DNA from: Salisapilia sapeloensis CBS 127946
Lineage: Eukaryota; Protista; Oomycota
Assembly: GCA_023334545.1 (NCBI GenBank)
Contig: JAADVB010000097.1
Location: 1 to 61,443 of the forward strand
Length of the DNA stretch: 61,443 nucleotides
Direction: 5' to 3'
Each line of letters begins with the position of its first letter. Positions within the stretch are counted from its first letter, which is position 1. The notes under the pieces were generated by a model that did not search any database, was not told the origin of the DNA, and saw only the letters and a program-made list of their open reading frames with translations. The position numbers and the translations under genes were made by a program. This document shows positions 1 through 61,443 of this stretch, piece by piece.

Positions 1-208
1 AGGTGTCTGATTGCCAAATAATTGCCGATAACTTCTAAAACAGTCGGAAGTTTTATTTCGAGCGCTCATGAATCAGTCAGGCTCCAAATAGGATAAACCA
101 CCTCCGGAGGTGGTTTGTTTTATTTTGGAAATAAGATCAGTGGAGCTGAAAGATAAGAATCTTATTTAAGAAAAATAAGGCACTTTTTGCCAGGTTTGCC
201 GCCCCCTA
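1..208. mobile_element. Non-autonomous TIR element (MITE-like) family A, copy 1, left end cut off by the window edge
   Basis: 1-~190 aligns with 60387-~60575. The right end CAGGTTTGCCGCCCCCTA (191-208) is an imperfect reverse complement of the left end of copy 2 (TAGGGCATGTCAAACCTG, 14/18). Contains the perfect 22-bp palindrome AAACCACCTCCGGAGGTGGTTT at 95-116. No coding capacity. Confidence 0.75.
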
Positions 209-1668
209 ATGTGACAAGAGATATCCATCTACTTTTGGGCCTTTCAAAACTTCTGGTAAAGATTTCTGCTCGTACATGTTACTTTGCCAACAATACTGTC
301 AGCGTCCGTATTGCTCATCTCGGTGAGACCATTTCCCGTGGCTCGAATATTTTTCGTTTCGGTTGTTCATCTACTGGTCGATTAGCTTGTATATCAAGCG
401 CACATTCGCATGCAACTACATTTCATGCGCTCCTGCAACCGATACTACAGCTCACACGTATTGCGTCCATCTATTTCATATCTTGCAGGCATATATGCTC
501 CAGGCGTACGTCAGTAAGAGAAATCATATTTGTTGGAACCCAGCTTCTAGCTTACCACTCAAAGAAATAGATTGGTTCGTCGAAAGTCAACTCGCAAGTG
601 ATGCTACTTTCTGTCTACTCTACGTTGTAATCGAATAAACTCACGAGCGGCTAACTTGACTTTCTTGCGCTGTCAGATCAGGCTCCAACTATCTACCTTG
701 ACAATAACACCATTATCGGATAGTATGGCCATGACATGTAACCAGCGATCTGAGTGGGATCCAAACACACGATTTGTTGCAACATCTGGCGATGAGTAAG
801 CCAAGCTGTGAGCTTCCGCTCCAAGTTTGTCTAGGGAGAAGCGTACCGCTACATATAAAGCTTCACTTGCCCATGTCCCTCCATCTAGTTCCAATATACG
901 TTCGAGTGATTTCGTATGACAGGATGGCGAGAATGAAAACAAATATATAGATTTTCAGTGTGAGCTGTACAAATGGGCACTTGGAGACGCTTTAGAGTCG
1001 TGCCGATCTGATTTGGACTGTACTTGAGCAGGCGCAATGTGAAGCACTGCATCTTCAGTACGGCTACGTTGATGCTTTTTGGCAAGTGTAGCTTCTTTTG
1101 ATTTCCACAAGGTACTGACTTGGGGTGCTTCTAAATGAAGCGATTTATGAAACCAAAGGATGATCGGCTGCATTAATATTCACCAGGTAACTTGTAGAAA
1201 CCCACACGAAGATCTACCGGCATAAAGAAAGTAGCTTGATTGAAACAAATAGTAAGCTTTCGTTCGTGTCTTGCGTTTCCATCTAGAGCGTACAACAAGG
1301 TCGACAAACCTATTTTGTCGGAACCCATCTTGAGCCGTGTGGGCGAGAGGTTCTATGCATGAAACGCCTCGTTTGTGCACCACGCTAGTCCCTCCAACTT
1401 TCGTCCCATTAAATAATCTCTTAGACCATACAAAAAATGTGATGAGCGCGCGTAATTATCCGATATTCACTTGAGGAAGTCGCCCTGCTCTGATCCGCAA
1501 CTGCGTACACCGACGCACTCGCTCGGCGCCTTCCATCTCGTGCTCTCGATCGCCTAGTCTTTATCTTTCCAAGGTCTACGCCGCTGATCTTTTTGGCGAA
1601 AATCAGTTTCACGAACGTAGCCGATTGGTGGCAAAAGTTTCACCACCCTACAATCCGTCAGCCAGTCC

Positions 1669-4600
1669 ATGGGCAATTTATCGAGTACCAATTCTTGGAA
1701 TCCGATCAATTGTCCCCCGTTTGCCCCTCGCCCGACTGACCGGATCGAAGAACAAAGTAGCATGGCAGAGGCCACGAATGGAAACGTGGAAAAAATGGAA
1801 GATCCCGATCCTTCCACCAATCGGTCAAGCATGGTCTCGGCCACGGAGGCGGCCAAGAACACGGCCTCGTCCCTCGTCTCGAGGCTCTTCTCCTCCACCC
1901 AACGACTCAGTCATAGCTTCAGCAGCATCAGCCTCGGCAACTCATCCCGGCCGAATGATGCCGAGTCGGACGATGGGAGCAGCTCCATGGCCACCAACGA
2001 GTATCCGACGCCCCCGACGCCCTTGTCGCCAAGCTCGCAGAACTATGAGCAAGAGACGTATAATCCGCAGACACAAGCAGAGCAAAAGAATGATGTGATG
2101 GCCGCTGAATTCGAGAATGAAAATGAAAATGACGATCCGTTTGCCGTGAATGTAGAGGAAGAAGACGACGACATCTCCACGACGTCGTCCCCCGTGTCGG
2201 AACGGGAGCAGATGGAGCGAGACGGACAAGACACCTTTGTTGCGCCTCTACTCTCTCGCTACCGATCTTCGTACAACAATCCGCTCGGTCGAACAGGATC
2301 TGGTGGCCGAGCCGTTCGGGGGAATGCCAACTCGGACTCTTCCTCTTCCGACGACGACTCGTCTTCGTCCTCCTACTCGGAGGAAGACCCCGACGATGAG
2401 TTCGGAGGTGTCAAAGTTAACGACTGGCTGGATGAAGAAGAAGTGCAGCCGATCGCAGAGGAGACGGCGAGCGAGTTGGGCAAGCACCGCTACGGCAGTG
2501 CGTCGTCGGCTTCTACCATGCACCAAGCGCTCTCGTCTCACTCACTCGTGTATGGAACTGGGCCGAACACTGGTCGAGTCAGCGGTGGCAGCAGCTCCAA
2601 CTCGTTGCGGACGGCCAACAGTTGGATGAACGCTTCGGACGATGCAGAGGACGACACGGAAGACGATGACGACATCGAGCTATCCGTCTTTCTCCAGGAG
2701 AACATGCCAGTGTATGAAGTCATGCGGCAGGTGCAGCTCTTCCGTAACTTGAGTCAGAACCAGCAGGAGGAAGTGGTCAAGGCACTCAAGCCAGCGTCTT
2801 TCCACGATGGACAGGTGATTGTGGAGCAAGGGACGAAAGGATCTCGGTTCTACATGATCGCATCGGGAGAAGCCGTGGTGACGAAGAAGAATGAGGAAGG
2901 ACAGGAGCGTATGGTCACGCGTCTGCAGTCTGGCAACTACTTTGGAGAGCTAGCACTCATCTATGACGACCCTCGATCCGCCACCGTCCGTGCTGCGGGA
3001 GACGTAGAGCTCTTGTACCTAACGCAAAAGGATTTCCAGCACATTAACCAAGTGCACTTAAGTCTCATGCTGCAGCAAGTGCCTATCCTCGCGAGGCTGA
3101 GTGGACAGGACCAAGACAGCGTTCTCAGTCGACTCCAGCCGGCCAACTTTAGCGACGGAGAGTACATTGTCAAGCAGGGAGAGCAAGGATCTCGGTTCTA
3201 CATGATCACAAAGGGAGAGGCAGTCGTCATGGAGTTTAACAGTGAAGTGCATCCGGAAGATGGCGAGCGGGAGCTCACGAGGCTGTACGAAGGCCACGTG
3301 TTTGGCGAGATGTCGCTCATCTACAGCGAACCTCGGACGGCGAGTGTCCGTGCCATCGGGCCTGTCAAGTGTCTTTATCTGAGCAAAGAAGACTTTGACG
3401 AGTGCCTCCTATCTGACCACTTCCATCGATTCATTCAAGAGTCGTACATTGAGAAAGCCACGCGCCGGGCCATGCGTCTACGTATGCAGCAGCGCGCCAT
3501 GAGCAACAGTCGAGATAGCGGCACGTCGTCTAGCATGGCAGAGGACGCGAATAGTGCTTTGAATATGAGCGCCAGCACGAACAGCGGCCAAGGAGAGCAC
3601 ATCAAGGCGACGGAGACGAAGAAGCTTGTCAAACAGCGTCTGAAGAACGGCCAGAAGGTCGTGAACAAGTACATTATTCAACGCGACTTAGGCAAAGGAA
3701 CGTTTGGACGCGTCAAACTGTGTCAAAGCGAAGAGGACGGACACTTGTACGCCGTCAAGATCATGCACAAGAGCTTCATGCAGCGGATGGCAGGCAAGGA
3801 AGATCAGCTGCACGACGCGATGCGACGAGAAGTGGCGATTATGAAGAAACTCAACCATCGCAACGTGGTCAAGCTCGTGGAAGTGATTGACGATCCGTCC
3901 AGTCAAAAGGTGTACCTGGTGCAAGAGTACGTCCAGCACAACTTGATGACGGAGATCAACAAGAGCGCTGGGTTAGAGGATGAGACGGCGCGCAAATATC
4001 TTCGCGACCTGCTTTGTGGCATCCACTACCTGCACTTTAACAAGGTCATCCATCGAGACATCAAGCCAGAGAACATTCTCGTGAGTGACGAAGGCGTTGC
4101 TAAGATTGCCGACTTTGGTACGGCTCGGATGATCATGAACGAGAGCGAGACGCTGCAAGGAGCCAAGGGAACACCGGCGTTTATGGCGCCGGAGATGTTT
4201 AACATCGACGCCACGTACATGGGTTCGGCTGTTGACGTCTGGTCTCTCGGTGCTACGTTGTTCATGATGATCTGCGGTCGACCGCCGTGGCTGGCGGAGA
4301 ACGAAATCGTGCTGGCGGAAAAGGTGCAGAACGATGAGCTGAAGTTCCCTTCGGACATTGAGTACGCTCTTGACCCGCATCTGAAGAACTTGATCCAGCG
4401 CATGCTCACCAAGGACGCCGACGTGCGCATTTCTTTAAATGACTGCATCTACCACGACTGGGTGACCAAGGAAGGTAGTGAGCCACTTGGACTGCAAGGA
4501 GAAGAGAACATTCTGACGGTGAGTGTGGACGACACGGACCAGGCGATTGAGAACATCCCGGAGCAGATCGACCAGAGTCTCACGGAGCGTCTGAAGCAGG

Positions 4601-7161
4601 CGAATCTGCTCGTCAAGACACGACAGCAAGGTCGGAACTCGACAGTCCTCCGATCAGGAAGCGGACAGACGGCGTGGGATGCCAACCGACAGGCCCACGG
4701 CACGTCGACGTCCAACCTCCATACGCACCACAGCAACTCGCAGTACTCTACCACCGGATCGAATGGAAGTGGTACGAGTCAACCAAGTCGCGGATCGTCC
4801 AATGGAGAAGTGTCTCGTGTCATCCACAACTGGCGTCGGAATAAGCGTCTGCAGGCCATGTACGGACAGAAGGACCTGTCGGAACGCAGTCGTGAGCTGC
4901 TGATGGAGCAACGGCATCCTGGGTTCACGGCTGATCGTGCCAACGTGACGGAGATCATCCTCCCTGCGGCCAACCCGACGTCTAGGTCGAGATACCCGAG
5001 CACTTCGAGCATTAACACGAATCAGCCACGAGCCACCTCCGACTCTAGCTCGCCCACGTCTGCTCCAGGTTCTCCCGCGCGAGTCTCGAACTCCCGCAGC
5101 TCCTCCATTGAGAGCAACCCGCTGCCTGTCCAGCGCCATAACAGCGGCAGGTTCGAGTACCGTGACTCTGGTAATCTGGAAGGTTTCGGACGCACGAGCT
5201 TCACGTCCGTGTCTCGCATGTCGGATGGCGGCGTGTCGAACTCAACGATGGACGAGATCCAGGCGGCGCGTGAAAGTCTGGCGAGTGACGACCAGAACGA
5301 CATGAGTCACAACAGCTACAGCAGCTTCCACACGAACTTGTCTCGCGAGAGTGGATCGGACGCCGCTCTGCTGAAACGGTCGCTGTCTCGGAAGAAGGAT
5401 TTCCTCATGGTCACGTCGGAAGTCTTCCGAGGAGAGGAAGGCGACTATCAGTCGAGAAAGGTCTTGTTCCAGGCCAAGGACGACGACTTTTCAGTCGCTT
5501 CGAGGATCCCGAGTAAGAGCATGTCGGGCAGGGACTCTGTGACGAGCACTAGTCGACGCCACTCGTCCCACGCGACGACGAAAGCCAGTGGATCTCGCAA
5601 GAGCTCTTCATTTAATAATAGCATGGGTAGCATGGGCAGTTCATGCTCGGACAAGTCCGGTCCGTCGTACAAAAAGCCGAAGAAGTCCATGTCCAAGGAC
5701 GAAGTGGACTTGGGTGACATTGAGTTTGAGCAAGTGTCGGATGATGAGGATGAAGATGATGATGAGGAAGAAGAAGTGGAAGGGTCCATTGAGCTTTATG
5801 ACTCGAGTAGTGATGAAGGAAGCGAGTACAGTGACGTTGAATGTGACGTGGATGTCGAAGCCACGTTCGATGAGCTCATTGGATCGCCCAACCTGACGGA
5901 GTACGCCAACGAAGACGAAGAGCTGATGCCGGTTGACGCGAGCACGAATGCGACAACGAGAGGCTCTGCTTCCTCGTCTAGCATGCGGTCGCTGCTGCAC
6001 ATGCCGTCGTACCGATCCATCGTGCAAGTGTACGTGAGCAGTAAGATTCGAGAGAACTTGAATCTGCGCATCCGTGCCGGGTATGCCGAAGCCAAGGGTC
6101 AGCGGCAGTACATGGAAGACCGCAGTCTGTCCATTGCAGACGTTGACTTTAACTCGTGTCCTCCAGCCTTGACGGATGCGTTTGAGAATCTCGGCTACTT
6201 TGCAGTCTACGACGGGCATAACGGAACGGAAACGGTGGAGAAGCTGCAGGAAGAGCTGCACGAGCGATTCTTTGAGCACCTCCACTTTGCCTCGAATCCG
6301 ATGGCAGCCATGGCACAAGCATGCGAAGACTTAGACCACGACATGCTGCAGATGCAGAACAGCAGCATGACGCCTGATCGTCGATGCAGCTTTGTGTACG
6401 GCGACGGGTTCATCGGACCAAGCGGTGGAGATGTGGCGTCGGACGACGAGGAGCAGGAGGAGGTGACCGAAGCGACGGATGATCTCATGTTGTTTGATGA
6501 CGATGACCAACAAGCGGCAAATGAGCTGGAGGCTTCCAAGCCGCACATTCAGCCCATCTCCTTCTCTGGTGCCGTCGCAGTCTTCGTCGTTGTGGCGAAG
6601 AAGAAGATCGAAGGTGGCTTTATTGAAGAAGATGAGAACGAAGAGGAGGAGGAGACCAAGAGCAGTGCGAGCAACAAGGACAGTCCGACGGTGCTGTACA
6701 TTGGCAACACGGGTGACTGCCGCGCGGTCTTGAGCACGGCTGAGGGTGTCGCGGTGGACATTACCAAGGACCACAAGGCAAGTGACGCGGAGGAGAAGAA
6801 GCGGATTGAAGAGTCCGGTGGGTTCGTCCACAATGGTCGTCTCGATGGCATCCTGGCCATTTCTCGCGGCTTTGGTGATCTCGCGCACAAGCAAGAGGGG
6901 CACCTGATCGTTACGCCTGACCTGTACGAACATGCCGTGACGGACGAGGACGAGTTCATGCTGCTCGCCAGTGACGGCATTTTTGACGTCATCACGTCGC
7001 AGCAGGCTGTGAACTTTGTCCGGCGCAAGCTTCGGATGCACGGAGACGTTCAGTTGGCGGCTCAGGAGCTGTTGCAAAAGGCGCAGGCGTACTACGCGCA
7101 TGATAACCTGAGCGTCGTCCTCATTGCGCTCAACCAAAACGAGAAAGAGCCGTCCGTATAA
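1669..7161 (+). CDS. Tandem cNMP-binding domains + CAMKK-like Ser/Thr kinase + PP2C (PPM) phosphatase fusion protein, 1830 aa
   Basis: Two phosphate-binding cassettes (FGELALIYDDPRSATV, FGEMSLIYSEPRTASV). Kinase motifs GKGTFG, VAVK, HRDIKPEN, DFG, GTPAFMAPE. PP2C motifs QRQYMEDR, VYDGHNG, NTGDCRAVL, DHK, AISRGFGD, LLASDGIFD, DNLSVV. One uninterrupted ORF. The start could alternatively be the ATG at 1762. Confidence 0.93.
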   Translation: MGNLSSTNSWNPINCPPFAPRPTDRIEEQSSMAEATNGNVEKMEDPDPSTNRSSMVSATEAAKNTASSLVSRLFSSTQRLSHSFSSISLGNSSRPNDAESDDGSSSMATNEYPTPPTPLSPSSQNYEQETYNPQTQAEQKNDVMAAEFENENENDDPFAVNVEEEDDDISTTSSPVSEREQMERDGQDTFVAPLLSRYRSSYNNPLGRTGSGGRAVRGNANSDSSSSDDDSSSSSYSEEDPDDEFGGVKVNDWLDEEEVQPIAEETASELGKHRYGSASSASTMHQALSSHSLVYGTGPNTGRVSGGSSSNSLRTANSWMNASDDAEDDTEDDDDIELSVFLQENMPVYEVMRQVQLFRNLSQNQQEEVVKALKPASFHDGQVIVEQGTKGSRFYMIASGEAVVTKKNEEGQERMVTRLQSGNYFGELALIYDDPRSATVRAAGDVELLYLTQKDFQHINQVHLSLMLQQVPILARLSGQDQDSVLSRLQPANFSDGEYIVKQGEQGSRFYMITKGEAVVMEFNSEVHPEDGERELTRLYEGHVFGEMSLIYSEPRTASVRAIGPVKCLYLSKEDFDECLLSDHFHRFIQESYIEKATRRAMRLRMQQRAMSNSRDSGTSSSMAEDANSALNMSASTNSGQGEHIKATETKKLVKQRLKNGQKVVNKYIIQRDLGKGTFGRVKLCQSEEDGHLYAVKIMHKSFMQRMAGKEDQLHDAMRREVAIMKKLNHRNVVKLVEVIDDPSSQKVYLVQEYVQHNLMTEINKSAGLEDETARKYLRDLLCGIHYLHFNKVIHRDIKPENILVSDEGVAKIADFGTARMIMNESETLQGAKGTPAFMAPEMFNIDATYMGSAVDVWSLGATLFMMICGRPPWLAENEIVLAEKVQNDELKFPSDIEYALDPHLKNLIQRMLTKDADVRISLNDCIYHDWVTKEGSEPLGLQGEENILTVSVDDTDQAIENIPEQIDQSLTERLKQANLLVKTRQQGRNSTVLRSGSGQTAWDANRQAHGTSTSNLHTHHSNSQYSTTGSNGSGTSQPSRGSSNGEVSRVIHNWRRNKRLQAMYGQKDLSERSRELLMEQRHPGFTADRANVTEIILPAANPTSRSRYPSTSSINTNQPRATSDSSSPTSAPGSPARVSNSRSSSIESNPLPVQRHNSGRFEYRDSGNLEGFGRTSFTSVSRMSDGGVSNSTMDEIQAARESLASDDQNDMSHNSYSSFHTNLSRESGSDAALLKRSLSRKKDFLMVTSEVFRGEEGDYQSRKVLFQAKDDDFSVASRIPSKSMSGRDSVTSTSRRHSSHATTKASGSRKSSSFNNSMGSMGSSCSDKSGPSYKKPKKSMSKDEVDLGDIEFEQVSDDEDEDDDEEEEVEGSIELYDSSSDEGSEYSDVECDVDVEATFDELIGSPNLTEYANEDEELMPVDASTNATTRGSASSSSMRSLLHMPSYRSIVQVYVSSKIRENLNLRIRAGYAEAKGQRQYMEDRSLSIADVDFNSCPPALTDAFENLGYFAVYDGHNGTETVEKLQEELHERFFEHLHFASNPMAAMAQACEDLDHDMLQMQNSSMTPDRRCSFVYGDGFIGPSGGDVASDDEEQEEVTEATDDLMLFDDDDQQAANELEASKPHIQPISFSGAVAVFVVVAKKKIEGGFIEEDENEEEEETKSSASNKDSPTVLYIGNTGDCRAVLSTAEGVAVDITKDHKASDAEEKKRIEESGGFVHNGRLDGILAISRGFGDLAHKQEGHLIVTPDLYEHAVTDEDEFMLLASDGIFDVITSQQAVNFVRRKLRMHGDVQLAAQELLQKAQAYYAHDNLSVVLIALNQNEKEPSV

Positions 7162-7350
7162 GACAAGGTAGCAAGTGAGAGAGAGACAATATGAATTGTG
7201 CGTATAACTTTTTGTTGATTTGATATTCCTGAACCTTTCCACATATGACTACCTACATTTGACGACTCAACTGCGTGAAGCAGCTCCCCATCGCGTCTTT
7301 TGTACGCACGCTACGAGACTTCGGAACATGCCTTCCAGTCGGCCTCCGAC

Positions 7351-10300
7351 CTAGTATGCACAGTACACGATAAGCTTATGACATAAAGAAGGAACGGATA
7401 GATCGATACAAACCTCGGAAATGTCGTGGTCACTCAGAGCTGGGAGCAGCGTCTGGTACCAAAAGTGAAGACGCAACTCGTCGCCTCCAGTCTCCAGGAC
7501 GAAGCAGACGCTCGCGACTGGATCCTGTATCTGACTGGGCGAAGATGTCTGAGCAAGCAGGCGAGACAATGTCTTCGTCTTCCACAGCACCATTAGGTCG
7601 TCGCTGTCCGGTACATTACCCCACGTCCGACGAACGACCGAGTCATAGACTCTTTGCTTGCGAGTGTCATTGGACGGCAAGAAGGCCAGCTTTTGGGTCC
7701 AAAAGCACACGTCCTCGATATCGCTGACGCTGTCCAGCACCACGATCTCGTCGTCTGCATTAACCCAGCGCATTAAACGCACTGGGTCTTTCAAGTAACC
7801 CAACGCTCGCTCTTCGTCTGGCGTGTGGAGGTCGACGATGCCTCTCCACTGCACCAGTCCATCATCTTGCGTCCACTCTTCCGGAGTGGATATGTAGAGC
7901 GAAAATCCATCGCCGCTGGTCACGTTTTCCCAATTGACAATGGCCGAACTCGATAGACTTTCACCAGCACTACTACTGCGCCGACCCTTCAAACCGTCTG
8001 TGGAGCCGTACTGGGTATACGCTGCAGCTATAGCCAATTCCTCGGAGGTGAAGGGAGGGATGGACTTGCTGGCGTGCTTTGCAAGCACGCTATCCACGAA
8101 GTGAGCCAAGTCTTGGTCGTCATGAGTCTTAGGTTTCTTCAGCTTGTTGACCGCATCGAGATTGTCGAGGAGAGGCTGGTACGTCTTTGGATCCGACTCT
8201 GGGTCCATCGTCAGTACCTCGCAGACTGTACGCAAAGCAGGCGGAAGCAGAACGTGTATGAACGCTTGGGCAAACAGGTTGGAGCTAGCTCCTTGACACA
8301 CGAGCGTTACGTTGGAGATCCTGTTGGGGTAGTGCTGCGTCGATATGGTCAGTATTTCCAACATGATGCGCACGTGGCTTTCGGCAAACGAAGACAAGGT
8401 GCAGTTACGACAGTCAAGAATCAGACTTAGGCGATGCATATTGTCCCTTCTTTTCACCTGGTAGGTCCACATGTACTCCCACAAGTATAGCCAGTATCGT
8501 CCGACTTGCTCTTTGCTCACTCCATGTACTTTGAGCAGCTGCCAGTTAACTGACCCAAGAGACACGACCAACGTCTTCTCCTTTTGCTTGTTATCGTCAC
8601 TAGTCAAGAACTCATGTGGAAAGCCTCGTTTGATGGCGCGGAAGTTTGTCCGAGGCACGGTCAAGATCGAGTCGAGAGCAGTCTCGATCCGGAATACACG
8701 CGTGTGCGTAGGCAGCGACCGACTGGACGTCCACTGCTTCTCTTCCATCTCACGAGCATTCTTCGCAGTCGCTCCTTTACTGTCCGGATGCACTTCAAGC
8801 GCAGCTAGAGTGAGGTACCAGTCAAGACGCTTTGGTCCTAGCAACGGCTTAAATCCAATCTCTAGCTTCCACAGGACAACAACAAAAGCTGCGAGGAACC
8901 CAGCCAGCAGGACGACTGCCAGGACCATGTGACAGTGCTGACTTAAAGCGGCTAATGCAACGCCACAGACAGCGACGATGCCACCGATGGCAGGCTTCAT
9001 CAGTGTCTTGGACATAAGCGTAAAGGATGAGTTCGTTTGTAGCTGCGCTTGGAACTTTAGTCGAACGAGGAATTGAGACTTGGATGATCCAGCACGACTT
9101 CTAGGTACGTGAGTCTCTGGTCCGAACTGCTCTTCGATCTCCGTCCGGCGGTGGGAAGCAGGGACTTCGGTTGCGCCTCGAATGTCCATCATGGTTGTCT
9201 GGGAAGTCCAACGAGGACTGACGACAGCACTCGCAAGCTCTTCCAGACTCAGCGTGAACTTATTACCATCACTTAGTACGATCTCGACGGACGAATTGAT
9301 GTTCATGTTGCCCAAGTATATCTGCTGTCCCCATCCGATTGTATCGTCGAGACTCTGCTGCATCGTCAAGTGAGTGATGAGGACGTCGCGGATGGAAGGA
9401 CAGTAACATGACGTATAGTGCTCGTCTGAACGCCAGACGGTCACGTACGAGTCGTCTGCATGGACCCATTCTGGACTTTCTATCGCATGCGACAGCACAG
9501 ATGCCCACTTGGCGCATGCGACCGCCTCATTACAACGCAGAGACAGCTTCGGTCCGTTCTTCATCTCGACGTCAAAGTTGTGAGGCTTGGAGAACTTTTC
9601 GTACAATACTTTGCGACAGTCATGCAACATGATACTAGCCTTAGGCTTGGCAGACGACACGTTAGTCGCGTTCGTGCCTTCGCCAAACCGGTGCAGCGCT
9701 ACTTGAGTCAGGACGAAATACCCCTTCTTCCAGATCTTGACAAAGTTCCGGCTGCGGAGCATGAGCTCTCCTTGGTGCAGCACGCCGACAAAGTCTCCTG
9801 TGGCTGTCCGATCGGCTGCCGTCTGCGATTGGGATCGACTGTTGCGTCTTGATGCTTCGACAGACCCACGACCAGAGCTACTTGAGTCAGACAAGACCGC
9901 ACTGTCGTTTAAACTGCTGTCCAGACTAGTCGTCTGCAGACTGATTTCGCAGCAAATACTCGACGATGCTGTCTCCTGCTTTCGCTGGACAATGTACGAC
10001 GTTTTGGTGGACGCCTTCCGAGCGACTGTACCAAGACCTCGAATCCAGACGTGGTCTCCGCCTTTGATGCTTACGACTGTGGACATAGTGTTCTGTCGAT
10101 CCATCATGGTCAGCTTCCTTCTCTTCTCCAGGCCATTGGATGCGACTTTGAACGGCAGTAGTTTCGGCAGCTTATCGAATGTAGAGTCAGCGTCATCCAC
10201 TTCTTCGTCATCAAAGATAGGAGATGGCTCGCGGTCCGGCTGCGATTGTTGTGGGTCGTCCTGTTCGAACACAAAGACCATGGCACCAGAGTCTCCTCCA

Positions 10301-10722
10301 GCAGCAACATAGCCGACGTACGGACTCTTTTGTATAATGCCAAGCGTCCGTCCGTCCGACGTCTGCAGCTGGACAGGGTCCTGATAACACACTGGCTGGT
10401 CCTTTCGCTTTTCAAACCCAGGAGCAGGCGTGATCGTCCACTCTGTTGGCTCCACAGGCTCATGTTCGTTGGTATAGGAACCACGCAAGTCGTCACTGAC
10501 GGACGACGGGGACGAGATCAAGAGAGACGTCGAACTTTGCGCGAAGGAAGAGCTACTGGATGACATGAAGGACTTGGAGTGAGGCACGGCGTCCTCGAGC
10601 GCGAGGTAGGCATCAGGTCGCGTCGGACTCTTGGCTGAGTGTACGAGTTTCAGGTGCACGACGGACGTGTAGTATCGCAGGATGCTACCAGAGCTCGACG
10701 CTAGCGGGACGGTCCTGCTCAT
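7351..10722 (-). CDS. Multidomain lipid-binding/transfer protein: PH domain, two hydrophobic segments, CRAL-TRIO (Sec14-like) and START-like domains
   Basis: PH-like LHQGELMLRSRNFVKIWKKGYFVL...WASVLSHAI. TM pair IGGIVAVCGVALAAL / MVLAVVLLAGFLAAFVVVLW. CRAL-TRIO-like LSLILDCRNCTL...STQHYPNRISNVTLV. START-like NWENVTSGDGFSLY...WRGIVDL...YLKDPVRLMRW. Confidence 0.75.
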   Translation of the reverse strand: MSRTVPLASSSGSILRYYTSVVHLKLVHSAKSPTRPDAYLALEDAVPHSKSFMSSSSSSFAQSSTSLLISSPSSVSDDLRGSYTNEHEPVEPTEWTITPAPGFEKRKDQPVCYQDPVQLQTSDGRTLGIIQKSPYVGYVAAGGDSGAMVFVFEQDDPQQSQPDREPSPIFDDEEVDDADSTFDKLPKLLPFKVASNGLEKRRKLTMMDRQNTMSTVVSIKGGDHVWIRGLGTVARKASTKTSYIVQRKQETASSSICCEISLQTTSLDSSLNDSAVLSDSSSSGRGSVEASRRNSRSQSQTAADRTATGDFVGVLHQGELMLRSRNFVKIWKKGYFVLTQVALHRFGEGTNATNVSSAKPKASIMLHDCRKVLYEKFSKPHNFDVEMKNGPKLSLRCNEAVACAKWASVLSHAIESPEWVHADDSYVTVWRSDEHYTSCYCPSIRDVLITHLTMQQSLDDTIGWGQQIYLGNMNINSSVEIVLSDGNKFTLSLEELASAVVSPRWTSQTTMMDIRGATEVPASHRRTEIEEQFGPETHVPRSRAGSSKSQFLVRLKFQAQLQTNSSFTLMSKTLMKPAIGGIVAVCGVALAALSQHCHMVLAVVLLAGFLAAFVVVLWKLEIGFKPLLGPKRLDWYLTLAALEVHPDSKGATAKNAREMEEKQWTSSRSLPTHTRVFRIETALDSILTVPRTNFRAIKRGFPHEFLTSDDNKQKEKTLVVSLGSVNWQLLKVHGVSKEQVGRYWLYLWEYMWTYQVKRRDNMHRLSLILDCRNCTLSSFAESHVRIMLEILTISTQHYPNRISNVTLVCQGASSNLFAQAFIHVLLPPALRTVCEVLTMDPESDPKTYQPLLDNLDAVNKLKKPKTHDDQDLAHFVDSVLAKHASKSIPPFTSEELAIAAAYTQYGSTDGLKGRRSSSAGESLSSSAIVNWENVTSGDGFSLYISTPEEWTQDDGLVQWRGIVDLHTPDEERALGYLKDPVRLMRWVNADDEIVVLDSVSDIEDVCFWTQKLAFLPSNDTRKQRVYDSVVRRTWGNVPDSDDLMVLWKTKTLSRLLAQTSSPSQIQDPVASVCFVLETGGDELRLHFWYQTLLPALSDHDISEVCIDLSVPSLCHKLIVYCAY

Positions 10723-11944
10723 CGTGTCTAGGAGAATGCAGCACTGTCCACGGTAGAGGATCAGATACGCCGCGCGTGCACGTGTAAATTACAGACTGCC
10801 ACGAATGTTGTCGTCAAAAATGTTGACACTTGTCGAAGCAGCCACAGCACTTGGCGATGGTGATAGACCAGATGTAGCGTCTGAGGAGCTACATCAGGCA
10901 TCGTGATGGCCATAGAGCATCCGAAAGAGTGTGCACGCGAGATAGGACAAGATGAAGACGCTTCGGCTTGCGAAGAGGCTGATCGGCAATATAGGCGTCA
11001 TTGAAACGTAGCCACTCAAAGGTTTCCATGGGAATTGTAGGTGTCTAAGTTGAAGGAATGGAGCATTGTAGGGGTGTGAGCAATGCCCCATCCCTCTGTG
11101 GAGGTTCGCCATGCACAATTATTCGTCTGTTTCTGCGTTAGTTTTTATAAACGCCAGACTATGCATTGATATAAGTTGCTCGTCGGAGTTTCAAGACTTG
11201 CGTGTCGTTGGATGCAGCCATAACGCACGATGCTGCTGAAAGATACTCATAGAAAACTTGACTAGTCGATATAAACGCATAAGACTCTTCTACTGTAGCC
11301 TGATACTATCCATCGCCAAGTAATCTGATTAAAGCTAGATTGCACGAAATCATGCTGTCGTCTCGAGATACAATCTGTACGTAAAAAGATATTATGGAGT
11401 GCTTGGAAGTCTATGCGGACGTACGAATGCCAAGTAATGCTTCTTAATTATCGATTTAGCACAATCGCTTAGCTCAAGTCGTAGCACACACCGATAAAAT
11501 CCAGAAAATCATGTAGCGTTGTTCACAAGTGAGATAGGGCGACGTCTGCTCTTTATGACAAGATAACCGAATATTGCTGCCTTTGCCTTTAGCAGATATC
11601 ATGCAATGATCTCAAATGTATCAGAGGCTGCATTTTCATTCCTCGATCTCGCCATGCTAGTCGATTGGAAACGCAGAATACTTTATTCGAGTTAAACACG
11701 TGTAGCTGATACCATTCTACCTCGCTGGGTGTAGACTGGCGTCTATAGCGAGAATAACTGAGAGTATTATCGAGCCCTTATGGATCAGCAAAAGATATCT
11801 TACCTTTCCTTGCAGCTAGTAGACGTCCATCAAGTCGAATGAGCAACAAAGAAAATTGATTACGGATGCCGTGTTGGATCGATATCAAAGTCAAGTCATT
11901 TATTTCAACATTCATTCTCATCCGTACCAGAATCGCCGAGAAAG

Positions 11945-12979
11945 ATGTGGATGCTCGCGCTTTTGGGCCTACTGGTACTTGTTCTAGCCGTCTTGTACGT
12001 CTTCTTCGGTCCTGGCATTGATGAAGACAACTTCCGTGCGTCTCTCCCGCACTCCCGCAATGAGCGAGACTTTCTTGAAGCGTATGTGCGTCACGGACAG
12101 GAAGAGTCAGGCTTCCTCCGACGTCCTCGACCGGGAAATCAAGTTCTAAAACTATTCTATCGACTATGGGTGCCTAAGCAGCTTGACGCTGTGTCAGACG
12201 CAAAAGGCGTGGTCGTCGTCATCCACGGCCTCAACTCGCACAGCGCCAGGAACAACCAGCTCGTTCGAGAGGTCCTCGAGTCCGGATTTGTCGTCGCTGG
12301 GTTCGACCATGAAGGCTTGGGTCGCAGTGGAGGTCGCCATGGTTACTTTTCCAGCGTCTCGCATCTTGTGGATGATGCCATTGCCGTCGTGGAAATGGTC
12401 AGGGACAAGTATCAGGGCCGAAAAGTCTTCTTGCACGGCGGATCTCTCGGTGGTCTCCTCGTGCTCAATATCTTGATCAAGATGCAAAGAGGAACGGTGG
12501 ACGGAGCTATTATCCAGTGCCCAGCACTCAGCGTCCACTCTTCCAGCCGTCCTCACTTCCTCATTGAGCTCCTTGGACGCATGCTGGCTGCAGTTGCGCC
12601 AAAGCTCCCGATCACAGCTGGTCATCGCAACCGAGGCAGCTCGCCTGAAGTGGCTGCGATCGTAGATGCCTTCAAGCGTCAGGATCCTCTCTTTTACAAT
12701 GGCAAGTTGAGGATCGGGACAGGACTGGCGATGCTGGAGGCCATGGAAGAGATACAGGAGAAGTTGCACCTAGTGGAAGCGCCTTACTTGCTCCAGCATG
12801 GAGAGGCCGACCAAGTGTGCAGTCTAGAAGGCTCTCAAGTGCTGCACGAACGGACGGGTAGTGAGGACAAGACGTTCATCACGTACCCGAATTGCGCCCA
12901 CGACATGGCGGAAGAGCCGAAAGAGGTCAAGGATAAAGTTGTAAATGACTTTGTGGCGTGGCTCCTGGCGCGCTGCTAA
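11945..12979 (+). CDS. Monoacylglycerol lipase / lysophospholipase-like alpha/beta hydrolase (Hydrolase_4) with N-terminal membrane anchor, paralog 1
   Basis: VIHGLNSHS, FDHEGLGRSGG, nucleophile elbow HGGSLGG, LLQHGEADQV, AHD. Hydrophobic N-terminus. Intronless. Confidence 0.9.
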   Translation: MWMLALLGLLVLVLAVLYVFFGPGIDEDNFRASLPHSRNERDFLEAYVRHGQEESGFLRRPRPGNQVLKLFYRLWVPKQLDAVSDAKGVVVVIHGLNSHSARNNQLVREVLESGFVVAGFDHEGLGRSGGRHGYFSSVSHLVDDAIAVVEMVRDKYQGRKVFLHGGSLGGLLVLNILIKMQRGTVDGAIIQCPALSVHSSSRPHFLIELLGRMLAAVAPKLPITAGHRNRGSSPEVAAIVDAFKRQDPLFYNGKLRIGTGLAMLEAMEEIQEKLHLVEAPYLLQHGEADQVCSLEGSQVLHERTGSEDKTFITYPNCAHDMAEEPKEVKDKVVNDFVAWLLARC

Positions 12980-13175
12980 TTGTCCAAATACAGACAAGAT
13001 AAGATGCTACTAACATACGGTGTATTATGGTAATTTCGTTATTGGTACTGGTTGGTGCGATAAGGATACCGCGTGTGGTACGAGTGCAGGAGAGCGAGTG
13101 TCTACTGCTCGACGCACCTATGATTCTTCAGTCGCAGGATGATGCAGCGTTCACCGTACTAGAGTGGACGAGGCA

Positions 13176-14295
13176 TCAACTGCGCTCCACGAGCCACTGG
13201 ACAAAGTCGTTGATCACCTTCTCTCCAGTCGGCTTCGGTTCATCGCACAGGTTGTGGGCAGCACCAGGGTATGTCAAAAAGGTCTTGTCTGAACTCGTCG
13301 TGCGCTTGTGCAGTTGCTTCGATCCAGAGATGTTGCAAACGACGTCCGCATCGCCGTGCTGCAGCAGGTACGGAGCTTTGACTAGGTGCAGTCTGCTCTG
13401 GATGTACTCCATGGCCTCGAGCATGGCTAAGCCAGTGCCGATTCTCAGCTTGCCGTTGTAGAACAATGGATCTTGGCGCTGGATGGCTTCTGAGATGGCA
13501 GCCACTTCTGGAGACGTGTTCTGCCCACGATTTGCCTCTGCTATCGGCAGCTTCGGAGCCAAAACCACGAGGATGCGGCCGATGAGTTCCACCAAAAAGT
13601 GCGGACGGCTCGACTTGTGGACCTGGACGGCAGGGCATTGGATCACGGCCCCATCGACCATACCGGGCTTCATCTTGGTGAGAACGATGAGAGTTAGGAG
13701 ACCACCCAAAGACCTGTTCACCATAAGATAAGGTCTTTAGCTAGTGATCTGGAGGTTGAGTATGAATAAAAGGAACGTACCCGCCGTGGAGGAAAACTTT
13801 GCGGCCATTATATCTCTCCCGCACCATGTCGATGATGGCCAAGGCATCGTCCACGAGGTGGTGGACACTTGAAAAATACCCGTGTCGACCATCGCTTCGG
13901 CCAAGGCCTTCAAAGTCAAAGCTGGCGACGACAAAGCCTGCTTTCAGGACTTGGCTCATGCAGTGGTTGCGACCACTGTGCGAGTTTAAGCCGTGAAAGA
14001 CGATGAGAACACCTTTCGACTCGGCAACGTTCCGCAGGTGCTTGGGCACCCACAGTCGGTAGAAGAGCTTAATGCTCTGTCCGTTCGGTCGCGGCCTTCG
14101 AATGAAGCCCGAGTCTTCCTTGCCGCCATGCAAGTGCTGCCGATAGAACTCGAGCTCTTGCTGCGAAGGTGGCAACGTCGCTCGAGGATTGTGTGTGTCA
14201 ATGCCAGGACCGAAGAGGACGTAGAGAACGACGAGCGCAAGTGTAATCGCCATGAAAGGCGCCCAAAGCCACGAAAAGTCATAGAAACCCATCAT
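13176..14295 (-). CDS. Monoacylglycerol lipase-like hydrolase, paralog 2 (two exons)
   Basis: Exon 1 is 14295-13781 and exon 2 is 13713-13176. Removing the GT-AG intron 13714-13780 (67 nt) restores HGG|SLGG. Shares QDPLFYNGKLRIGTGLAMLEAME with paralog 1, plus HGDAD and AHN. Confidence 0.9.
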
Positions 14296-14463
14296 CTTGT
14301 CTAGATTGTTCTTATCTCTTGCTGGAGAAGGTAGAGGGATCGATGTAAATTGAGAAGTGACAAGGTGCTCGATCCTACGACCTGAGAACGTGCCTGCACC
14401 ACTAATGTACCGTTCTAGAACCGAACGTGTACCCGCGAAAGTGTCGCGAGCTCACGTTTCAGC

Positions 14464-15093
14464 ATGGTCGTCGGACGGAACCTCGTGGGCAGTCGGAACG
14501 ATGAGTTCTATGCGTGGGAGCAGAGGAGAGGGAAACAGGCAGCAGCAGAGCCGTCGGGACCGTTGGAAGTGGAGCAAATGATCCAGAGACTCGTGCGTCA
14601 AGGCTCGTCCAACCTCGCGAAATTATACACCGTGCCGGAAGATCAGGATCCGTACGTGTGGCAGTATGAGCACTTGCGACAATTCCTGCGTGAACTGAAC
14701 CGTCTCGTGGCGCATTTGGATGGCGAGTGCACGCGAGAAGTATGTCCGATCATGAAGGCGACGGATGACTGGGTCTTCCTGTGCGCTGCCCACAAGGCGC
14801 CTCGTGAATGCTGTGCGTTCGAATACGCTCTGCACACCCTTGACAACGTTTCCACACTACTCTCCAGCAGTCGAGTGTTCCCCAGTCGCGTCTCCATTAG
14901 CTCGAACGCTACGCAATACTTTCAAAGCGTGGCGCGACGGCTGTACCGGATCTTCAGCCACACCTATTTCCATCATCCCGAAGTCTTTCGGCAAATGGAA
15001 GATGAGACGTATGTATGCCACCGGTTTGTCTACTTTTGCACTACCTTCAGCCTCATCCCCAAGAACCTGCTCATCATTCCAGATATGAACTAA
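14464..15093 (+). CDS. MOB4: MOB-family protein phocein/MOB4
   Basis: PEDQDPYVWQYEHLRQF...WVFLCAAHKAPREC...HTLD...RRLYRIFSHTYFHH matches the phocein signature. Confidence 0.9.
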   Translation: MVVGRNLVGSRNDEFYAWEQRRGKQAAAEPSGPLEVEQMIQRLVRQGSSNLAKLYTVPEDQDPYVWQYEHLRQFLRELNRLVAHLDGECTREVCPIMKATDDWVFLCAAHKAPRECCAFEYALHTLDNVSTLLSSSRVFPSRVSISSNATQYFQSVARRLYRIFSHTYFHHPEVFRQMEDETYVCHRFVYFCTTFSLIPKNLLIIPDMN

Positions 15094-15119
15094 GAAAAGA
15101 ACACGAATTGCATTTGTCT

Positions 15120-15868
15120 TTAGGAACGCCGGAGGTTGTTCAGTCGAGCCTCGAGCTCGCTCATGGCAGAGTCACCCTCGACGCTGGCTTCTCCTGCTGC
15201 CACGGGCGCGGGAGGAGGAGCTGCAGTTTCTGCAGCCTTCTTCTGCTCTGGCGCCTCTTGCCCGACTGGAGCCTCCGGGACTGCGCCCGTCATGTCGATT
15301 CCTATTTCGTCCAGCACCTGGCCGACGATCTTGTCTTCCTCCTCTTCGTCTGCGTCGCCTTCCATGACATCATCGATGGTGTCGCCGATCATCTCCTGCT
15401 TCATCTCCATCTTCTCGCTCTCCATCGCGTACTCCTTCATGATCTCGTTGAGGCGCGGCAGATCCATGGTACTCGCCATGCTCTTGAGCGCTTGAGAGGT
15501 GCCCTGGAGTGCAGACGTCATGGCTTCGGCCGACTTTGCCGTCTACAAGGATGGTATAAACACATTTGCAAGGAAAAAATAGGACGAGAACGCACTTCAA
15601 TGCGGAGAGACACGGCCTGCAGTTGCGAGCGCATGGTGTAGAACTTGGTGATGTGCTGCCGCGTGCGCACGAGGTCCTTGGCCATGATCTTGACGCTACC
15701 CATCTGCCCTTCCTTGGCCATTTTCTTAATCTCAATTACGAGCTTCTTCTCCTGGTTCTGGAGACTCATGCGCTCTCGATCGAGCGAGCGGACGGCTCGG
15801 TTGATCTGGCGCTTGTTCTCACGCAGTTGCTCCTTCTGCGTCTTCTTCTTCGCCAACGCATTCCCCAT
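15120..15868 (-). CDS. VPS2: ESCRT-III subunit Vps2/CHMP2A (two exons)
   Basis: IKKMAKEGQMGSVKIMAKDLVRTR...LQAVSLRIE|TAKSAEAM after removing intron 15543-15595 (53 nt). C-terminal MIM-like LEARLNNLRR. Confidence 0.92.
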
Positions 15869-16233
15869 GCTACTCGACCTGTGCCGTGCGACGGACTGCT
15901 GGAGAAGTGGATTTTCAGTGTCTTGTTCAACATAACCCTTTCTCTTTCTTATTCTTTTCCTTCAGTTGACGAGTAAAGTAGTAATTGTGCGATATGTAGA
16001 CAAGATAGGTGCATGAGTGTCAGGCAGCTAGTAAGAGAACGTGAAGTGGATCAACTAATGTACTGTTCGACCAAGCGAGGCGCATCTTCCTCCGTCGGAT
16101 ATCCATCGACTTCGCCTTTATGCACGCAGCTGAAATCCACCGTCTTGAAAAGATAGTAATGCTTGCACTGAAATTTTGTAGCGGACCGACTCTTCTGGGA
16201 TCTCGACGTAATTCGGGACGCACCCACCTACTC

Positions 16234-16249
16234 GCCCATTCTCCCATTT
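16234..16249 (+). promoter_or_regulatory. Oomycete Inr+FPR-like core promoter of the SMP-30-like gene
   Basis: GCCCATTCTCCCATTT matches GCTCATTYYNCAWTTT at 14/16, about 30 nt upstream of ATG 16280. Confidence 0.55.
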
Positions 16250-16279
16250 TCCTCTCCTTGAGGACCGCGCACGCAATCG

Positions 16280-18049
16280 ATGCGACTGATTTACCTTACG
16301 CTGGCGCTATGCGCGTCCATGGCGTCCGCACTACCTTCCCAGCAAGAGCTGATGCAAACGTTCGACCTCCGCCGACTGAAAAATGTCGACCGAGCGCACC
16401 TACAGCGCCACTTAATGGCCATGGACGAAGCGTCCGACCGCGAGAACGCGAAGGCCATTTTTAATATGTACAAGGTCCTGGATAATGACAACGTCGAGAA
16501 ACTCGGCGACACGTCCGAGGAGCAATTTGACGTCTTCTACGCCAAAGTGTTTCCCGAACTACAAGAGCAAGGACAAGCGATCTTAGATGGAGACGATGAC
16601 GTCTCTGGCCCGTCTCCTGCCTCTGGTGACTCAGACAATGCCAGCGGCTCAAACGGTGAGCCTTCCGATGGCAACTCTCCATCTACTGGCGATGGAGATA
16701 CTTCAGGTACCGATGGAGGAAATGGAGGTACCGGAGACAACGGTGGCAACGGCGGAGGCAATGGCAACAACGGGGGAAACGGTGGTGGCGGTTCTACCCA
16801 CTACGCCACGACGGATACTGGTAAAAAGGTCGAAGTGCAGGATGGCTTGAGCTTTTACTCTAGTACCTACTCTCAGTCCAGCACGAGCTTCCTCAACAAC
16901 CTAAAGAGCAACAGTCGCAGATTGGAGAGCGTTGTGGTGAATTCGAGGAGCGACGGAAACTACCGCCCTGTCACTGGTCCGAAAGTACTCTCTGGCCCCG
17001 GTGCTAAGACCCTCAGTCGCCGACTTGAAGGTACTAACACGACGTCCGTTGGCATGCTATTCTGCGACGTCTCTGGAAACGCCTTGTGGCGACTGACCTC
17101 CGAGTTCGACGTGTATGATGCGGAAGATTACGACGAGTCGGAGGAGAAATCCGTCATTGGAGAAGGACAGTGTCTGTCGACCGCTTCGACGCTGGACGTG
17201 AGCGCTTACCAGTCCGGTTGCAGCCTTCAGAACCACCCGGAGGGATGCGACGACGTCTTCATGCGCGGCTGCTCTGGCCTGGGCGTCAGTGCGGACGGTA
17301 ACACTGTGGTCGTGTCTCGTCAAGGAGGTCGATCGCTCGGCGTCCTGTCGTACAAGGAAGTCGATGGCGAGTGCCAAGGCCGTATCGTGGATGCCATCAC
17401 AACCTACCGTGGCAAGAAACTGAACGGACCTGCGTCTTCCCTCTTCTCGTCCAAGGGCGACTTGTACTTTACGGACCCTCCGTTCGGTCTGGCGAACAAC
17501 CTCGAGGAGCTGACGGAAGTGAACAACACGCTGGATGACTCGCCCCAGAAGGAACTTCCGTTCAATGGCGTCTACCGTCTGCCTGCTGCTGGTGAAGACA
17601 GTCGCGAGCTGGAGCTCTTGGATTGCGACATGGAGCGTCCGAACAAGTTGGCGCTGTCTCCGAACGAGACGGTCATGTACGTGACCAACTCGAGGCGGAA
17701 CGACGCGTACGTGAAGCAGTACGAATTGAACGAAGACGGCAGCGTCGGTAACTCGTCCATTCTGTTCAACTTCTCCGCCTACCCAGAGCTGGAGACTGGA
17801 GACGGTATTGCCGACGGACTGGCAGTGGACTCGGACGGTAACTTGTACGTTGCTGTGTGGAAGGCCGTGTTCGTGATCTCGCCGGGCGGAGAGCTCTTGG
17901 CGGCCCTCAATGCCGACCAGGAAGTTCGGGACGTTGCGATCGGAGAAGGCCGGGTCTTCATCACGGGCGACTTTGGTATGATCGCGTACGCGACGGGCGC
18001 CATGCCTGCGCAAACACTGGTGGAGACGCAGACGACGTGCTCGAGCTAG
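16280..18049 (+). CDS. Secreted SMP-30/gluconolactonase/LRE-like beta-propeller protein with Gly/Asn-rich linker
   Basis: Signal peptide MRLIYLTLALCASMASA. Propeller motifs MLFCDVSGNALWRL, YRGKKLNGP, GDLYFTDPPFGL, RPNKLALSP, ADGLAVDSDGNLYVA. Confidence 0.85.
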   Translation: MRLIYLTLALCASMASALPSQQELMQTFDLRRLKNVDRAHLQRHLMAMDEASDRENAKAIFNMYKVLDNDNVEKLGDTSEEQFDVFYAKVFPELQEQGQAILDGDDDVSGPSPASGDSDNASGSNGEPSDGNSPSTGDGDTSGTDGGNGGTGDNGGNGGGNGNNGGNGGGGSTHYATTDTGKKVEVQDGLSFYSSTYSQSSTSFLNNLKSNSRRLESVVVNSRSDGNYRPVTGPKVLSGPGAKTLSRRLEGTNTTSVGMLFCDVSGNALWRLTSEFDVYDAEDYDESEEKSVIGEGQCLSTASTLDVSAYQSGCSLQNHPEGCDDVFMRGCSGLGVSADGNTVVVSRQGGRSLGVLSYKEVDGECQGRIVDAITTYRGKKLNGPASSLFSSKGDLYFTDPPFGLANNLEELTEVNNTLDDSPQKELPFNGVYRLPAAGEDSRELELLDCDMERPNKLALSPNETVMYVTNSRRNDAYVKQYELNEDGSVGNSSILFNFSAYPELETGDGIADGLAVDSDGNLYVAVWKAVFVISPGGELLAALNADQEVRDVAIGEGRVFITGDFGMIAYATGAMPAQTLVETQTTCSS

Positions 18050-18163
18050 GCGCTTTCTTTCGTTTTGACAAATGCAGCTTATCCATTTTCTTTTTCTTTT
18101 CTTTTTCGTACTTAGTCCGATTATCTATTTTTGCACGATCAACCACGAATCGAGCTCACCGTA

Positions 18164-21100
18164 ATGGACCACAAGGAGGTCGAGGAGGCTGCTCCTACTG
18201 CGCCGAATGAGGCGACTCCGGAAGAAAAGGAGGCGCCCAACGCTTCCATGAGTGAAGAGGACATGGACGAAAGCGCGTCGGTAGAGTCCTCCGCGCAAGA
18301 TGAGGACGATCCGCCGGCCCAGGAAGAGGCGACGGCCGAGGAGGAGAAACGCATGTCCAAGGAACAGCGCGAGACGTTGCGCAAGGAAGAGGACTCGGCC
18401 TTCCAGCAGCAGCGAGAGGTGCAGTCCAAGTCGTTGGAAGCGGTCAAACAGCGTCTAGAGGAAGAAAAGGACTGGCGATCTCGTCCGGCTGCCGAGCGCA
18501 AGATGGCTTTCTTGATGGCACAGTCGGACGTCTTCACGTCCTTCCTCATGGGTGGGTCGAGTGACATTGGACGAGCGTTGACAGTCCAAAAGAAATCCAA
18601 GTCGGAAGGATCTCAGCGAGCGAAAAGCAGCAAGAGCGAACAGGCAGATGCACAGACCATGGCCGAGATCGACGACGTACGCTACACTCGTGTCTCTCAT
18701 CAGCCTCAGTGCATCAAAGGAGGCACGATGAAGCCGTACCAGATCGAGGGTCTGAACTGGATGATCCGACTGCACGACGCTGGCGTCAACGGCATCCTGG
18801 CAGACGAGATGGGTCTCGGAAAGACGCTCCAGTCCATTTCGTTACTAGCGTACCTCCGAGAATCCCGTGGTATCACGGGACCTCACGTGATTATCGTCCC
18901 CAAGTCCACTGTGGGTAACTGGATGCGAGAACTACGACGCTGGTGTCCTTCGATCCGCGCCTTCAAGTTCATGGGAGACAAGCAGGAGCGAGTGGAGCAG
19001 CGTGAGACGCTGCGTCGCATGCAGTTCGACGTGTGCGTCATGTCGTACGAGATTGCGAACATTGAGAAGGGCGCGTTGAACAAGGTCAAGTGGAAGTACT
19101 TGATCATCGACGAAGCGCATCGTGTGAAGAATGAGAACTCGAAGCTTTCTCGCACCGTCCGGGAGTTCCATGTCGAGCACCGCCTGCTGATCACAGGCAC
19201 ACCTCTCCAGAACAATTTGCATGAACTATGGGCCTTGTTAAATTTCCTCCTGCCAGAGATCTTTACGGACTCGGAAGACTTTGACTCGTGGTTCAACGTC
19301 GACGGAGAGGAGGGACAGGAGAATGTGATCAAGAAGTTGCACACAGTCCTCCGACCGTTCCTACTGCGTCGACTAAAAGCAGATGTGGAGCACTCGTTGC
19401 CTCCCAAGATCGAAACGAAGCTCTACGTCGGTCTGTCCGAGATGCAGCGAGACTGGTACATGCGCGTCCTCCATCGAGACGCGACGCACTTAAACGCCAT
19501 TGGAGGAAGCGACCGCGTCCGACTGCTGAATATCTTGATGCAGCTGCGTAAAGTGTGCAACCACCCGTATTTGTTCGAAGGCGCCGAGCCCGGACCGCCA
19601 TACCTTGAAGGTCCGCACTTATGGGAGAACTGCGGGAAGCTGACGCTGCTCCACAAGCTCCTGCCGAAGCTCAAGCAGCAGCAGTCTCGCGTCCTGATCT
19701 TTTGTCAGATGACGTCGATGCTGGACATTCTAGAGGACTTTATGCGGTACTGGAATTACGCCTACTGCCGACTCGATGGTCAGACGAAGGGAGAGGACCG
19801 AGACAATATGATGGAGGACTTTAACAAGCCGGAGAGTGAAAAGTTTGCCTTTTTGCTAAGTACGAGAGCCGGAGGTCTCGGCATCAACTTGGCGACGGCA
19901 GACATTGTCATCTTGTACGACAGCGATTGGAACCCGCAGGTGGACCTTCAGGCCATGGATCGAGCGCATCGTATTGGTCAGAAGAAGACGGTGCGGGTCT
20001 TCCGTTTCGTCACGGACGGAACGGTCGAGGAGAAGATTGTCGAGCGAGCCGAACGGAAGCTGTATCTGGACGCAGCTATCATCCAACAGGGTCGACTGGC
20101 GCAGCAGAACAAGAAGTTGGGGAAGGATGAACTGATGACCATGGTCCGCTTCGGTGCAGACGAGATCTTTAACTCGAAGGGCTCGTTGATCACAGACGAT
20201 GACATCGATGCGATCTTAGCCAAGGGAGAGGAACGTACCGAGTCCATGAAGAGCCGCATCAACGACGACATGCAGCACAATTTGGCCAACTTTGCTCTAG
20301 ACGGTGGCGACACGTCCAACTTGTACGAGTTTGAAGGCGAGAGCTTCTCCAACCCTGGACAGATGGGAGAAGCCTTCCCTTCTACTTTTATCGCTCTTCC
20401 GCAGAGAGAACGCAAAGTGAATTACAATGAAGATGAGTACTATCGACAGCAAGCAGGCGTGAACAAACCCAAGAAGACCAAGAAAGCAAATGATGGTACG
20501 CCTAAGGTACCTGTCGTCCACGACTTTCAGTTCTTTGATAAAGAAAAGATGGTGCCGCTGCTCACCAAGAAGAGTCACGTGGATGCTCGACGCAAGGAGC
20601 TCGGTCGACAGCTCAAGGACGCAAAGGCAGAGGAACAGCGGGTGAGGAATCGGCTGCAGAAGATCAAGGCGAGCGAGGAGGAAGTGCCGTCTAGCTCTCC
20701 GTCTGCTGCGAAGGAAGAGGAGCTGCAGGAGGTGTCTAAACGCATTGAAGGCATCGAGAAGGAGATGGAGGAAACTGCCTTGGAACCTAAGGACGCAGAG
20801 GATCTGCAGAGACTAGAGAGCCAAGGCTTTGGTGACTGGACCAGGCGCGACCTGAAGCAGTTTATTGCTGCGTGCGAGCGGTACGGCCGTGACGATCGAG
20901 ACCGGATCTGCCAGGAACTAGCGAGGTCCTTGAACAAGGATGAAGAGCGTGTGGGGCAGTACTTTGACACGTTCATGTCTCGAATGGACGAGCTGAAAGA
21001 CGCGTCCAAGTACATGGACCGGATCCAGCGAGGTGAAAAGCGGATTAAGCGCAATGAGGTCGTCAAACAGGCGCTGGCGAAGAAGTGTGCGCGGTACAGT

Positions 21101-21472
21101 AGTCCTCTGCGTGACATGAAGCTGGCATATCCGAATGGATACAAGAGTCGCGGGTACACGCCGGAGGAAGATGTCTTTTTAGTAGTCATGATGAACAAGT
21201 ATGGTCCGCACGAGTTCTGGGCCGAGATTCGAGACGAAATTCGACGTGCGTGGCAGTTCCGCTTCGACTGGTTCCTCAAGTCTCGGACGATCGCGGAGCT
21301 GCAGAAGCGAGGAGAGATGCTGACGAAACTAGTCGAGCGAGAGGTCGGAGAAGCCAAGACGAGGCATACGAAGGAAGAGGGTGAATTGAAGAAGAAAGTG
21401 TCGGGCAGCAGCTCTTCCAAGCGGAAGTCGAGCAGCTCTGGATCTAGCAGCAAGAAGCAGCGCACGTCGTAG
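18164..21472 (+). CDS. ISWI: ISWI-family SNF2 chromatin-remodelling ATPase with HAND-SANT-SLIDE region
   Basis: GILADEMGLGKT, IDEAHR, TGTPLQNNLHELW, STRAGGLGINL, QAMDRAHRIGQ. C-terminal GFGDWTRRD and YTPEEDVFL...IRRAWQFRFDWFLKSRT. Confidence 0.95.
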   Translation: MDHKEVEEAAPTAPNEATPEEKEAPNASMSEEDMDESASVESSAQDEDDPPAQEEATAEEEKRMSKEQRETLRKEEDSAFQQQREVQSKSLEAVKQRLEEEKDWRSRPAAERKMAFLMAQSDVFTSFLMGGSSDIGRALTVQKKSKSEGSQRAKSSKSEQADAQTMAEIDDVRYTRVSHQPQCIKGGTMKPYQIEGLNWMIRLHDAGVNGILADEMGLGKTLQSISLLAYLRESRGITGPHVIIVPKSTVGNWMRELRRWCPSIRAFKFMGDKQERVEQRETLRRMQFDVCVMSYEIANIEKGALNKVKWKYLIIDEAHRVKNENSKLSRTVREFHVEHRLLITGTPLQNNLHELWALLNFLLPEIFTDSEDFDSWFNVDGEEGQENVIKKLHTVLRPFLLRRLKADVEHSLPPKIETKLYVGLSEMQRDWYMRVLHRDATHLNAIGGSDRVRLLNILMQLRKVCNHPYLFEGAEPGPPYLEGPHLWENCGKLTLLHKLLPKLKQQQSRVLIFCQMTSMLDILEDFMRYWNYAYCRLDGQTKGEDRDNMMEDFNKPESEKFAFLLSTRAGGLGINLATADIVILYDSDWNPQVDLQAMDRAHRIGQKKTVRVFRFVTDGTVEEKIVERAERKLYLDAAIIQQGRLAQQNKKLGKDELMTMVRFGADEIFNSKGSLITDDDIDAILAKGEERTESMKSRINDDMQHNLANFALDGGDTSNLYEFEGESFSNPGQMGEAFPSTFIALPQRERKVNYNEDEYYRQQAGVNKPKKTKKANDGTPKVPVVHDFQFFDKEKMVPLLTKKSHVDARRKELGRQLKDAKAEEQRVRNRLQKIKASEEEVPSSSPSAAKEEELQEVSKRIEGIEKEMEETALEPKDAEDLQRLESQGFGDWTRRDLKQFIAACERYGRDDRDRICQELARSLNKDEERVGQYFDTFMSRMDELKDASKYMDRIQRGEKRIKRNEVVKQALAKKCARYSSPLRDMKLAYPNGYKSRGYTPEEDVFLVVMMNKYGPHEFWAEIRDEIRRAWQFRFDWFLKSRTIAELQKRGEMLTKLVEREVGEAKTRHTKEEGELKKKVSGSSSSKRKSSSSGSSSKKQRTS

Positions 21473-21552
21473 AGAGAGCAAGTGGGCAATACATACTTAT
21501 CTTCTCTTACGATCGTCTACCCTTGCTTGGTCTATTTATACGCACTTTTGAA

Positions 21553-24129
21553 ATGCACTCTTCTCGTATGATGTATCGGGCGGATGAAGACATTCGTGAA
21601 GAGGACGCGAGTGATACGAGTGACGAAAAGCAGGATGACCTGTCTGTAGATAGACAGGATGGACTGGGCGACATTCAAGCAGAAGTCTCTTTGAAAGGAA
21701 GCCGTCCACTCCAGTGTCGGTCTTCGATGGGAAGCACAGATATGCGACGATCGGCGGCGGTATTGCCTGCCATGAGAGCCCTGGTCGATGGAATTATGCC
21801 TGCTATAAGAACTCCAGCCAGTGAAAGACCGAGTGTAGAGTCTGATGCTAAAAATCAGGACGTGACGTTCAAAGCGGCGTTCATGAAGCAACGGGCGGCG
21901 ACATTGACGGACTTGAACGACCCGATACAAATGGAACCTCCACGGTCAAAAGCTGGCGCATTTCTGCTTGGCGTACTTGCCAAATCCAGAGCTGCCACAA
22001 CCAGCAACGTTATTGATGCAAACTTATATCATACCAAAGGCCCAGTCGCGGTTACTGCGAGCTATGTCAATGAAAGTAACCAGCGAGGCTCACCTTTGCG
22101 AGCAAAGTTTTTATCAGCCGTGCAAAAAGTGAAAACGACCAAGAACACACGGTCGGAAAATGAAGCTCCAACACCCGAGGTTACTCCTCTTGTGATGACA
22201 CACGAGTACTCGTTGCTTGGGAGCTTGAGTGGGAAGACGTCCAAGGAGTTAGTGGAGGCAATGAAAGTGCACAGACAAGAGCTTTCGTGCCAAAATGAGC
22301 TCTTACTCGAAATACACAAAAGGCTGGATCCACATCAGGATTATGCCTCGCCTTGTCCAGTGTCCAAAGAGCTCATTGACGCTGGTATTCTGGAAGAAAT
22401 CGTGATGGCCATGCAAGAGTTCCGCTTCCAGTCCATGCTTCAGACTCGAGCTGTGCAAATTCTTACGGCTCTCGCAGAAGCCTCCGAGCTGTATGCGTTT
22501 ATGATGAGCATCATGGACCTGGACACTATTCTGCGCAAGTCGACAGCTGTCAACATTGAAAGTGAACGACTCCAGATAATGATCGCATCCTTGTGTCATA
22601 CTTTAGCAGAGTCGAGGACACCGGCCAATCTGAAGGCCTACCGGTTTCTACAGAATGAAAAGGTAAAAGCAAAGCGGGCGGACTACAAAAACACCGTGGC
22701 TTTAGAGGTTCCTGGTCGTGTGAAAGCACAAGCGCATTCGGCACCTCCCACTCAGACTTACAAGTTAACCCATTCAGCATCAAGACCTACCGAAATTGCA
22801 GCCAGTCTGCATACTCCATCGGGAAATGAAGTTGAACATATGGAAACCTTGGACAAATCTCTCCGACTTTCGCCAAGTCGCACAAAGCCCCTGACTTTAA
22901 ACAACCACTACGAATTGCTAGTAGGCAATAAAGTAGTCTCGAACGATCAACTACCAACAAGTCGACGAAGGACCCTGTCTGAATCTGGACGGAATACAAG
23001 TAGGAGAGCATCGGATACTCTGTTGTCATTTGCGAATTCAACAGCGAACACGATAAAAGAATTTTACGTGCCCGAGGTTAAGCCAGCTAAGTTACAAGTC
23101 TTGTCGTCAAAAGACATACAAGCTGTATATACTAGTCCTGTTGCTGTCATTGACGGCAAACCGATAATAATTCGTAGGAAGACACCGAGAGATGTTAGAG
23201 CCACATTATCCAGAGATGACGCTGTAGGAGCAGAATGTACTAGCAACAAGAAAGAAGCATCCAGACTACATTCTGTGCAAACGGATAACGAGGATAAGAT
23301 CAATGCGGTGAATAAAAGAGCTGAGCGGACAAAGACAATGGGGGCGGATATAGCGTCCTCAAATGTGAAAGAGTTGATTACAAGAGTAGAGCCGTCTACA
23401 ATGAAGGGGTGCGTTCGGCCATCCACTTGCCGAGAAGAAGTTGAAGCAGTGATGTCAACTCAAACGAGTGTGAATGATAGTTTGAATGGTCAATCGGGAG
23501 GACTTGTTGTAGACTTCAAGTCTTTTGATAAGCGGGCTCGGCGTTTAGAAGATCGACGAAAGCATAGCGCCAATGTCTTAGGTGGTCAAAATCGCACCAT
23601 CGATGGACGACCACATGGAAGACATGATATGAATATGATCTCCAGTAATTTAAGAGGTGGTTCTGATCTCTTGAACAAGTCTGAAGTGAATAACTGTCGG
23701 ATGAAAAAGCACGAGGCAGTCATAGCAAAAATTCGAAAGAGGTACGCGAAGGGGCTGGATTACCATAAACGAGGTCACTTGGCGCTAGCCTTGGGATGCT
23801 ATGATGATGCTCTGCGCTCGTGGGAAGAACATGTTTTACGCTTCGGATCCCGTGATGAACTACGAGAGGAGTGTGCAGCGCTGCACTTGAATCGAGGAGG
23901 TGTGCTACTTAAACAAAAGAAGTCTGAGATGGCACTGCGGGCTTTCAAGCGCTCGTTGCAACTCCAGCCTGGAAACACCAAGACGATCTACAATATCGGA
24001 CTGACGCTCGTGCACATGAGCAAGTACGAACAAGCATGCCAACAGTTCCGACGGGTACTAGCACTTCAGCCGTCCCATTCAAAGGCGCAACTCGCCTTGA
24101 CACACTTGGAGACAGGATATAGTGCATAG
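21553..24129 (+). CDS. Uncharacterised protein with a short ARM-like helical region and C-terminal TPR repeats
   Basis: ARM-like ELIDAGILEEIVMAMQEF...LQTRAVQIL. TPRs: HLNRGGVLLKQKKSEMALRAFKRSLQLQPGNTKTIYNIGLTL...FRRVLALQPSHSKA. Confidence 0.7.
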   Translation: MHSSRMMYRADEDIREEDASDTSDEKQDDLSVDRQDGLGDIQAEVSLKGSRPLQCRSSMGSTDMRRSAAVLPAMRALVDGIMPAIRTPASERPSVESDAKNQDVTFKAAFMKQRAATLTDLNDPIQMEPPRSKAGAFLLGVLAKSRAATTSNVIDANLYHTKGPVAVTASYVNESNQRGSPLRAKFLSAVQKVKTTKNTRSENEAPTPEVTPLVMTHEYSLLGSLSGKTSKELVEAMKVHRQELSCQNELLLEIHKRLDPHQDYASPCPVSKELIDAGILEEIVMAMQEFRFQSMLQTRAVQILTALAEASELYAFMMSIMDLDTILRKSTAVNIESERLQIMIASLCHTLAESRTPANLKAYRFLQNEKVKAKRADYKNTVALEVPGRVKAQAHSAPPTQTYKLTHSASRPTEIAASLHTPSGNEVEHMETLDKSLRLSPSRTKPLTLNNHYELLVGNKVVSNDQLPTSRRRTLSESGRNTSRRASDTLLSFANSTANTIKEFYVPEVKPAKLQVLSSKDIQAVYTSPVAVIDGKPIIIRRKTPRDVRATLSRDDAVGAECTSNKKEASRLHSVQTDNEDKINAVNKRAERTKTMGADIASSNVKELITRVEPSTMKGCVRPSTCREEVEAVMSTQTSVNDSLNGQSGGLVVDFKSFDKRARRLEDRRKHSANVLGGQNRTIDGRPHGRHDMNMISSNLRGGSDLLNKSEVNNCRMKKHEAVIAKIRKRYAKGLDYHKRGHLALALGCYDDALRSWEEHVLRFGSRDELREECAALHLNRGGVLLKQKKSEMALRAFKRSLQLQPGNTKTIYNIGLTLVHMSKYEQACQQFRRVLALQPSHSKAQLALTHLETGYSA

Positions 24130-24337
24130 GAAGGAGATAGACGAAAGCGAACAAAGAGTTATAAGAGCACAAACTCGATCCCATTATCAATCATAGGTGC
24201 CACTGCTCCACATGACCTTACTAAGCTTAGAGAAGTAGCTGGTAAAAAGCAAACGTTGCGATCGGTCTGCACTCGCGCACATATACAGAGAAAATGTCCT
24301 AAGGAGTTGCCAACAAGTAAAAGTGAGCAACGCTCAG

Positions 24338-25699
24338 CTATACTTGCTGCAGCGTCGGTCGATTCCGCACGCGATCTCTCTCGCTCATCTCCGCCTCGTC
24401 CGCCTGCTTCTGGGGCGTCGAGACGCTGAAAATGAAGGACTGGGCGACGATGTCGTGCTGCCGAGGACTGCTCAGACTGATCGGCATGGCGACAGAGTAC
24501 TTGACTCGGTTGCCGAACTTTTCGTGCTTGGAGACAAGGAAGATGCCCGAGAGCACACAGGCGATGGCGATGGGGAACATGATCCACTGGGCCTTCGAAA
24601 AGTTGTGTGCCTGCTGGAAGAAGACGACACCGCTGATGTTGCTCATGGTGATCCAAAAGGCCTGGAAGACAGGGTACGCGGACATGGTGTCTCCCGACAT
24701 GGTCGCCATGTTGAGCGTATGCGTCTGCGTCAACAGCGTCGCGACCATGCCGCCGATGAGAACGTATGTGCCGAAATACTTGAACTGGTTGTCGCCACTC
24801 AGCGTCGACGTGATCATTTCAGCTACACACTTGGCTAGTAGCACCGACTGCGCGCCGATTGTGCCCGATATGGCTGCCCAGTAGAGAGGCAGCTTGGGGT
24901 CGATGACGAGCGAATGCTTTTCGATGGTGCCTTCAAACTTCTTCGTCTTGTACGACTCGTTCGCGGTGGTGGAGGAGACTGCCGGATCGTCTTCTTCGCC
25001 AGGCACCTTGAGCGGAGACAAGGTCAGCGTATCGCCGTAGATGGGAGACGGAAACGGAGACATGAGCGCTGACTGTTGATGACCCTCCTCATTCTCCTCT
25101 TCCTTTTCTTGTGTTTCTACTTCCGTTTCGGTAGAGGTTTCTTCACTAGTATTCGCTACTGCGGCTTCAGGTGCTTCTTCCTCGGCATTGGAGGCGACAC
25201 GTAGCGCAGGTGCCCTCGACCGTCGTACGCGCAGGTAGAGCGTCATGACAAAGCACGTCGTGATGAAGCAGTAGACGAGGAATGGCGCAGCTTCCATCAT
25301 CTTGTAGATCTCGTCCATCTTGTATGACCCTTCTTCTTCGCTGCTGGCATCTGCGAGGACGACAACGCCAATGGTCACAAGAAAGACGCCGGCAATGTCC
25401 GTCGGGTAGAGGCTCTGCTTAAGCCAGAGGTGGGACATGATGCAATTTCCTAGAATAGTCGATCCGCCGCCGAGGGAGGCCACGAGCGTTTGGGCAGCAA
25501 AAGCCAATGCGAGAAAGTCACCTAGCGACGCACCGACGACGCAGACCATGCCGACCCACCACACGGGTCGCTTGTGGTACGGTCTCGGGATGGCCCGCAG
25601 CTCTTCCTTGTCATGAGAATACTTTTGCAGGTTGACGCCGAAGATGGAGGCGAGCGCCGCGACGACGGCGATGAATCCGCCCAGGAAGTCGCTCTTCAT
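24338..25699 (-). CDS. NIPA-type Mg2+ transporter family (DUF803) membrane protein
   Basis: GVNLQKYSH, WWVGMV, GDFLALAFAAQTLVASLGG, AISGTIGAQSVLLAK, PVFQAFW. About 9 hydrophobic segments and a long acidic loop. Confidence 0.88.
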   Translation of the reverse strand: MKSDFLGGFIAVVAALASIFGVNLQKYSHDKEELRAIPRPYHKRPVWWVGMVCVVGASLGDFLALAFAAQTLVASLGGGSTILGNCIMSHLWLKQSLYPTDIAGVFLVTIGVVVLADASSEEEGSYKMDEIYKMMEAAPFLVYCFITTCFVMTLYLRVRRSRAPALRVASNAEEEAPEAAVANTSEETSTETEVETQEKEEENEEGHQQSALMSPFPSPIYGDTLTLSPLKVPGEEDDPAVSSTTANESYKTKKFEGTIEKHSLVIDPKLPLYWAAISGTIGAQSVLLAKCVAEMITSTLSGDNQFKYFGTYVLIGGMVATLLTQTHTLNMATMSGDTMSAYPVFQAFWITMSNISGVVFFQQAHNFSKAQWIMFPIAIACVLSGIFLVSKHEKFGNRVKYSVAMPISLSSPRQHDIVAQSFIFSVSTPQKQADEAEMSERDRVRNRPTLQQV

Positions 25700-26446
25700 T
25701 GCTCGGCTTTCGTGCTATGCGTCGACCGCCTCTTTCGGCCGAAGAATGGCGGAAGAGGATAGAGGCACCGACGGACCGGATCTTCCGATGGGAAAATTTG
25801 CAACAGCTGCGCTGTTTACACGATCAGATTGGACTTTCCTGAGTCTGCGTCGGTGGCTCTAGTGGAACTGTCGTGCGTGCGTGTGCTCAAGGGGTGGATC
25901 AGCAACAGATCTCGATCGGAGCAGGGAGGTGCTTGCGCTTCGTGAAACGAATACCTCGGCTGTTTCGTTCGAGCTGTCACAAGCGTGCTTTAGGAGGCGT
26001 TGGAAGATGTCGCGGATGATGCGCGATACGAAGATTCCAAAACGATCATCTTGGTCAATTCCGCGAAAGATGGATTGCTTGATAGCAACTGCCGACCAAG
26101 AATCAAATCCCACGGCATGAGTTAAATCAGACGCGTGGGTGGCCGGCGTGAGACGGGAAACGGGCGGAAACCTGGTGCAGATCCCTCGCCTTCAACTTGC
26201 TTCCGTCTCTACCCATCCGCAGCTTCCGCTGACAGAAGAAAGATGGGCCTGTGCCAGTCGGTGACCCTACGTCTCTTTCCTTGCCCTCCAAACAGTCGGA
26301 CCGCCGCGTTGCGTATACGTTGCAACATGGCACCGGATGTACCGCGCCGTACCTCTTATACCGCACGACGCGCTCGAACAGATCACTTGCTGTCAACATA
26401 AAGCTATCCAACAGCTATGCATTCAACTTATACCTATCTAACCAAG

Positions 26447-28384
26447 CTATGCCTTCTTATCCTTCTTGTGCTTCTTCTTCTTGTTTGACTTTTTGTCTGA
26501 TTGCTGCAGCACGTCCAGAATCATCGCCACATCCGACGACTGCGCCGGGTCGCTCGCCTCTTCCGACGCCTTGCGCTTCTTGCTCTTCTTCTTCTTCTTC
26601 ATTACTGGCACAGTCGCAGTCTCATCCTCAAACACGTCCTTGAACATATCCTGCAACTTGCCTTGCTTTTGATACCTCCCGGCCCACTTGTCCTGGTTCT
26701 GCTTAAACTCGTTCAGGTGCACCGTGTTGGCGACGAGCTGACCAAAGTGGCTGCCGATGACCTTGTTCTCGTTCTCCATCAGCTCTTCCACAATGACGCT
26801 CTTGTCCGTCAAATCCACCTTCTCGTAGCACTTCATGACGGAGAACGCACCGAATCGATCGAGCGCAAGAGTGCCAAAGTTTCCCTTGAACTTGCTAAAG
26901 AGCTCCTTTCGCACCCATTGCGTCTCCTCACTCTCCATCTCCCATATCGGCTCCACGACGCATCGACTGCCCATCGAGTCCCGTGCCAGAGCCAGTAGTT
27001 GCGTCGTATTGAGGTCGAGGATGCCTCTGAACAAGGTCTCCAAGTACTCGGCGTACTGGAACTTCATCAGTTGCGAGACGATATGGGCGCCCATGACGTT
27101 CAGCTGAAGACGCTTGCTGGCGTTCGAAGCTAGCTGGAGAGACAGGAGCGACTGGACAAAGGGCTTTTGCGCCGCCGCTGGCTTCTTGCTCTCCTGCTTC
27201 TCCACGGCTGCCACAAGCTGGCGGAAGAACGCTTCTTGGTCCAGGTTAAAGCGAGCGCAGAGTTGCGCCAGTCGCCACACGACACCCGGCTTCCCAGTCG
27301 ACAGGAGCGTCCAGAGCGTCGGCAGGAGCTCACTCAAGACGTCTTTGGCTAAGTTGGAGGAAGGAACCCGCTCGAGTGCCTGCTGGAGGACGTAGTTGCC
27401 AATGTTGTGGTCTGCAAACTCTGTCATACGGTTTTGGAGACACCGGCGGAAGATGAGCGTAAAGAGCTCGTCGTTCACATTAGATGAGATAGCTTCCAGC
27501 ATGTGACTGGCAACTGGGTCTCCTGCAAAGTCGTAGTAGATCTGCTTGCTATTGTCCGACTGCCACTGCAAAAGGAACTGCACAAACTCCGAGCGAGTGT
27601 CGTCGGGAGCCAACTTGACGATGGAAGCGACAACAGGACCAGCGTTCTGGTCGTAGATGAGCTGCAAGACGTCACTGTGTGCGTTCGACGTGATTTTGTC
27701 TACGATTTCCTGGAAAAGCGTCCCAAAGTCTGCTGGAACAGTGTACATGTTGACCTTGCCGTCCTTGTCTTTGGGGTCCACAAACGACACTGCGCTGTGC
27801 TTGGCCTTCTTACCACGCTTCTCCGCTACGAGAGGTCGACCGGCTAGGACGGCCAGTAAAGAACGGAAGACATGGCTGGCACTGACGTCCAGCATCAAGT
27901 CCAGCCATTCCTCTCGGACTTCAGTCGCCATGGTCAGCACCAATTCCTTCATGCTTGGCACACCTTCCATCCGGTCATCTTCTTCTGCATCTGATGCACT
28001 CTCTCCGTCTAGCTCTGCCTGCACCACTTGACTGGCACGAGACAAGAGGTACTGCAGGACGTGGGACGAGTACCGGTTCGTCCACAAGTGTCCATAGTAC
28101 CCTTCGAACTTACTCGTAAAGTACCGCAGCTGCTCGTCACTCATCTTGGGCAAGAACTTTTCTACGATTTCACCAGCATGTCGATCGGAAGTAGCACTCG
28201 CAGCTCTCGGAGCCAATTCCTCCAATACATTCCACAGCAGTAGCTGTGCATCTTCTGCTTCCATATCTTCTTGTTGAGCCGCCAGTGTCTCGCTGACCTC
28301 TTTGAGGTAGCTCAGCGTACTCGGCTCGAGTCTCCGTGGACGCAGTCTGCCTCCTTGCTCGTGCCCATCGTCCTCTCCTGCCAT
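26447..28384 (-). CDS. NOP9: Nucleolar protein 9 (Pumilio-repeat RNA-binding protein)
   Basis: STLSYLKEV, PUF repeats YSSHVLQ, ASHVFRSLL, ASHMLE, IGNYVLQ, GSRCVVE, GAFSVMK. Lys-rich nucleolar tail. Confidence 0.9.
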   Translation of the reverse strand: MAGEDDGHEQGGRLRPRRLEPSTLSYLKEVSETLAAQQEDMEAEDAQLLLWNVLEELAPRAASATSDRHAGEIVEKFLPKMSDEQLRYFTSKFEGYYGHLWTNRYSSHVLQYLLSRASQVVQAELDGESASDAEEDDRMEGVPSMKELVLTMATEVREEWLDLMLDVSASHVFRSLLAVLAGRPLVAEKRGKKAKHSAVSFVDPKDKDGKVNMYTVPADFGTLFQEIVDKITSNAHSDVLQLIYDQNAGPVVASIVKLAPDDTRSEFVQFLLQWQSDNSKQIYYDFAGDPVASHMLEAISSNVNDELFTLIFRRCLQNRMTEFADHNIGNYVLQQALERVPSSNLAKDVLSELLPTLWTLLSTGKPGVVWRLAQLCARFNLDQEAFFRQLVAAVEKQESKKPAAAQKPFVQSLLSLQLASNASKRLQLNVMGAHIVSQLMKFQYAEYLETLFRGILDLNTTQLLALARDSMGSRCVVEPIWEMESEETQWVRKELFSKFKGNFGTLALDRFGAFSVMKCYEKVDLTDKSVIVEELMENENKVIGSHFGQLVANTVHLNEFKQNQDKWAGRYQKQGKLQDMFKDVFEDETATVPVMKKKKKSKKRKASEEASDPAQSSDVAMILDVLQQSDKKSNKKKKHKKDKKA

Positions 28385-28546
28385 TTTCCTAGTAGCTGTT
28401 GGTTGAAAGGGATAGCACTCTCCACTTGGTTAAAGTATACTCTGCGTCAGACGACATGAGATGGTACGGAAGAGGTACAAAAGTGTCAAGTACCGATCCG
28501 AGGATAAAGCCCTAAGATTCGCGACACGAAGCGCAGAGCGAGCGTC

Positions 28547-31140
28547 ATGCATCCGTCCTGGCACCCGAGCAACCCGTATCCCTCCGGCCAGAGTGGCCCT
28601 GCGCCTCCCCCAGGAGGATCTTCCTACCCCAGCAACACTTCCGGTGGCCCAGGAGGTGCGGCGCCGCCCCGAGGCGGAGCTAGCTCCACGACGCCGGCCT
28701 ACTTTACAGACAAGAAGAAAGGCGAGGTGAACGAGCTCAAGAACCTGCTTCGAGAGGTCACGGGCGAGCGCGACATTAAGCGCAAGCGTGAGGTCATTAA
28801 GAAAGTGATTGCGTACATGACGCTCGGCATTGACGTCTCGCGACTCTTTAGTGAGATGGTGCTATGCGTCGACACGAAAGATTTGATCTCGAAGAAGATG
28901 GTCTACTTGTACTTGACCAACTACGCCAACAAGAACTCGGAGTTAGCGATCATGTGCATCAACACGCTGCTGAACGACTGGTAGGATCTTTAAGTATACC
29001 ATGCTCCTGATACATGTGCTTATGCTTTTGCTCTAGTCGGAACGAAGACCCGATGGTACGAGGACTCGCACTCCGGTCGTTATGCTCCTTGCGACTGGAT
29101 TCCATCCTAGAGTACATCCACGACCCTCTCCAGCACTCTTTAACGGACACGAGTGCCTACGTTCGTAAGACAGGTGTCATCGGCATCCTCAAAGTCCACG
29201 CGTTGAACCCCGATCTGATCAAAGAAAGCGACATGATCGACACACTATACAACATGATCCGAGACAGAGACCCGCAGGTCGTGTCCAACTGCCTCGTGGC
29301 GCTGAACGAAATCATGGCAGACGAAGGTGGCATCGCCATCAACCAACAGATCATCCTGCACTTGCTCAACCGCATCTCGACCTTTAACGAGTGGGGCCAG
29401 TGCAATATCCTGCACATCGTGTCGAGGTACCAGCCATCATCCGATGACGAGGTCTTTACTATCATGAACACGCTCGAGCAGTGTCTTCGCGTGTCCAACA
29501 GTGCCGTCGTGCTAGGAACCGCCAAATGTTTCTTCCACCTGACGAAGAGAATGCCACACATCCAAGAGCAGGTCTACGAGCGAATGCGCCAGCCGCTGCT
29601 CACTCTTATGGCAGGAGGAAGCCACGAGATCAACTACTGCGTACTCCACCACATCATGCTGTTGGTCGGGAAGAAAGCCAGCGTCTTTGCGAGGGACTAC
29701 CGCCAGTTCTACATCCGCCACAATGAGCCGACGCACGTCAAGTACATCAAGGTGGATATTTTGTCTGCCGTCGCAGACCCTGGGAACATGGCAGACATTG
29801 TGGCCGAGTTGTCCGAGTACGTCCGCGATGTGGATCAAGAGCTGGCTCGTCGGTCCATCCGCGGCATCTCCGACATTGCCATCAGCGACAACTTTTCCGT
29901 GTCGGATCAGGAGCAAGGCGGCTACAACCCGAACGGACCGGACTACTACGGAGTCCAGACGCCAGCGCAGGCCATGGCCGCCATGCAGGACCACATCATC
30001 GACACCATGGTCGAGTTCTTGGAGATGAATTTAGACTACGTTCGAGACGAAAGCCTTGTCGTGCTCAAGGACGTCCTGCGCAAGTATCCGGACAAGCGAG
30101 ACGACGCGTTGGCAGTGCTGCCACGCCTCGTCGGAGCAGTCAACCAGCCGTACGCCAAGGCGGCGCTCATATGGCTCACGGGTGAGTTTGGAGAGGACAT
30201 GCGGCGAGCGCCGTACATGCTGGAGCACCTCATCGACGAATTTGACGAAGAAGACGCGCCTCAAGTGCGTCTAGAGCTGCTGACGGCGACTTTAAAGCTC
30301 TTCTTTAAGAAACCGCCAGAGGTGCAGGGCATGCTCGGAAGACTGCTCCAGCAGGCGATCAACGAGAACGATGACCAGGACGTGAAAGACCGCGCGTTGT
30401 TGTACTATCGACTGCTGGAGCAACAGCCAACGGAGCAGGCTGCGGCCATTGTCGCGCAGTTCCGACTGGATGAGCCTGTGAGTGAATTTGCTGAGATGGT
30501 GGCGACCGATCTGAAGGACAAGCTCTTCCACGAGTTCGACACGCTGTCCGTCGTGTACAACAAACCGAGCGAGCTGTTCATCGACTCTGCGCATCAGGCT
30601 AATACGGCGCCTTTGGAAGAGCTGGAGCAAGACTCGAACGCCCCGGAGGAAGACTATCCGAACGGATACGACGATGCGCCCAGTGCGTACGATCAGGAGC
30701 CTCCTGCCCAGCAGCAGCCTCGACAAGCCCCCAACACGGATCTCCTGGACATGGACTTTAACGGCGGACAGCAGGGTCCTCCACCGCCGAACGAGGCCTT
30801 TGCACTTGTACCGAATCCGTCGTTGGATGCACCGACGTTCCAGGGCAAATGGGCGAGCCTCCCTGTCGTCGCACAGATCCAGATCGCACTGCCGCAAGTG
30901 CCGTCTGCGCAGGAGCTTGAGGCAGCGCTCGCTCGGAATGGCGTCATGACGATGGCATCCGGAGACGTTGGGCCTCAACTAAAGTTCTTCTTCTACGCAC
31001 AGGATACGACCGGCGGTTTCTTCTTGTCAGAAACGCTGCTGGGCAAGGCAGACGGGTCTTTCTCGGCAACGATCAAGGGCGAGAATGAAATGGCCGGACA
31101 GCAGTATGCAGAGCACTTGAAGCGACTGCTGTTCCAGTAG
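28547..31140 (+). CDS. AP4B1: AP-4 adaptor complex beta subunit (two exons)
   Basis: KKVIAYMTLGIDVSRLF...KKMVYLYL. Intron 28981-29036 (56 nt) joins LLND|CRNEDPMVRGLALRSL. DVKDRALLYYRLL. Short appendage LDAPTFQGKWASLP typical of beta-4. Confidence 0.88.
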
Positions 31141-31365
31141 ACTGCAAGGGTAGCGTCTTAGCATAGGCTCCAGGACTCGTGCGCGGGTGGCTAAGATCAA
31201 ACAAGAAGCTTGTGTGTGTCTCCGCTCGTGTATCCGTTCCGAGTGCGCTAGTCGACTGCAAAGTGAACAAATGAACGCAGCGACAGTTTTCATTTTCGTA
31301 TCGACACTGTTTTCTTCTTAATGCAATCCAAAACTTAATCAGAACAACTTGATCTAGCACTACGA

Positions 31366-34300
31366 TCACATAAGGTCCATGTCCGCATCTTCCTGGATGC
31401 TACTTTGCGTCATCTTCTCACTCGCGAGGAAACTCAGGTGCTGGAGCATACCGATGTGGTCCTGGTCCGCCTCCTTCCGTGGCTTCGTGTCAAACACAGC
31501 GACTGTGCCCAGCGCATGCCCGTCCACGGAAAAGATGGTGGCGCCGGCATAGTACCGGATCTTCACAGCGCCCTCTCGGCCCTTCACCATCGGGTTCTCT
31601 CGGAACCGGTCGTCCTGCTTGGTGTCCAGTACGACCATGACGCCGTCCTGGCAGATCGTATGTGCACAGAACGACATCTCCCGAGGCAGTGTCGTGTGCA
31701 TCATGCCAATGTTCGCCACGAGAATCTGCTCATCCTCGTCCACTATACTCACATACGCGATCGGGCACTTCATCGTCTTGGCCGCAACTTCGCAGTACAT
31801 GTTGAACTTGCCGGATGATGCCAGGTCGTGCACGTTCATCTCTTTCAGTACTGCCAGTCGCTCTTCCTCATCATCCGGGTACGGAGGCTCCGGCCACGCA
31901 TTCATCCACAGACCTCCACTGGCGGTACTGCTCCTCGTCTGGTCGAACTGAGACGACCCGTTGGACGTCTTGCGGTTCGTGTCGGTCGACTGGTGACTGT
32001 CACCTCGACTGCGGGACGACATGGGAGTCGCCACCTGCATTCCATTAGCAGCATTGTTTCCATTGTCGTCAAGCGAATGGAAAGCGACGCACGAGACGCA
32101 GACGCGCATGGTGCGACCGCGAATCGGATGATGGAAGGAGCAGTTCTTGCAGATGACTTCTCCACAAGCGCGGCAATGGTGCTTGCGCTTGAAGACGCTG
32201 AAGCGCTTGTTGCAAATGTGGCAGCTGAACCGGTCCTCATCGTTCACCCACGACGTCTCTTGGACGGCATCTAGGCGTGGAAGTGCCACTGTTCTAGAGC
32301 TTCGGGTGCTTCTCAATGAGCTTTTACGAGATAAGGAAAAGGTCGGACGTCCTCCTTTCGGCGAAGGTGAAGAGCCTCCAGACGCGTTGCTTGGGCCTCG
32401 GGATCGAGAGACTGGTGTCTGGAATCCCTTGCTGCTTGTGAGAGACTCTCTGATGCTGGCACGAGACGTCGGCTCTTCCTGTAGATAGTCCAGCACTTGA
32501 TCTCCATTCCCGTCCGCGTGAGAAATACGCTTGGGAACCATTTCACTCACACGACCCTGGTCCTCATCCATAGACGCGACGAGGTGCTCTGGAATGGAGT
32601 CGTTGAACGGATAGTAGTCTTCCGACTGAGAAGACGACGATTCTCCTGCCGCTGCTTCCTTCGCAGCTAAAGGAGAAGACGATCCAGATGAGCTTTCAGA
32701 AGACGCTGTGTCGTCATAATGGACGATATCTGCTTGCTGAGCTTCTGGGAGCGAAGGTGGGGGAGGTCTGGCTTTATTCATCTCCTGCTTCTTCCGCTCT
32801 TCCTCCGCACGCTCCCTTCTCTTCCGTTCTTCCTCCTCATGCTGCCTCCGCTTCCTGTCCTCCTCTGCTGCCCTCGCTTTCTTCCTCTGCACTGCTCTCA
32901 CATGTCGTTTCAATCGGAAGCGACACTGCACGACACGCACAGCTTTTCTCGCTTGAACGAACTGACGCCGGCGGCATGCCATGCGCAAGAAGCTCTGGAC
33001 TTTTACAGCCTTCGCATGACGTCTAGCAGCACGCACCTTTTGGTAGCGAAAGTGCACCTGCAGGCTTTGAACGCCATGCCGAGTGCGCAGGAACCTCTGT
33101 CGGGCGTAAAAGCACAGGACGGCATGGTAGATAGTGTCCATGTGTCGTCTCAAGCGCTTCTTCCTCAAGTCCTCCAAAAACTCGTACGCAGGCTGCTTGA
33201 AGAACATCTTTGTCGAGCCCATTTGGATACCTGCCTCGAGACACTTGCTCTTAAAGTCGCTCGAAGGTTCATCTAGCTTCGTCTGCTTCGGCATCTTCAC
33301 TACCAGTTCTCTCAGTAGTTCCTTGGCTTCTGCCGTCGCGTCAGAATACCGAGCGTCTTCTGCCTTTTCGCCTAGCTTTAACGTCGACTGCATCTTCTTA
33401 AGCGTAAAGTATCTTCCGACAAAGTCTTCATGAGGTAGTCGGATCGGATACCCTGCTCTCGACACACGTACGGCTTCCATGACACCGTTGCAGCGCAGTT
33501 GGTTCAACACACGGTCTTTGCTTAATACGCCGCTCTCGGATGTTTCGTTCGGCTTGATGCAACGCACGTACCTCGGACTCGTCTGGTGCAAAGTGTCAAT
33601 GAGCGTCGTGAGCTGCTCCTTGAACTGGAGGCCGACGCTGCCGCCTTTTTGCTTGGTCGACCCACGGCGTGGACGAGTGGCTGGAGAGCTCTTGGCTCGC
33701 TGGCGAAAGGCCAGGACGTCGCACAGCATCTTGGTAAAGCTCCCGGGCTCCGGTCCTTGTGCCAACAAGTCGACTGCTTCCTGATGCAACGCTTCCTTGT
33801 TCTTTTCCAAGAACCCGACGCACGAGTACTCGACGTTGCCAGCGTAGTGGCTGATCGTGAAGAGACACTTGGCTTGCTGGATGCGAGAGGCGGAGAACCG
33901 GGCGTGATGGTCGCACGATCGGTAGAGCTTCGAGGCGAGCGTCGAGTCCGAACCTTTCGGCATGACACACTCCTCGTCCACGAGCGACAGGATGCCTGTG
34001 GGTCGCTGGGAGATGAGTTGCACACAGTCCTGATTGTCGGGAAAGTCGACGTACTTCCAGTCGACGCCTTGGCTCTCGTACTCTTGCTGCTCCAGCTTAA
34101 ACACGTATTCGTTAAACTGCTGCTGGAGCGTCTCGTTGGCAAAGTTAATACAGAGCTGCTCGAACGAGTTGTTCGGGAACACCTCAAAGCCGAAGATGTC
34201 CAGGATGCCAATGAAGAGAGACCCGCCGCGAGCTCTGTGCTGATCGTCCATCCGCAGGAACTCGTTAATCTTGAGTACCATCCAGTCGAACAAGTTCCCG

Positions 34301-35658
34301 TACAAGGTCTTTGCCAAGGCGTCTCGAGCGTTCGTCGCCTGTTCTGCCGACAGCTTGACGCTGACAAAGTCAGAACCGGCACGGATCTTGCGTGTGGACA
34401 AGGCTTCTTCCAGGGCGGCACTATCGAGCTTTAGTAAGCTAGCAGCAGCGTCGCGTGACCAATAGCAGCTTTCTCGAAGGGTTGTGCCGCTCTTCTCCCC
34501 ACCTGCATCTGACGTCTCGTCGAACGTCAGGTTACCAATGTGCAGTAAAGCGGCGACGACGTCAAAGATACCGTCGCGCTCGAAGCTAGTGAATCCGATG
34601 ACGTCCATGGCTCCTTTGACGCGGTGGAACATATCTACATCATCCACGCCGTCGCGTCGCTCGAAGCAGTCGCTCTGATTCAGGTACCTGTAGTGCATGA
34701 ACATATTGTCGCTGTCTTGGGACGTCGGCGGGTCGAGACGCCATCGCTCTCGCTCCGAGTCGGACGCGCCGACCATGACTTGGTAGAAAACGTGGTAATT
34801 CCGCTCGCCAGTCGACTGCGAGACGAGACGCACTTTTTCCATTAAATAGGTCTGAATGCTGGCGCCAGTGAGCTGGCCGCCGCTAGTGAAATGCAGCTTG
34901 ATGAACTTGCCGAAGCGACTACTGTTGTCATTTCGTAGCGTTCGGGCATTCCCGAAAGCTTCGAGCACCATGTTGGTCTCCAGCACCTTGGCAGCGATGC
35001 CACTGCTGGAGGCAAAGGAAGAAACGGAGCGTCGAAGAGACGTGCGTGGGGCAGCGCTCTGGGCTGTGGATACGTGCTGAGAAGCTCCGGCCTGTGCGAG
35101 ATATTCCATCAGGAACTTGGTGCTTTCCGTCTTTCCACTGCCACTCTCGCCTGAGACGAGAACGGACTGGTCTTTCAGGTCGTAGACCATGGCTTTGTAG
35201 GCATCTCCTGCAATTCGGTAGATGTGTGGCGGTAAAGAGTCTCCTGCCGTCCGTACGGTGCTCTGTCGCTGATCGAAAGCCTCGAGATACAACTGCAAGA
35301 CACTGTTGTTGTATAAACCAGAGAGCTTTTCAAAGGGATTGATAGCTAGCAATATGGCGCCAGTGTTGGTGTAAATCTTCTTCTTGTGGAAACGGGCTTC
35401 GAGTGCTTCGAGCAAACTATCTTCATTGAGCTCAATGAGCTCCGTGAGGTCGTCGATGCGGGACTTGTCGTTTGCTAGTCGCAAGTTAGACGGGATGTCT
35501 GACACTGATGCGAGTGAGAACTGCTGTGTGCCTCCACTCTCGAGCTCGACTATGATGACGGAAGCGTCCTTATCGAGCGGATTGGCGTACCGGTCAGCAA
35601 TTTTGCCAGGCAGCCACGCGGCGCCCTGCTTGACTTCTACCTGTGTCCCAACGTCCAT
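31366..35658 (-). CDS. Myosin heavy chain with N-terminal SH3-like region, IQ motifs, coiled coil, FYVE zinc finger and C-terminal GAF domain
   Basis: GESGSGKTE, EAFGNARTLRNDNSSRFGK, LDIFGFE, YVRCIKPN. FYVE WVNDED...RKHHCRACGEVICKNC. GAF-like FCAHTI...RFRENPMV...IRYYAGATI. Confidence 0.95.
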   Translation of the reverse strand: MDVGTQVEVKQGAAWLPGKIADRYANPLDKDASVIIVELESGGTQQFSLASVSDIPSNLRLANDKSRIDDLTELIELNEDSLLEALEARFHKKKIYTNTGAILLAINPFEKLSGLYNNSVLQLYLEAFDQRQSTVRTAGDSLPPHIYRIAGDAYKAMVYDLKDQSVLVSGESGSGKTESTKFLMEYLAQAGASQHVSTAQSAAPRTSLRRSVSSFASSSGIAAKVLETNMVLEAFGNARTLRNDNSSRFGKFIKLHFTSGGQLTGASIQTYLMEKVRLVSQSTGERNYHVFYQVMVGASDSERERWRLDPPTSQDSDNMFMHYRYLNQSDCFERRDGVDDVDMFHRVKGAMDVIGFTSFERDGIFDVVAALLHIGNLTFDETSDAGGEKSGTTLRESCYWSRDAAASLLKLDSAALEEALSTRKIRAGSDFVSVKLSAEQATNARDALAKTLYGNLFDWMVLKINEFLRMDDQHRARGGSLFIGILDIFGFEVFPNNSFEQLCINFANETLQQQFNEYVFKLEQQEYESQGVDWKYVDFPDNQDCVQLISQRPTGILSLVDEECVMPKGSDSTLASKLYRSCDHHARFSASRIQQAKCLFTISHYAGNVEYSCVGFLEKNKEALHQEAVDLLAQGPEPGSFTKMLCDVLAFRQRAKSSPATRPRRGSTKQKGGSVGLQFKEQLTTLIDTLHQTSPRYVRCIKPNETSESGVLSKDRVLNQLRCNGVMEAVRVSRAGYPIRLPHEDFVGRYFTLKKMQSTLKLGEKAEDARYSDATAEAKELLRELVVKMPKQTKLDEPSSDFKSKCLEAGIQMGSTKMFFKQPAYEFLEDLRKKRLRRHMDTIYHAVLCFYARQRFLRTRHGVQSLQVHFRYQKVRAARRHAKAVKVQSFLRMACRRRQFVQARKAVRVVQCRFRLKRHVRAVQRKKARAAEEDRKRRQHEEEERKRRERAEEERKKQEMNKARPPPPSLPEAQQADIVHYDDTASSESSSGSSSPLAAKEAAAGESSSSQSEDYYPFNDSIPEHLVASMDEDQGRVSEMVPKRISHADGNGDQVLDYLQEEPTSRASIRESLTSSKGFQTPVSRSRGPSNASGGSSPSPKGGRPTFSLSRKSSLRSTRSSRTVALPRLDAVQETSWVNDEDRFSCHICNKRFSVFKRKHHCRACGEVICKNCSFHHPIRGRTMRVCVSCVAFHSLDDNGNNAANGMQVATPMSSRSRGDSHQSTDTNRKTSNGSSQFDQTRSSTASGGLWMNAWPEPPYPDDEEERLAVLKEMNVHDLASSGKFNMYCEVAAKTMKCPIAYVSIVDEDEQILVANIGMMHTTLPREMSFCAHTICQDGVMVVLDTKQDDRFRENPMVKGREGAVKIRYYAGATIFSVDGHALGTVAVFDTKPRKEADQDHIGMLQHLSFLASEKMTQSSIQEDADMDLM

Positions 35659-36587
35659 TTATATTGAATGGGGGCGTCGGAAGGAATGCACAGGTTGGGG
35701 ATGCTGGACGACTCGAATGTCGTATACAGTATGGGCGACGGATAGACGGGAGAGTGCAATCCCTGCGATGAGGTAACTCGATACAAATCTGGACTTGGTG
35801 CAAGAGCTTTCCTTGACAAGGCGCCAGCGGATATTCTATTCCCAGAGATGGCTCAAAGTCGACAGCGAGCCGGTGCGTCGGGAAAAGCTTATCGGTCGAA
35901 AATTGGTACCGGCGCTGCTCGGTTGTTGTGTGCGGAAAGCCAGTTGGTGACTGTCGGCTCGGATGACTTGGCTTTTGTATGTGCTGGACGTCCTTTCAGA
36001 TCAGACTGTTTGGTTGTAGAGGCCAGGATAGTGTCAGACTGGCTAGAAAGAGAAGGTGATCAGGAAAAGCAGAATCTAGCCACTTTATGCGACCTGCTTC
36101 GCCACACGCTTCGACATGCCGATAACGCGGTTGACGCAGCGTTAGTATAAGGCCATGTGGATACGTAGATCAGCGATATCCCGGATTATAGACAAAATTG
36201 CGATCGCAGACTTTCGCGAAAGTGCATCAGATCAAGCAGGCGTTGGCATCCACTTCCAAGTTGTCGCTCGTTGTTGTGGATGCGGCTCACGACTATGTTA
36301 AGTGAACGTGTCGACAATGTTACCACCAAGGAGGCGATCTAGATACTGCGAGTCCTTGCTGACACAGTATCCTGCGGCAGGCCCAGCTGCCTAGCACAAA
36401 ATCAGTCTACCTAGCGATCAGGCACGTACCAGCATGATTGACAAACGGAGGCAAGCGTAGTCTTTCCGAGACCACAGACGGTACTCAATCAAAAGCACCC
36501 ACCAACAAGCTCGTTCGCATCAAAGAAAGTTGACATTTAAATATAAAGAAAATTCCGACGTCCTCTCTATCACAACCTCCTGTATGC

Positions 36588-37552
36588 TTAGAGCTTGGTC
36601 GTGTACCCGTCCATCTTTTCCTCGCTGGCCTTGGCGTCCGTCAATAGACTGTTGATCGACTTGATCTGGCGGTCAATGCGACCCATAAAGCCCTTGCTGT
36701 CATCCAGACCTTCCATGTCCACTGGCGCAATGGCAGGCTCACTGTCCCTGCGGTCTTCTTTCGACACCTCCTTCGTGTCCGTCTTGGCATCCATCGAGTG
36801 CTTCCCAACGTCCTGGTCCTCATTGGTCTGATGAACCTGCTGCAGTTGCTCCAAGTCGTCAAAGCTGCTCACGTCTTGATGAAGAGCAGACGGACGGTTT
36901 GCGTCAGAGCTTGAGTCTGGAGCGGAGGGCGAGGTCGCATCGTATGGAGACACCTTGTTCTCCTGATCGTCGCTTCCATTGGACGAATGGTCATGCTCGT
37001 TCCCGTCCTGCAGCTCCGTCGCTCGACCTCGTTCCGACTCGTTCAAAGCACTCAAAGTCGACATTTCACTGCCAACAAGACTCGGCTTAAACGAGTACAC
37101 GCTGTTGCCGGACGTGCCGCGAGCTTCTGTGTTCTGGCTCTCAAATTCGCCGACCCGGACAAGCTTAAGCAGAGCTTGAAACTGGGACGTCGGCAGTTCA
37201 CTCCGGCACACGGCACGCATGAACTCGTTCAGCATAACCTGCCGCTTTTCTACGACTGCCGTGGACATGGCAGAGCTTCTCGTCCAAGTGCGTGGCGGGA
37301 AGGGCACGTCCGAAGGCACGTTTTTCCGCACTTTGAGCTGGCGGTAGAACTTGCGGAACTCACTGAAGCGTAAGAGGCGCTGGTAGACCTGTCCGTCATA
37401 GCTTACGACAGTCTGGTAGACCTAGGAACGAGGTTGAGACACAATGCAGAGGATAGCGTGAGAAGAAAGCGTACCGTGTAGGCGTGGGAGGACTCTGGTT
37501 GGACATTCTGCGCGCCAACGACTGCCACCCGCATGCGATCCTTGGCGGGCAT
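36588..37552 (-). CDS. PX (phox homology) domain protein (two exons)
   Basis: Intron 37422-37474 (53 nt) joins MPAKDRMRVAVVGAQ...HAYT|VYQTVVSYDGQVYQRLLRFSEFRKFYRQL...PFPPRTW...VEKRQVMLNEFM. Confidence 0.85.
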
Positions 37553-37980
37553 GATACAATCTCCGGTTTTATCGTTTCGGATGAACGAGTTGTGACTAGT
37601 ACGAACGTTCCCTGGTGCTGGTGAGTACGGAAATGAGATCCCGGGCGATGGAAAACGAGCGTGTGTCTACTACTCGCAAAATTCCTGATTTGTCTTGGTT
37701 TCAGTATACGAAAGGCCAGCGACAAATTTGGAAAAAGTACACGTTGAAGTTACGTGCCCCACCGAAATCGAGCAAGTGTTAGTATGGGTATCATCCATGC
37801 ACTGGTAACGACCTACCGACCACGACCTTCGCGCTTCTGGTCTGAAAGAGCGCTGCTCGAACTGGATGGCTGGACATGACAGTCGCAGATCCGATATCAA
37901 GATTTCGGCCAATGTATCGGGGTTGTGGGCGAAGCTAATTTGTGAGAATTACTACGAGGGACCATGAAGCGTTGCAGGGA

Positions 37981-38509
37981 ATGTTACGGGCAAAGGCATT
38001 TGTCGGCGCTATTTATATCCTAACGCTTATCGCTGGGCTTCTCACCCTCGTCATCATTAGGTCATCGACACACGAACTAACGCGTGCTTCATGCGGTCAA
38101 CATCACCAACTGCAGCGGCCATGGTATCCCGATCTTTTGTTTCGTCATCAAAGTAACCTCGTGCTAAGTTACCGATTATTCACTAAGGCTATGCTCTTGT
38201 CCGAAGACATCGGCTCGGTCGCTCGACACGATCCGAATTGGTGGGGTGTGCGCACATCGATGCTCACTCTGTGGCTGCAGGATGCGTCGAACTACCAGTC
38301 TTTGCCGGAAGACGAAGCGCACCAGGTGCGTTCTCTTACGTGGCTCCATCCGTCTGTAGCAACGAAGATCAAGCTTACGTATATTTGCCATCCCATATGC
38401 CTAGATGATCGAAAAGTTTGTACATCGCGGAGAGCAATATGAACAGAGCCGAGTAAAGTGCTGGCGACAGATCTGTAAGCACCGCAACGCAAACTCGTCG
38501 TCGTGTTGA
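37981..38509 (+). CDS. Hypothetical small protein with N-terminal membrane anchor; gene model uncertain
   Basis: Hydrophobic FVGAIYILTLIAGLLTLVII. Plausible intron 38326-38404 (GTGCGT...CTAG) keeps frame into MIEKFVHRGEQYEQSR. No recognisable family. Confidence 0.3.
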
Positions 38510-38542
38510 CATGGCTGATTTACCCACCCTGTAGTACTTGAA

Positions 38543-39691
38543 TTGCAGGATTCGACCCATCTCCAATCCTCACCTCTGTGGAAGGCTACTTCGGGGCTAG
38601 ACAGCGAACATCATGTTGTGGATGACGGAGCACAGACGCTGTCGAGTCCCAATCGAGGACGCATGCGCCCAGGAAAGGAACTGATCGTCCTGCAGGATAG
38701 TCCGAGCGAGCCGAATATTCGCACAAGTGGCCACGTCAAAACCGAGGTGACTGACGGAGTGGCTTCAAATGAGCAAGAGACCGCCGATAAAGCGCAGACA
38801 GCTTCAAGTCGAAAGTTCTCGTCCTTGACGTTGATCGAGCGCCAAGCAAAGTGGCTGGAAGAGAAAGCCAAGAAACGGGAGCAGGAGCGGCAACGACAGA
38901 TAGAAGAGAGCGAGCGCGAGCTTACGTTTCAGCCAAAACTCATGCGGAGATTTACCTTTTCCTATGATAAACCAGCAGCGGCCAAACAGGAATTGGTACG
39001 AGGAGTGACATTTAATGGGCGTTCCAGTGGTGTGGGCAAGTCGATCGAAAACTTTCTAAATTCGAATTCAAAGGCTGTTCGAGCTCACAACGCGTATCGA
39101 GAAGGTGTGCGAGACCGGTCGAATGTCCGGTCGGCATCGTCTTCGAGGAGCAATGGCTCTAGCTCTGGTCGACGGAAGAAGAAACTGGCGGCATTAGAGA
39201 CACTTCCAACCACGCGCCGGATTGCCATCAACTCTACTCTACTCAACGAAACCAAATCCGAACTCGTGCATTCGATCTTGTCAAGCCCACGGGGAAAGCA
39301 GCTATATAGCAGCGAAGAACCTGTGGTGGAGTCGCCACCAGAGGATAGCTTGCAGCCGGAGGAAGCAGAAGTGACTGTGAACAATAATAATGAGTTTATG
39401 GATGGACGCAAATGGAGCGATCGGCCGGTGATCGATGGTCGAAACGTGGAGTTTACGGACACGAAAGCAAAGTTGGCAGTGCAGGACGCGATGCACTTCG
39501 AGCTCAAGTCCATGTATCGAAAAACAGATCGGAAAGCTGGGAGGGATGGCGTGGCGTTGCTCATGGGGAGGAGAGAAGACACGCTGAGCGAACACGTGAT
39601 CGCAGTGCTGTTTGATCGGGAGAAAGTTTCAGAGCAGGAAGCGGAAGTGTGGTGGAGTAGTCACCGACATCGCTTTGTAGATGGATGCTGA
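38543..39691 (+). CDS. Hypothetical protein with coiled coil, ELTFQPK motif and compact C-terminal alpha/beta domain; 5' end uncertain
   Basis: Long open frame. TTGCAG at 38543-38548 looks like a splice acceptor, so an upstream exon is likely. First in-frame ATG is at 38663. Confidence 0.65.
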   Translation: MQDSTHLQSSPLWKATSGLDSEHHVVDDGAQTLSSPNRGRMRPGKELIVLQDSPSEPNIRTSGHVKTEVTDGVASNEQETADKAQTASSRKFSSLTLIERQAKWLEEKAKKREQERQRQIEESERELTFQPKLMRRFTFSYDKPAAAKQELVRGVTFNGRSSGVGKSIENFLNSNSKAVRAHNAYREGVRDRSNVRSASSSRSNGSSSGRRKKKLAALETLPTTRRIAINSTLLNETKSELVHSILSSPRGKQLYSSEEPVVESPPEDSLQPEEAEVTVNNNNEFMDGRKWSDRPVIDGRNVEFTDTKAKLAVQDAMHFELKSMYRKTDRKAGRDGVALLMGRREDTLSEHVIAVLFDREKVSEQEAEVWWSSHRHRFVDGC

Positions 39692-39821
39692 TCATGTGTG
39701 GCAGCGCTAGTCCACGAAATTATAGACCGTGCGATGGAATGTAAGATGAAAAGAATTGGTTTCATTTATTCGAGTTTGAATGTCGTGGAAAGCAGTCCGC
39801 GCGAATGCCTTCATGTCCTGC

Positions 39822-40430
39822 TCAAGGCATGTAGCTTAGGAAGTGCACGACGAAGGCAAAGAGCAAGCTCAGCTTCATCAGCTCCAGAATTGCATACACG
39901 AAGTAGTAGACTGAAGAAGGCTTGCCGCTCATTTCGACCTCGTGTTCAATCTCTGTCCGCACCATTTTCTGGTGGAAGCTAAGTGAGTCATCCGGCACGT
40001 CCCGTAGTTCCAGCATGAGTGCATGCTCTGCTCTCAAGTTCACTTTTGGGTACAAGAAGAGGACTTGGATTACGAGGATGAACGTCAAGATGATGAGGAG
40101 CGCAGTGTGATTGCCAATGTCGTCCGTGTCCGATACTGCAACGTTCACGAGCCAAAGGCTAAAGCACAGTGCCACTTCCACTGCGTTTAATCCAGCAAAC
40201 ACTGTGCGCCCAACGTCAAGAGCGTAATGGTGAGGAGCAAACGGCGCTCGGAATTTGAGCCAGGTCTCAGTGCAGGAGATGGCGAGCACGAATCCGATCC
40301 AGATCATGGCTAAGAAAGTTTGCGACGCTCCTTTGGACAAAACTCCAAAGCCTGCGAGCAGTGCGAAGAGCACGCCTGTGCCGGTGTAGGCTCCCGCGAG
40401 TGCGAAGCGTTCGATTGCGAAAAGCATCAT
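39822..40430 (-). CDS. Multi-pass membrane protein with a bacterial-like WxGFVxAISxxExxLKFRAP motif (DUF4149/TMEM205-like fold suspected)
   Basis: MIWIGFVLAISCTETWLKFRAP...LDVGRTVFAGLNAVE and 5-6 hydrophobic segments. ATG taken at 40430. Confidence 0.7.
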   Translation of the reverse strand: MMLFAIERFALAGAYTGTGVLFALLAGFGVLSKGASQTFLAMIWIGFVLAISCTETWLKFRAPFAPHHYALDVGRTVFAGLNAVEVALCFSLWLVNVAVSDTDDIGNHTALLIILTFILVIQVLFLYPKVNLRAEHALMLELRDVPDDSLSFHQKMVRTEIEHEVEMSGKPSSVYYFVYAILELMKLSLLFAFVVHFLSYMP

Positions 40431-41283
40431 TTTGCGTTTGTCAGAAAGATCTGCGGTTGTAAACTGAAAAAGTAGGTACTTGCACGAACCACCGGCGCTT
40501 ACTGTCAATTGGAGCACTTTCAAATTGGATTCAAAGTATCTTTGTGTGCAGACCGATGCAAGATCCGATTTAGATGTGCAGGATCGACCACTTGTTTTTT
40601 CACGATGTCACATGAAAGATATCTTTTCCGAGAAGCACGATTATCCTTCGTTTGAACCACTTCAAATATCCAAGCAAAGATTGTCTGTGAGAATGGAACT
40701 GAACGCTGTGAATATCTTTTAGGCACATATATGGCATGAAAGAGACTATCTATATCCAATCCGAATATATGTGACGGTCAGCTTTCATGCGATGCTAGTG
40801 AGTAGACACGCTGAGACGCTCTTCAACTATCTTTCTACTTGGTACTCGACCGGCGTTCTACTAGGAATGATACAGCAACAGGACGACGCAGAGATTTATT
40901 GAGCCAGTTAAGTTTGCCTTAAATCTACCACTTAGCTGTGCAAGAATATCTTTGTGTAAGACATGATGCATCCTGCCACCTCTCATCGACAAGAAGTAAC
41001 TCAGGAGTGCATAGTAAGATGGCTCGTTATGCACCAAGGTTAGTCAAGGTCTAAGCGACAAGAAAGCCTCCCACTACCCCCTCTGTGACTTTTGATTACT
41101 CATCGACACCTCGGCTTCAGCTAAAAGAGGTCATGGCATACTATACTGCTTACATCAAGTGTTTGACAAGAGACGAAAGAGCAACGTACAATTCAAGATG
41201 ACTTCATTTATTCAAAGTTCAATTTTCACAATTTCGAACGTCACAACGGACTGTACGTACACTTTACCAAATTCGCATCCATC

Positions 41284-43147
41284 CTATTCAGCTCCAGGCT
41301 GAGTCTGCTGCTGCCGCATCTTCCGACGTTGTTCAATGACGAGTCTGGCCAATTTCTCTCTCGCCCCCATGAGCGTCTGCTTGGTGTAATTGTCCATTCG
41401 TTGGTGCATCTGGTTGCTCAGCCGAGGACTCGTGGGGAGACTGCGTGGACTTACCATGCCAGGACGCTCGACTTCCCAATGGGACGGTCGAGGGTCGAAC
41501 CGGACCACAACGTCAAATGCATTCGTAGAGACTTCATGGTGCATAAGCAGTCTCATGATTTTCAAAATTCGGTCAGGAACAACGGACCGTCCTTCCGCGT
41601 ACGACAGCACGTACACATCTTCTTCATCGTCTCCATTGTCCGAGGTACCAAAGCCAAAGCCTGATCCTCTCCTTGGTATCAACGAAGAATATGGAGTTGT
41701 GATGGGTGTCTGAGAACCTCCGCCCCACGCCCCCATCTTCTGCATCGACCGCTTCACCAGCGTCTCCACATCACTAATTTTATCCAAACTACCTGCTACG
41801 AGAGGCGTCGGGAGAGTCGAAAGGACCTTATCAACCGAGTAGGAGATGACGGCCGGGTGGGACTGGAGCCACTGCTGCCGTCGCTTTTCAACCGTCGGAC
41901 AGGCGCCTGATCGGTGGTCTCCAACTTGTCCACACACGCGACACAAGTGCTCTTTGGATGAGTGCAATGCCTCTTTTCCACACAATTCGCAAAACTGTTT
42001 CTCGCTCTTGGGCCCAATGAACGAGTTGCTGTCCGTCTCGTCGTCGCTCGCTCCGTCCGGACAGTCAGAGCTTCGGTGGCGTCCGACTTGACTGCACCGT
42101 CGACAAATGTGCTCACTCGTTTTGTGAGACCGCCAAGCACGACACAATTCACAAAACTGGCTGGCACTCGCATCCTCAGTCGGTACAATCGCAGGTTTCT
42201 GCTCACAGTCCCTGCTGCGATGGTTGCCGACAGATCCGCAGATTTTGCACTGATGTTGGATAGTGTCGTGTCTAGCCCATCGGCTGCAGAGAGAGCAATA
42301 GTGGGCAAAGATAAGCTTGCTTCGAGGCTTAGGGAATGGTTCCGTCGGACTGTTCGAGGAATTGGCTCGTGTGTGCCGACGCTGACAGTTGCTGCTGCGG
42401 TGGTGACCAGATATACCGCAGATACGGCATCGATGCTGACGTGTCGTGTGGTCTCCATACGTAGCACATAGACGACAGAACTGGACGCCTCGCTGTGGAT
42501 TTCGATTGAGCTGGAACGAAAGAGGAGCTTTTCGACGGACTTTGGTCAGAACGAGCTTCACTATACCACCTGTGGTACTGTCCAAGACGTCAATGAGCTC
42601 CATGACTCGGTATGGATGGTAGGATGTCGGAGACGCTGGCGTCAGTGATACAGGAGACGTCGGAGGAGCTGCGTCAGCTACAATAGGACAGATATGAGTA
42701 TAGCTAGACCTGTATGAAAACTAAGCAGGAAGTACATTGTCGACGTCTGTCTTCACTTTCGACAGTCTCTAGGATTTCGTCCATGATGGCATCGTTTGCT
42801 GCACTGGCGATTCTGTCCATGTCAGCCTTACTCATCAAGAGTTCTCGCACGCGGGACACCTCTACCAGCCGTTCTAGCAGCGCATTGCTGGCATTCGGGT
42901 CCTTGCGTTTAGTGAGCAGAGCAAGCAGACCTCCTTCCTTCGATTGGATAGAAGTGCTTTCGTCAGGAGCTTCCGACAGCTCATTCTGTGGGTACGTCTG
43001 CACCACGCGTTCTTCATCGCGTGGCTCGTCTTGTGCCTGGATGTAATCGGAAGTGGCGTTGTCGTCACTCTCGTAGTAGTCCACAGGCGATGTGGACTCT
43101 GGTGACCGTGCCGAAGCGTCCGCCGGGAACGTCTGGAAGCTGATCAT
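41284..43147 (-). CDS. Protein with four tandem double zinc-knuckle repeats (two-exon model, ~601 aa)
   Basis: Intron 42678-42735 (GTACTT...TTAG, 58 nt) joins ORF 42704-43279 in frame to ORF 41284-42603 (RRRQ-S-DAAPPT...YRVMEL). The four Cys/His repeats are read directly from the translation. Confidence 0.75.
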
Positions 43148-43300
43148 GCTGAAAACGCCGGTCGCAGTCCCGATTTCGAAGTCACACAAGAATCTTTGTT
43201 TTTGTATGCCATAAGCAGGAGACGACACGAGCTTCAACCAAAACCAAATGGAGCGCAAAGGCAAAGAAAAGAGAGGCAAAACGATTTATCTTTCGTCATC

Positions 43301-44815
43301 TTACTCGTTCGACCGATTGTCCACGGCACGGGCGCATCGCTGGATGTGATTCAAAAAGAACTGGCCGGGTCGCTGGTGGCTCTGCTCCTCGTCCACGCGC
43401 ACGATGCCATCCTCCAGGTGGAAACGCGCGTCGCTCTTGCCGCCAACACGCTCGCTCTCGACCATGGCATTCTTCCTCGCCATCAACTCACAACGCGCAG
43501 TCTCGACATCGACTTCCCGGAAGCTAGCCAGCTTCTCGAGATCCAGCGACCGGTACAGCTTGATGTACGAACGCAGGGACGGCACGGCTGCCATGCGGCT
43601 GACGATGCCCTTAAAGTGCTGCAGCTGGAGGGTCTGTGCTTTCTTGGCAGCGTCCTCTTCATCCGCCGCACCAGGGAGAATGAACTTGGGTGCAGCAAAG
43701 GAGAAAAGCTCGTCCAAGGCACTGAGGTCTCCCTTCTGAAGTTTTGTCTGCTTATCGCCGTGCTTGTCACGGATGAGCGAAAGGAGCTGGTCGCCCACGG
43801 CGTGACCAGGACTCAGGTGCAGCGCCACCGCCAGCAATGCGAGCGCCTTGTCCGCCAGCTTGTAGATCTGGTCGGCGTCGGCGGCACTGGCGAAGATGTT
43901 GCGGCTGCGGTGGACGTGGAGGACGATGGTCGAGAGAGACCGGATGGCTCCCGACAAGTCCTGTAGCATCAGCTGCGCAAAGCCTAGGTGGTAGTAGACC
44001 GACACGTGGGCCATCGGAGCCTTTTCGTGCAGTTTCATAGTGCTGTTGTCGCCGGACTTGGACGTTGTCTTCTTGGTCGTGAGCTGGAGAGGCTGCAAGA
44101 GCTGGATAGCAGTGTAGTAGTCTCCGAAGAGGACGTGGGCACGGGAGAGCGAGACGAGACTGAAAAAGCCTAGCTGCTTGAGCACTTCCGACGGACCGTC
44201 CTTGGCTTCCTGTCCCGTGGTCAAGATGTCCAGGATCTTGGACTTGTTGATGAGCGCTTGGAGGTAGTTGAGGACCGTGGGCGTGTCCCAAATGGGCGTC
44301 TGCGTCACTGCCTTCATTTCGTCCTCAACCTTTTGACCGTGCTTGGCGCGGTGCTGACACAAACTCTGGTACTGGTACACGAATTCTCCGACAATGTCAA
44401 AAGCCCACTGCGGTGGCAAGACGTCGACGTCGAGAGAGCCATCGAGGATGCCGTCAAAGATAGCACAATGGGTCTGCCACGACGCGAGCTTGCTCTCAGC
44501 TCCCGGCTGGAGACGGGAGAACATATGGCGGAAGTAGATCTGCTTGTAGAGAAGGAGGAAGACTTGGTCATCGTCCACGAGCGACGCGATGGCGTCCGGC
44601 TCTGGCCATTGCGACTGCTTAAAGTAGTTGTTGGTGAGCTGCGGGAAGTCTCGGTCGTAAAGCTTCGCCATGTCGGCGACGTTGCCTCCTAGGAGCGCCG
44701 TGTAGACATGGGAGAACCAGCTCTTGACACTCTCAGGCAGGAGGAAGTCGGCCGGTTTTTCGTCGCGCTCCATGATCTCTGCTTTGGTTGTTTGGTGGCC
44801 AAGGCCTTTCGGCAT
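43301..44815 (-). CDS. EIF3L: Eukaryotic translation initiation factor 3 subunit L
   Basis: YFKQSQWPEPDAI, FLLLYKQIYFRHMF, LGFFSLVSLSRAHVLFGDYYTAI, YHLGFAQLML, LRSYIKLY. Confidence 0.92.
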   Translation of the reverse strand: MPKGLGHQTTKAEIMERDEKPADFLLPESVKSWFSHVYTALLGGNVADMAKLYDRDFPQLTNNYFKQSQWPEPDAIASLVDDDQVFLLLYKQIYFRHMFSRLQPGAESKLASWQTHCAIFDGILDGSLDVDVLPPQWAFDIVGEFVYQYQSLCQHRAKHGQKVEDEMKAVTQTPIWDTPTVLNYLQALINKSKILDILTTGQEAKDGPSEVLKQLGFFSLVSLSRAHVLFGDYYTAIQLLQPLQLTTKKTTSKSGDNSTMKLHEKAPMAHVSVYYHLGFAQLMLQDLSGAIRSLSTIVLHVHRSRNIFASAADADQIYKLADKALALLAVALHLSPGHAVGDQLLSLIRDKHGDKQTKLQKGDLSALDELFSFAAPKFILPGAADEEDAAKKAQTLQLQHFKGIVSRMAAVPSLRSYIKLYRSLDLEKLASFREVDVETARCELMARKNAMVESERVGGKSDARFHLEDGIVRVDEEQSHQRPGQFFLNHIQRCARAVDNRSNE

Positions 44816-44914
44816 GGAATGACAAAAAGAGAGGTCTAAGTCAGCTGGGAAGAAAAGACGTTTGACAGAAAGAGAGAGATCTGATAACACCGAGTGTCGT
44901 TACGCCTCGAGTAG

Positions 44915-47900
44915 ATGGAGAGGCAGCGAGCTGTGGTCTACCCGAGAGAGTTCCGAGATGGAGAATTGCGGCATCGGAAGCGGAAGAGAAATACCAAGGT
45001 TACAGCATGGTTCGACCTGCCACCGCTTTCGCCCTCCAACCAAGACATTCGACAGAGTCACGAGGTGGATGCGTTCCGACTGCCCAAGCCGTCGTACTTG
45101 ACGCCACTTGCCTCGCAACCGCCCAGCATTGGTATTCAGCCACCTATATTAGGCTACAAGAGAGACATTGCAAGTAAAGAAAAGCAAGGTGCTAAGAGAT
45201 TGTTCACTGTCAAGTTGGAAAAGATCGAGAGCAAGGCTGGACTTCGAAAGCAGCTATGGGAAGACCTGGAGCGTTACGGACTATGGCAAATTCCTCTGCC
45301 TAAGTTTTCATCTGTCAAAAGTTACCCGGAAGAATGGAAAGACGAGTCGGTGGAACAGGCAGTGGATGCGATTTGGAATCAGTGGTCGGAGCATCGACCG
45401 GAAGCTTTCTCCCCAGCTACGGAAACTGTTGCAATTCAGAATCAATATGAGCAGAATCAGGTCAAGGATGAGCAAGTTCTGGAGGATGGCTTTGAAGATT
45501 TCATACAGGATGAAAGCATTGATGAAGCAGACACGGTCTTCATGACATCCGTCAAGCCAGAGTCCAAGCCTCTTCCAGACCCTGATTCTGGTAGCTACAA
45601 GGCTGTGACAGAGACTCCCGAAGTACAGAATGACGCTGGAGAAGAGACCACGCTAGAAATTTACAGCGATGGTAGCCCTCGTGTCGAAGTGCCAGACAAT
45701 AGCACTGATACTCTTTCCTTGACTCCAGCCCCACGCCCAGAGTATCGTCTTCCTGGCATGCAACGACGGGAGCGGTTGAGAGAACTGCACCAGTTTGTTG
45801 AAACACAGCTACAGAAGCGACTGTATCGGCATTGGGATAACATTGAGATCTCCTTGTCTGGAAGTGGGGACTTGACAGCAGCTCAGGTCGTCAAGTTTTT
45901 AACCCATTCGGACGTACAGCTCAAGTCGACCGACGCGGCAAGAGTTAAGGAAATACTGGAGAAGCACGTTGACAGCACAGCTGAAAAAGAACCATCGGAT
46001 ATGGAAGGTAGTCACAGAGTAGCAAGGCGGAAGAAGACCGTGACGTATGAAGACTTCAAACAGCTATTTCATCCTCGAGACGTTAAGCAGGCAGCCTTGT
46101 GGAGACGCCAGTTTGACCGGGAGAAGGCTCGAGCGAAACAGGAAAAAGAGATTTACCAGAGGGAACTCGCAGCTCTGGAGGCCAAAGTGCAGAAGCGACT
46201 TGCCATAGCGTCAAAGAAGCTGATCGACTTGGTCAGCGCCTTTAAGCTCGTAAAGAGAGAGATTCCGTGGAAATCTTCGTACGAACGTCAGGAGTGGCGA
46301 AAGAGACTGATGCAAATGATCTTCACGAAACCTGTTCGGAGAGGCGAAAGTAGTGAGCAAAAAGCAGAGAACGTGGCATCTAACGACAGCAACTCTGTCG
46401 TGCCCATCCGACAAAGTGTCCGCGTGATCTATTCGGCTCTCTTGCAAAAGTTTTCGCGGAATGGACACTTTGAAGACCTAGATCTTCCAATCGTTATCTG
46501 GATGTTCCACGACTTGGCTGCGGAGCGAATGCAAAGCGCAGTTCGGACCTACTGGGAGAAGCTCAAGACGGAGTCCTGGCCCGAGCGGCAAATGTTTCTC
46601 CAGTTCCGTCGGAAGAAGACGGTGTTTTTGGCCTGGAAACACTTTACGAAGCACGCAGACTTGTTGCGTAGGTACGTCCTCCGTAAGTTCGTGGCATGGG
46701 CGTACGTGACGAGGGTGACGGCAAGACATAACAAGTTCTTCCAGACCGCCTTCTGGCCGTTGTACGTCTGGAAGAGGTACCTGCAGCGGACGATTATTGC
46801 GAGAGGAAAGAGTGCTTTCTTATGCGAAGTGCTGGCGTCGTACATTCAACTACGAAACTTTAGAGCATGGAAGGGGAGGTTCAGGAGGAATAAGTGTCAG
46901 AAGCGACAGATCGTACGCGTACGAAAGAAGAAGGAGCGGACTGTGATTCGGTTGTGCTGGACGGACTGGGCCAATCGAACCAGGAGCAATCGTTGGGTCC
47001 GTCAGTTGTGGACTACCAACGGCCATTTCTTACAGCAATTTCACAAGTTACGCACGGTCCGACTGACGTGGTTCCTGCTTCGGTACAATGCTATCTTGAA
47101 GAAAGATGCACGAGCTCGACAATACTTGATCGTACCAGAGTTCCGAGCGACAGCAAGTACACAAAAGGAAAGCGGGTCTGCAGCGTCTGCGTCCAGTCGA
47201 CGCCTTTCGTTCTTTGGCTCCGATCGGAGGGTTAGCAATTCGCAACAGCAAGATAACGGAATAGCACTTCGTCGCATCATGGAGACGCCTCTGGCAGACA
47301 AGATAAAGAACCGGAGCCAAGAGTACGCATTGTGTCTGCAGCTATATCTGAACTTTCGGGAGAAGGATCGGCGGCAACAGGCGGAGAACACAGTTGTCTT
47401 CCAGCGCATCGGTCGAGCCTTTCTTACGAAACTAAGAAGTGAGAGGGAAGCAGGCAAGAGGAAACGATTTGCTCTTGTTCTCGGAGAGTATCGAATCCTC
47501 CACGAGAGATTCCGAACGTGGTTCTTCTTTGCGTTGTACAAACCTGCTCATGACTCCTCGACGGCACTGGTGAACGAGGTTAAGAGTAGCGACAGCAAGA
47601 TGGAACAGCGGCAGAAAAAAGCCGAACTACACTGGAAGAAAGATCGCAAGTGGAGATTGCATGCACTCAAGACAGCTCCGCTGCTGTCTCTCCAGCTAAA
47701 GAAGGAGATCCAGCAGGTCGAGGCGAACGACATTCGATGGATGACGCTCGTAGTGAATCGAGAGCAGGCGCTAATCGAAAAGGAAGAGGCAGAGGCAGCT
47801 GACTTCCAGGCTGGCCAGTATGCTACATTAAGAGTCAAGGCTCAGCTGCTGAAGCGGTCACAGACGTTGCTTCAGATGCGATCGTTCCGACTGCATGATG

Positions 47901-48718
47901 CCTTGGACGTTGGATTCACTAACCTCCGAGTTCTACAGTACGCGCATCGGCTGCGGACGAGTTTCCGAGGGCTGCGTACTTTTGTAATGAGCAAAAGAGT
48001 GCAGAAGCGAGGAAATCGGTGCAAGCTTCGGAATTGGATCCGGATCTGCCATCGGTTTGCTTTCTGGTATGCCAACGCCCATCGCTTCTACATCCGAAAG
48101 CTCCAGTACACTTGCTTCCAACGGCTTTTGCTCCGAGTTTTGTGGAAGTTTGCTCACGAAACGGTAGGCTTGTCAGAGTATTTAAAGAGACGACAAGTGT
48201 TGGTAAGCAAGTACGAAAAGTACTTGGAAGCACAAGGTGTGTTTGATGAGAAGAGTGCGGCGCATCAACTAGTCGAGACGAAGCATTCTTGTGCGAATTC
48301 ACTGCGAGGAGTCTTCCTCCGTTGGGTTCAACAAACGCAGCTATCACAAGCGACAAATAAGCTGGTTGCAGCGAATCGAAGGAAGCTCCGAGTTGCCTAC
48401 TTGAGGCGCATCTTCATGGCTTTACACAGCAAGGTTCGAACATATTACTTTGCCCTGGAACGTCGACAGCGGCAGCCTTATATAGTGCGTCAGTGTGATG
48501 CTGACATGGACGCCATTCGTTGCAAAGTGCTTCAGACGCATGCTCACGGACGAGTGACGGCGTTGACGAATCAGCTGCGAGGGAAGAGATGGTCACTTGA
48601 GCGGAGTGCTGTGGGTATTTCGACACTCCGAAAGCAGTATGTCAAACGACAGATTGCAGCAGGAAGACAAAGCGAGTGCGAACGCCGACGTCTGTTGCAG
48701 AGCATCTTGGACGAGTAA
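44915..48718 (+). CDS. Large basic helical protein with Sfi1-like (centrin-binding) Trp repeats
   Basis: Recurring F/L-x2-W-K/R units (VFLAWKHF, KFVAWAYV, LYVWKRY, NFRAWKGR, WTDWANR, VFLRWVQ) in a 1267-aa Arg/Lys-rich ORF. Confidence 0.55.
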   Translation: MERQRAVVYPREFRDGELRHRKRKRNTKVTAWFDLPPLSPSNQDIRQSHEVDAFRLPKPSYLTPLASQPPSIGIQPPILGYKRDIASKEKQGAKRLFTVKLEKIESKAGLRKQLWEDLERYGLWQIPLPKFSSVKSYPEEWKDESVEQAVDAIWNQWSEHRPEAFSPATETVAIQNQYEQNQVKDEQVLEDGFEDFIQDESIDEADTVFMTSVKPESKPLPDPDSGSYKAVTETPEVQNDAGEETTLEIYSDGSPRVEVPDNSTDTLSLTPAPRPEYRLPGMQRRERLRELHQFVETQLQKRLYRHWDNIEISLSGSGDLTAAQVVKFLTHSDVQLKSTDAARVKEILEKHVDSTAEKEPSDMEGSHRVARRKKTVTYEDFKQLFHPRDVKQAALWRRQFDREKARAKQEKEIYQRELAALEAKVQKRLAIASKKLIDLVSAFKLVKREIPWKSSYERQEWRKRLMQMIFTKPVRRGESSEQKAENVASNDSNSVVPIRQSVRVIYSALLQKFSRNGHFEDLDLPIVIWMFHDLAAERMQSAVRTYWEKLKTESWPERQMFLQFRRKKTVFLAWKHFTKHADLLRRYVLRKFVAWAYVTRVTARHNKFFQTAFWPLYVWKRYLQRTIIARGKSAFLCEVLASYIQLRNFRAWKGRFRRNKCQKRQIVRVRKKKERTVIRLCWTDWANRTRSNRWVRQLWTTNGHFLQQFHKLRTVRLTWFLLRYNAILKKDARARQYLIVPEFRATASTQKESGSAASASSRRLSFFGSDRRVSNSQQQDNGIALRRIMETPLADKIKNRSQEYALCLQLYLNFREKDRRQQAENTVVFQRIGRAFLTKLRSEREAGKRKRFALVLGEYRILHERFRTWFFFALYKPAHDSSTALVNEVKSSDSKMEQRQKKAELHWKKDRKWRLHALKTAPLLSLQLKKEIQQVEANDIRWMTLVVNREQALIEKEEAEAADFQAGQYATLRVKAQLLKRSQTLLQMRSFRLHDALDVGFTNLRVLQYAHRLRTSFRGLRTFVMSKRVQKRGNRCKLRNWIRICHRFAFWYANAHRFYIRKLQYTCFQRLLLRVLWKFAHETVGLSEYLKRRQVLVSKYEKYLEAQGVFDEKSAAHQLVETKHSCANSLRGVFLRWVQQTQLSQATNKLVAANRRKLRVAYLRRIFMALHSKVRTYYFALERRQRQPYIVRQCDADMDAIRCKVLQTHAHGRVTALTNQLRGKRWSLERSAVGISTLRKQYVKRQIAAGRQSECERRRLLQSILDE

Positions 48719-48836
48719 CAAGTAGAAATCTAAATGAACTATCCGAATGGCTTTCTAGGTAGGTGTGCACATTTGTATTCGATGTAGATTTGCAACTAGA
48801 TCAGAACGCCGTTGGAAATCTTGAGGAAGAGGACGC

Positions 48837-49925
48837 ATGAGTGAGCACGACACCGCCGTCATGGCCACGTCGTCAGACGCAGCGCTCTGCAAGCTGTCTG
48901 CCAGCTCTGTAGGCTACTTTTCTGACCCTTTCGTGCAGTATTTCGTCAAGAATGCTTCACGTCGGATGCCTATCATCAATCGTGGATACTATGCTCGAGT
49001 GAGGGCGATCCACTCGCTCGTCTCGAACTTTATTCGACAGCACAGTGCTGGAAAGTGCCAGGTCGTGAGTCTCGGAGCTGGACTTGACACGCTCTTCTTT
49101 CGCATGAAGCACGATAAGGACCCTCAGGTGGATCCGAGTCACGTCACGTATTGTGAAGTGGATTTCCCGGACATTACGATGCGAAAGTTGATGGCGCTGA
49201 ATCGGCGGAAAGCCATGAGCTCTTTAATAAAGCTCGATGAAGACGAGGCATTTCGAGCAGCCATGGGAGCAGGTACGAACTCGTAGTGTTCAGGAGGCAG
49301 GAAGATGATTTAAAAAGTATGTAGGCGGATCGGAGCTTCATACGGACGGCTACCACTTGATCGCATGCGATTTGAGAGACACAAACAAGCTTCAGATGAA
49401 GTTGGAAGCGTGTGGGCTAGACTCTGGGTAAGTTGCGTCTTCACTTGTGTCTCGTAGTCCTGAGCTCAACGTGCTTGTAGAGTGCCGACGCTCTTCTTGT
49501 CCGAATGCGTCTTTATCTACATGGAGGCGGAGCACTCTCAGCAACTGGTCAACTGGGCAGGCGATCTCTTCCAAGATGTAAGCTTCGTCTTATACGAGCA
49601 GATTCTCCCAGACGACGCTTTCGGCCAAGTGATGCTCCAGAACATCAAGGCTCGTGGGTGCGACCTCCTGAGCATCCACGACTACCCGAGTCTACAAGCG
49701 CAGAAAGAAAGGTTCACGTCCCTCGGCTTTGGTCACGTCGATGCAAAGGACTTGAACGACATTTACTATCACTTCCTCGACGCCAAGGACCGGGAGGAGA
49801 AAGAGAAGCTGGAAATCTTTGACGAAGTGGAGGAGTTCCATCTTCTCCAGGCGCACTACTGTGTGGTGGTGGCGAGCAAGAAGGCGGATGGCGTGGCTGC
49901 ACGAGCCCTGTCGCTTGCTGGCTAG
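48837..49925 (+). CDS. LCMT1: Leucine carboxyl methyltransferase 1 (PP2A methyltransferase), three exons
   Basis: GYFSDPF, PIINRGYYAR, QVVSLGAGLDT, EVDFP, PTLFLSECVFIYM, DAFGQVM, FDEVEE. Introns 49273-49324 and 49428-49480. Confidence 0.93.
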
Positions 49926-50113
49926 TGGGATGTAAACGAACGAAATAAAAACCTAGGTTGCGATCCTTGGCGTGGGCAGTCGGTGGAGGGTTGAACGGAT
50001 CGATATATTGACTGACTACTGTAGGGGAGGGTGGAAGCAGGCCAATGTCTTGCTTCTTGCGTCTACGCCTGAGAGAGCACGGAAGGATACTGCTGGTACG
50101 AGGTAGGAGTAAA

Positions 50114-52361
50114 TTAGGACTTGAGGCTCAAGAGGGCGACGTCGCCGCTCGAAAGGCAGGCAGCGACGAGATCTCCGCTCCGATGCCATGCCACATCGTA
50201 GACGTCCCCTCGCACTTGCCACGTTTTAACCACACTTCCGTCCTACAGGTGCAACGGACAATGGATCAGACATGCGTAGATGAAGACAAAAATGACAGAG
50301 AAATGTACCTTGACCGACCAGACCGTCACTCGGCCTCCTATTGTACCACTCGCAATATACTCTCCGTCTGGGCTGTACGCGACGCCGTATACACCATTTC
50401 TACAAGTTGAACGTCTTGTCAATACGTCGGTCTGTATATTATCAGCGCAACAAACGTACGAATGGTCCAGCGTCCGTCGGCACTTGGTCGTCTCTACGTC
50501 CCAAACTTTGACGGTCGTGTCAAAGGAGGCACTCACAATTTCGTTGCCGCTACTACTCCAACGAAAGGCGTAGACCTCCTTGTCGTGGCCCTTGAACGTC
50601 TTGACGCACACACTTTCCTCTGTCCCGATCCTGTCCACGTCCCAGATCCGCAGCGTCCGGTCGTCTGAACAGGACGCTAGCAAATTCTTCTTTGTCGGGT
50701 GGAAAGCGAGGCTGTTAACGCTTTCTTCATGGCCGTGGAGCATCCCGAGGACATAGAACGAGGCCGAGTCTTCCGCTAGTCGGAGGACGGACAGCGTATG
50801 GTCTGAAGAGCATGTCGCCAGCGTGTCTGCATTCTGCCACGCAGCGTCCATGATTGGGTCATGGTGAACACTCAGCTGTGCCTTTTTCACCTGAGCAGTA
50901 GCATCCCATAGAGCGACCGTTTTGTCGAAAGAGGCCGAAAGGAGCAAATTTGGATGCGTCGGGTTCCATCGGGCGGCAAAGACCGGACCATTGTGAACTT
51001 CACAGACCTGCGACAACTCGCCTTCTGCCGTCCAGATGCGCATTCGGCCGTCAACAGAGCCTGTGGCGAGAAGAGACCCGTCCTTCTATAAGAGAGACAC
51101 TCGTTAGTTGTAATGCTTACATGCTCTTGTCAGGATGAAACTTACATTCCACTCGAGAGTCGTGATATCTCGCTTTGCGCCTCCTTCATGATGCAAGACA
51201 AAGGGAGGTGACAGAGCCGACTGGGACTGTACCGCTTCTACTGAAACGTGCCACATTCGAGCTGTCGAGTCACTCGATCTACAGCAAGCACAAGAAAAGT
51301 TGGTTCTATGCTATCAAGAGAGTACGATGACCATGGTGCATCCGTACCCTGTGACGAGAAGGTCTTGCACTGGATGCCACGCACAATTATAGACCTGTCA
51401 GCAGAGCAAATAGCTTTACAAACAGGACTCATTGGAATTGAAATAGAGACTGTACTACCTCTTGTTCGTGTCCTGACAGTAGCAGCGTCGGGTCTTGTTC
51501 TGCAACCTCCATCGTCCCATTGACATCTATCGTTCCAAAATGAGCATTTTGATGAAAATTCCAAAGAGCCAACTTGGCAATACCTTTGGAGTCATCGATC
51601 GTGTCTGGAGAGCTGTCTGTTGGATTCTTTCGCTTTCGTTTGTTGGATGGCTTTCCTTTGCCCGCCGCATTCGAGTCCTCACCTGCCTGCGCGGGGGCCG
51701 GGTCTGACATGGCACCTGCTGGAACGCCAGATTGGGCGTCCGATACGATGGAGCAGACGTGGGGACTGAGCAACGACAGCTCTGCTTCGCATTCTCGTTC
51801 CGAGCCGTCCTACAATGGAGCACATATGCATTTAATTCACCTAGTTCGACCATTTGCGGCTGTGAGTCCATGTCCTGGCAATGAGAGCATGGTGGTGGGA
51901 TTGCAGAGCGATGCAACGTCCAGGACACCAATATTGATGGTCTTCATTTGTCATGGAGTGTAAAGTAACGGTAAAGTGGTAATACCTCGTTCACGTGAGC
52001 TTCGACGCTGACGTATTGCAGTCCCTTTTGGATGAACGAGACGAGTGCTCCTGGTGGCACATTCGTGTCGATGACGCTGGATTTTGCCAACTGGCTTTCG
52101 TACGCGAACGTGAATGCCGAGTGGAGAAAGCCTAAAATGCAGGTAGAATCCCACGATACAAAACCGACATTAGTCACTGGCAAGTCTTTCGTTATAGCTG
52201 CATGAGGCGTCGGCCGCGTATGGAGCGTATAACGTCCGATTGCTTTCGAATGCGAGGGCGCCTCATGTGGCAGGTGGGAACGTGTTGGCGTAAAAGAACG
52301 CACCTGACTCTTGCAAGTATCGGTAGATGAGGAAGTTGACTTCGTCGGAGGAGATGGCCAT
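50114..52361 (-). CDS. TBL1: TBL1/TBL1XR1-like LisH + WD40 repeat corepressor subunit, eight exons
   Basis: MAISSDEVNFLIYRYLQES|GFLHSAFTF...VPPGALVSFIQKGLQY plus WD40 repeats. Inferred introns: 52132-52303, 51810-51985, 51395-51458, 51279-51347, 51086-51145, 50400-50459, 50243-50308. Confidence 0.9.
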
Positions 52362-52668
52362 GGTCGCGACGAGTGTCCGAGAGACCTGCTGAGCCGATGC
52401 TGCGCCGTATACTTGGCCCTCCGGTCGAGGTGCTTTCGCTGAGGACGATTTGGCTTTGGCTGTGTGCCATCGTATACAAACTTCGACTCAGAATGACCCA
52501 TTGAAACCGCGCGGTTTCCATACGAAAAGCGCCACCAGACGCTCCAGTATTTCGGACCGACGCCAAACACGACGGAACGCCGCCAAGGCGATCAAGCGCC
52601 TTCGAAAGACTGGACACTAACATGGAGCTACCAACTCGAGTCGTGTTTATACGGAAAGGAACTACACT

Positions 52669-53581
52669 CTAGGTAACAAGCGTCTTTAGCAGAGCCGTGG
52701 CCTCGGCTTGGGCCTGGCGATCCTCGTTCGACAGCGCCGTGCCGATAGTCGCCTGGCGAGCCCAGTAGCGCACGCTGTCCTTGTCGCCGAGTCGCTGATA
52801 GACCTGGGCAAGCAGGAGCGAGTTCTTCTTCCAAGAGCTGGCACACAACTTGTCGCACTGGAGCAAGTACTCGAGGGCTTCTTCATAGGAGGATTCTGGC
52901 GGCGTTCCGAAGAGCAACGCCGCTGCCTTGCGTTCTAGCCAGGACAGATCGGCCACCGTCATGCACCCTATTGACGTCGATTAGTACATTGTGAAGGATG
53001 AAAATAAGAGCAGACGTACATCGACCGAGGCAGTGGTAGGGCGTCGGATGGCGAGGATTGAGCTCCAGCGCTCGTTCCCAGTGCTCCTTGATAATGTACG
53101 AGTTGGCGATGGCTTCCTTAGTGCCTTCAAAGTCGCCCACGGCAGACAAGACGATGCCATACCAGTTATGGATCTCGGCCATGTCCTCTCGAAGCTTGAG
53201 CCCCTCATCCGCAAGATCGCGGCAGTAGTAAAGCAGCTGCTTCTTCTCGTCCTTGGAAGTCTTCGGACCCATGGCAACGTCATACGCCGCTCGGATGAGC
53301 CTCCAGAGGACATGAATGTCTTCCGGATTGCTGTCATGCATCTTCTGCAGTTCTTCTAGAAGCTTCCGACGGTCGACCTTGGCGTCATTGTACAGCTCCT
53401 CAGCTCGGATAGAGTCCGCAGACTCTTTCGGAGGAGCCGAATTCTGACTTGCATTCACTTGGGAGAACGCGATGGCAGCGACAAAGGGCGCAATCGGGAC
53501 GAACTTGGTGGCGTTCGATACCGGAGCGCGTGCAAGAGCTACAGTGGACGCCGCTCGTTTGGTCCATCGAGCGGACGTCAT
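52669..53581 (-). CDS. RMDN1: Regulator of microtubule dynamics protein 1-like (FAM82/RMDN)
   Basis: VLWRLIRAAYD, HNWYGIVL, IKEHWERALELNP. Intron 52968-53019 joins CLGR|WCMTVADLSWLERKAAALLFGTPPESSYEEAL. Start codon uncertain. Confidence 0.85.
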
Positions 53582-53768
53582 TCGCAAGAAAGCTATGGCA
53601 CAGTATGAGTGTACATTTCAAGAGAGCAAGAGGACGAGGGCCTACGTTTGAAGTAGCGCATCCTTGATCTCGTGTGCGGCGGAAGATGTGGCCGAACGTG
53701 TGCCCTTTGTACGTACTTTTACAAGACTGTCCTAGTGAAAATGTGGCATATCCATTCCTCTTACTTGG

Positions 53769-55312
53769 CTACTGGTCCTTCTGCCGAGCCTTGTCGTACC
53801 GGTCGGCATAGTACGCTTCCTCCGTCTCCATCTTGCTAGCAAACTTCTTCTCGAATCGCTCTCGGTTGGAGTTGATGCGAGCGACAATGTCGCCCACGTC
53901 TAGAGACAGCGGACTGTCCAGTCGACGGAAGAGCCCTTCGTCCTTGGCGTACTGGAAACGATCCTTTTCGCCTCCAGCTCCAAAGTCGTCTCGGTCCTTG
54001 TGCGACCCACAGACAACGTGCTGGATGTCGAGCGACGCCACCATCTCTTTCGTGATCGTCCACGGTGCGTCGATCAGGACGTCGTCAATGTACTTGCAGC
54101 CAAGGACGCTCAGCACGCGTTCATGCAGATTCATGATCGGATAGTTCCGGCCGCGGTGGGCGTTCACCAGAGCGTCGTTGTGAACTCCGACGATGAGGTA
54201 CGTTCCGACTTGCTTTGCCTTCTTGAGGATCTCCACGTGGCCTGCGTGGAACATGTCGAAGGCGCCGTCAATGTACACGACCGTGTCGTTCGGCTGTGGA
54301 GGACGGTGGCCGACGCTGAAGAGGCGGAGCATCCGGTTGGTCGTGAGGAAGCGGGAGGGGCGCTCGTACTTGGGCTGCTTGGAAGCTTTCATGCGACTCG
54401 ACAGCTGCAGTCCTTCGCCTTCGCCTCCGAAAGAGTCGTGCGTATGGTGCGTCTTGTGCATGATGAGCATGCGGCCTAGAATGTCCGACGTCGAGACGCC
54501 TTCGGTCCGAGGGATGGTGCGGTACTTGCCCAGCTTTTGCGCCGACTCGTACACGTCTTTGCCGTCCACGATGCATGGGTCGTCTCCGTGGACAACGTAG
54601 TCGATCCGGTGCTAGCGTTTATGTGAGATAGATGATAAAGATGTGGATGGAATATAGTACCTTGGCGATCATCCGCTTGAGGTACTCGTCATTCATAATG
54701 TAGGGGCAGTGTGGCTCTACCTCGTTTACGAACTTGCATCCTTCCACAGATGCAATCCTTTCCTCTGTAGATCGATTAGGAGACGAATACATGGATATTT
54801 TTAATCGAGCAAGTACCGTTATTAAGGACAGGTGGAGCTCCTTTGCATGCTGTGATGGATTCGTCGTCATTGACACCCACGACGAGGTACGTTCCGAGCG
54901 ACCTCGCCTGACGGAAGGCGTTCATGTGGCCGTAGTGCATCATGTCAAAGGCACCATCCATCCAGATGCGGATCTCGTCCTTGGTGTTCACGCCGGCCTC
55001 CTCCTCGAACTCCATTTCGGCCATCTTGTCCTGCAGTCGCTCGACCTTTTCCATTGCCGACTCTAGCTCCGTTTGCAGTCTTTGTCTGCGACGACGGTGG
55101 CGACCGCCAAAGAGGACAAAGTAGGCAAAGAGTGTAAAGATCCCCGTGAGGAGCGCGATGGCGAGTCGCTCTGCGTCCGGGTACGGTTCCGGGAACCCCA
55201 TTTTGCGGAAGACGCCGTGCACGTACTCCATGGCGTCGGAGGCCGTGTCGGAGTGCAGGACGTCATGGCAGTAGTCTACGACGCGCGTACCGAAGGGGTC
55301 GTCTTCGGCCAT
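53769..55312 (-). CDS. PCYT2: Ethanolamine-phosphate cytidylyltransferase with N-terminal membrane anchor, three exons
   Basis: Two cytidylyltransferase domains (WMDGAFDMMHYGH; YIDGAFDMFHAGH), HGDDP, RTEGVSTSDI. Introns 54765-54816 and 54612-54660. Confidence 0.93.
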
Positions 55313-55449
55313 GTCGAAAGCTTTGCTCCGGGATCGAGGGGGCGGCCCAGTTTACTCTTTAATATTCACTAATTTAGGTCTATTTGAAGCAGGCATAGAA
55401 AAGTCCATAGAGAGCGATCGACTGGCGTGGAGCCGAATGCCAACAGGAG

Positions 55450-55465
55450 GCTCATTTCACGTTTT
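55450..55465 (+). promoter_or_regulatory. Oomycete Inr+FPR core promoter of the uL10/P0 gene
   Basis: GCTCATTTCACGTTTT matches GCTCATTYYNCAWTTT at 15/16, about 58 nt upstream of ATG 55523. Confidence 0.7.
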
Positions 55466-55522
55466 GACGCGCAGCTCTCCATCCTCTAGTGGTTAAAGCC
55501 GACTGCGTGAACTTTAGCAACA

Positions 55523-56482
55523 ATGGGTCTCTCTCAAGAACGTAAGCAAGAGTACTTTGAGCGCCTCGAGGCTCTCCTCGAGAACTACACGCGCATCTTC
55601 ATGGTTACCGTCGACAATGTCGGTTCCAAGCAGATGCAGCAGATCCGTATGGCTCTTCGTAACAAGGCCGAGGTCCTCATGGGCAAGAACACGCTCATGC
55701 GCAAGGTCTTGACCAACTACATCAAGAAGAACCCGGGTCACCCTCTCGAGCAGCTCGTGCCGCTCCTCAAGGGCAACGTCGGATTCGTTTTCACCAACCA
55801 AGACTTGGGTGAGGTCCGTGAGCTCATTGAGAGCAACAAGGTCCCTGCCCCTGCCCGTGTCGGTGCCATCGCCCCCATGGATGTCATCGTGCCTCCTGGT
55901 CCCACTGGTGCTGACCCCGGTCAGACGTCCTTCTTCCAGGCTCTTTCTATTGCCACCAAGATTATGAAGGGTCAGATTGAAATCACCAACGAGGTGCTCC
56001 TCGTCAAGGAGGGCGAGAAGGTCGGTAACTCTGAAGCCGCTCTGCTCCAGAAGCTCGACCTCCGTCCGTTCTCGTACGGTATGGTCATCACGACCGTCTA
56101 CGACAACGGTTCGCTCTTCGACGCCAAGGTCTTGGACCTGACGGACGACGACTTGTGCGCCAAGTTCGTTGCTGGTGTCCGCAACGTCGCTGCCGTGTCG
56201 CTCCAGATCGGATTCCCGACGCTCGCCAGTGTGCCTCACTCTGTTGCTTCGGCCTTCAAGTCCCTTGTGGCCATCGCTGTCGAGTGCGAGGACTTCTCGT
56301 TCGACCGTGCTGATCCGTTCAAGGCCTTCCTTGCGGACCCGTCTGCCTTCATCTCTGCTGCCCCTGCTGCTGGCGGTGCTGCTGGTGGCGAGGCTGCTGC
56401 GGAGGCTCCTGCTGAGGAGGAAGAGGAAGAGATGGACCTCGGCGGCGGCATGGACATGTTCGGCGGCGGAGAAGACTACTAA
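55523..56482 (+). CDS. RPLP0: 60S acidic ribosomal protein P0 (uL10)
   Basis: VDNVGSKQMQQIR, MGKNTLMRK, GNVGFVFT, PAPARVGAIAP, TSFFQAL, TKIMKGQIEI. Ala-rich hinge and acidic tail. Strongly biased codon usage. Confidence 0.98.
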   Translation: MGLSQERKQEYFERLEALLENYTRIFMVTVDNVGSKQMQQIRMALRNKAEVLMGKNTLMRKVLTNYIKKNPGHPLEQLVPLLKGNVGFVFTNQDLGEVRELIESNKVPAPARVGAIAPMDVIVPPGPTGADPGQTSFFQALSIATKIMKGQIEITNEVLLVKEGEKVGNSEAALLQKLDLRPFSYGMVITTVYDNGSLFDAKVLDLTDDDLCAKFVAGVRNVAAVSLQIGFPTLASVPHSVASAFKSLVAIAVECEDFSFDRADPFKAFLADPSAFISAAPAAGGAAGGEAAAEAPAEEEEEEMDLGGGMDMFGGGEDY

Positions 56483-56672
56483 GCTCTTGTGAGAGTGGAA
56501 TGAAAGACATACCCATTGGTCTGTGCTACTTTTTGTGTTTCTGTAATCTCTTGTCTTTTGTATGTAGTGTGTGGTAGATTGTGGATTATAAATTCAAATT
56601 TGAACGACAGCTCTTGGCATCGCCTCCCTCCTTCGCGTGAGAGCTCGAATTCTTTCGGTTGTACAGGCGATT

Positions 56673-58143
56673 ATGATGACTCAAGCCAATGCAGCGACTG
56701 GCTGTAGCTGTCGAAGAGGTCTGTGCCAAGAGGCTGCCTGTCCATGCTCTGCGGCAGGCAAGTCATGTCTTTCCACTTGTACCTGCACACGATGTCAGAA
56801 CTATTCTACGGTATTCATACAGCATCGCTATTTGCATCGCTTCTGTCAAGTTATAAGCTCATACATGCGCGTAGATGTCTCCGTCGGATGCTACGTTGCC
56901 TATGAACACCCAATCGACACCAAAGACCAGCTACAGGAATGCATTTAGCTCACCTAGTGCCACTCGCGCATCCACTGTTAGTAGGTCACAAGGCACGCCG
57001 TCGTCTACTAAAAGTAAAAGTCCAAACACGCCTGCTAAAGCTACTGCTGCTAGTCGCCTAGCTGCTCAACAGAAAAAGGCGGATGTGCTATTGCGGAGGG
57101 AGGTGTGTGACTGTGCGAACCGAGGTTGTGGACTACAAGGTCCGTGCCCCTGTCTAGAGACGTATGGAGGGTGCGATACGCGTTGTGCGTGCAAGGGCAA
57201 TCACATCAAAGACTTGTCAAATTCCTCGACCAAGCGGGCTTCTGCAGACTCTGTCAGCCGTGGCTGCAGTTGCAAGAAGAGCAACTGTCTCAAGCTCTAC
57301 TGCGAGTGTCTTGCCAACCAGCGAGTGTGTGACTCCCGATGTCGCTGCGACGGATGCAAGAACCACGCCGGCCATGAAAAGGATCGTGACTTGGCGATTG
57401 CTCAGATTCTGGAACGCAACCCGTTGGCTTTCCAGCCCAAAGTCATGACGGGGGCATCCAGACACTTGAAAGGGTGCAACTGCCGCAAGAGTGGCTGTGT
57501 CAAAAACTATTGCGAATGCCATCAGGCAGGTGTTGCCTGCACGCATCGATGTGCATGTCACAACTGCCGCAACACTGGCGGGCATGACGCGGCGGACTAT
57601 ACTAGAAAGTCTCTGAGGGGCTCGGGTGATACCTTGGAATCTTACAACGCTGCAGACTACGTACAAGACACGGACAGTCCGTCTCGGTTTGGTGGGTCAC
57701 CAATGCCGACGAGGATGAGCTCCCGTGAGAGGAAGGTAGGGTCTAAACGGTCCTTTGCTACGCTTTCAAGCGATGGAGGTACAGTAGACGAAACGTTTGT
57801 CGAAGGACAAGAGACAGCATTGCCTTCAGTGGACTCTGCACTTGCTCTGGTATATGGCGAGACGACTAGCTCCTTTAGTCTACATCGACTGTGCGAGTCG
57901 CTCTTGACTGCAGCAGTGGCGGCAGACAGCTCGGGTGATACGCAGTCGTTGGATGCAAATGAGGGTGTAGAGGACCGAGCAGTGACTCGGCGACTTTTGA
58001 TGGATGATAGCGACACGGATGACAGACCGAGTGACCAGGAAGGAATGGCGCAAGAGAGAGAAGTTTTGCAAGAGATGAGTGTGTGGCTTCGAGCGATGGC
58101 ATCGAGGGATAGTACGTTGGAGGAAAAGGCAAGTCGACAATAA
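56673..58143 (+). CDS. Tesmin/TSO1/LIN54-like CXC (CRC) domain protein, two exons
   Basis: GCSCKKSNCLKLYCEC...ERNPLAFQPK...GCNCRKSGCVKNYCEC. An upstream Cys-rich exon 56673-56810 joins by phase-0 intron 56811-56874. Confidence 0.88.
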
Positions 58144-58228
58144 GAATGGTGAATTTTTGAATCGGATGAACGTGTTTCTTCTCTCGATGGCAGCTCCAGT
58201 ATCTAGCAAGCGTCTATGGGCAGAATCA

Positions 58229-59722
58229 CTAGTACAGAGTGGAGGCTGGGATGCCTTCTCGTTCATAGATGTGCTCGATCGCCTCGAACACCGAATCCAC
58301 GACTTCGTCCGGCGTGTGCTCAGGGTCGGTCGAGCCGTCGTAGATGCCAGTGCGAACGAGGATGGAGGACCAGTGGCCACCTGCTTGATTGGCACCGTGG
58401 ATGTCCGAATGAGGGTTGTCTCCGATGCCGTAGATACTGCTGAGAGGGGACTGATCGTCGCGGTTAGCGATTGAATTGAGTAGACCTTCTGCAAACGTGT
58501 AGGTGACAGACTCCGGCTTGCCATAGCGAGTGACCTCCAGCTTCTTTCCGGTTCGGCCTTCGTACAACAGCCGAAGACAGCTCGTGAATGCGCCTGCTCT
58601 TTCGTGAGTTTACTTTACTGTGAAGATACTAGATGAGGCTACCTTGCGCGTAGCGAGGGTGTGGGTAGGCACCACTGAAGAGGAAGTCGTTGTTGCTCGT
58701 GTAAAGTGGTGTCTGCTTCTTGTCGGATCGACCACTGCCAGGAGGTGTACCTGAGAACGTGATTATCAGTCATTTGTGTTGATGCTAGGGAGCAAAGGTG
58801 CAACCTCCAATAAGAACGTCCGTCGCGATCTGGATTTCAGGAGCCCAGTCTGTCGGATCATGCATGACAATGATTGCCTCTACTTCTTCATCGGCGTAGT
58901 GAGCATCTCTAGGTAATACAGCCAATTTACAGCAGAACAAAAGGATGTCGAAATACTTGGATCTTACTTTTGAGGGTACTGTCGAAACGGGTACGCATAT
59001 GGGTAGTGGTGAGCGATGTCTTCTACCGATACGACTTTCTTGAATCCGTAGCTTTCAGCCTACCCATTGATATGCTATTGATCTAATGACTTAGATTGGT
59101 TCATAACGAATAGGACGTACAACGCTGTAGACGTCGTGAGAGCCCATGATGAGCACCTTGGAGTCTGATCGTTTGTCATGAGATGCATGTAGATGAAAAC
59201 AAAATATAGAATTATCGTACCTCCGTACGTGTTGGCTAGCTGCTGCATGGGAGTGTGCGAAAGTTGCACTTGCTTCGGGTTGATATACATATCCAGCGTC
59301 TTCCCAAGACTTTCTGCCTTGTGGGACTCATGGCATCCTACACCATAGACACAGTAGAAATTAGTGTTCTATCTCCGCGTATCTTTATCATAGGCATTAT
59401 TACCTCCGCCATTTGTCAGGAAAATGTATGGCACATTGTTACTCTCGAGGCTTTGTAGCACTTGCTTTGCCCTAGGAATTGGATCTCCTCCTCTGCAAGT
59501 CACAAAATGTTTAGAAATAACAATGCAAATGAATTGTTAACAGTGTCTGCGATGGACAAAAGCAGGAAGAGGCAAAACGCACCTGATGAGGACACCATCA
59601 ATGTCAAACGCAATGCCAAAGGACGGACTTGGCACCCTGTTCGTGGCAGAGGGGATGGAGCTCAGCCACCTCCTCTGTTTCATGACGGGAAGTCGTCTCG
59701 TGATAGTCGAAAACATACTCAT
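58229..59722 (-). CDS. HDHD5: HAD-superfamily subfamily IIA hydrolase, CECR5/HDHD5-like, multi-exon, probable mitochondrial presequence
   Basis: FGIAFDIDGVLIR|GGDPIP (intron 59493-59582); YGKPE...IYGIGDNPHSDIHGAN...SILVRTGIY. Internal exons were not fully resolved. Confidence 0.88.
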
Positions 59723-60347
59723 AATCAGCAATTGGGTCCTACGACTCGGAAGTGATGCAAGCGTGCGAGCAGCCGTGACGGGATCCGCACTTGGTGACCA
59801 CAGTCTTTGTTTACAAAATGCCACAGTGTCATTGAAGTACAAAAGTAAATTCCCATGGACTGCTTGGATCTCAATTCCATTTACTTTAATCTCATTAATA
59901 CTGCAAAGACGCGGGTAAACTGTTTAATGTAAGCACCATTTCATTCTTTGCAAAGTAATACACCCCTTTCTCTTTTGTATTGATTGATGTTTATCCACGT
60001 TCAAAGGAACGATTTCCTTGGCGAAGTTTCCACATGAACTTTGCACATAAAATGCCTCGTAGCTAAAAAGATTCCCTTCTGTATTACAGGCGGCTTAATT
60101 ATCCTACTAAGTAGGTAATTATGTCTAACCTGCTGCTCTTTATTCGCCAAAATACCTGAGAGTTGTATTTGAACAAGGCGTGAACGGCTTTGCTTGGCGT
60201 GAGGTCTACCTGCGATATAGATCGGACATCTTAATTTTGGAAATTCGGAATTTAACTAGCATGGACCAGCTTGACCCGGACTAAAAACCAAGCGAATTAC
60301 ACTAGAAAGATGGCTACTTTTAGCGATAATGTACTGCACATATACAT

Positions 60348-60596
60348 TAGGGCATGTCAAACCTGTCAAAACCGCAAAATATAATGAGGTATCTGATTGC
60401 CAAATAATCGGACATAACTCCTAAAAAAAGTCGGACGGTGTATTTCGAGCGCTCATGAATCAGTCAGGCTCCAAATAGGATAAACCACCTCCGGAGGTGG
60501 TTTGCTTTATTTTGGAAATAAGATCAGTAGAACCGAAAGATGAGAATCTCATTTAAGAAAAATGAGGCACTTATTGGGCGGGTTTGACATCCCGTA
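60348..60596. mobile_element. Non-autonomous TIR element family A, copy 2 (complete, 249 bp)
   Basis: TIRs TAGGGCATGTCAAACC (60348-60363) and GGTTTGACATCCCGTA (60581-60596) match at 14/16. Internal homology to 1-208. Palindrome at 60482-60503. Confidence 0.8.
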
Positions 60597-60597
60597 T

Positions 60598-60788
60598 TAG
60601 GGGGTTCAAAGTACTGGAATCGGACAAAAATTATTCGTCATCTGTGTTCGAGATTATCACCACCAACCTGCATAAATATCGGACTTTTAAATTATCAGAC
60701 TCCCCAAATATCAAAATCTGACGATTAAAATATCCTCATCAGAAAGCAAGAAATATAAGACAAAATTTTGCTACTTTGAACCCTCCTA
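60598..60788. mobile_element. Non-autonomous TIR element family B (191 bp)
   Basis: Left end TAGGGGGTTCAAAGTA; the right end reads TAGGAGGGTTCAAAGTA as reverse complement (identical apart from a 1-nt insertion). Internal ATCGGAC/ATCAGAC motifs. Confidence 0.75.
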
Positions 60789-61419
60789 TTTTGCCATTTA
60801 GCTTTGGCTTCATCTCCCTCAGAAGTTACAAAGACGGTCGCAGTTGTAGCACAGGAGAGCACAAAGCCACGGCTACGATGTAAATTGTCTGCTCGTTGTC
60901 TGTGTCAACCATTTAGCAGATACTGTTAATACGATAAGACTTGATTTTACCACTGACAGCTACAAAGATGCCCGCGAGTGAAGAACAGAAGAGCATCGAA
61001 TGACCGGTACGGTGCGATGCTGTTTGGTCGACGTCTGGAATCATCATCTAGCATACGTTATAGCTTGAATTTCCTGCAGTTCGCCGACGCCATTTCCATG
61101 CTCTTTGGAGGGTTTAAAATCACCTCCGATGGTCTAAGCTAGTTGCCAAGTAGGATAACCAAATCGAGCAATAATATCTACGCACTAGCAAGAGTCGGTA
61201 TCGTTTGCTCAAGTGGTGTCAAAGCAAATACGAATAGAGGTTGTGATTGTACCTTCACAAGCTTACGAATTTTAGCTGCGTTGGTCATTGTCCTGTCCGA
61301 GATATGTTACAATACCTTCAACGAGAAAAATCACACACGACAGAGGGCGGCCCACTCGGCACGCCAGAAATGTTTCCCGCAGTATCGACTCCATCTATGG
61401 AAATGGCAGCGAATCTCCA

Positions 61420-61435
61420 TGTCATTTTCAAATTT
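61420..61435 (+). promoter_or_regulatory. Inr+FPR-like core promoter, probably of a gene beginning beyond the window
   Basis: TGTCATTTTCAAATTT matches the consensus at 13/16, with TCATTTT Inr and AATTT FPR intact. Confidence 0.45.
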
Positions 61436-61443
61436 GCACGTTA

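Follow-up and report, generated by a model that had tools for sequence, protein, structure and literature searches.

The window analysed here is a stretch of 61,443 nucleotides that makes up the whole of contig C1333 of the Salisapilia sapeloensis CBS 127946 assembly, which comprises 22.4 Mb in 1365 contigs. It carries two copies of a short repeat, one cut by the start of the contig and one near its end, the latter placed beside a further, related element. The features on which the following account draws are these:

1-206, forward strand: copy 1, a family-1 MITE of the young subfamily A; its 5' end is cut by the contig start, with about 37 nt missing, and its flanking TA lies at 207-208
54-141, forward strand: the 88-nt "core" of copy 1, essentially equal to the subfamily-A consensus
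95-116, no strand: the perfect 22-bp palindrome AAACCACCTCCGGAGGTGGTTT of copy 1, whose inner 12 bp, ACCTCCGGAGGT, are common to families 2 and 3
60350-60594, forward strand: copy 2, a full-length family-1 MITE with TA at 60348-60349 and 60595-60596; an old subfamily-B copy with a subfamily-A centre
60441-60531, forward strand: the maximum extent of the proposed conversion or recombination tract of copy 2, bounded by a private G at 60440 and a private A at 60532
60482-60503, no strand: the 22-bp palindrome of copy 2
60540-60552, forward strand: ATGAG-AAT-CTCAT of copy 2, in which G60542 is the subfamily-B state and C60550 a private transition
60600-60786, forward strand: an adjacent family-4 MITE with the ends GGGGGTTCAAAG...CTTTGAACCCTCC, TA at 60598-60599 and 60787-60788, and no ACCTC palindrome

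The initial annotation drew attention to a core that is almost invariant between the two copies inside flanks that are not. Both halves of this observation hold. The core of copy 1 (54-141) and that of copy 2 (60441-60528) are identical at 87 of 88 positions, the sole mismatch being T118 against C60505. Meanwhile, the left flanks differ at 11 of 54 aligned columns and the right flanks at about 7 of their first 45, for an overall divergence of about 15%. The dyads named in that annotation were also located as described: the pair TATTTCGAGC/GCTCCAAATA, the perfect palindrome, TTATTT-TGG-AAATAA, and ATAAG-AAT-CTTAT, which reads ATGAG-AAT-CTCAT in copy 2.

The distribution of this repeat in the genome provided insights into its nature. 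Used as a query, copy 2 returned 36 matches, which represent at least 25 copies on different contigs and with unrelated flanks. The element is non-coding and, at 235-246 bp (about 246 bp in full), too short for a transposase. Its terminal inverted repeats start with GGG(C/G)GTGTCAAACCTGnCAAAA, with the inverted complement at the other end, and the ends GGGCGTGTCAAACCTGTCAAAA and TTTTGCCAGGTTTGACACCCCC are conserved across the family-1 alignment. The terminal-repeat pattern matched the genome 46 times, against a single match for the control. TA stands before 20 of the 22 left ends and after nearly every right end, and no longer duplication is consistent among the copies. Duplications of the 3-bp TWA (Tourist/PIF) type, of the TTAA (piggyBac) type and of 8 bp were considered and rejected, as the flanks do not fit them. 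Judged by its sequence anatomy, family 1 is a MITE family with a target duplication of the Tc1/mariner/pogo type. The copies fall into two subfamilies of different age: A copies differ from their own consensus by 2.7% on average and are young, while B copies differ from theirs by 11.6% and are old. Subfamily 1A is also more numerous than the older 1B.

These features are shared with the Stowaway-like MITEs derived from Tc1/mariner/pogo elements: a length of about 246 bp, a lack of coding capacity, terminal inverted repeats of about 22 bp, TA on both sides, tens of dispersed copies, a division into subfamilies, AT-rich targets, and insertion beside other MITEs. The difference lies in the autonomous element, as none with matching ends was found. 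In the fragmentary assembly there were no pairs of terminal repeats lying kilobases apart, and the Transposase_1 profile had no match in the genome. DDE_3 was represented by one broken fragment, on contig C13, without family-1 ends. Five pogo-type DDE_1 domains were detected in open frames of 580-654 aa, at the following positions:

C540:6159-6662, C564:17219-17725, C664:10771-11277, C335:73162-73668 and C113:5518-6051: DDE_1 domains

These frames are not linked to family-1 ends. The exact terminal-repeat pattern was absent from the vicinity of all five, and its sole match on those contigs was a family-1 MITE copy about 18 kb away, on C540. The five DDE_1 frames are possible sources of the transposase used by these MITEs. 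A locus with two family-4 left ends, inverted and 1.2 kb apart (L154, C912:4424-5758), was also considered as a transposase-bearing element and rejected, since only short frames, among them LRR-like fragments, lie between its ends. The locus represents two MITEs with host sequence between them, or else a larger composite element.

The terminal sequence GGGGGTGTCAAAC and the internal palindrome were matched to no described family, and a literature search on oomycete MITEs yielded no match to family 1. In metagenomes, the 17-nt terminal-repeat pattern gave 115 single matches, none extending past the seed, which is by estimate about the number expected by chance in so large a collection; relatives in other organisms were not recovered in this way. 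Family 1 is an ordinary MITE family, apparently an undescribed one. Of the earlier suggestion that the locus harbours an undescribed cis element carried by a MITE, the MITE stands, and the constrained dyad survives for the central palindrome only, and there only in comparisons between families.

Some further observations concern the insertion and the ends of these elements. The right end of a family-1 element abuts the left end of another related MITE in two independent cases, once with family 4 (60595-60600) and once with family 2 (L023/L201, C1026:1695-1725). In both, one base separates the two TA duplications, as CCCG-TA-T-TA-GGGGG in the window and CCCC-TA-A-TA-GGGGG on C1026, which suggests a preference for TA sites directly beside existing element ends. 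The most variable patch of family 1 occupies columns 59-66 of the 20-copy alignment A1 (window 22-29 and 60408-60415). B copies have TCGGACAT there and most A copies TTGTCCAT, copy 1 and its nearest kin having TTGCCGAT; these clusters of three to four neighbouring changes resemble small local inversions (GGACA versus TGTCC). The motif (A/T)ATCGGAC recurs near the ends of families 1B, 2 and 4, and may be a subterminal binding motif.

The subfamilies offered a way to read the two copies of the window site by site. On its left side, copy 2 displays subfamily-B states at 60373, 60409, 60411, 60412 and 60420. In its centre, it displays A states seven times in a row, at all of the diagnostic sites between 60447 and 60515 (including 60447, 60468, 60478, 60482, 60485 and 60515). 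On its right side it returns to B states at 60542, 60564 and 60578, with one weakly diagnostic A state at 60570. Compared with the A consensus, copy 2 differs at 2 of 88 core positions and at 24 of 158 flank positions (p=0.001), while its differences from the B consensus are evenly spread. States that match neither consensus follow the same division, with 1 among the 88 core positions and 16 among the 158 of the flanks (Fisher 0.007; Poisson 0.0013, with 8.9 expected in the core). A maximum chi-square analysis delimited a low-difference segment at alignment columns 92-179/182, which was equalled in 2 of 300 permutations when copy 2 was compared with copy 1 and, at a borderline level, in 16 of 300 when it was compared with copy L002.

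Copy 1 is an ordinary young member of subfamily A. Copy 2 is an old subfamily-B insertion, in which, we propose, at most 91 nt of the centre (60441-60531) were replaced by subfamily-A sequence. The most likely route of replacement would be short-tract ectopic gene conversion, or template switching during repair. Such a replacement of the middle of an old B copy would explain why the cores match at 87 of 88 positions while the arms differ by about 15%. Gene conversion had been listed among several options in the initial annotation, and it is the one that best fits the 88-nt identity, given the switch of diagnostic states and a tract younger than the arms around it. From these sequence patterns we infer, rather than observe, that the core of copy 2 was overwritten from a young A copy, and we consider this probable. 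The mosaic reading is built on one copy and a short sequence, with one of its two breakpoint tests borderline.

Ectopic gene conversion and mosaic copies are known among dispersed repeats such as Alu and Ty. As in those mosaics, a stretch of no more than 91 nt from one subfamily resides within a copy of another and looks much younger than the arms. Unlike in Alu and Ty, here we infer the process, with a putative donor and mechanism, from one copy, together with a probable second case. The second case involves copies L015 (C1157:1-191) and L007 (C376:367-609), which share the core variants GACTCC, ATATGATAAGCC and CCGGGGG and carry left patches from different subfamilies, of A type in L015. By these shared variants, the two copies probably reveal a second mosaic in the family. 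In the family at large, incompatibility affects 29% of informative site pairs, but a distance-dependent incompatibility test for recombination revealed no significant effect of distance (p=0.39), and pervasive recombination is not claimed.

The closest competitor to this mosaic reading dispenses with conversion altogether. Copy 2 could descend from an intermediate master with an A-type core and B-type arms, its clean core then being a chance clustering of differences. The order in which diagnostic changes arose in the master lineage could produce mosaic-like states, homoplasy is common in the family, as the incompatible site pairs indicate, and the borderline breakpoint test (16/300) is in keeping with such a history. 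A copy of that origin, however, should have gathered private changes in its core as it did in its arms, about nine of them, and one was found (Poisson 0.0013; Fisher 0.007). We therefore regard an intermediate master as improbable.

An assembly artefact, in which the core of copy 2 was "corrected" towards the far commoner A-type repeat or threaded through it, also had to be weighed, as the assembly does break at this repeat. Positions 1-141 of the window are letter for letter the start of contig C1222, and these 141 nt also form the ends of contigs C606 and C1355, whose overlap with the window start is exactly 105 nt. In all, four contigs end or start inside subfamily-A copies with identical ends of 141 nt. 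These ends are a junction, in a de Bruijn graph with k=141, between two near-identical subfamily-A copies, and the left-hand join of the contig is ambiguous. The junction accounts for the two contigs that stop at the palindrome centre and for the apparent end of the core at position 141. A break at the palindrome centre caused by a hairpin was rejected on the geometry of these identical contig ends. Copy 2 is in a different situation. It is internal to the contig, some 850 nt short of the end, and its longest run identical to A copies is about 64 nt, within a near-match of 88 nt. A collapse there is unlikely because no run of 141 nt is common to copy 2 and other copies; as the identical run falls short of the apparent k, each final k-mer that spans the core also holds variants specific to copy 2. 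The arms of copy 2, moreover, retain isolated private variants. We give an artefact very little credence.

Hardly any weight attaches to the explanation favoured at the outset, namely purifying selection that keeps the 88-nt core intact in every inserted copy, either as structured RNA or ssDNA or as a set of protein-binding dyads, because the core is not specially conserved in the rest of the family and does not covary within it. The identity of 87 of 88 positions against arms diverged by about 15% does invite this explanation, as does the folding of the element, and the details are given in what follows.

Across the 20-24 copies that could be compared, the core is no better kept than the rest of the element. 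Mean pairwise identity among 16 full-length copies is 0.885 in the left arm, 0.866 in the core and 0.827 in the right arm, and falls to 0.731 in a short subfamily-diagnostic patch. With copy 2 left out, the other 23 copies carry private changes at equal rates in the core (40/1824, 2.2%) and in the flanks (60/3172, 1.9%; Fisher p=0.46). The core ranks 35th of 159 among the 88-nt windows of family 1, and the palindrome 138th of 225 among its 22-nt windows. Between copy 2 and the old B-type copies there are 10-18 differences among the 88 core positions, which is not what selection on every inserted copy would leave.

The folding of the element told a similar story. The 22-bp palindrome folds beyond chance (z -4.5, with none of 200 shuffles as good), while 54-94, 117-141 and 142-190 fold like their shuffles (z -0.87, -0.97 and +0.25; 37, 37 and 116 of 200 shuffles as good). 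The "multi-dyad core" is thus one real palindrome accompanied by AT-rich dyads of a chance type, three of the four dyad regions being at chance level. The whole element folds far better than shuffled sequence, with a z of about -6, because of its terminal repeats and its one palindrome, as in any MITE. Four helices proposed from the dyads were evaluated in alignment A1: 87.4% of cells pair, against 87.2% after shuffling, both sides change in 2 cells, against 2.4 expected, and the covariation score is 0.083, against 0.084. The covariation term of RNAalifold for family 1 amounts to -0.21 kcal/mol. One series from A-U through G-U to G-C at pair 193-201 is the kind of change that a selected helix would show. 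A search of Rfam with the whole window returned nothing at the gathering score, and at E-values up to 1 the stretch 60300-60850 gave chance-level matches only.

The double substitution that had been read as compensatory has a simpler history in the subfamilies. ATAAG...CTTAT is the subfamily-A state, other B-type copies carry ATGAG...CTTAT with a G-T pair, and ATGAG...CTCAT occurs in copy 2 only. The change hence comprises an inherited subfamily-B state (ATGAG) and one private T>C of copy 2. A private transition opposite an inherited difference is unremarkable, because copy 2 has about 16 private changes in 158 flank positions. The third ATAAG that becomes ATGAG, counted earlier as part of the same pattern, is merely the B state. 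Collectively, family 1 displays uniform conservation, no covariation, and an 88-nt identity that resembles conversion, which are the outcomes that the initial annotation had itself set against its claim of selection on a folded core. Inserted family-1 copies decay neutrally, and the core decays with them.

The central palindrome has a wider distribution than family 1. Its inner part, ACCTC[CT][GA]GAGGT, gave 37 strand matches in the genome, against 5 for a backwards control. Of 24 distinct sites, 22 lie in short TA-flanked repeats with family-1-like ends, in which TA is joined to GGGG(G)..TCAAAG. Two further families were delimited in this way. Family 2 comprises about 20 copies of about 246 bp that are 75-82% identical, and family 3 about 14 copies of about 310 bp that are 70-83% identical. 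A division of the former into families "2a" and "2b" was rejected, as these were one family read in opposite orientations. When the family consensuses are compared, only the terminal repeats and the palindrome match between families 1, 2 and 3, the remaining interiors being unalignable. The outer arms of the palindrome differ by family and are yet complementary, reading AAACC-apex-GGTTT in 1A, AAGCC-apex-GGCTT in family 3 and TCAGCT-apex-AGCTGA in family 2. The apex is ascertained, because the sites were searched for by it; neither the related terminal repeats nor the complementarity of the outer arms entered into that choice.

A centre-anchored alignment of 48 copies over 36 columns (A2) was used to quantify this complementarity. 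Of its cells, 84.2% pair, against 74.4% after shuffling; both sides change in 87 cells, against 41 expected; and the covariation score is 0.370, against 0.205. None of 500 shuffles reached any of these values, and controls with slid partners scored 0.17 at most. The independent covariation events are few, because the signal consists of about four family-level double changes, at 12-25 (CG/UA), 10-27 (GC/AU), 8-29 (AU/CG) and 6-31 (AU/UA), and of two changes in single copies, L214 (CG>GC) and L190 (CG>UA). Covariation between families in a DNA palindrome cannot separate an RNA from a DNA hairpin or a site for a dimer. The copy L214 (C1133:59731-59961, family 2) displays a paired stem transversion from C-G to G-C at A2 columns 14 and 23, and its nearest kin, L208, has the 3'-arm change only. 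L214 is a candidate for a single-step templated correction.

The palindrome fares differently from family to family. In the older family 2 it is the best conserved of 205 windows, while in families 1 and 3 it decays like its surroundings. Conservation in the one and decay in the others are expected if constraint acts on propagating lineages and not on inserted copies. Within family 1, the 5' arm is imperfect in 1B (GAAGC) compared with 1A (AAACC). Two substitutions separate them; each falls in the 5' arm and re-establishes its complementarity to a 3' arm that has not changed. Selection for symmetry could account for this step, and so could one templated (quasi-palindrome) correction. Family 4, to which the element at 60600-60786 belongs, matches family 2 in its left part up to ATATCAG and then continues with unrelated sequence that lacks the palindrome, and it is present in several copies.

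Based on these findings, we tentatively suggest that the central palindrome may be a cis module that is retained in propagating lineages and helps their mobilisation, a reading of the sequences that we hold at slightly less than an even chance. The apex ACCTCYRGAGGT is conserved, with the outer stem changing by paired substitutions among the three families, and the palindrome may work by forming a hairpin or cruciform, or by offering a symmetric site to a dimeric transposase or a host factor. Several findings speak against a cis module. Family 4, whose terminal repeats are related, has spread without a palindrome, in families 1 and 3 the palindrome decays as the sequence around it does, the covariation comes down to about four family-level and two copy-level events, and the genome searches revealed no autonomous partner.

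The main competitor of the cis module is a palindrome conserved between families without any function, and we consider it possible, if the less likely of the two. The palindrome could be a relic that is kept symmetric by mutation, through template switching or quasi-palindrome correction, or it could be a recombination junction at which new families are founded. The passage from 1B to 1A, with two changes in one arm that restore pairing, bears the signature of a single templated event. Families 4 and 2 are homologous exactly as far as the 5' arm of the palindrome, as would befit a junction, and family 4 multiplies in the absence of the palindrome. Template switching, however, leaves unexplained why the same 12-bp apex is found in three families, and a relic would not be expected to be the best-conserved window of family 2.

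Known systems offer partial parallels on both sides of this question. The 3' hairpins of Helitrons and the end hairpins of IS200/IS605 elements have stems that vary between families with pairing kept, and are needed in cis. The palindrome of these MITEs is similar in having a stem of family-specific sequence in which pairing is kept. Unlike those elements, the MITEs combine classical terminal inverted repeats with a TA duplication, an anatomy of the cut-and-paste type; their palindrome is internal and has a conserved apex, and no HUH/Y1 enzyme is implicated. Meanwhile, quasi-palindrome correction and template-switch mutation represent a mutational route and not a function. The two nearby one-arm changes that perfected the palindrome from B to A, and the paired transversions in L214, are like the products of such correction, whereas the conservation of the apex between families is not explained by it. 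A stronger form of the cis module, in which the ACCTCYRGAGGT hairpin would be a functional module of a superfamily of TA-flanked MITEs in this genome, with the apex read by its sequence and the lower stem by its shape, is more speculative, and we consider it possible but less likely than not. If true, it would imply a step that depends on a hairpin or cruciform, or a symmetric internal site for a transposase or host factor, in classical cut-and-paste elements. It would also mean that a restored perfect palindrome, in the passage from subfamily B to subfamily A, preceded the latest burst of copies.

What had looked like a selected, structured core resolves into familiar transposon biology, in which subfamilies differ in age and a short tract, probably of conversion, gives one old copy a young-looking middle. 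Unequal divergence between two copies therefore says little until the whole family has been aligned. Beyond this, the analysis leaves a modest lead, in that three MITE families share only their ends and one palindrome whose arms change in pairs. If the palindrome is needed for mobilisation, these families would depend on an internal cis element, a need seldom attributed to MITEs that duplicate TA.

What the first reader, a model, noticed from the sequence alone, without database searches (positions are those of the whole stretch)
1669..7161. One polypeptide carrying a cyclic-nucleotide sensor, a kinase and a phosphatase (cNMP x2 - CAMKK-like kinase - PP2C)
Seen: two cNMP domains (~2713-3450), an intact kinase (~3661-4470) and an intact PP2C (~6070-7135) lie in a single stop-free, intron-free ORF, separated by long Ser/acidic linkers. 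Established: canonical PKA and PKG couple cNMP domains to AGC kinases, and the plant fusion has the order PP2C-cNMP-kinase. This protein differs in order and its kinase looks CAMKK-like (KVYLVQEY, QGAKGTPAFMAPE, LKFP). Inference: a self-contained cyclic-nucleotide-gated write/erase switch. Oomycetes are known for novel domain fusions, so orthologs may already be annotated, but the mechanism is probably uncharacterised.
Basis: partly seen in the sequence, partly recalled or inferred. Interest (0 to 1): 0.72.

Follow-up and report, generated by a model that had tools for sequence, protein, structure and literature searches.

The report
cNMP-sensing CaMKK-type kinase–PP2C fusion
One expressed, intron-free oomycete gene encodes a probably membrane-anchored protein joining two cyclic-nucleotide sensors, a CaMKK-type kinase and a PP2C phosphatase. 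The architecture is real and conserved across stramenopiles, but it is already catalogued in Phytophthora and its biochemistry is untested.

Summary
Window 1669-7161 (+) is a single 1830-codon ORF. It carries a conserved N-myristoylation signal, two intact cNMP-binding domains, a catalytically intact kinase and a catalytically intact PP2C. The kinase scores far better against CaMKK2 (226 bits) than against AMPK (150) or PKA (133).

Spliced RNA assemblies cover the whole ORF as one unspliced 5.8-6.0 kb contig that stops at the gene borders. The order cNMP-cNMP-kinase-PP2C recurs in about 80 homologues. These come from all oomycete orders and from other stramenopiles (Cafeteria, brown, golden and yellow-green algae), and their kinases form one clade far from true PKGs.

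It is not new as an architecture. The Phytophthora sojae phosphatome paper lists the orthologue Ps568223 with the same domain order, one transcript, and zoospore/cyst expression. Database records call orthologues 'CAMKK/CAMKK-META' or 'cGMP-dependent protein kinase'. No biochemical study was found.

The 'cNMP-gated write/erase switch' remains an inference. It is made plausible by plant PKG/PP2C19, a differently ordered fusion in which cGMP raises kinase and lowers phosphatase activity.

Elsewhere in this genome the scan noted a CNB-less kinase-PP2C paralogue, which I confirmed, and a PP2C-cNMP-pseudokinase.

Verdict: a well-supported member of a catalogued but uncharacterised family, of moderate interest.

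The parts
1669..7161 (+). Complete intron-free coding sequence, 1830 aa plus stop
   Evidence: ORF list and translation. RNA contigs of three runs cover it end to end without joints or differences.
1669..1689 (+). N-terminal MGNLSST: candidate N-myristoylation signal (Gly2, Ser6)
   Evidence: 24 of 37 oomycete orthologue models start MGxxx[S/T]. This also supports ATG 1669 as the true start.
1690..2673 (+). Poorly conserved Ser/Thr- and acid-rich N-terminal region (res 8-335)
   Evidence: 6-31% column identity to orthologues. 25% S+T and 19% D+E. No Pfam match.
2686..3042 (+). cNMP-binding domain A (res 340-458). The phosphate-binding cassette is at nt 2941-2994 and ends R-S-A.
   Evidence: Pfam. 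PBC position. F/G/E/R/A of the cassette are invariant or at least 90% conserved in 66 homologues, and the family consensus is R-T-A. AF2 pLDDT is mostly 77-95.
3043..3414 (+). cNMP-binding domain B (res 459-582). The phosphate-binding cassette is at nt 3301-3354 and ends R-T-A.
   Evidence: The cassette block is 95% identical among oomycetes. The Arg is invariant in 66 homologues.
3415..3516 (+). Long basic helix after CNB-B (res 583-616). It holds an invariant Arg (R600) and a near-invariant Arg (R603). A disordered 30-residue Ser-rich tether follows.
   Evidence: AF2 helix at model residues 248-281, then pLDDT below 50 at model 281-309. Invariant columns R265 and R268 of alignment A1.
3610..4488 (+). 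CaMKK-class protein kinase domain with a short N-terminal beta extension (res 648-940), catalytically intact
   Evidence: Pfam 6.1e-64. CaMKK2 226-228 bits against AMPK 150. Foldseek target-normalised TM 0.92-0.95 to CaMKK1/2. The tree puts it in a 97% SH-aLRT clade with other CaMKK-like kinases, away from PKGs.
4447..4581 (+). Conserved post-kinase extension (res 927-971). Its first part aligns with the CaMKK2 C-terminal extension. No calmodulin-binding segment is detectable after it.
   Evidence: The alignment to 6cmj runs to query residue 289. 72-80% identity among oomycetes. A search with res 940-1000 found no CaMKK peptide chain. AF2 pLDDT is below 50 for res 943-972.
4819..4980 (+). Conserved linker island 1 (res 1051-1104)
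   Evidence: About 59% identity among oomycetes against 20-30% in the flanks. Found in 42 homologues, including Cafeteria.
5359..5514 (+). Conserved linker island 2 (res 1231-1282). The motif is L-x-R-basic-x-D-F-[LV]-M-V-T ... G ... basic-K-[VI]-[IV]-F-x-A, predicted as a three-stranded beta meander.
   Evidence: 83% identity among oomycetes. Found in 51 homologues out to Cafeteria and Chrysoparadoxa, but not in the CNB-less paralogue family. R17, D20 and F21 are invariant in A2. AF2 strands at model 20-54 with pLDDT about 70.
5827..5943 (+). Conserved acidic island before the PP2C (res 1387-1425). The segment around the invariant D1416 and P1421 is predicted with high confidence.
   Evidence: 74% identity for 1387-1402. 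Invariant D192 and near-invariant P197 of A2. The pLDDT block for model 191-200 is 89.
6052..7134 (+). PP2C (PPM) phosphatase domain (res 1462-1822), catalytically intact. It has two disordered acidic inserts, at res 1568-1633 and 1646-1673.
   Evidence: Pfam 2.2e-45. PDB best hits are Arabidopsis PP2C57/PPH1 and PPM1B/PPM1A. Foldseek target-normalised TM about 0.8 to PPH1, PPM1B and PPM1A. Metal-site residues are invariant. The inserts have low pLDDT and are 27-39% D+E.

Best explanation
SHOWN. This is the orthologue, in an unnamed oomycete, of a pan-stramenopile signalling enzyme. The enzyme has an N-terminal myristoylation signal, a disordered Ser/acid-rich region and a tandem cNMP-binding module. 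These are followed by a CaMKK-class kinase that has lost the detectable calmodulin-binding tail, then a roughly 520-residue phosphorylatable linker with conserved islands, and a PPM1A/B-like PP2C. It is made from one unspliced mRNA. Both cNMP pockets and both active sites are conserved.

INFERRED. Cyclic nucleotide (cGMP or cAMP; the R-[ST]-A cassettes do not decide which) takes the place of Ca2+/calmodulin as the input of a CaMKK-type kinase. Binding to the CNB tandem moves the conserved basic helix that follows CNB-B and changes kinase output, as CNB domains do in PKG and PKA. The tethered PP2C supplies the opposing reaction, so the phosphorylation state of the targets follows the cNMP level rather than enzyme abundance. 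Regulation may be reciprocal, as reported for plant PKG.

The most likely targets, by analogy with CaMKK and PPM1A/B, are activation-loop threonines of SNF1/AMPK- and CAMK-group kinases, at a membrane. The P. sojae orthologue's expression suggests this happens mainly in zoospores and cysts.
For: - Gene, transcript and domains.
- CaMKK class.
- No calmodulin-binding segment detected, and no Pro in the K697-E721 stretch where CaMKKs carry their Arg/Pro-rich insert.
- Both cNMP cassettes and all catalytic residues of kinase and PP2C are invariant or near-invariant from oomycetes to Cafeteria and ochrophyte algae.
- Domain order is identical in about 80 homologues.
- The CNB-bearing kinases form one clade, 98% SH-aLRT.
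- AF2 of res 336-990 with a 66-sequence alignment gives pLDDT 81 and pTM 0.80. That is hard to reach unless the two CNBs and the kinase pack as one unit.
- The closest in-genome relatives of both the kinase (213 bits) and the PP2C (107 bits) lie in one other protein, the C712 kinase-PP2C paralogue. The kinase-PP2C pair is therefore an old functional unit to which sensors were added.
- The genome encodes class III cyclases and many other cNMP-binding proteins.
- Purifying selection: 36 of 40 listed differences to a 95-99% identical relative fall on third codon positions.
- Precedent: cGMP raises kinase and lowers PP2C activity in rice PKG (PMC11638329, PMC11775391).
- CaMKK as AMPK kinase, and PP2C used as the T172 phosphatase: papers listed.
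- P. sojae orthologue Ps568223: one transcript, high mRNA in zoospores and cysts.
Against: - No binding or activity data exist for any family member.
- The ligand (cAMP or cGMP) is undetermined.
- No pseudosubstrate was identified.
- The AF2 arrangement does not superpose on solved PKG chains (query-normalised TM at most 0.41, rmsd 19-31 A). I could not inspect its contacts, so 'PKG-like release' is analogy only.
- Complex prediction did not run.
- The kinase and PP2C are separated by about 520 mostly disordered residues, so acting on a common substrate is not structurally enforced.
- For the plant analogue PP2C19, the PP2C domain alone was necessary and sufficient for the phototropism function. 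Such fusions therefore need not work as switches in vivo.
- The PP2C is not specifically CaMK-phosphatase-like (4jnd only 36 bits).
- Substrate identity is pure analogy.
Confidence: 0.5

Rival explanations
1. Self-resetting enzyme. The PP2C acts mainly in cis, on the fused kinase's own activation loop or on autophosphorylated Ser/Thr sites in the long linkers. cNMP would then trigger a pulse of kinase activity that the tethered phosphatase ends, so the enzyme works as a timer rather than as a two-way switch on external substrates.
For: - The linkers are 25-27% Ser/Thr.
- The activation loop contains Ser/Thr (ESET, res 825-828).
- Conserved linker islands, including one modelled confidently next to the PP2C, suggest intramolecular docking.
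- PP2Cs are known to dock on and dephosphorylate a CAMK-group kinase's activation loop (HAB1-SnRK2.6, entry 3ujg, listed).
Against: - Linker Ser/Thr positions are poorly conserved (20-30% identity).
- The one Ser inside conserved island 2 is not conserved in distant homologues.
- There are no data on autophosphorylation.
Confidence: 0.2
2. Co-localised but independent activities. The kinase and the phosphatase have different substrates. The fusion only delivers both to the same membrane site or complex, and cNMP controls at most the adjacent kinase.
For: - The tether is about 520 residues and disordered.
- The myristoylation signal is conserved.
- In Arabidopsis PP2C19 the PP2C works without its cNMP and kinase domains.
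- Some homologues appear to lack the PP2C (the CNB-K rows), although these may be truncated gene models.
Against: - The kinase-PP2C pairing is kept in two separate old paralogue families and across stramenopiles. This argues for a functional coupling stronger than co-delivery.
Confidence: 0.2
3. The cNMP domains are not ligand sensors here. They would be structural or dimerisation modules, or bind another small molecule, and the enzyme would be controlled by phosphorylation or by expression stage.
For: - Trypanosomatid PKA regulatory subunits appear among the CNB matches (6ftf, 6flo, 6h4g). From my own knowledge, not tested here, these do not respond to cAMP.
- A prior study cited in PMC5322657 found no change in cAMP or cGMP during zoosporogenesis.
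Against: - Both cassettes keep the canonical F-G-E ... R-[ST]-A residues, with the Arg invariant or at least 90% conserved in 66 homologues.
- CNB-A is the best-scoring cNMP domain in the whole genome.
- The genome has cyclases.
Confidence: 0.07
4. Annotation artefact: two or three adjacent genes read as one ORF.
For: Long low-complexity linkers could in principle hide gene borders.
Against: - There is no stop in 5.5 kb.
- Single RNA contigs in three runs end at the gene borders, while the neighbouring gene sits on its own spliced contig.
- The same order occurs in about 80 homologues, including transcriptome-derived ones.
- Read mapping supports one mRNA for the P. sojae orthologue.
Confidence: 0.02

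Closest known systems
Phytophthora sojae Ps568223 and the other 'STKc-containing PPMs' of the oomycete phosphatome survey (PMC10925823)
   Same: Identical architecture and spacing (CAP 161-288, CAP 292-399, STKc 493-751, PPM 1389-1744). Phytophthora orthologues are 70-72% identical over the cNMP-kinase core. One transcript.
   Different: The only difference is the species. The paper treats all five P. sojae kinase-PPM proteins together and calls the kinases possibly cAMP/cGMP-dependent. It does not separate the three architectures or note the CaMKK class, and it gives no biochemistry.
Plant dual-activity PKG: rice PKG and Arabidopsis PP2C19 (Shen et al. 2019; PMC11775391)
   Same: One chain with a PP2C, two cNMP domains and a kinase, located at a membrane. 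It is the only characterised case where a cyclic nucleotide raises kinase activity and lowers phosphatase activity.
   Different: The order is PP2C, cNMP, cNMP, kinase, against cNMP, cNMP, kinase, PP2C here. The kinase here is CaMKK-class. Oomycete copies of the plant-type fusion carry an inactive kinase (PMC3019232) and coexist with this family, so the two are separate families.
CaMKK1/CaMKK2 (and fission-yeast Ssp1)
   Same: The kinase domain matches CaMKK2 at 226-228 bits. The Foldseek alignment is 40% identical with target-normalised TM above 0.9, and the match includes the post-kinase extension.
   Different: There is no detectable calmodulin-binding/autoinhibitory segment and no Arg/Pro-rich insert. 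It has an N-terminal cNMP tandem and a C-terminal PP2C instead.
cGMP-dependent protein kinase (PKG), especially Plasmodium PKG
   Same: cNMP domains lie N-terminal to the kinase in one chain. Among solved kinases, the CNB tandem is most similar to Plasmodium PKG (143-147 bits). UniRef names the orthologues 'cGMP-dependent protein kinase'.
   Different: The kinase is not AGC: PKA scores 133 bits, no PKG is among the 60 best chains, and PKG-like proteins form the outgroup in the tree. The predicted domain arrangement does not superpose on PKG structures.
CNB-less CaMKK-like kinase-PP2C paralogue family (own genome C712; Ps480075/Ps313333 type; Paraphysomonas, Aphanomyces)
   Same: The same kinase class fused to a C-terminal PP2C. 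It is the closest in-genome relative of both domains.
   Different: It has no cNMP domains; the N-terminal 450 aa have no Pfam match. It lacks linker island 2 and forms a separate clade with 100% SH-aLRT.

Membership tests
CaMKK (CAMKK/CAMKK-META) kinase family | The kinase domain is closer to CaMKK1/2 than to any other kinase class. | tested here: met
   CaMKK2 226-228 bits and CaMKK1 205, against AMPK 150, LKB1 135, CaMKI 134 and PKA 133. Foldseek target-normalised TM 0.90-0.95. Clade with 97% SH-aLRT that includes an Ssp1-named protein. NCBI records (locus tags of Broad Institute origin, from my own knowledge) name the Saprolegnia and Aphanomyces orthologues CAMKK/CAMKK-META.
CaMKK (CAMKK/CAMKK-META) kinase family | Catalytic residues are intact, and the GTPAFMAPE-type P+1 loop and the post-kinase WVT..G.EPL extension are present. 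| tested here: met
   Positions. The alignment with 6cmj runs through the extension. The residues are invariant in 66 homologues.
CaMKK (CAMKK/CAMKK-META) kinase family | A Ca2+/calmodulin-binding autoinhibitory segment follows the kinase domain. | tested here: not met
   Res 940-1000 matched no CaMKK or calmodulin-complex peptide chain at E up to 10. The region has low AF2 confidence. A short diverged motif cannot be excluded.
CaMKK (CAMKK/CAMKK-META) kinase family | An Arg/Pro-rich insert lies between the beta3 Lys and the alphaC Glu. That this is a family feature comes from established knowledge, not from a test here. | tested here: not met
   The 23 residues between K697 and E721 contain no Pro. 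PDB constructs that keep the insert align only from query residue 60-61 onward.
CaMKK (CAMKK/CAMKK-META) kinase family | Phosphorylates activation-loop Thr of AMPK/SNF1 and CaMKI/IV. | not testable with these tools
   Needs enzyme assays.
cGMP-dependent protein kinase (PKG) | Tandem cNMP-binding domains lie N-terminal to the kinase in the same chain. | tested here: met
cGMP-dependent protein kinase (PKG) | The catalytic domain is AGC-class. | tested here: not met
   No PKG among the best 60 PDB chains, and PKA scores only 133 bits. cNMP-AGC proteins are the outgroup, separated by starred branches.
cGMP-dependent protein kinase (PKG) | Activated by cGMP. | not testable with these tools
   R-S-A and R-T-A cassettes (family consensus R-T-A) are compatible with cGMP. 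The same triplet also occurs in cAMP-preferring proteins (my own knowledge), so it does not decide.
PPM/PP2C phosphatases | PP2C fold with the metal-binding Asp residues and the MED, DGH, GDxR, DGxxD and DN motifs. | tested here: met
   Pfam 2.2e-45. Motifs. Invariant in 45 homologues. Target-normalised TM about 0.8 to PPH1, PPM1B and PPM1A.
Plant dual-activity PKG (OsPKG / AtPP2C19) | PP2C, two cNMP domains and a kinase in one chain. | tested here: met
Plant dual-activity PKG (OsPKG / AtPP2C19) | Domain order is PP2C, cNMP, cNMP, kinase. | tested here: not met
   The order here is cNMP, cNMP, kinase, PP2C. The plant order is given in PMC11775391. P. sojae has both types as separate genes.
Plant dual-activity PKG (OsPKG / AtPP2C19) | cGMP stimulates the kinase and inhibits the phosphatase. 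| not testable with these tools
   Needs enzyme assays.
Oomycete cNMP-cNMP-kinase-PPM proteins (Ps568223 type) | Same domain order and spacing, sequence orthology and a single transcript. | tested here: met
   Table S3 coordinates compared. 63-74% identity over res 340-1000 to proteins of all oomycete orders. Oomycete clade with 99% SH-aLRT. RNA contigs.

The most novel reading that the evidence does not exclude
In stramenopiles the CaMKK step of the CaMKK-to-AMPK/CAMK cascade has been rewired. Cyclic nucleotide replaces Ca2+/calmodulin as the input. The upstream kinase is covalently tied to the PP2C that reverses it. Together they form a membrane-anchored 'paradoxical' bifunctional enzyme that sets activation-loop phosphorylation of SNF1/CAMK kinases in proportion to cNMP and independently of its own abundance. 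Conserved linker island 2 (res 1231-1282) would act as the intramolecular coupling or docking element.
Probability: 0.22. Interest if true: 0.7.

Novelty: new member of a known kind. Interest (0 to 1): 0.42.

Why it matters
Cyclic-nucleotide genes in Phytophthora are switched on almost only in sporangia and zoospores, yet what cAMP or cGMP do there is unknown (PMC5322657). This conserved enzyme is a concrete candidate effector.

It could link cNMP to the SNF1/CAMK kinase network through a built-in forward and reverse reaction. It is absent from named animals, plants and fungi in the searches run here. That makes it a useful model for how bifunctional kinase/phosphatase enzymes are controlled.

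It also corrects a database label. The orthologues called 'cGMP-dependent protein kinase' are not PKGs by their catalytic domain.

Tried and rejected
- **Complex prediction** (CNB tandem 336-612 against kinase 648-985) was returned NOT FOLDED by a tool rule, so there is no verdict either way.
- **Calmodulin-binding tail.** I searched res 940-1000 against PDB peptide chains and found only chance-level hits.
- **Global fold comparison** of the CNB-CNB-kinase model with PKG/PKA structures superposes single domains only: query-normalised TM at most 0.41, rmsd 19-31 A. A PKG-like inhibited geometry is therefore not supported, and not excluded either.
- **Suspected plant-type fusion at G000:C689.** I thought this was a PP2C-cNMP fusion. 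It is a separate PP2C gene next to a cNMP x3-mitochondrial-carrier ORF.
- **Literature.** The Saprolegnia genome paper and the Morris 2009 domain-fusion paper do not mention this architecture. Searches for a CaMKK/PP2C/cNMP fusion found only AMPK literature. Searches for the three Pfam names together found only unrelated PP2C family surveys.
- **Not used.** The large representative-protein search and the metagenome and genome collection scans were not run, because the word search already gave about 86 family members.
Full report
**1. The observation**

Window 1669..7161 (+) is one ATG-initiated ORF of 1830 codons. Pfam finds two cNMP_binding domains, a Pkinase domain (res 669-932, E 6.1e-64) and a PP2C (E 2.2e-45) in that order, and nothing else.

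The catalytic machinery is complete:
- Kinase: G-loop 675-680, K697, E721, HRD 795-797, DFG 815-817, GTPAFMAPE 834-842.
- PP2C: MED 1482-1484, DGH 1515-1517, GD 1682-1683, DG 1769-1770, D1773, DN 1812-1813.
- cNMP cassettes: 425-442 ends R-S-A and 545-562 ends R-T-A.

The regions between the domains are Ser/Thr- and acid-rich.

**2. Is it one gene and is it expressed?**

Four public runs hold the stretch almost completely. I laid three of them. In each, one contig of 5761-6027 nt covers the ORF with no difference and no joint. These contigs run from about 1156, 1351 or 1376 to 7136-7202; the stop codon is at 7159-7161.

A second contig, with a different depth, starts at 7206-7208 and carries the convergent neighbour gene. 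That contig leaves the genome at 7352 and rejoins at 7416. Allowing for the three ambiguous bases, this is a 63-nt intron at 7351-7413 with GT-AG on the minus strand. The runs are therefore spliced RNA, although their records do not say so. The ORF is transcribed as one unspliced message. Short-read contigs cannot prove that single molecules span it, so long-read cDNA would close this.

A fourth run, from a 95-99% identical relative, differs mostly at third codon positions: 36 of the 40 listed sites.

**3. What kind of kinase?**

The best solved relatives are CaMKK2 (226-228 bits) and CaMKK1 (205). AMPK scores 150, LKB1 135, CaMKI 134 and PKA 133, and no PKG appears in the best 60. The CaMKK2 alignment continues past the canonical domain into the WVT..G.EPL extension. 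The AF2 model of the kinase superposes on CaMKK1/2 with target-normalised TM 0.90-0.95.

In a maximum-likelihood tree of 91 kinase domains, the query lies in an oomycete clade (99% SH-aLRT). That clade sits inside a single clade of all cNMP-bearing relatives (98). This in turn sits inside a CaMKK-like clade (97) that also holds the CNB-less kinase-PP2C family, a stand-alone kinase of this genome and an Ssp1-named protein. cNMP-AGC (PKG-like) proteins form the outgroup. The UniRef name 'cGMP-dependent protein kinase' is misleading.

Two CaMKK hallmarks are missing:
- No Pro-rich insert between K697 and E721.
- No detectable calmodulin-binding segment after the kinase.

**4. The other modules**

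Among solved kinases, the CNB tandem resembles Plasmodium PKG most (143-147 bits). PKA RI-alpha scores 124 and human PKG I 85-88. The best PDB match overall is a large Toxoplasma protein, PCR12, at 192 bits.

Cassette residues F-G-E and R-x-A are invariant or at least 90% conserved in 66 homologues, and the family consensus is R-T-A in both domains. This is compatible with cGMP but does not decide the ligand.

The PP2C is a standard PPM fold, with target-normalised TM about 0.8 to PPH1/TAP38, PPM1B and PPM1A. It has two disordered acidic inserts.

**5. Conservation and distribution**

A word search with the cNMP-kinase core found proteins with all four Pfam domains in every oomycete order, at 63-74% identity: Globisporangium, Pythium, Phytophthora, Nothophytophthora, Peronospora, Albugo, Saprolegnia and Aphanomyces. 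It also found them at 30-43% identity in Cafeteria, Chrysoparadoxa, Tribonema, Ectocarpus, Nemacystus, Mallomonas and Chromulina, and in many unnamed marine sequences. All named hosts are stramenopiles, apart from one record labelled Batrachochytrium salamandrivorans, which I did not verify.

The order cNMP-cNMP-kinase-PP2C is the same in about 80 of them.

In oomycetes the N-terminus MGxxx[S/T] is kept in 24 of 37 gene models. This supports both the start codon and N-myristoylation.

Conservation profiling shows islands inside the 'linker':
- Res 927-971, the CaMKK-like extension.
- Res 1051-1104.
- Res 1231-1282, which is 83% identical among oomycetes.
- Res 1387-1402.

Island 1231-1282 carries a motif (L-x-R-basic-x-D-F-[LV]-M-V-T, a Gly-containing turn, then basic-K-[VI]-[IV]-F) that is recognisable out to Cafeteria and Chrysoparadoxa. 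It is absent from the CNB-less paralogues. AF2 models it as a three-stranded meander with pLDDT about 70. AF2 also models a short segment around the invariant D1416 with pLDDT 89.

**6. The genome context**

The assembly is 22.4 Mb. It has three CaMKK-class kinases:
- This one.
- A 1233-aa paralogue on contig C712, with an unannotated N-terminus, a kinase and a PP2C.
- A stand-alone 518-aa kinase on C592.

The C712 protein is the nearest in-genome relative of both the kinase (213 bits) and the PP2C (107 bits, against 85 for the next). The kinase-PP2C pair therefore predates the split, and the cNMP tandem is a sensor added to, or lost from, an older kinase-phosphatase core.

The genome also encodes class III cyclases, including two ORFs of about 2500-2600 aa with twin cyclase domains. 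cNMP-binding domains match at 69 places on more than 30 contigs.

Neighbouring genes in the window are unrelated. A convergent lipid-transfer-type gene starts about 45 nt after the stop codon.

**7. Structure prediction**

AF2 on res 336-990 with the 66-sequence alignment gave mean pLDDT 81 and pTM 0.80. For a 655-residue three-domain chain, this pTM suggests that the two CNBs and the kinase are predicted as one packed unit.

They are joined by a long basic helix (res 583-616, with the invariant R600) and a disordered 30-residue tether. I could not read contacts, and the arrangement does not match solved PKG chains. Complex prediction was not run by the tool.

**8. What is known**

- The P. 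infestans kinome paper lists cNMP and PP2C accessory domains on CAMK-group kinases. It discusses only the plant-like fusion with an inactive kinase (PMC3019232).
- The 2024 oomycete phosphatome paper describes five P. sojae kinase-PPM proteins as bifunctional. Its Table S3 gives Ps568223 as CAP-CAP-STKc-PPM, which is the orthologue. It lists Ps544740 and Ps354449 as PPM-CAP-CAP-STKc, and Ps480075 and Ps313333 as STKc-PPM. Figure S2 supports single transcripts. Ps568223 mRNA is high in zoospores and cysts (PMC10925823).
- No functional or biochemical study of this family was found.
- The nearest characterised system is plant PKG/PP2C19 (PP2C, cNMP, cNMP, kinase). In rice PKG, cGMP promotes kinase and inhibits phosphatase activity. 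In Arabidopsis, the PP2C domain alone sufficed for the phototropism role.

**9. Interpretation**

The descriptive claim is secure. The mechanistic claim is inference:
- cNMP replaces Ca2+/calmodulin as the input to a CaMKK-type kinase.
- A tethered PP2C provides the reverse reaction.
- The likely targets are SNF1/AMPK- and CAMK-type activation loops.

This inference rests on domain conservation, the old kinase-PP2C pairing, the compact AF2 unit, the known CaMKK/PP2C antagonism on AMPK (papers listed) and the plant precedent.

The rivals cannot be separated in silico. They are a cis-acting reset of the enzyme itself, independent activities that are merely co-localised, and non-sensing CNB domains.

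**10. Verdict**

This is a real, expressed, conserved gene and a member of a family already catalogued in Phytophthora but never characterised.

New here:
- Firm CaMKK placement and the loss of calmodulin-type features.
- The pan-stramenopile spread and single origin of the CNB-bearing clade.
- The shared ancestry with a CNB-less kinase-PP2C family.
- The conserved myristoylation signal.
- The conserved linker motif.

Interest is moderate.

Noticed in passing
window 7206-7445 (minus strand): The convergent neighbour gene (ORF 7351..10722, minus strand) has a 63-nt GT-AG intron at 7351-7413. RNA contigs continue into a last exon down to about 7206. The mechanical ORF therefore does not give its true C-terminus. 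The two genes' transcripts end within about 5-70 nt of each other.
   Followed up: partly
window 1156-1668: RNA contigs extend 290-510 nt upstream of the ATG. The region has lower GC (about 45%) and several upstream ATGs. This is either an unusually long 5' leader for an oomycete gene or an overlapping upstream transcript.
   Followed up: no
L015:2627-6502 (minus strand; G000:C689): A 1292-aa ORF combines three cNMP-binding domains with three mitochondrial-carrier repeats, which suggests a cyclic-nucleotide-sensing carrier. A separate PP2C gene fragment lies about 1 kb upstream on the same strand.
   Followed up: partly
L013:3190-6888 (minus strand; G000:C712) and L014:132-1685 (minus strand; G000:C592): There are two further CaMKK-class kinases in this genome. 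One is a 1233-aa kinase-PP2C fusion whose N-terminal 450 aa have no Pfam match. The other is a stand-alone 518-aa kinase.
   Followed up: partly
G000:C507:6428-8977 (+) and G000:C423:128348-130939 (-): Two open frames of 2536 and 2628 aa each hold two class III nucleotide-cyclase domains. They are likely sources of the cNMP signal.
   Followed up: no
protein P0041: A family member is labelled Batrachochytrium salamandrivorans (BASA81), a fungus. In the tree it sits among unnamed environmental sequences inside the otherwise stramenopile family. The label may reflect contamination or mislabelling.
   Followed up: no
window 2680-3520: The best solved match of the CNB tandem is not a kinase. It is a 2736-aa Toxoplasma protein, PCR12 (TGME49_219070, entry 9ya0), with four matching stretches at 192 bits.
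   Followed up: no
window 1588-7180, run X5: A 2025 run of a different 'organism B' holds fragments that are 95-99% identical. 36 of the 40 listed differences are at third codon positions. This points to a closely related species or strain in which the gene is under purifying selection.
   Followed up: partly
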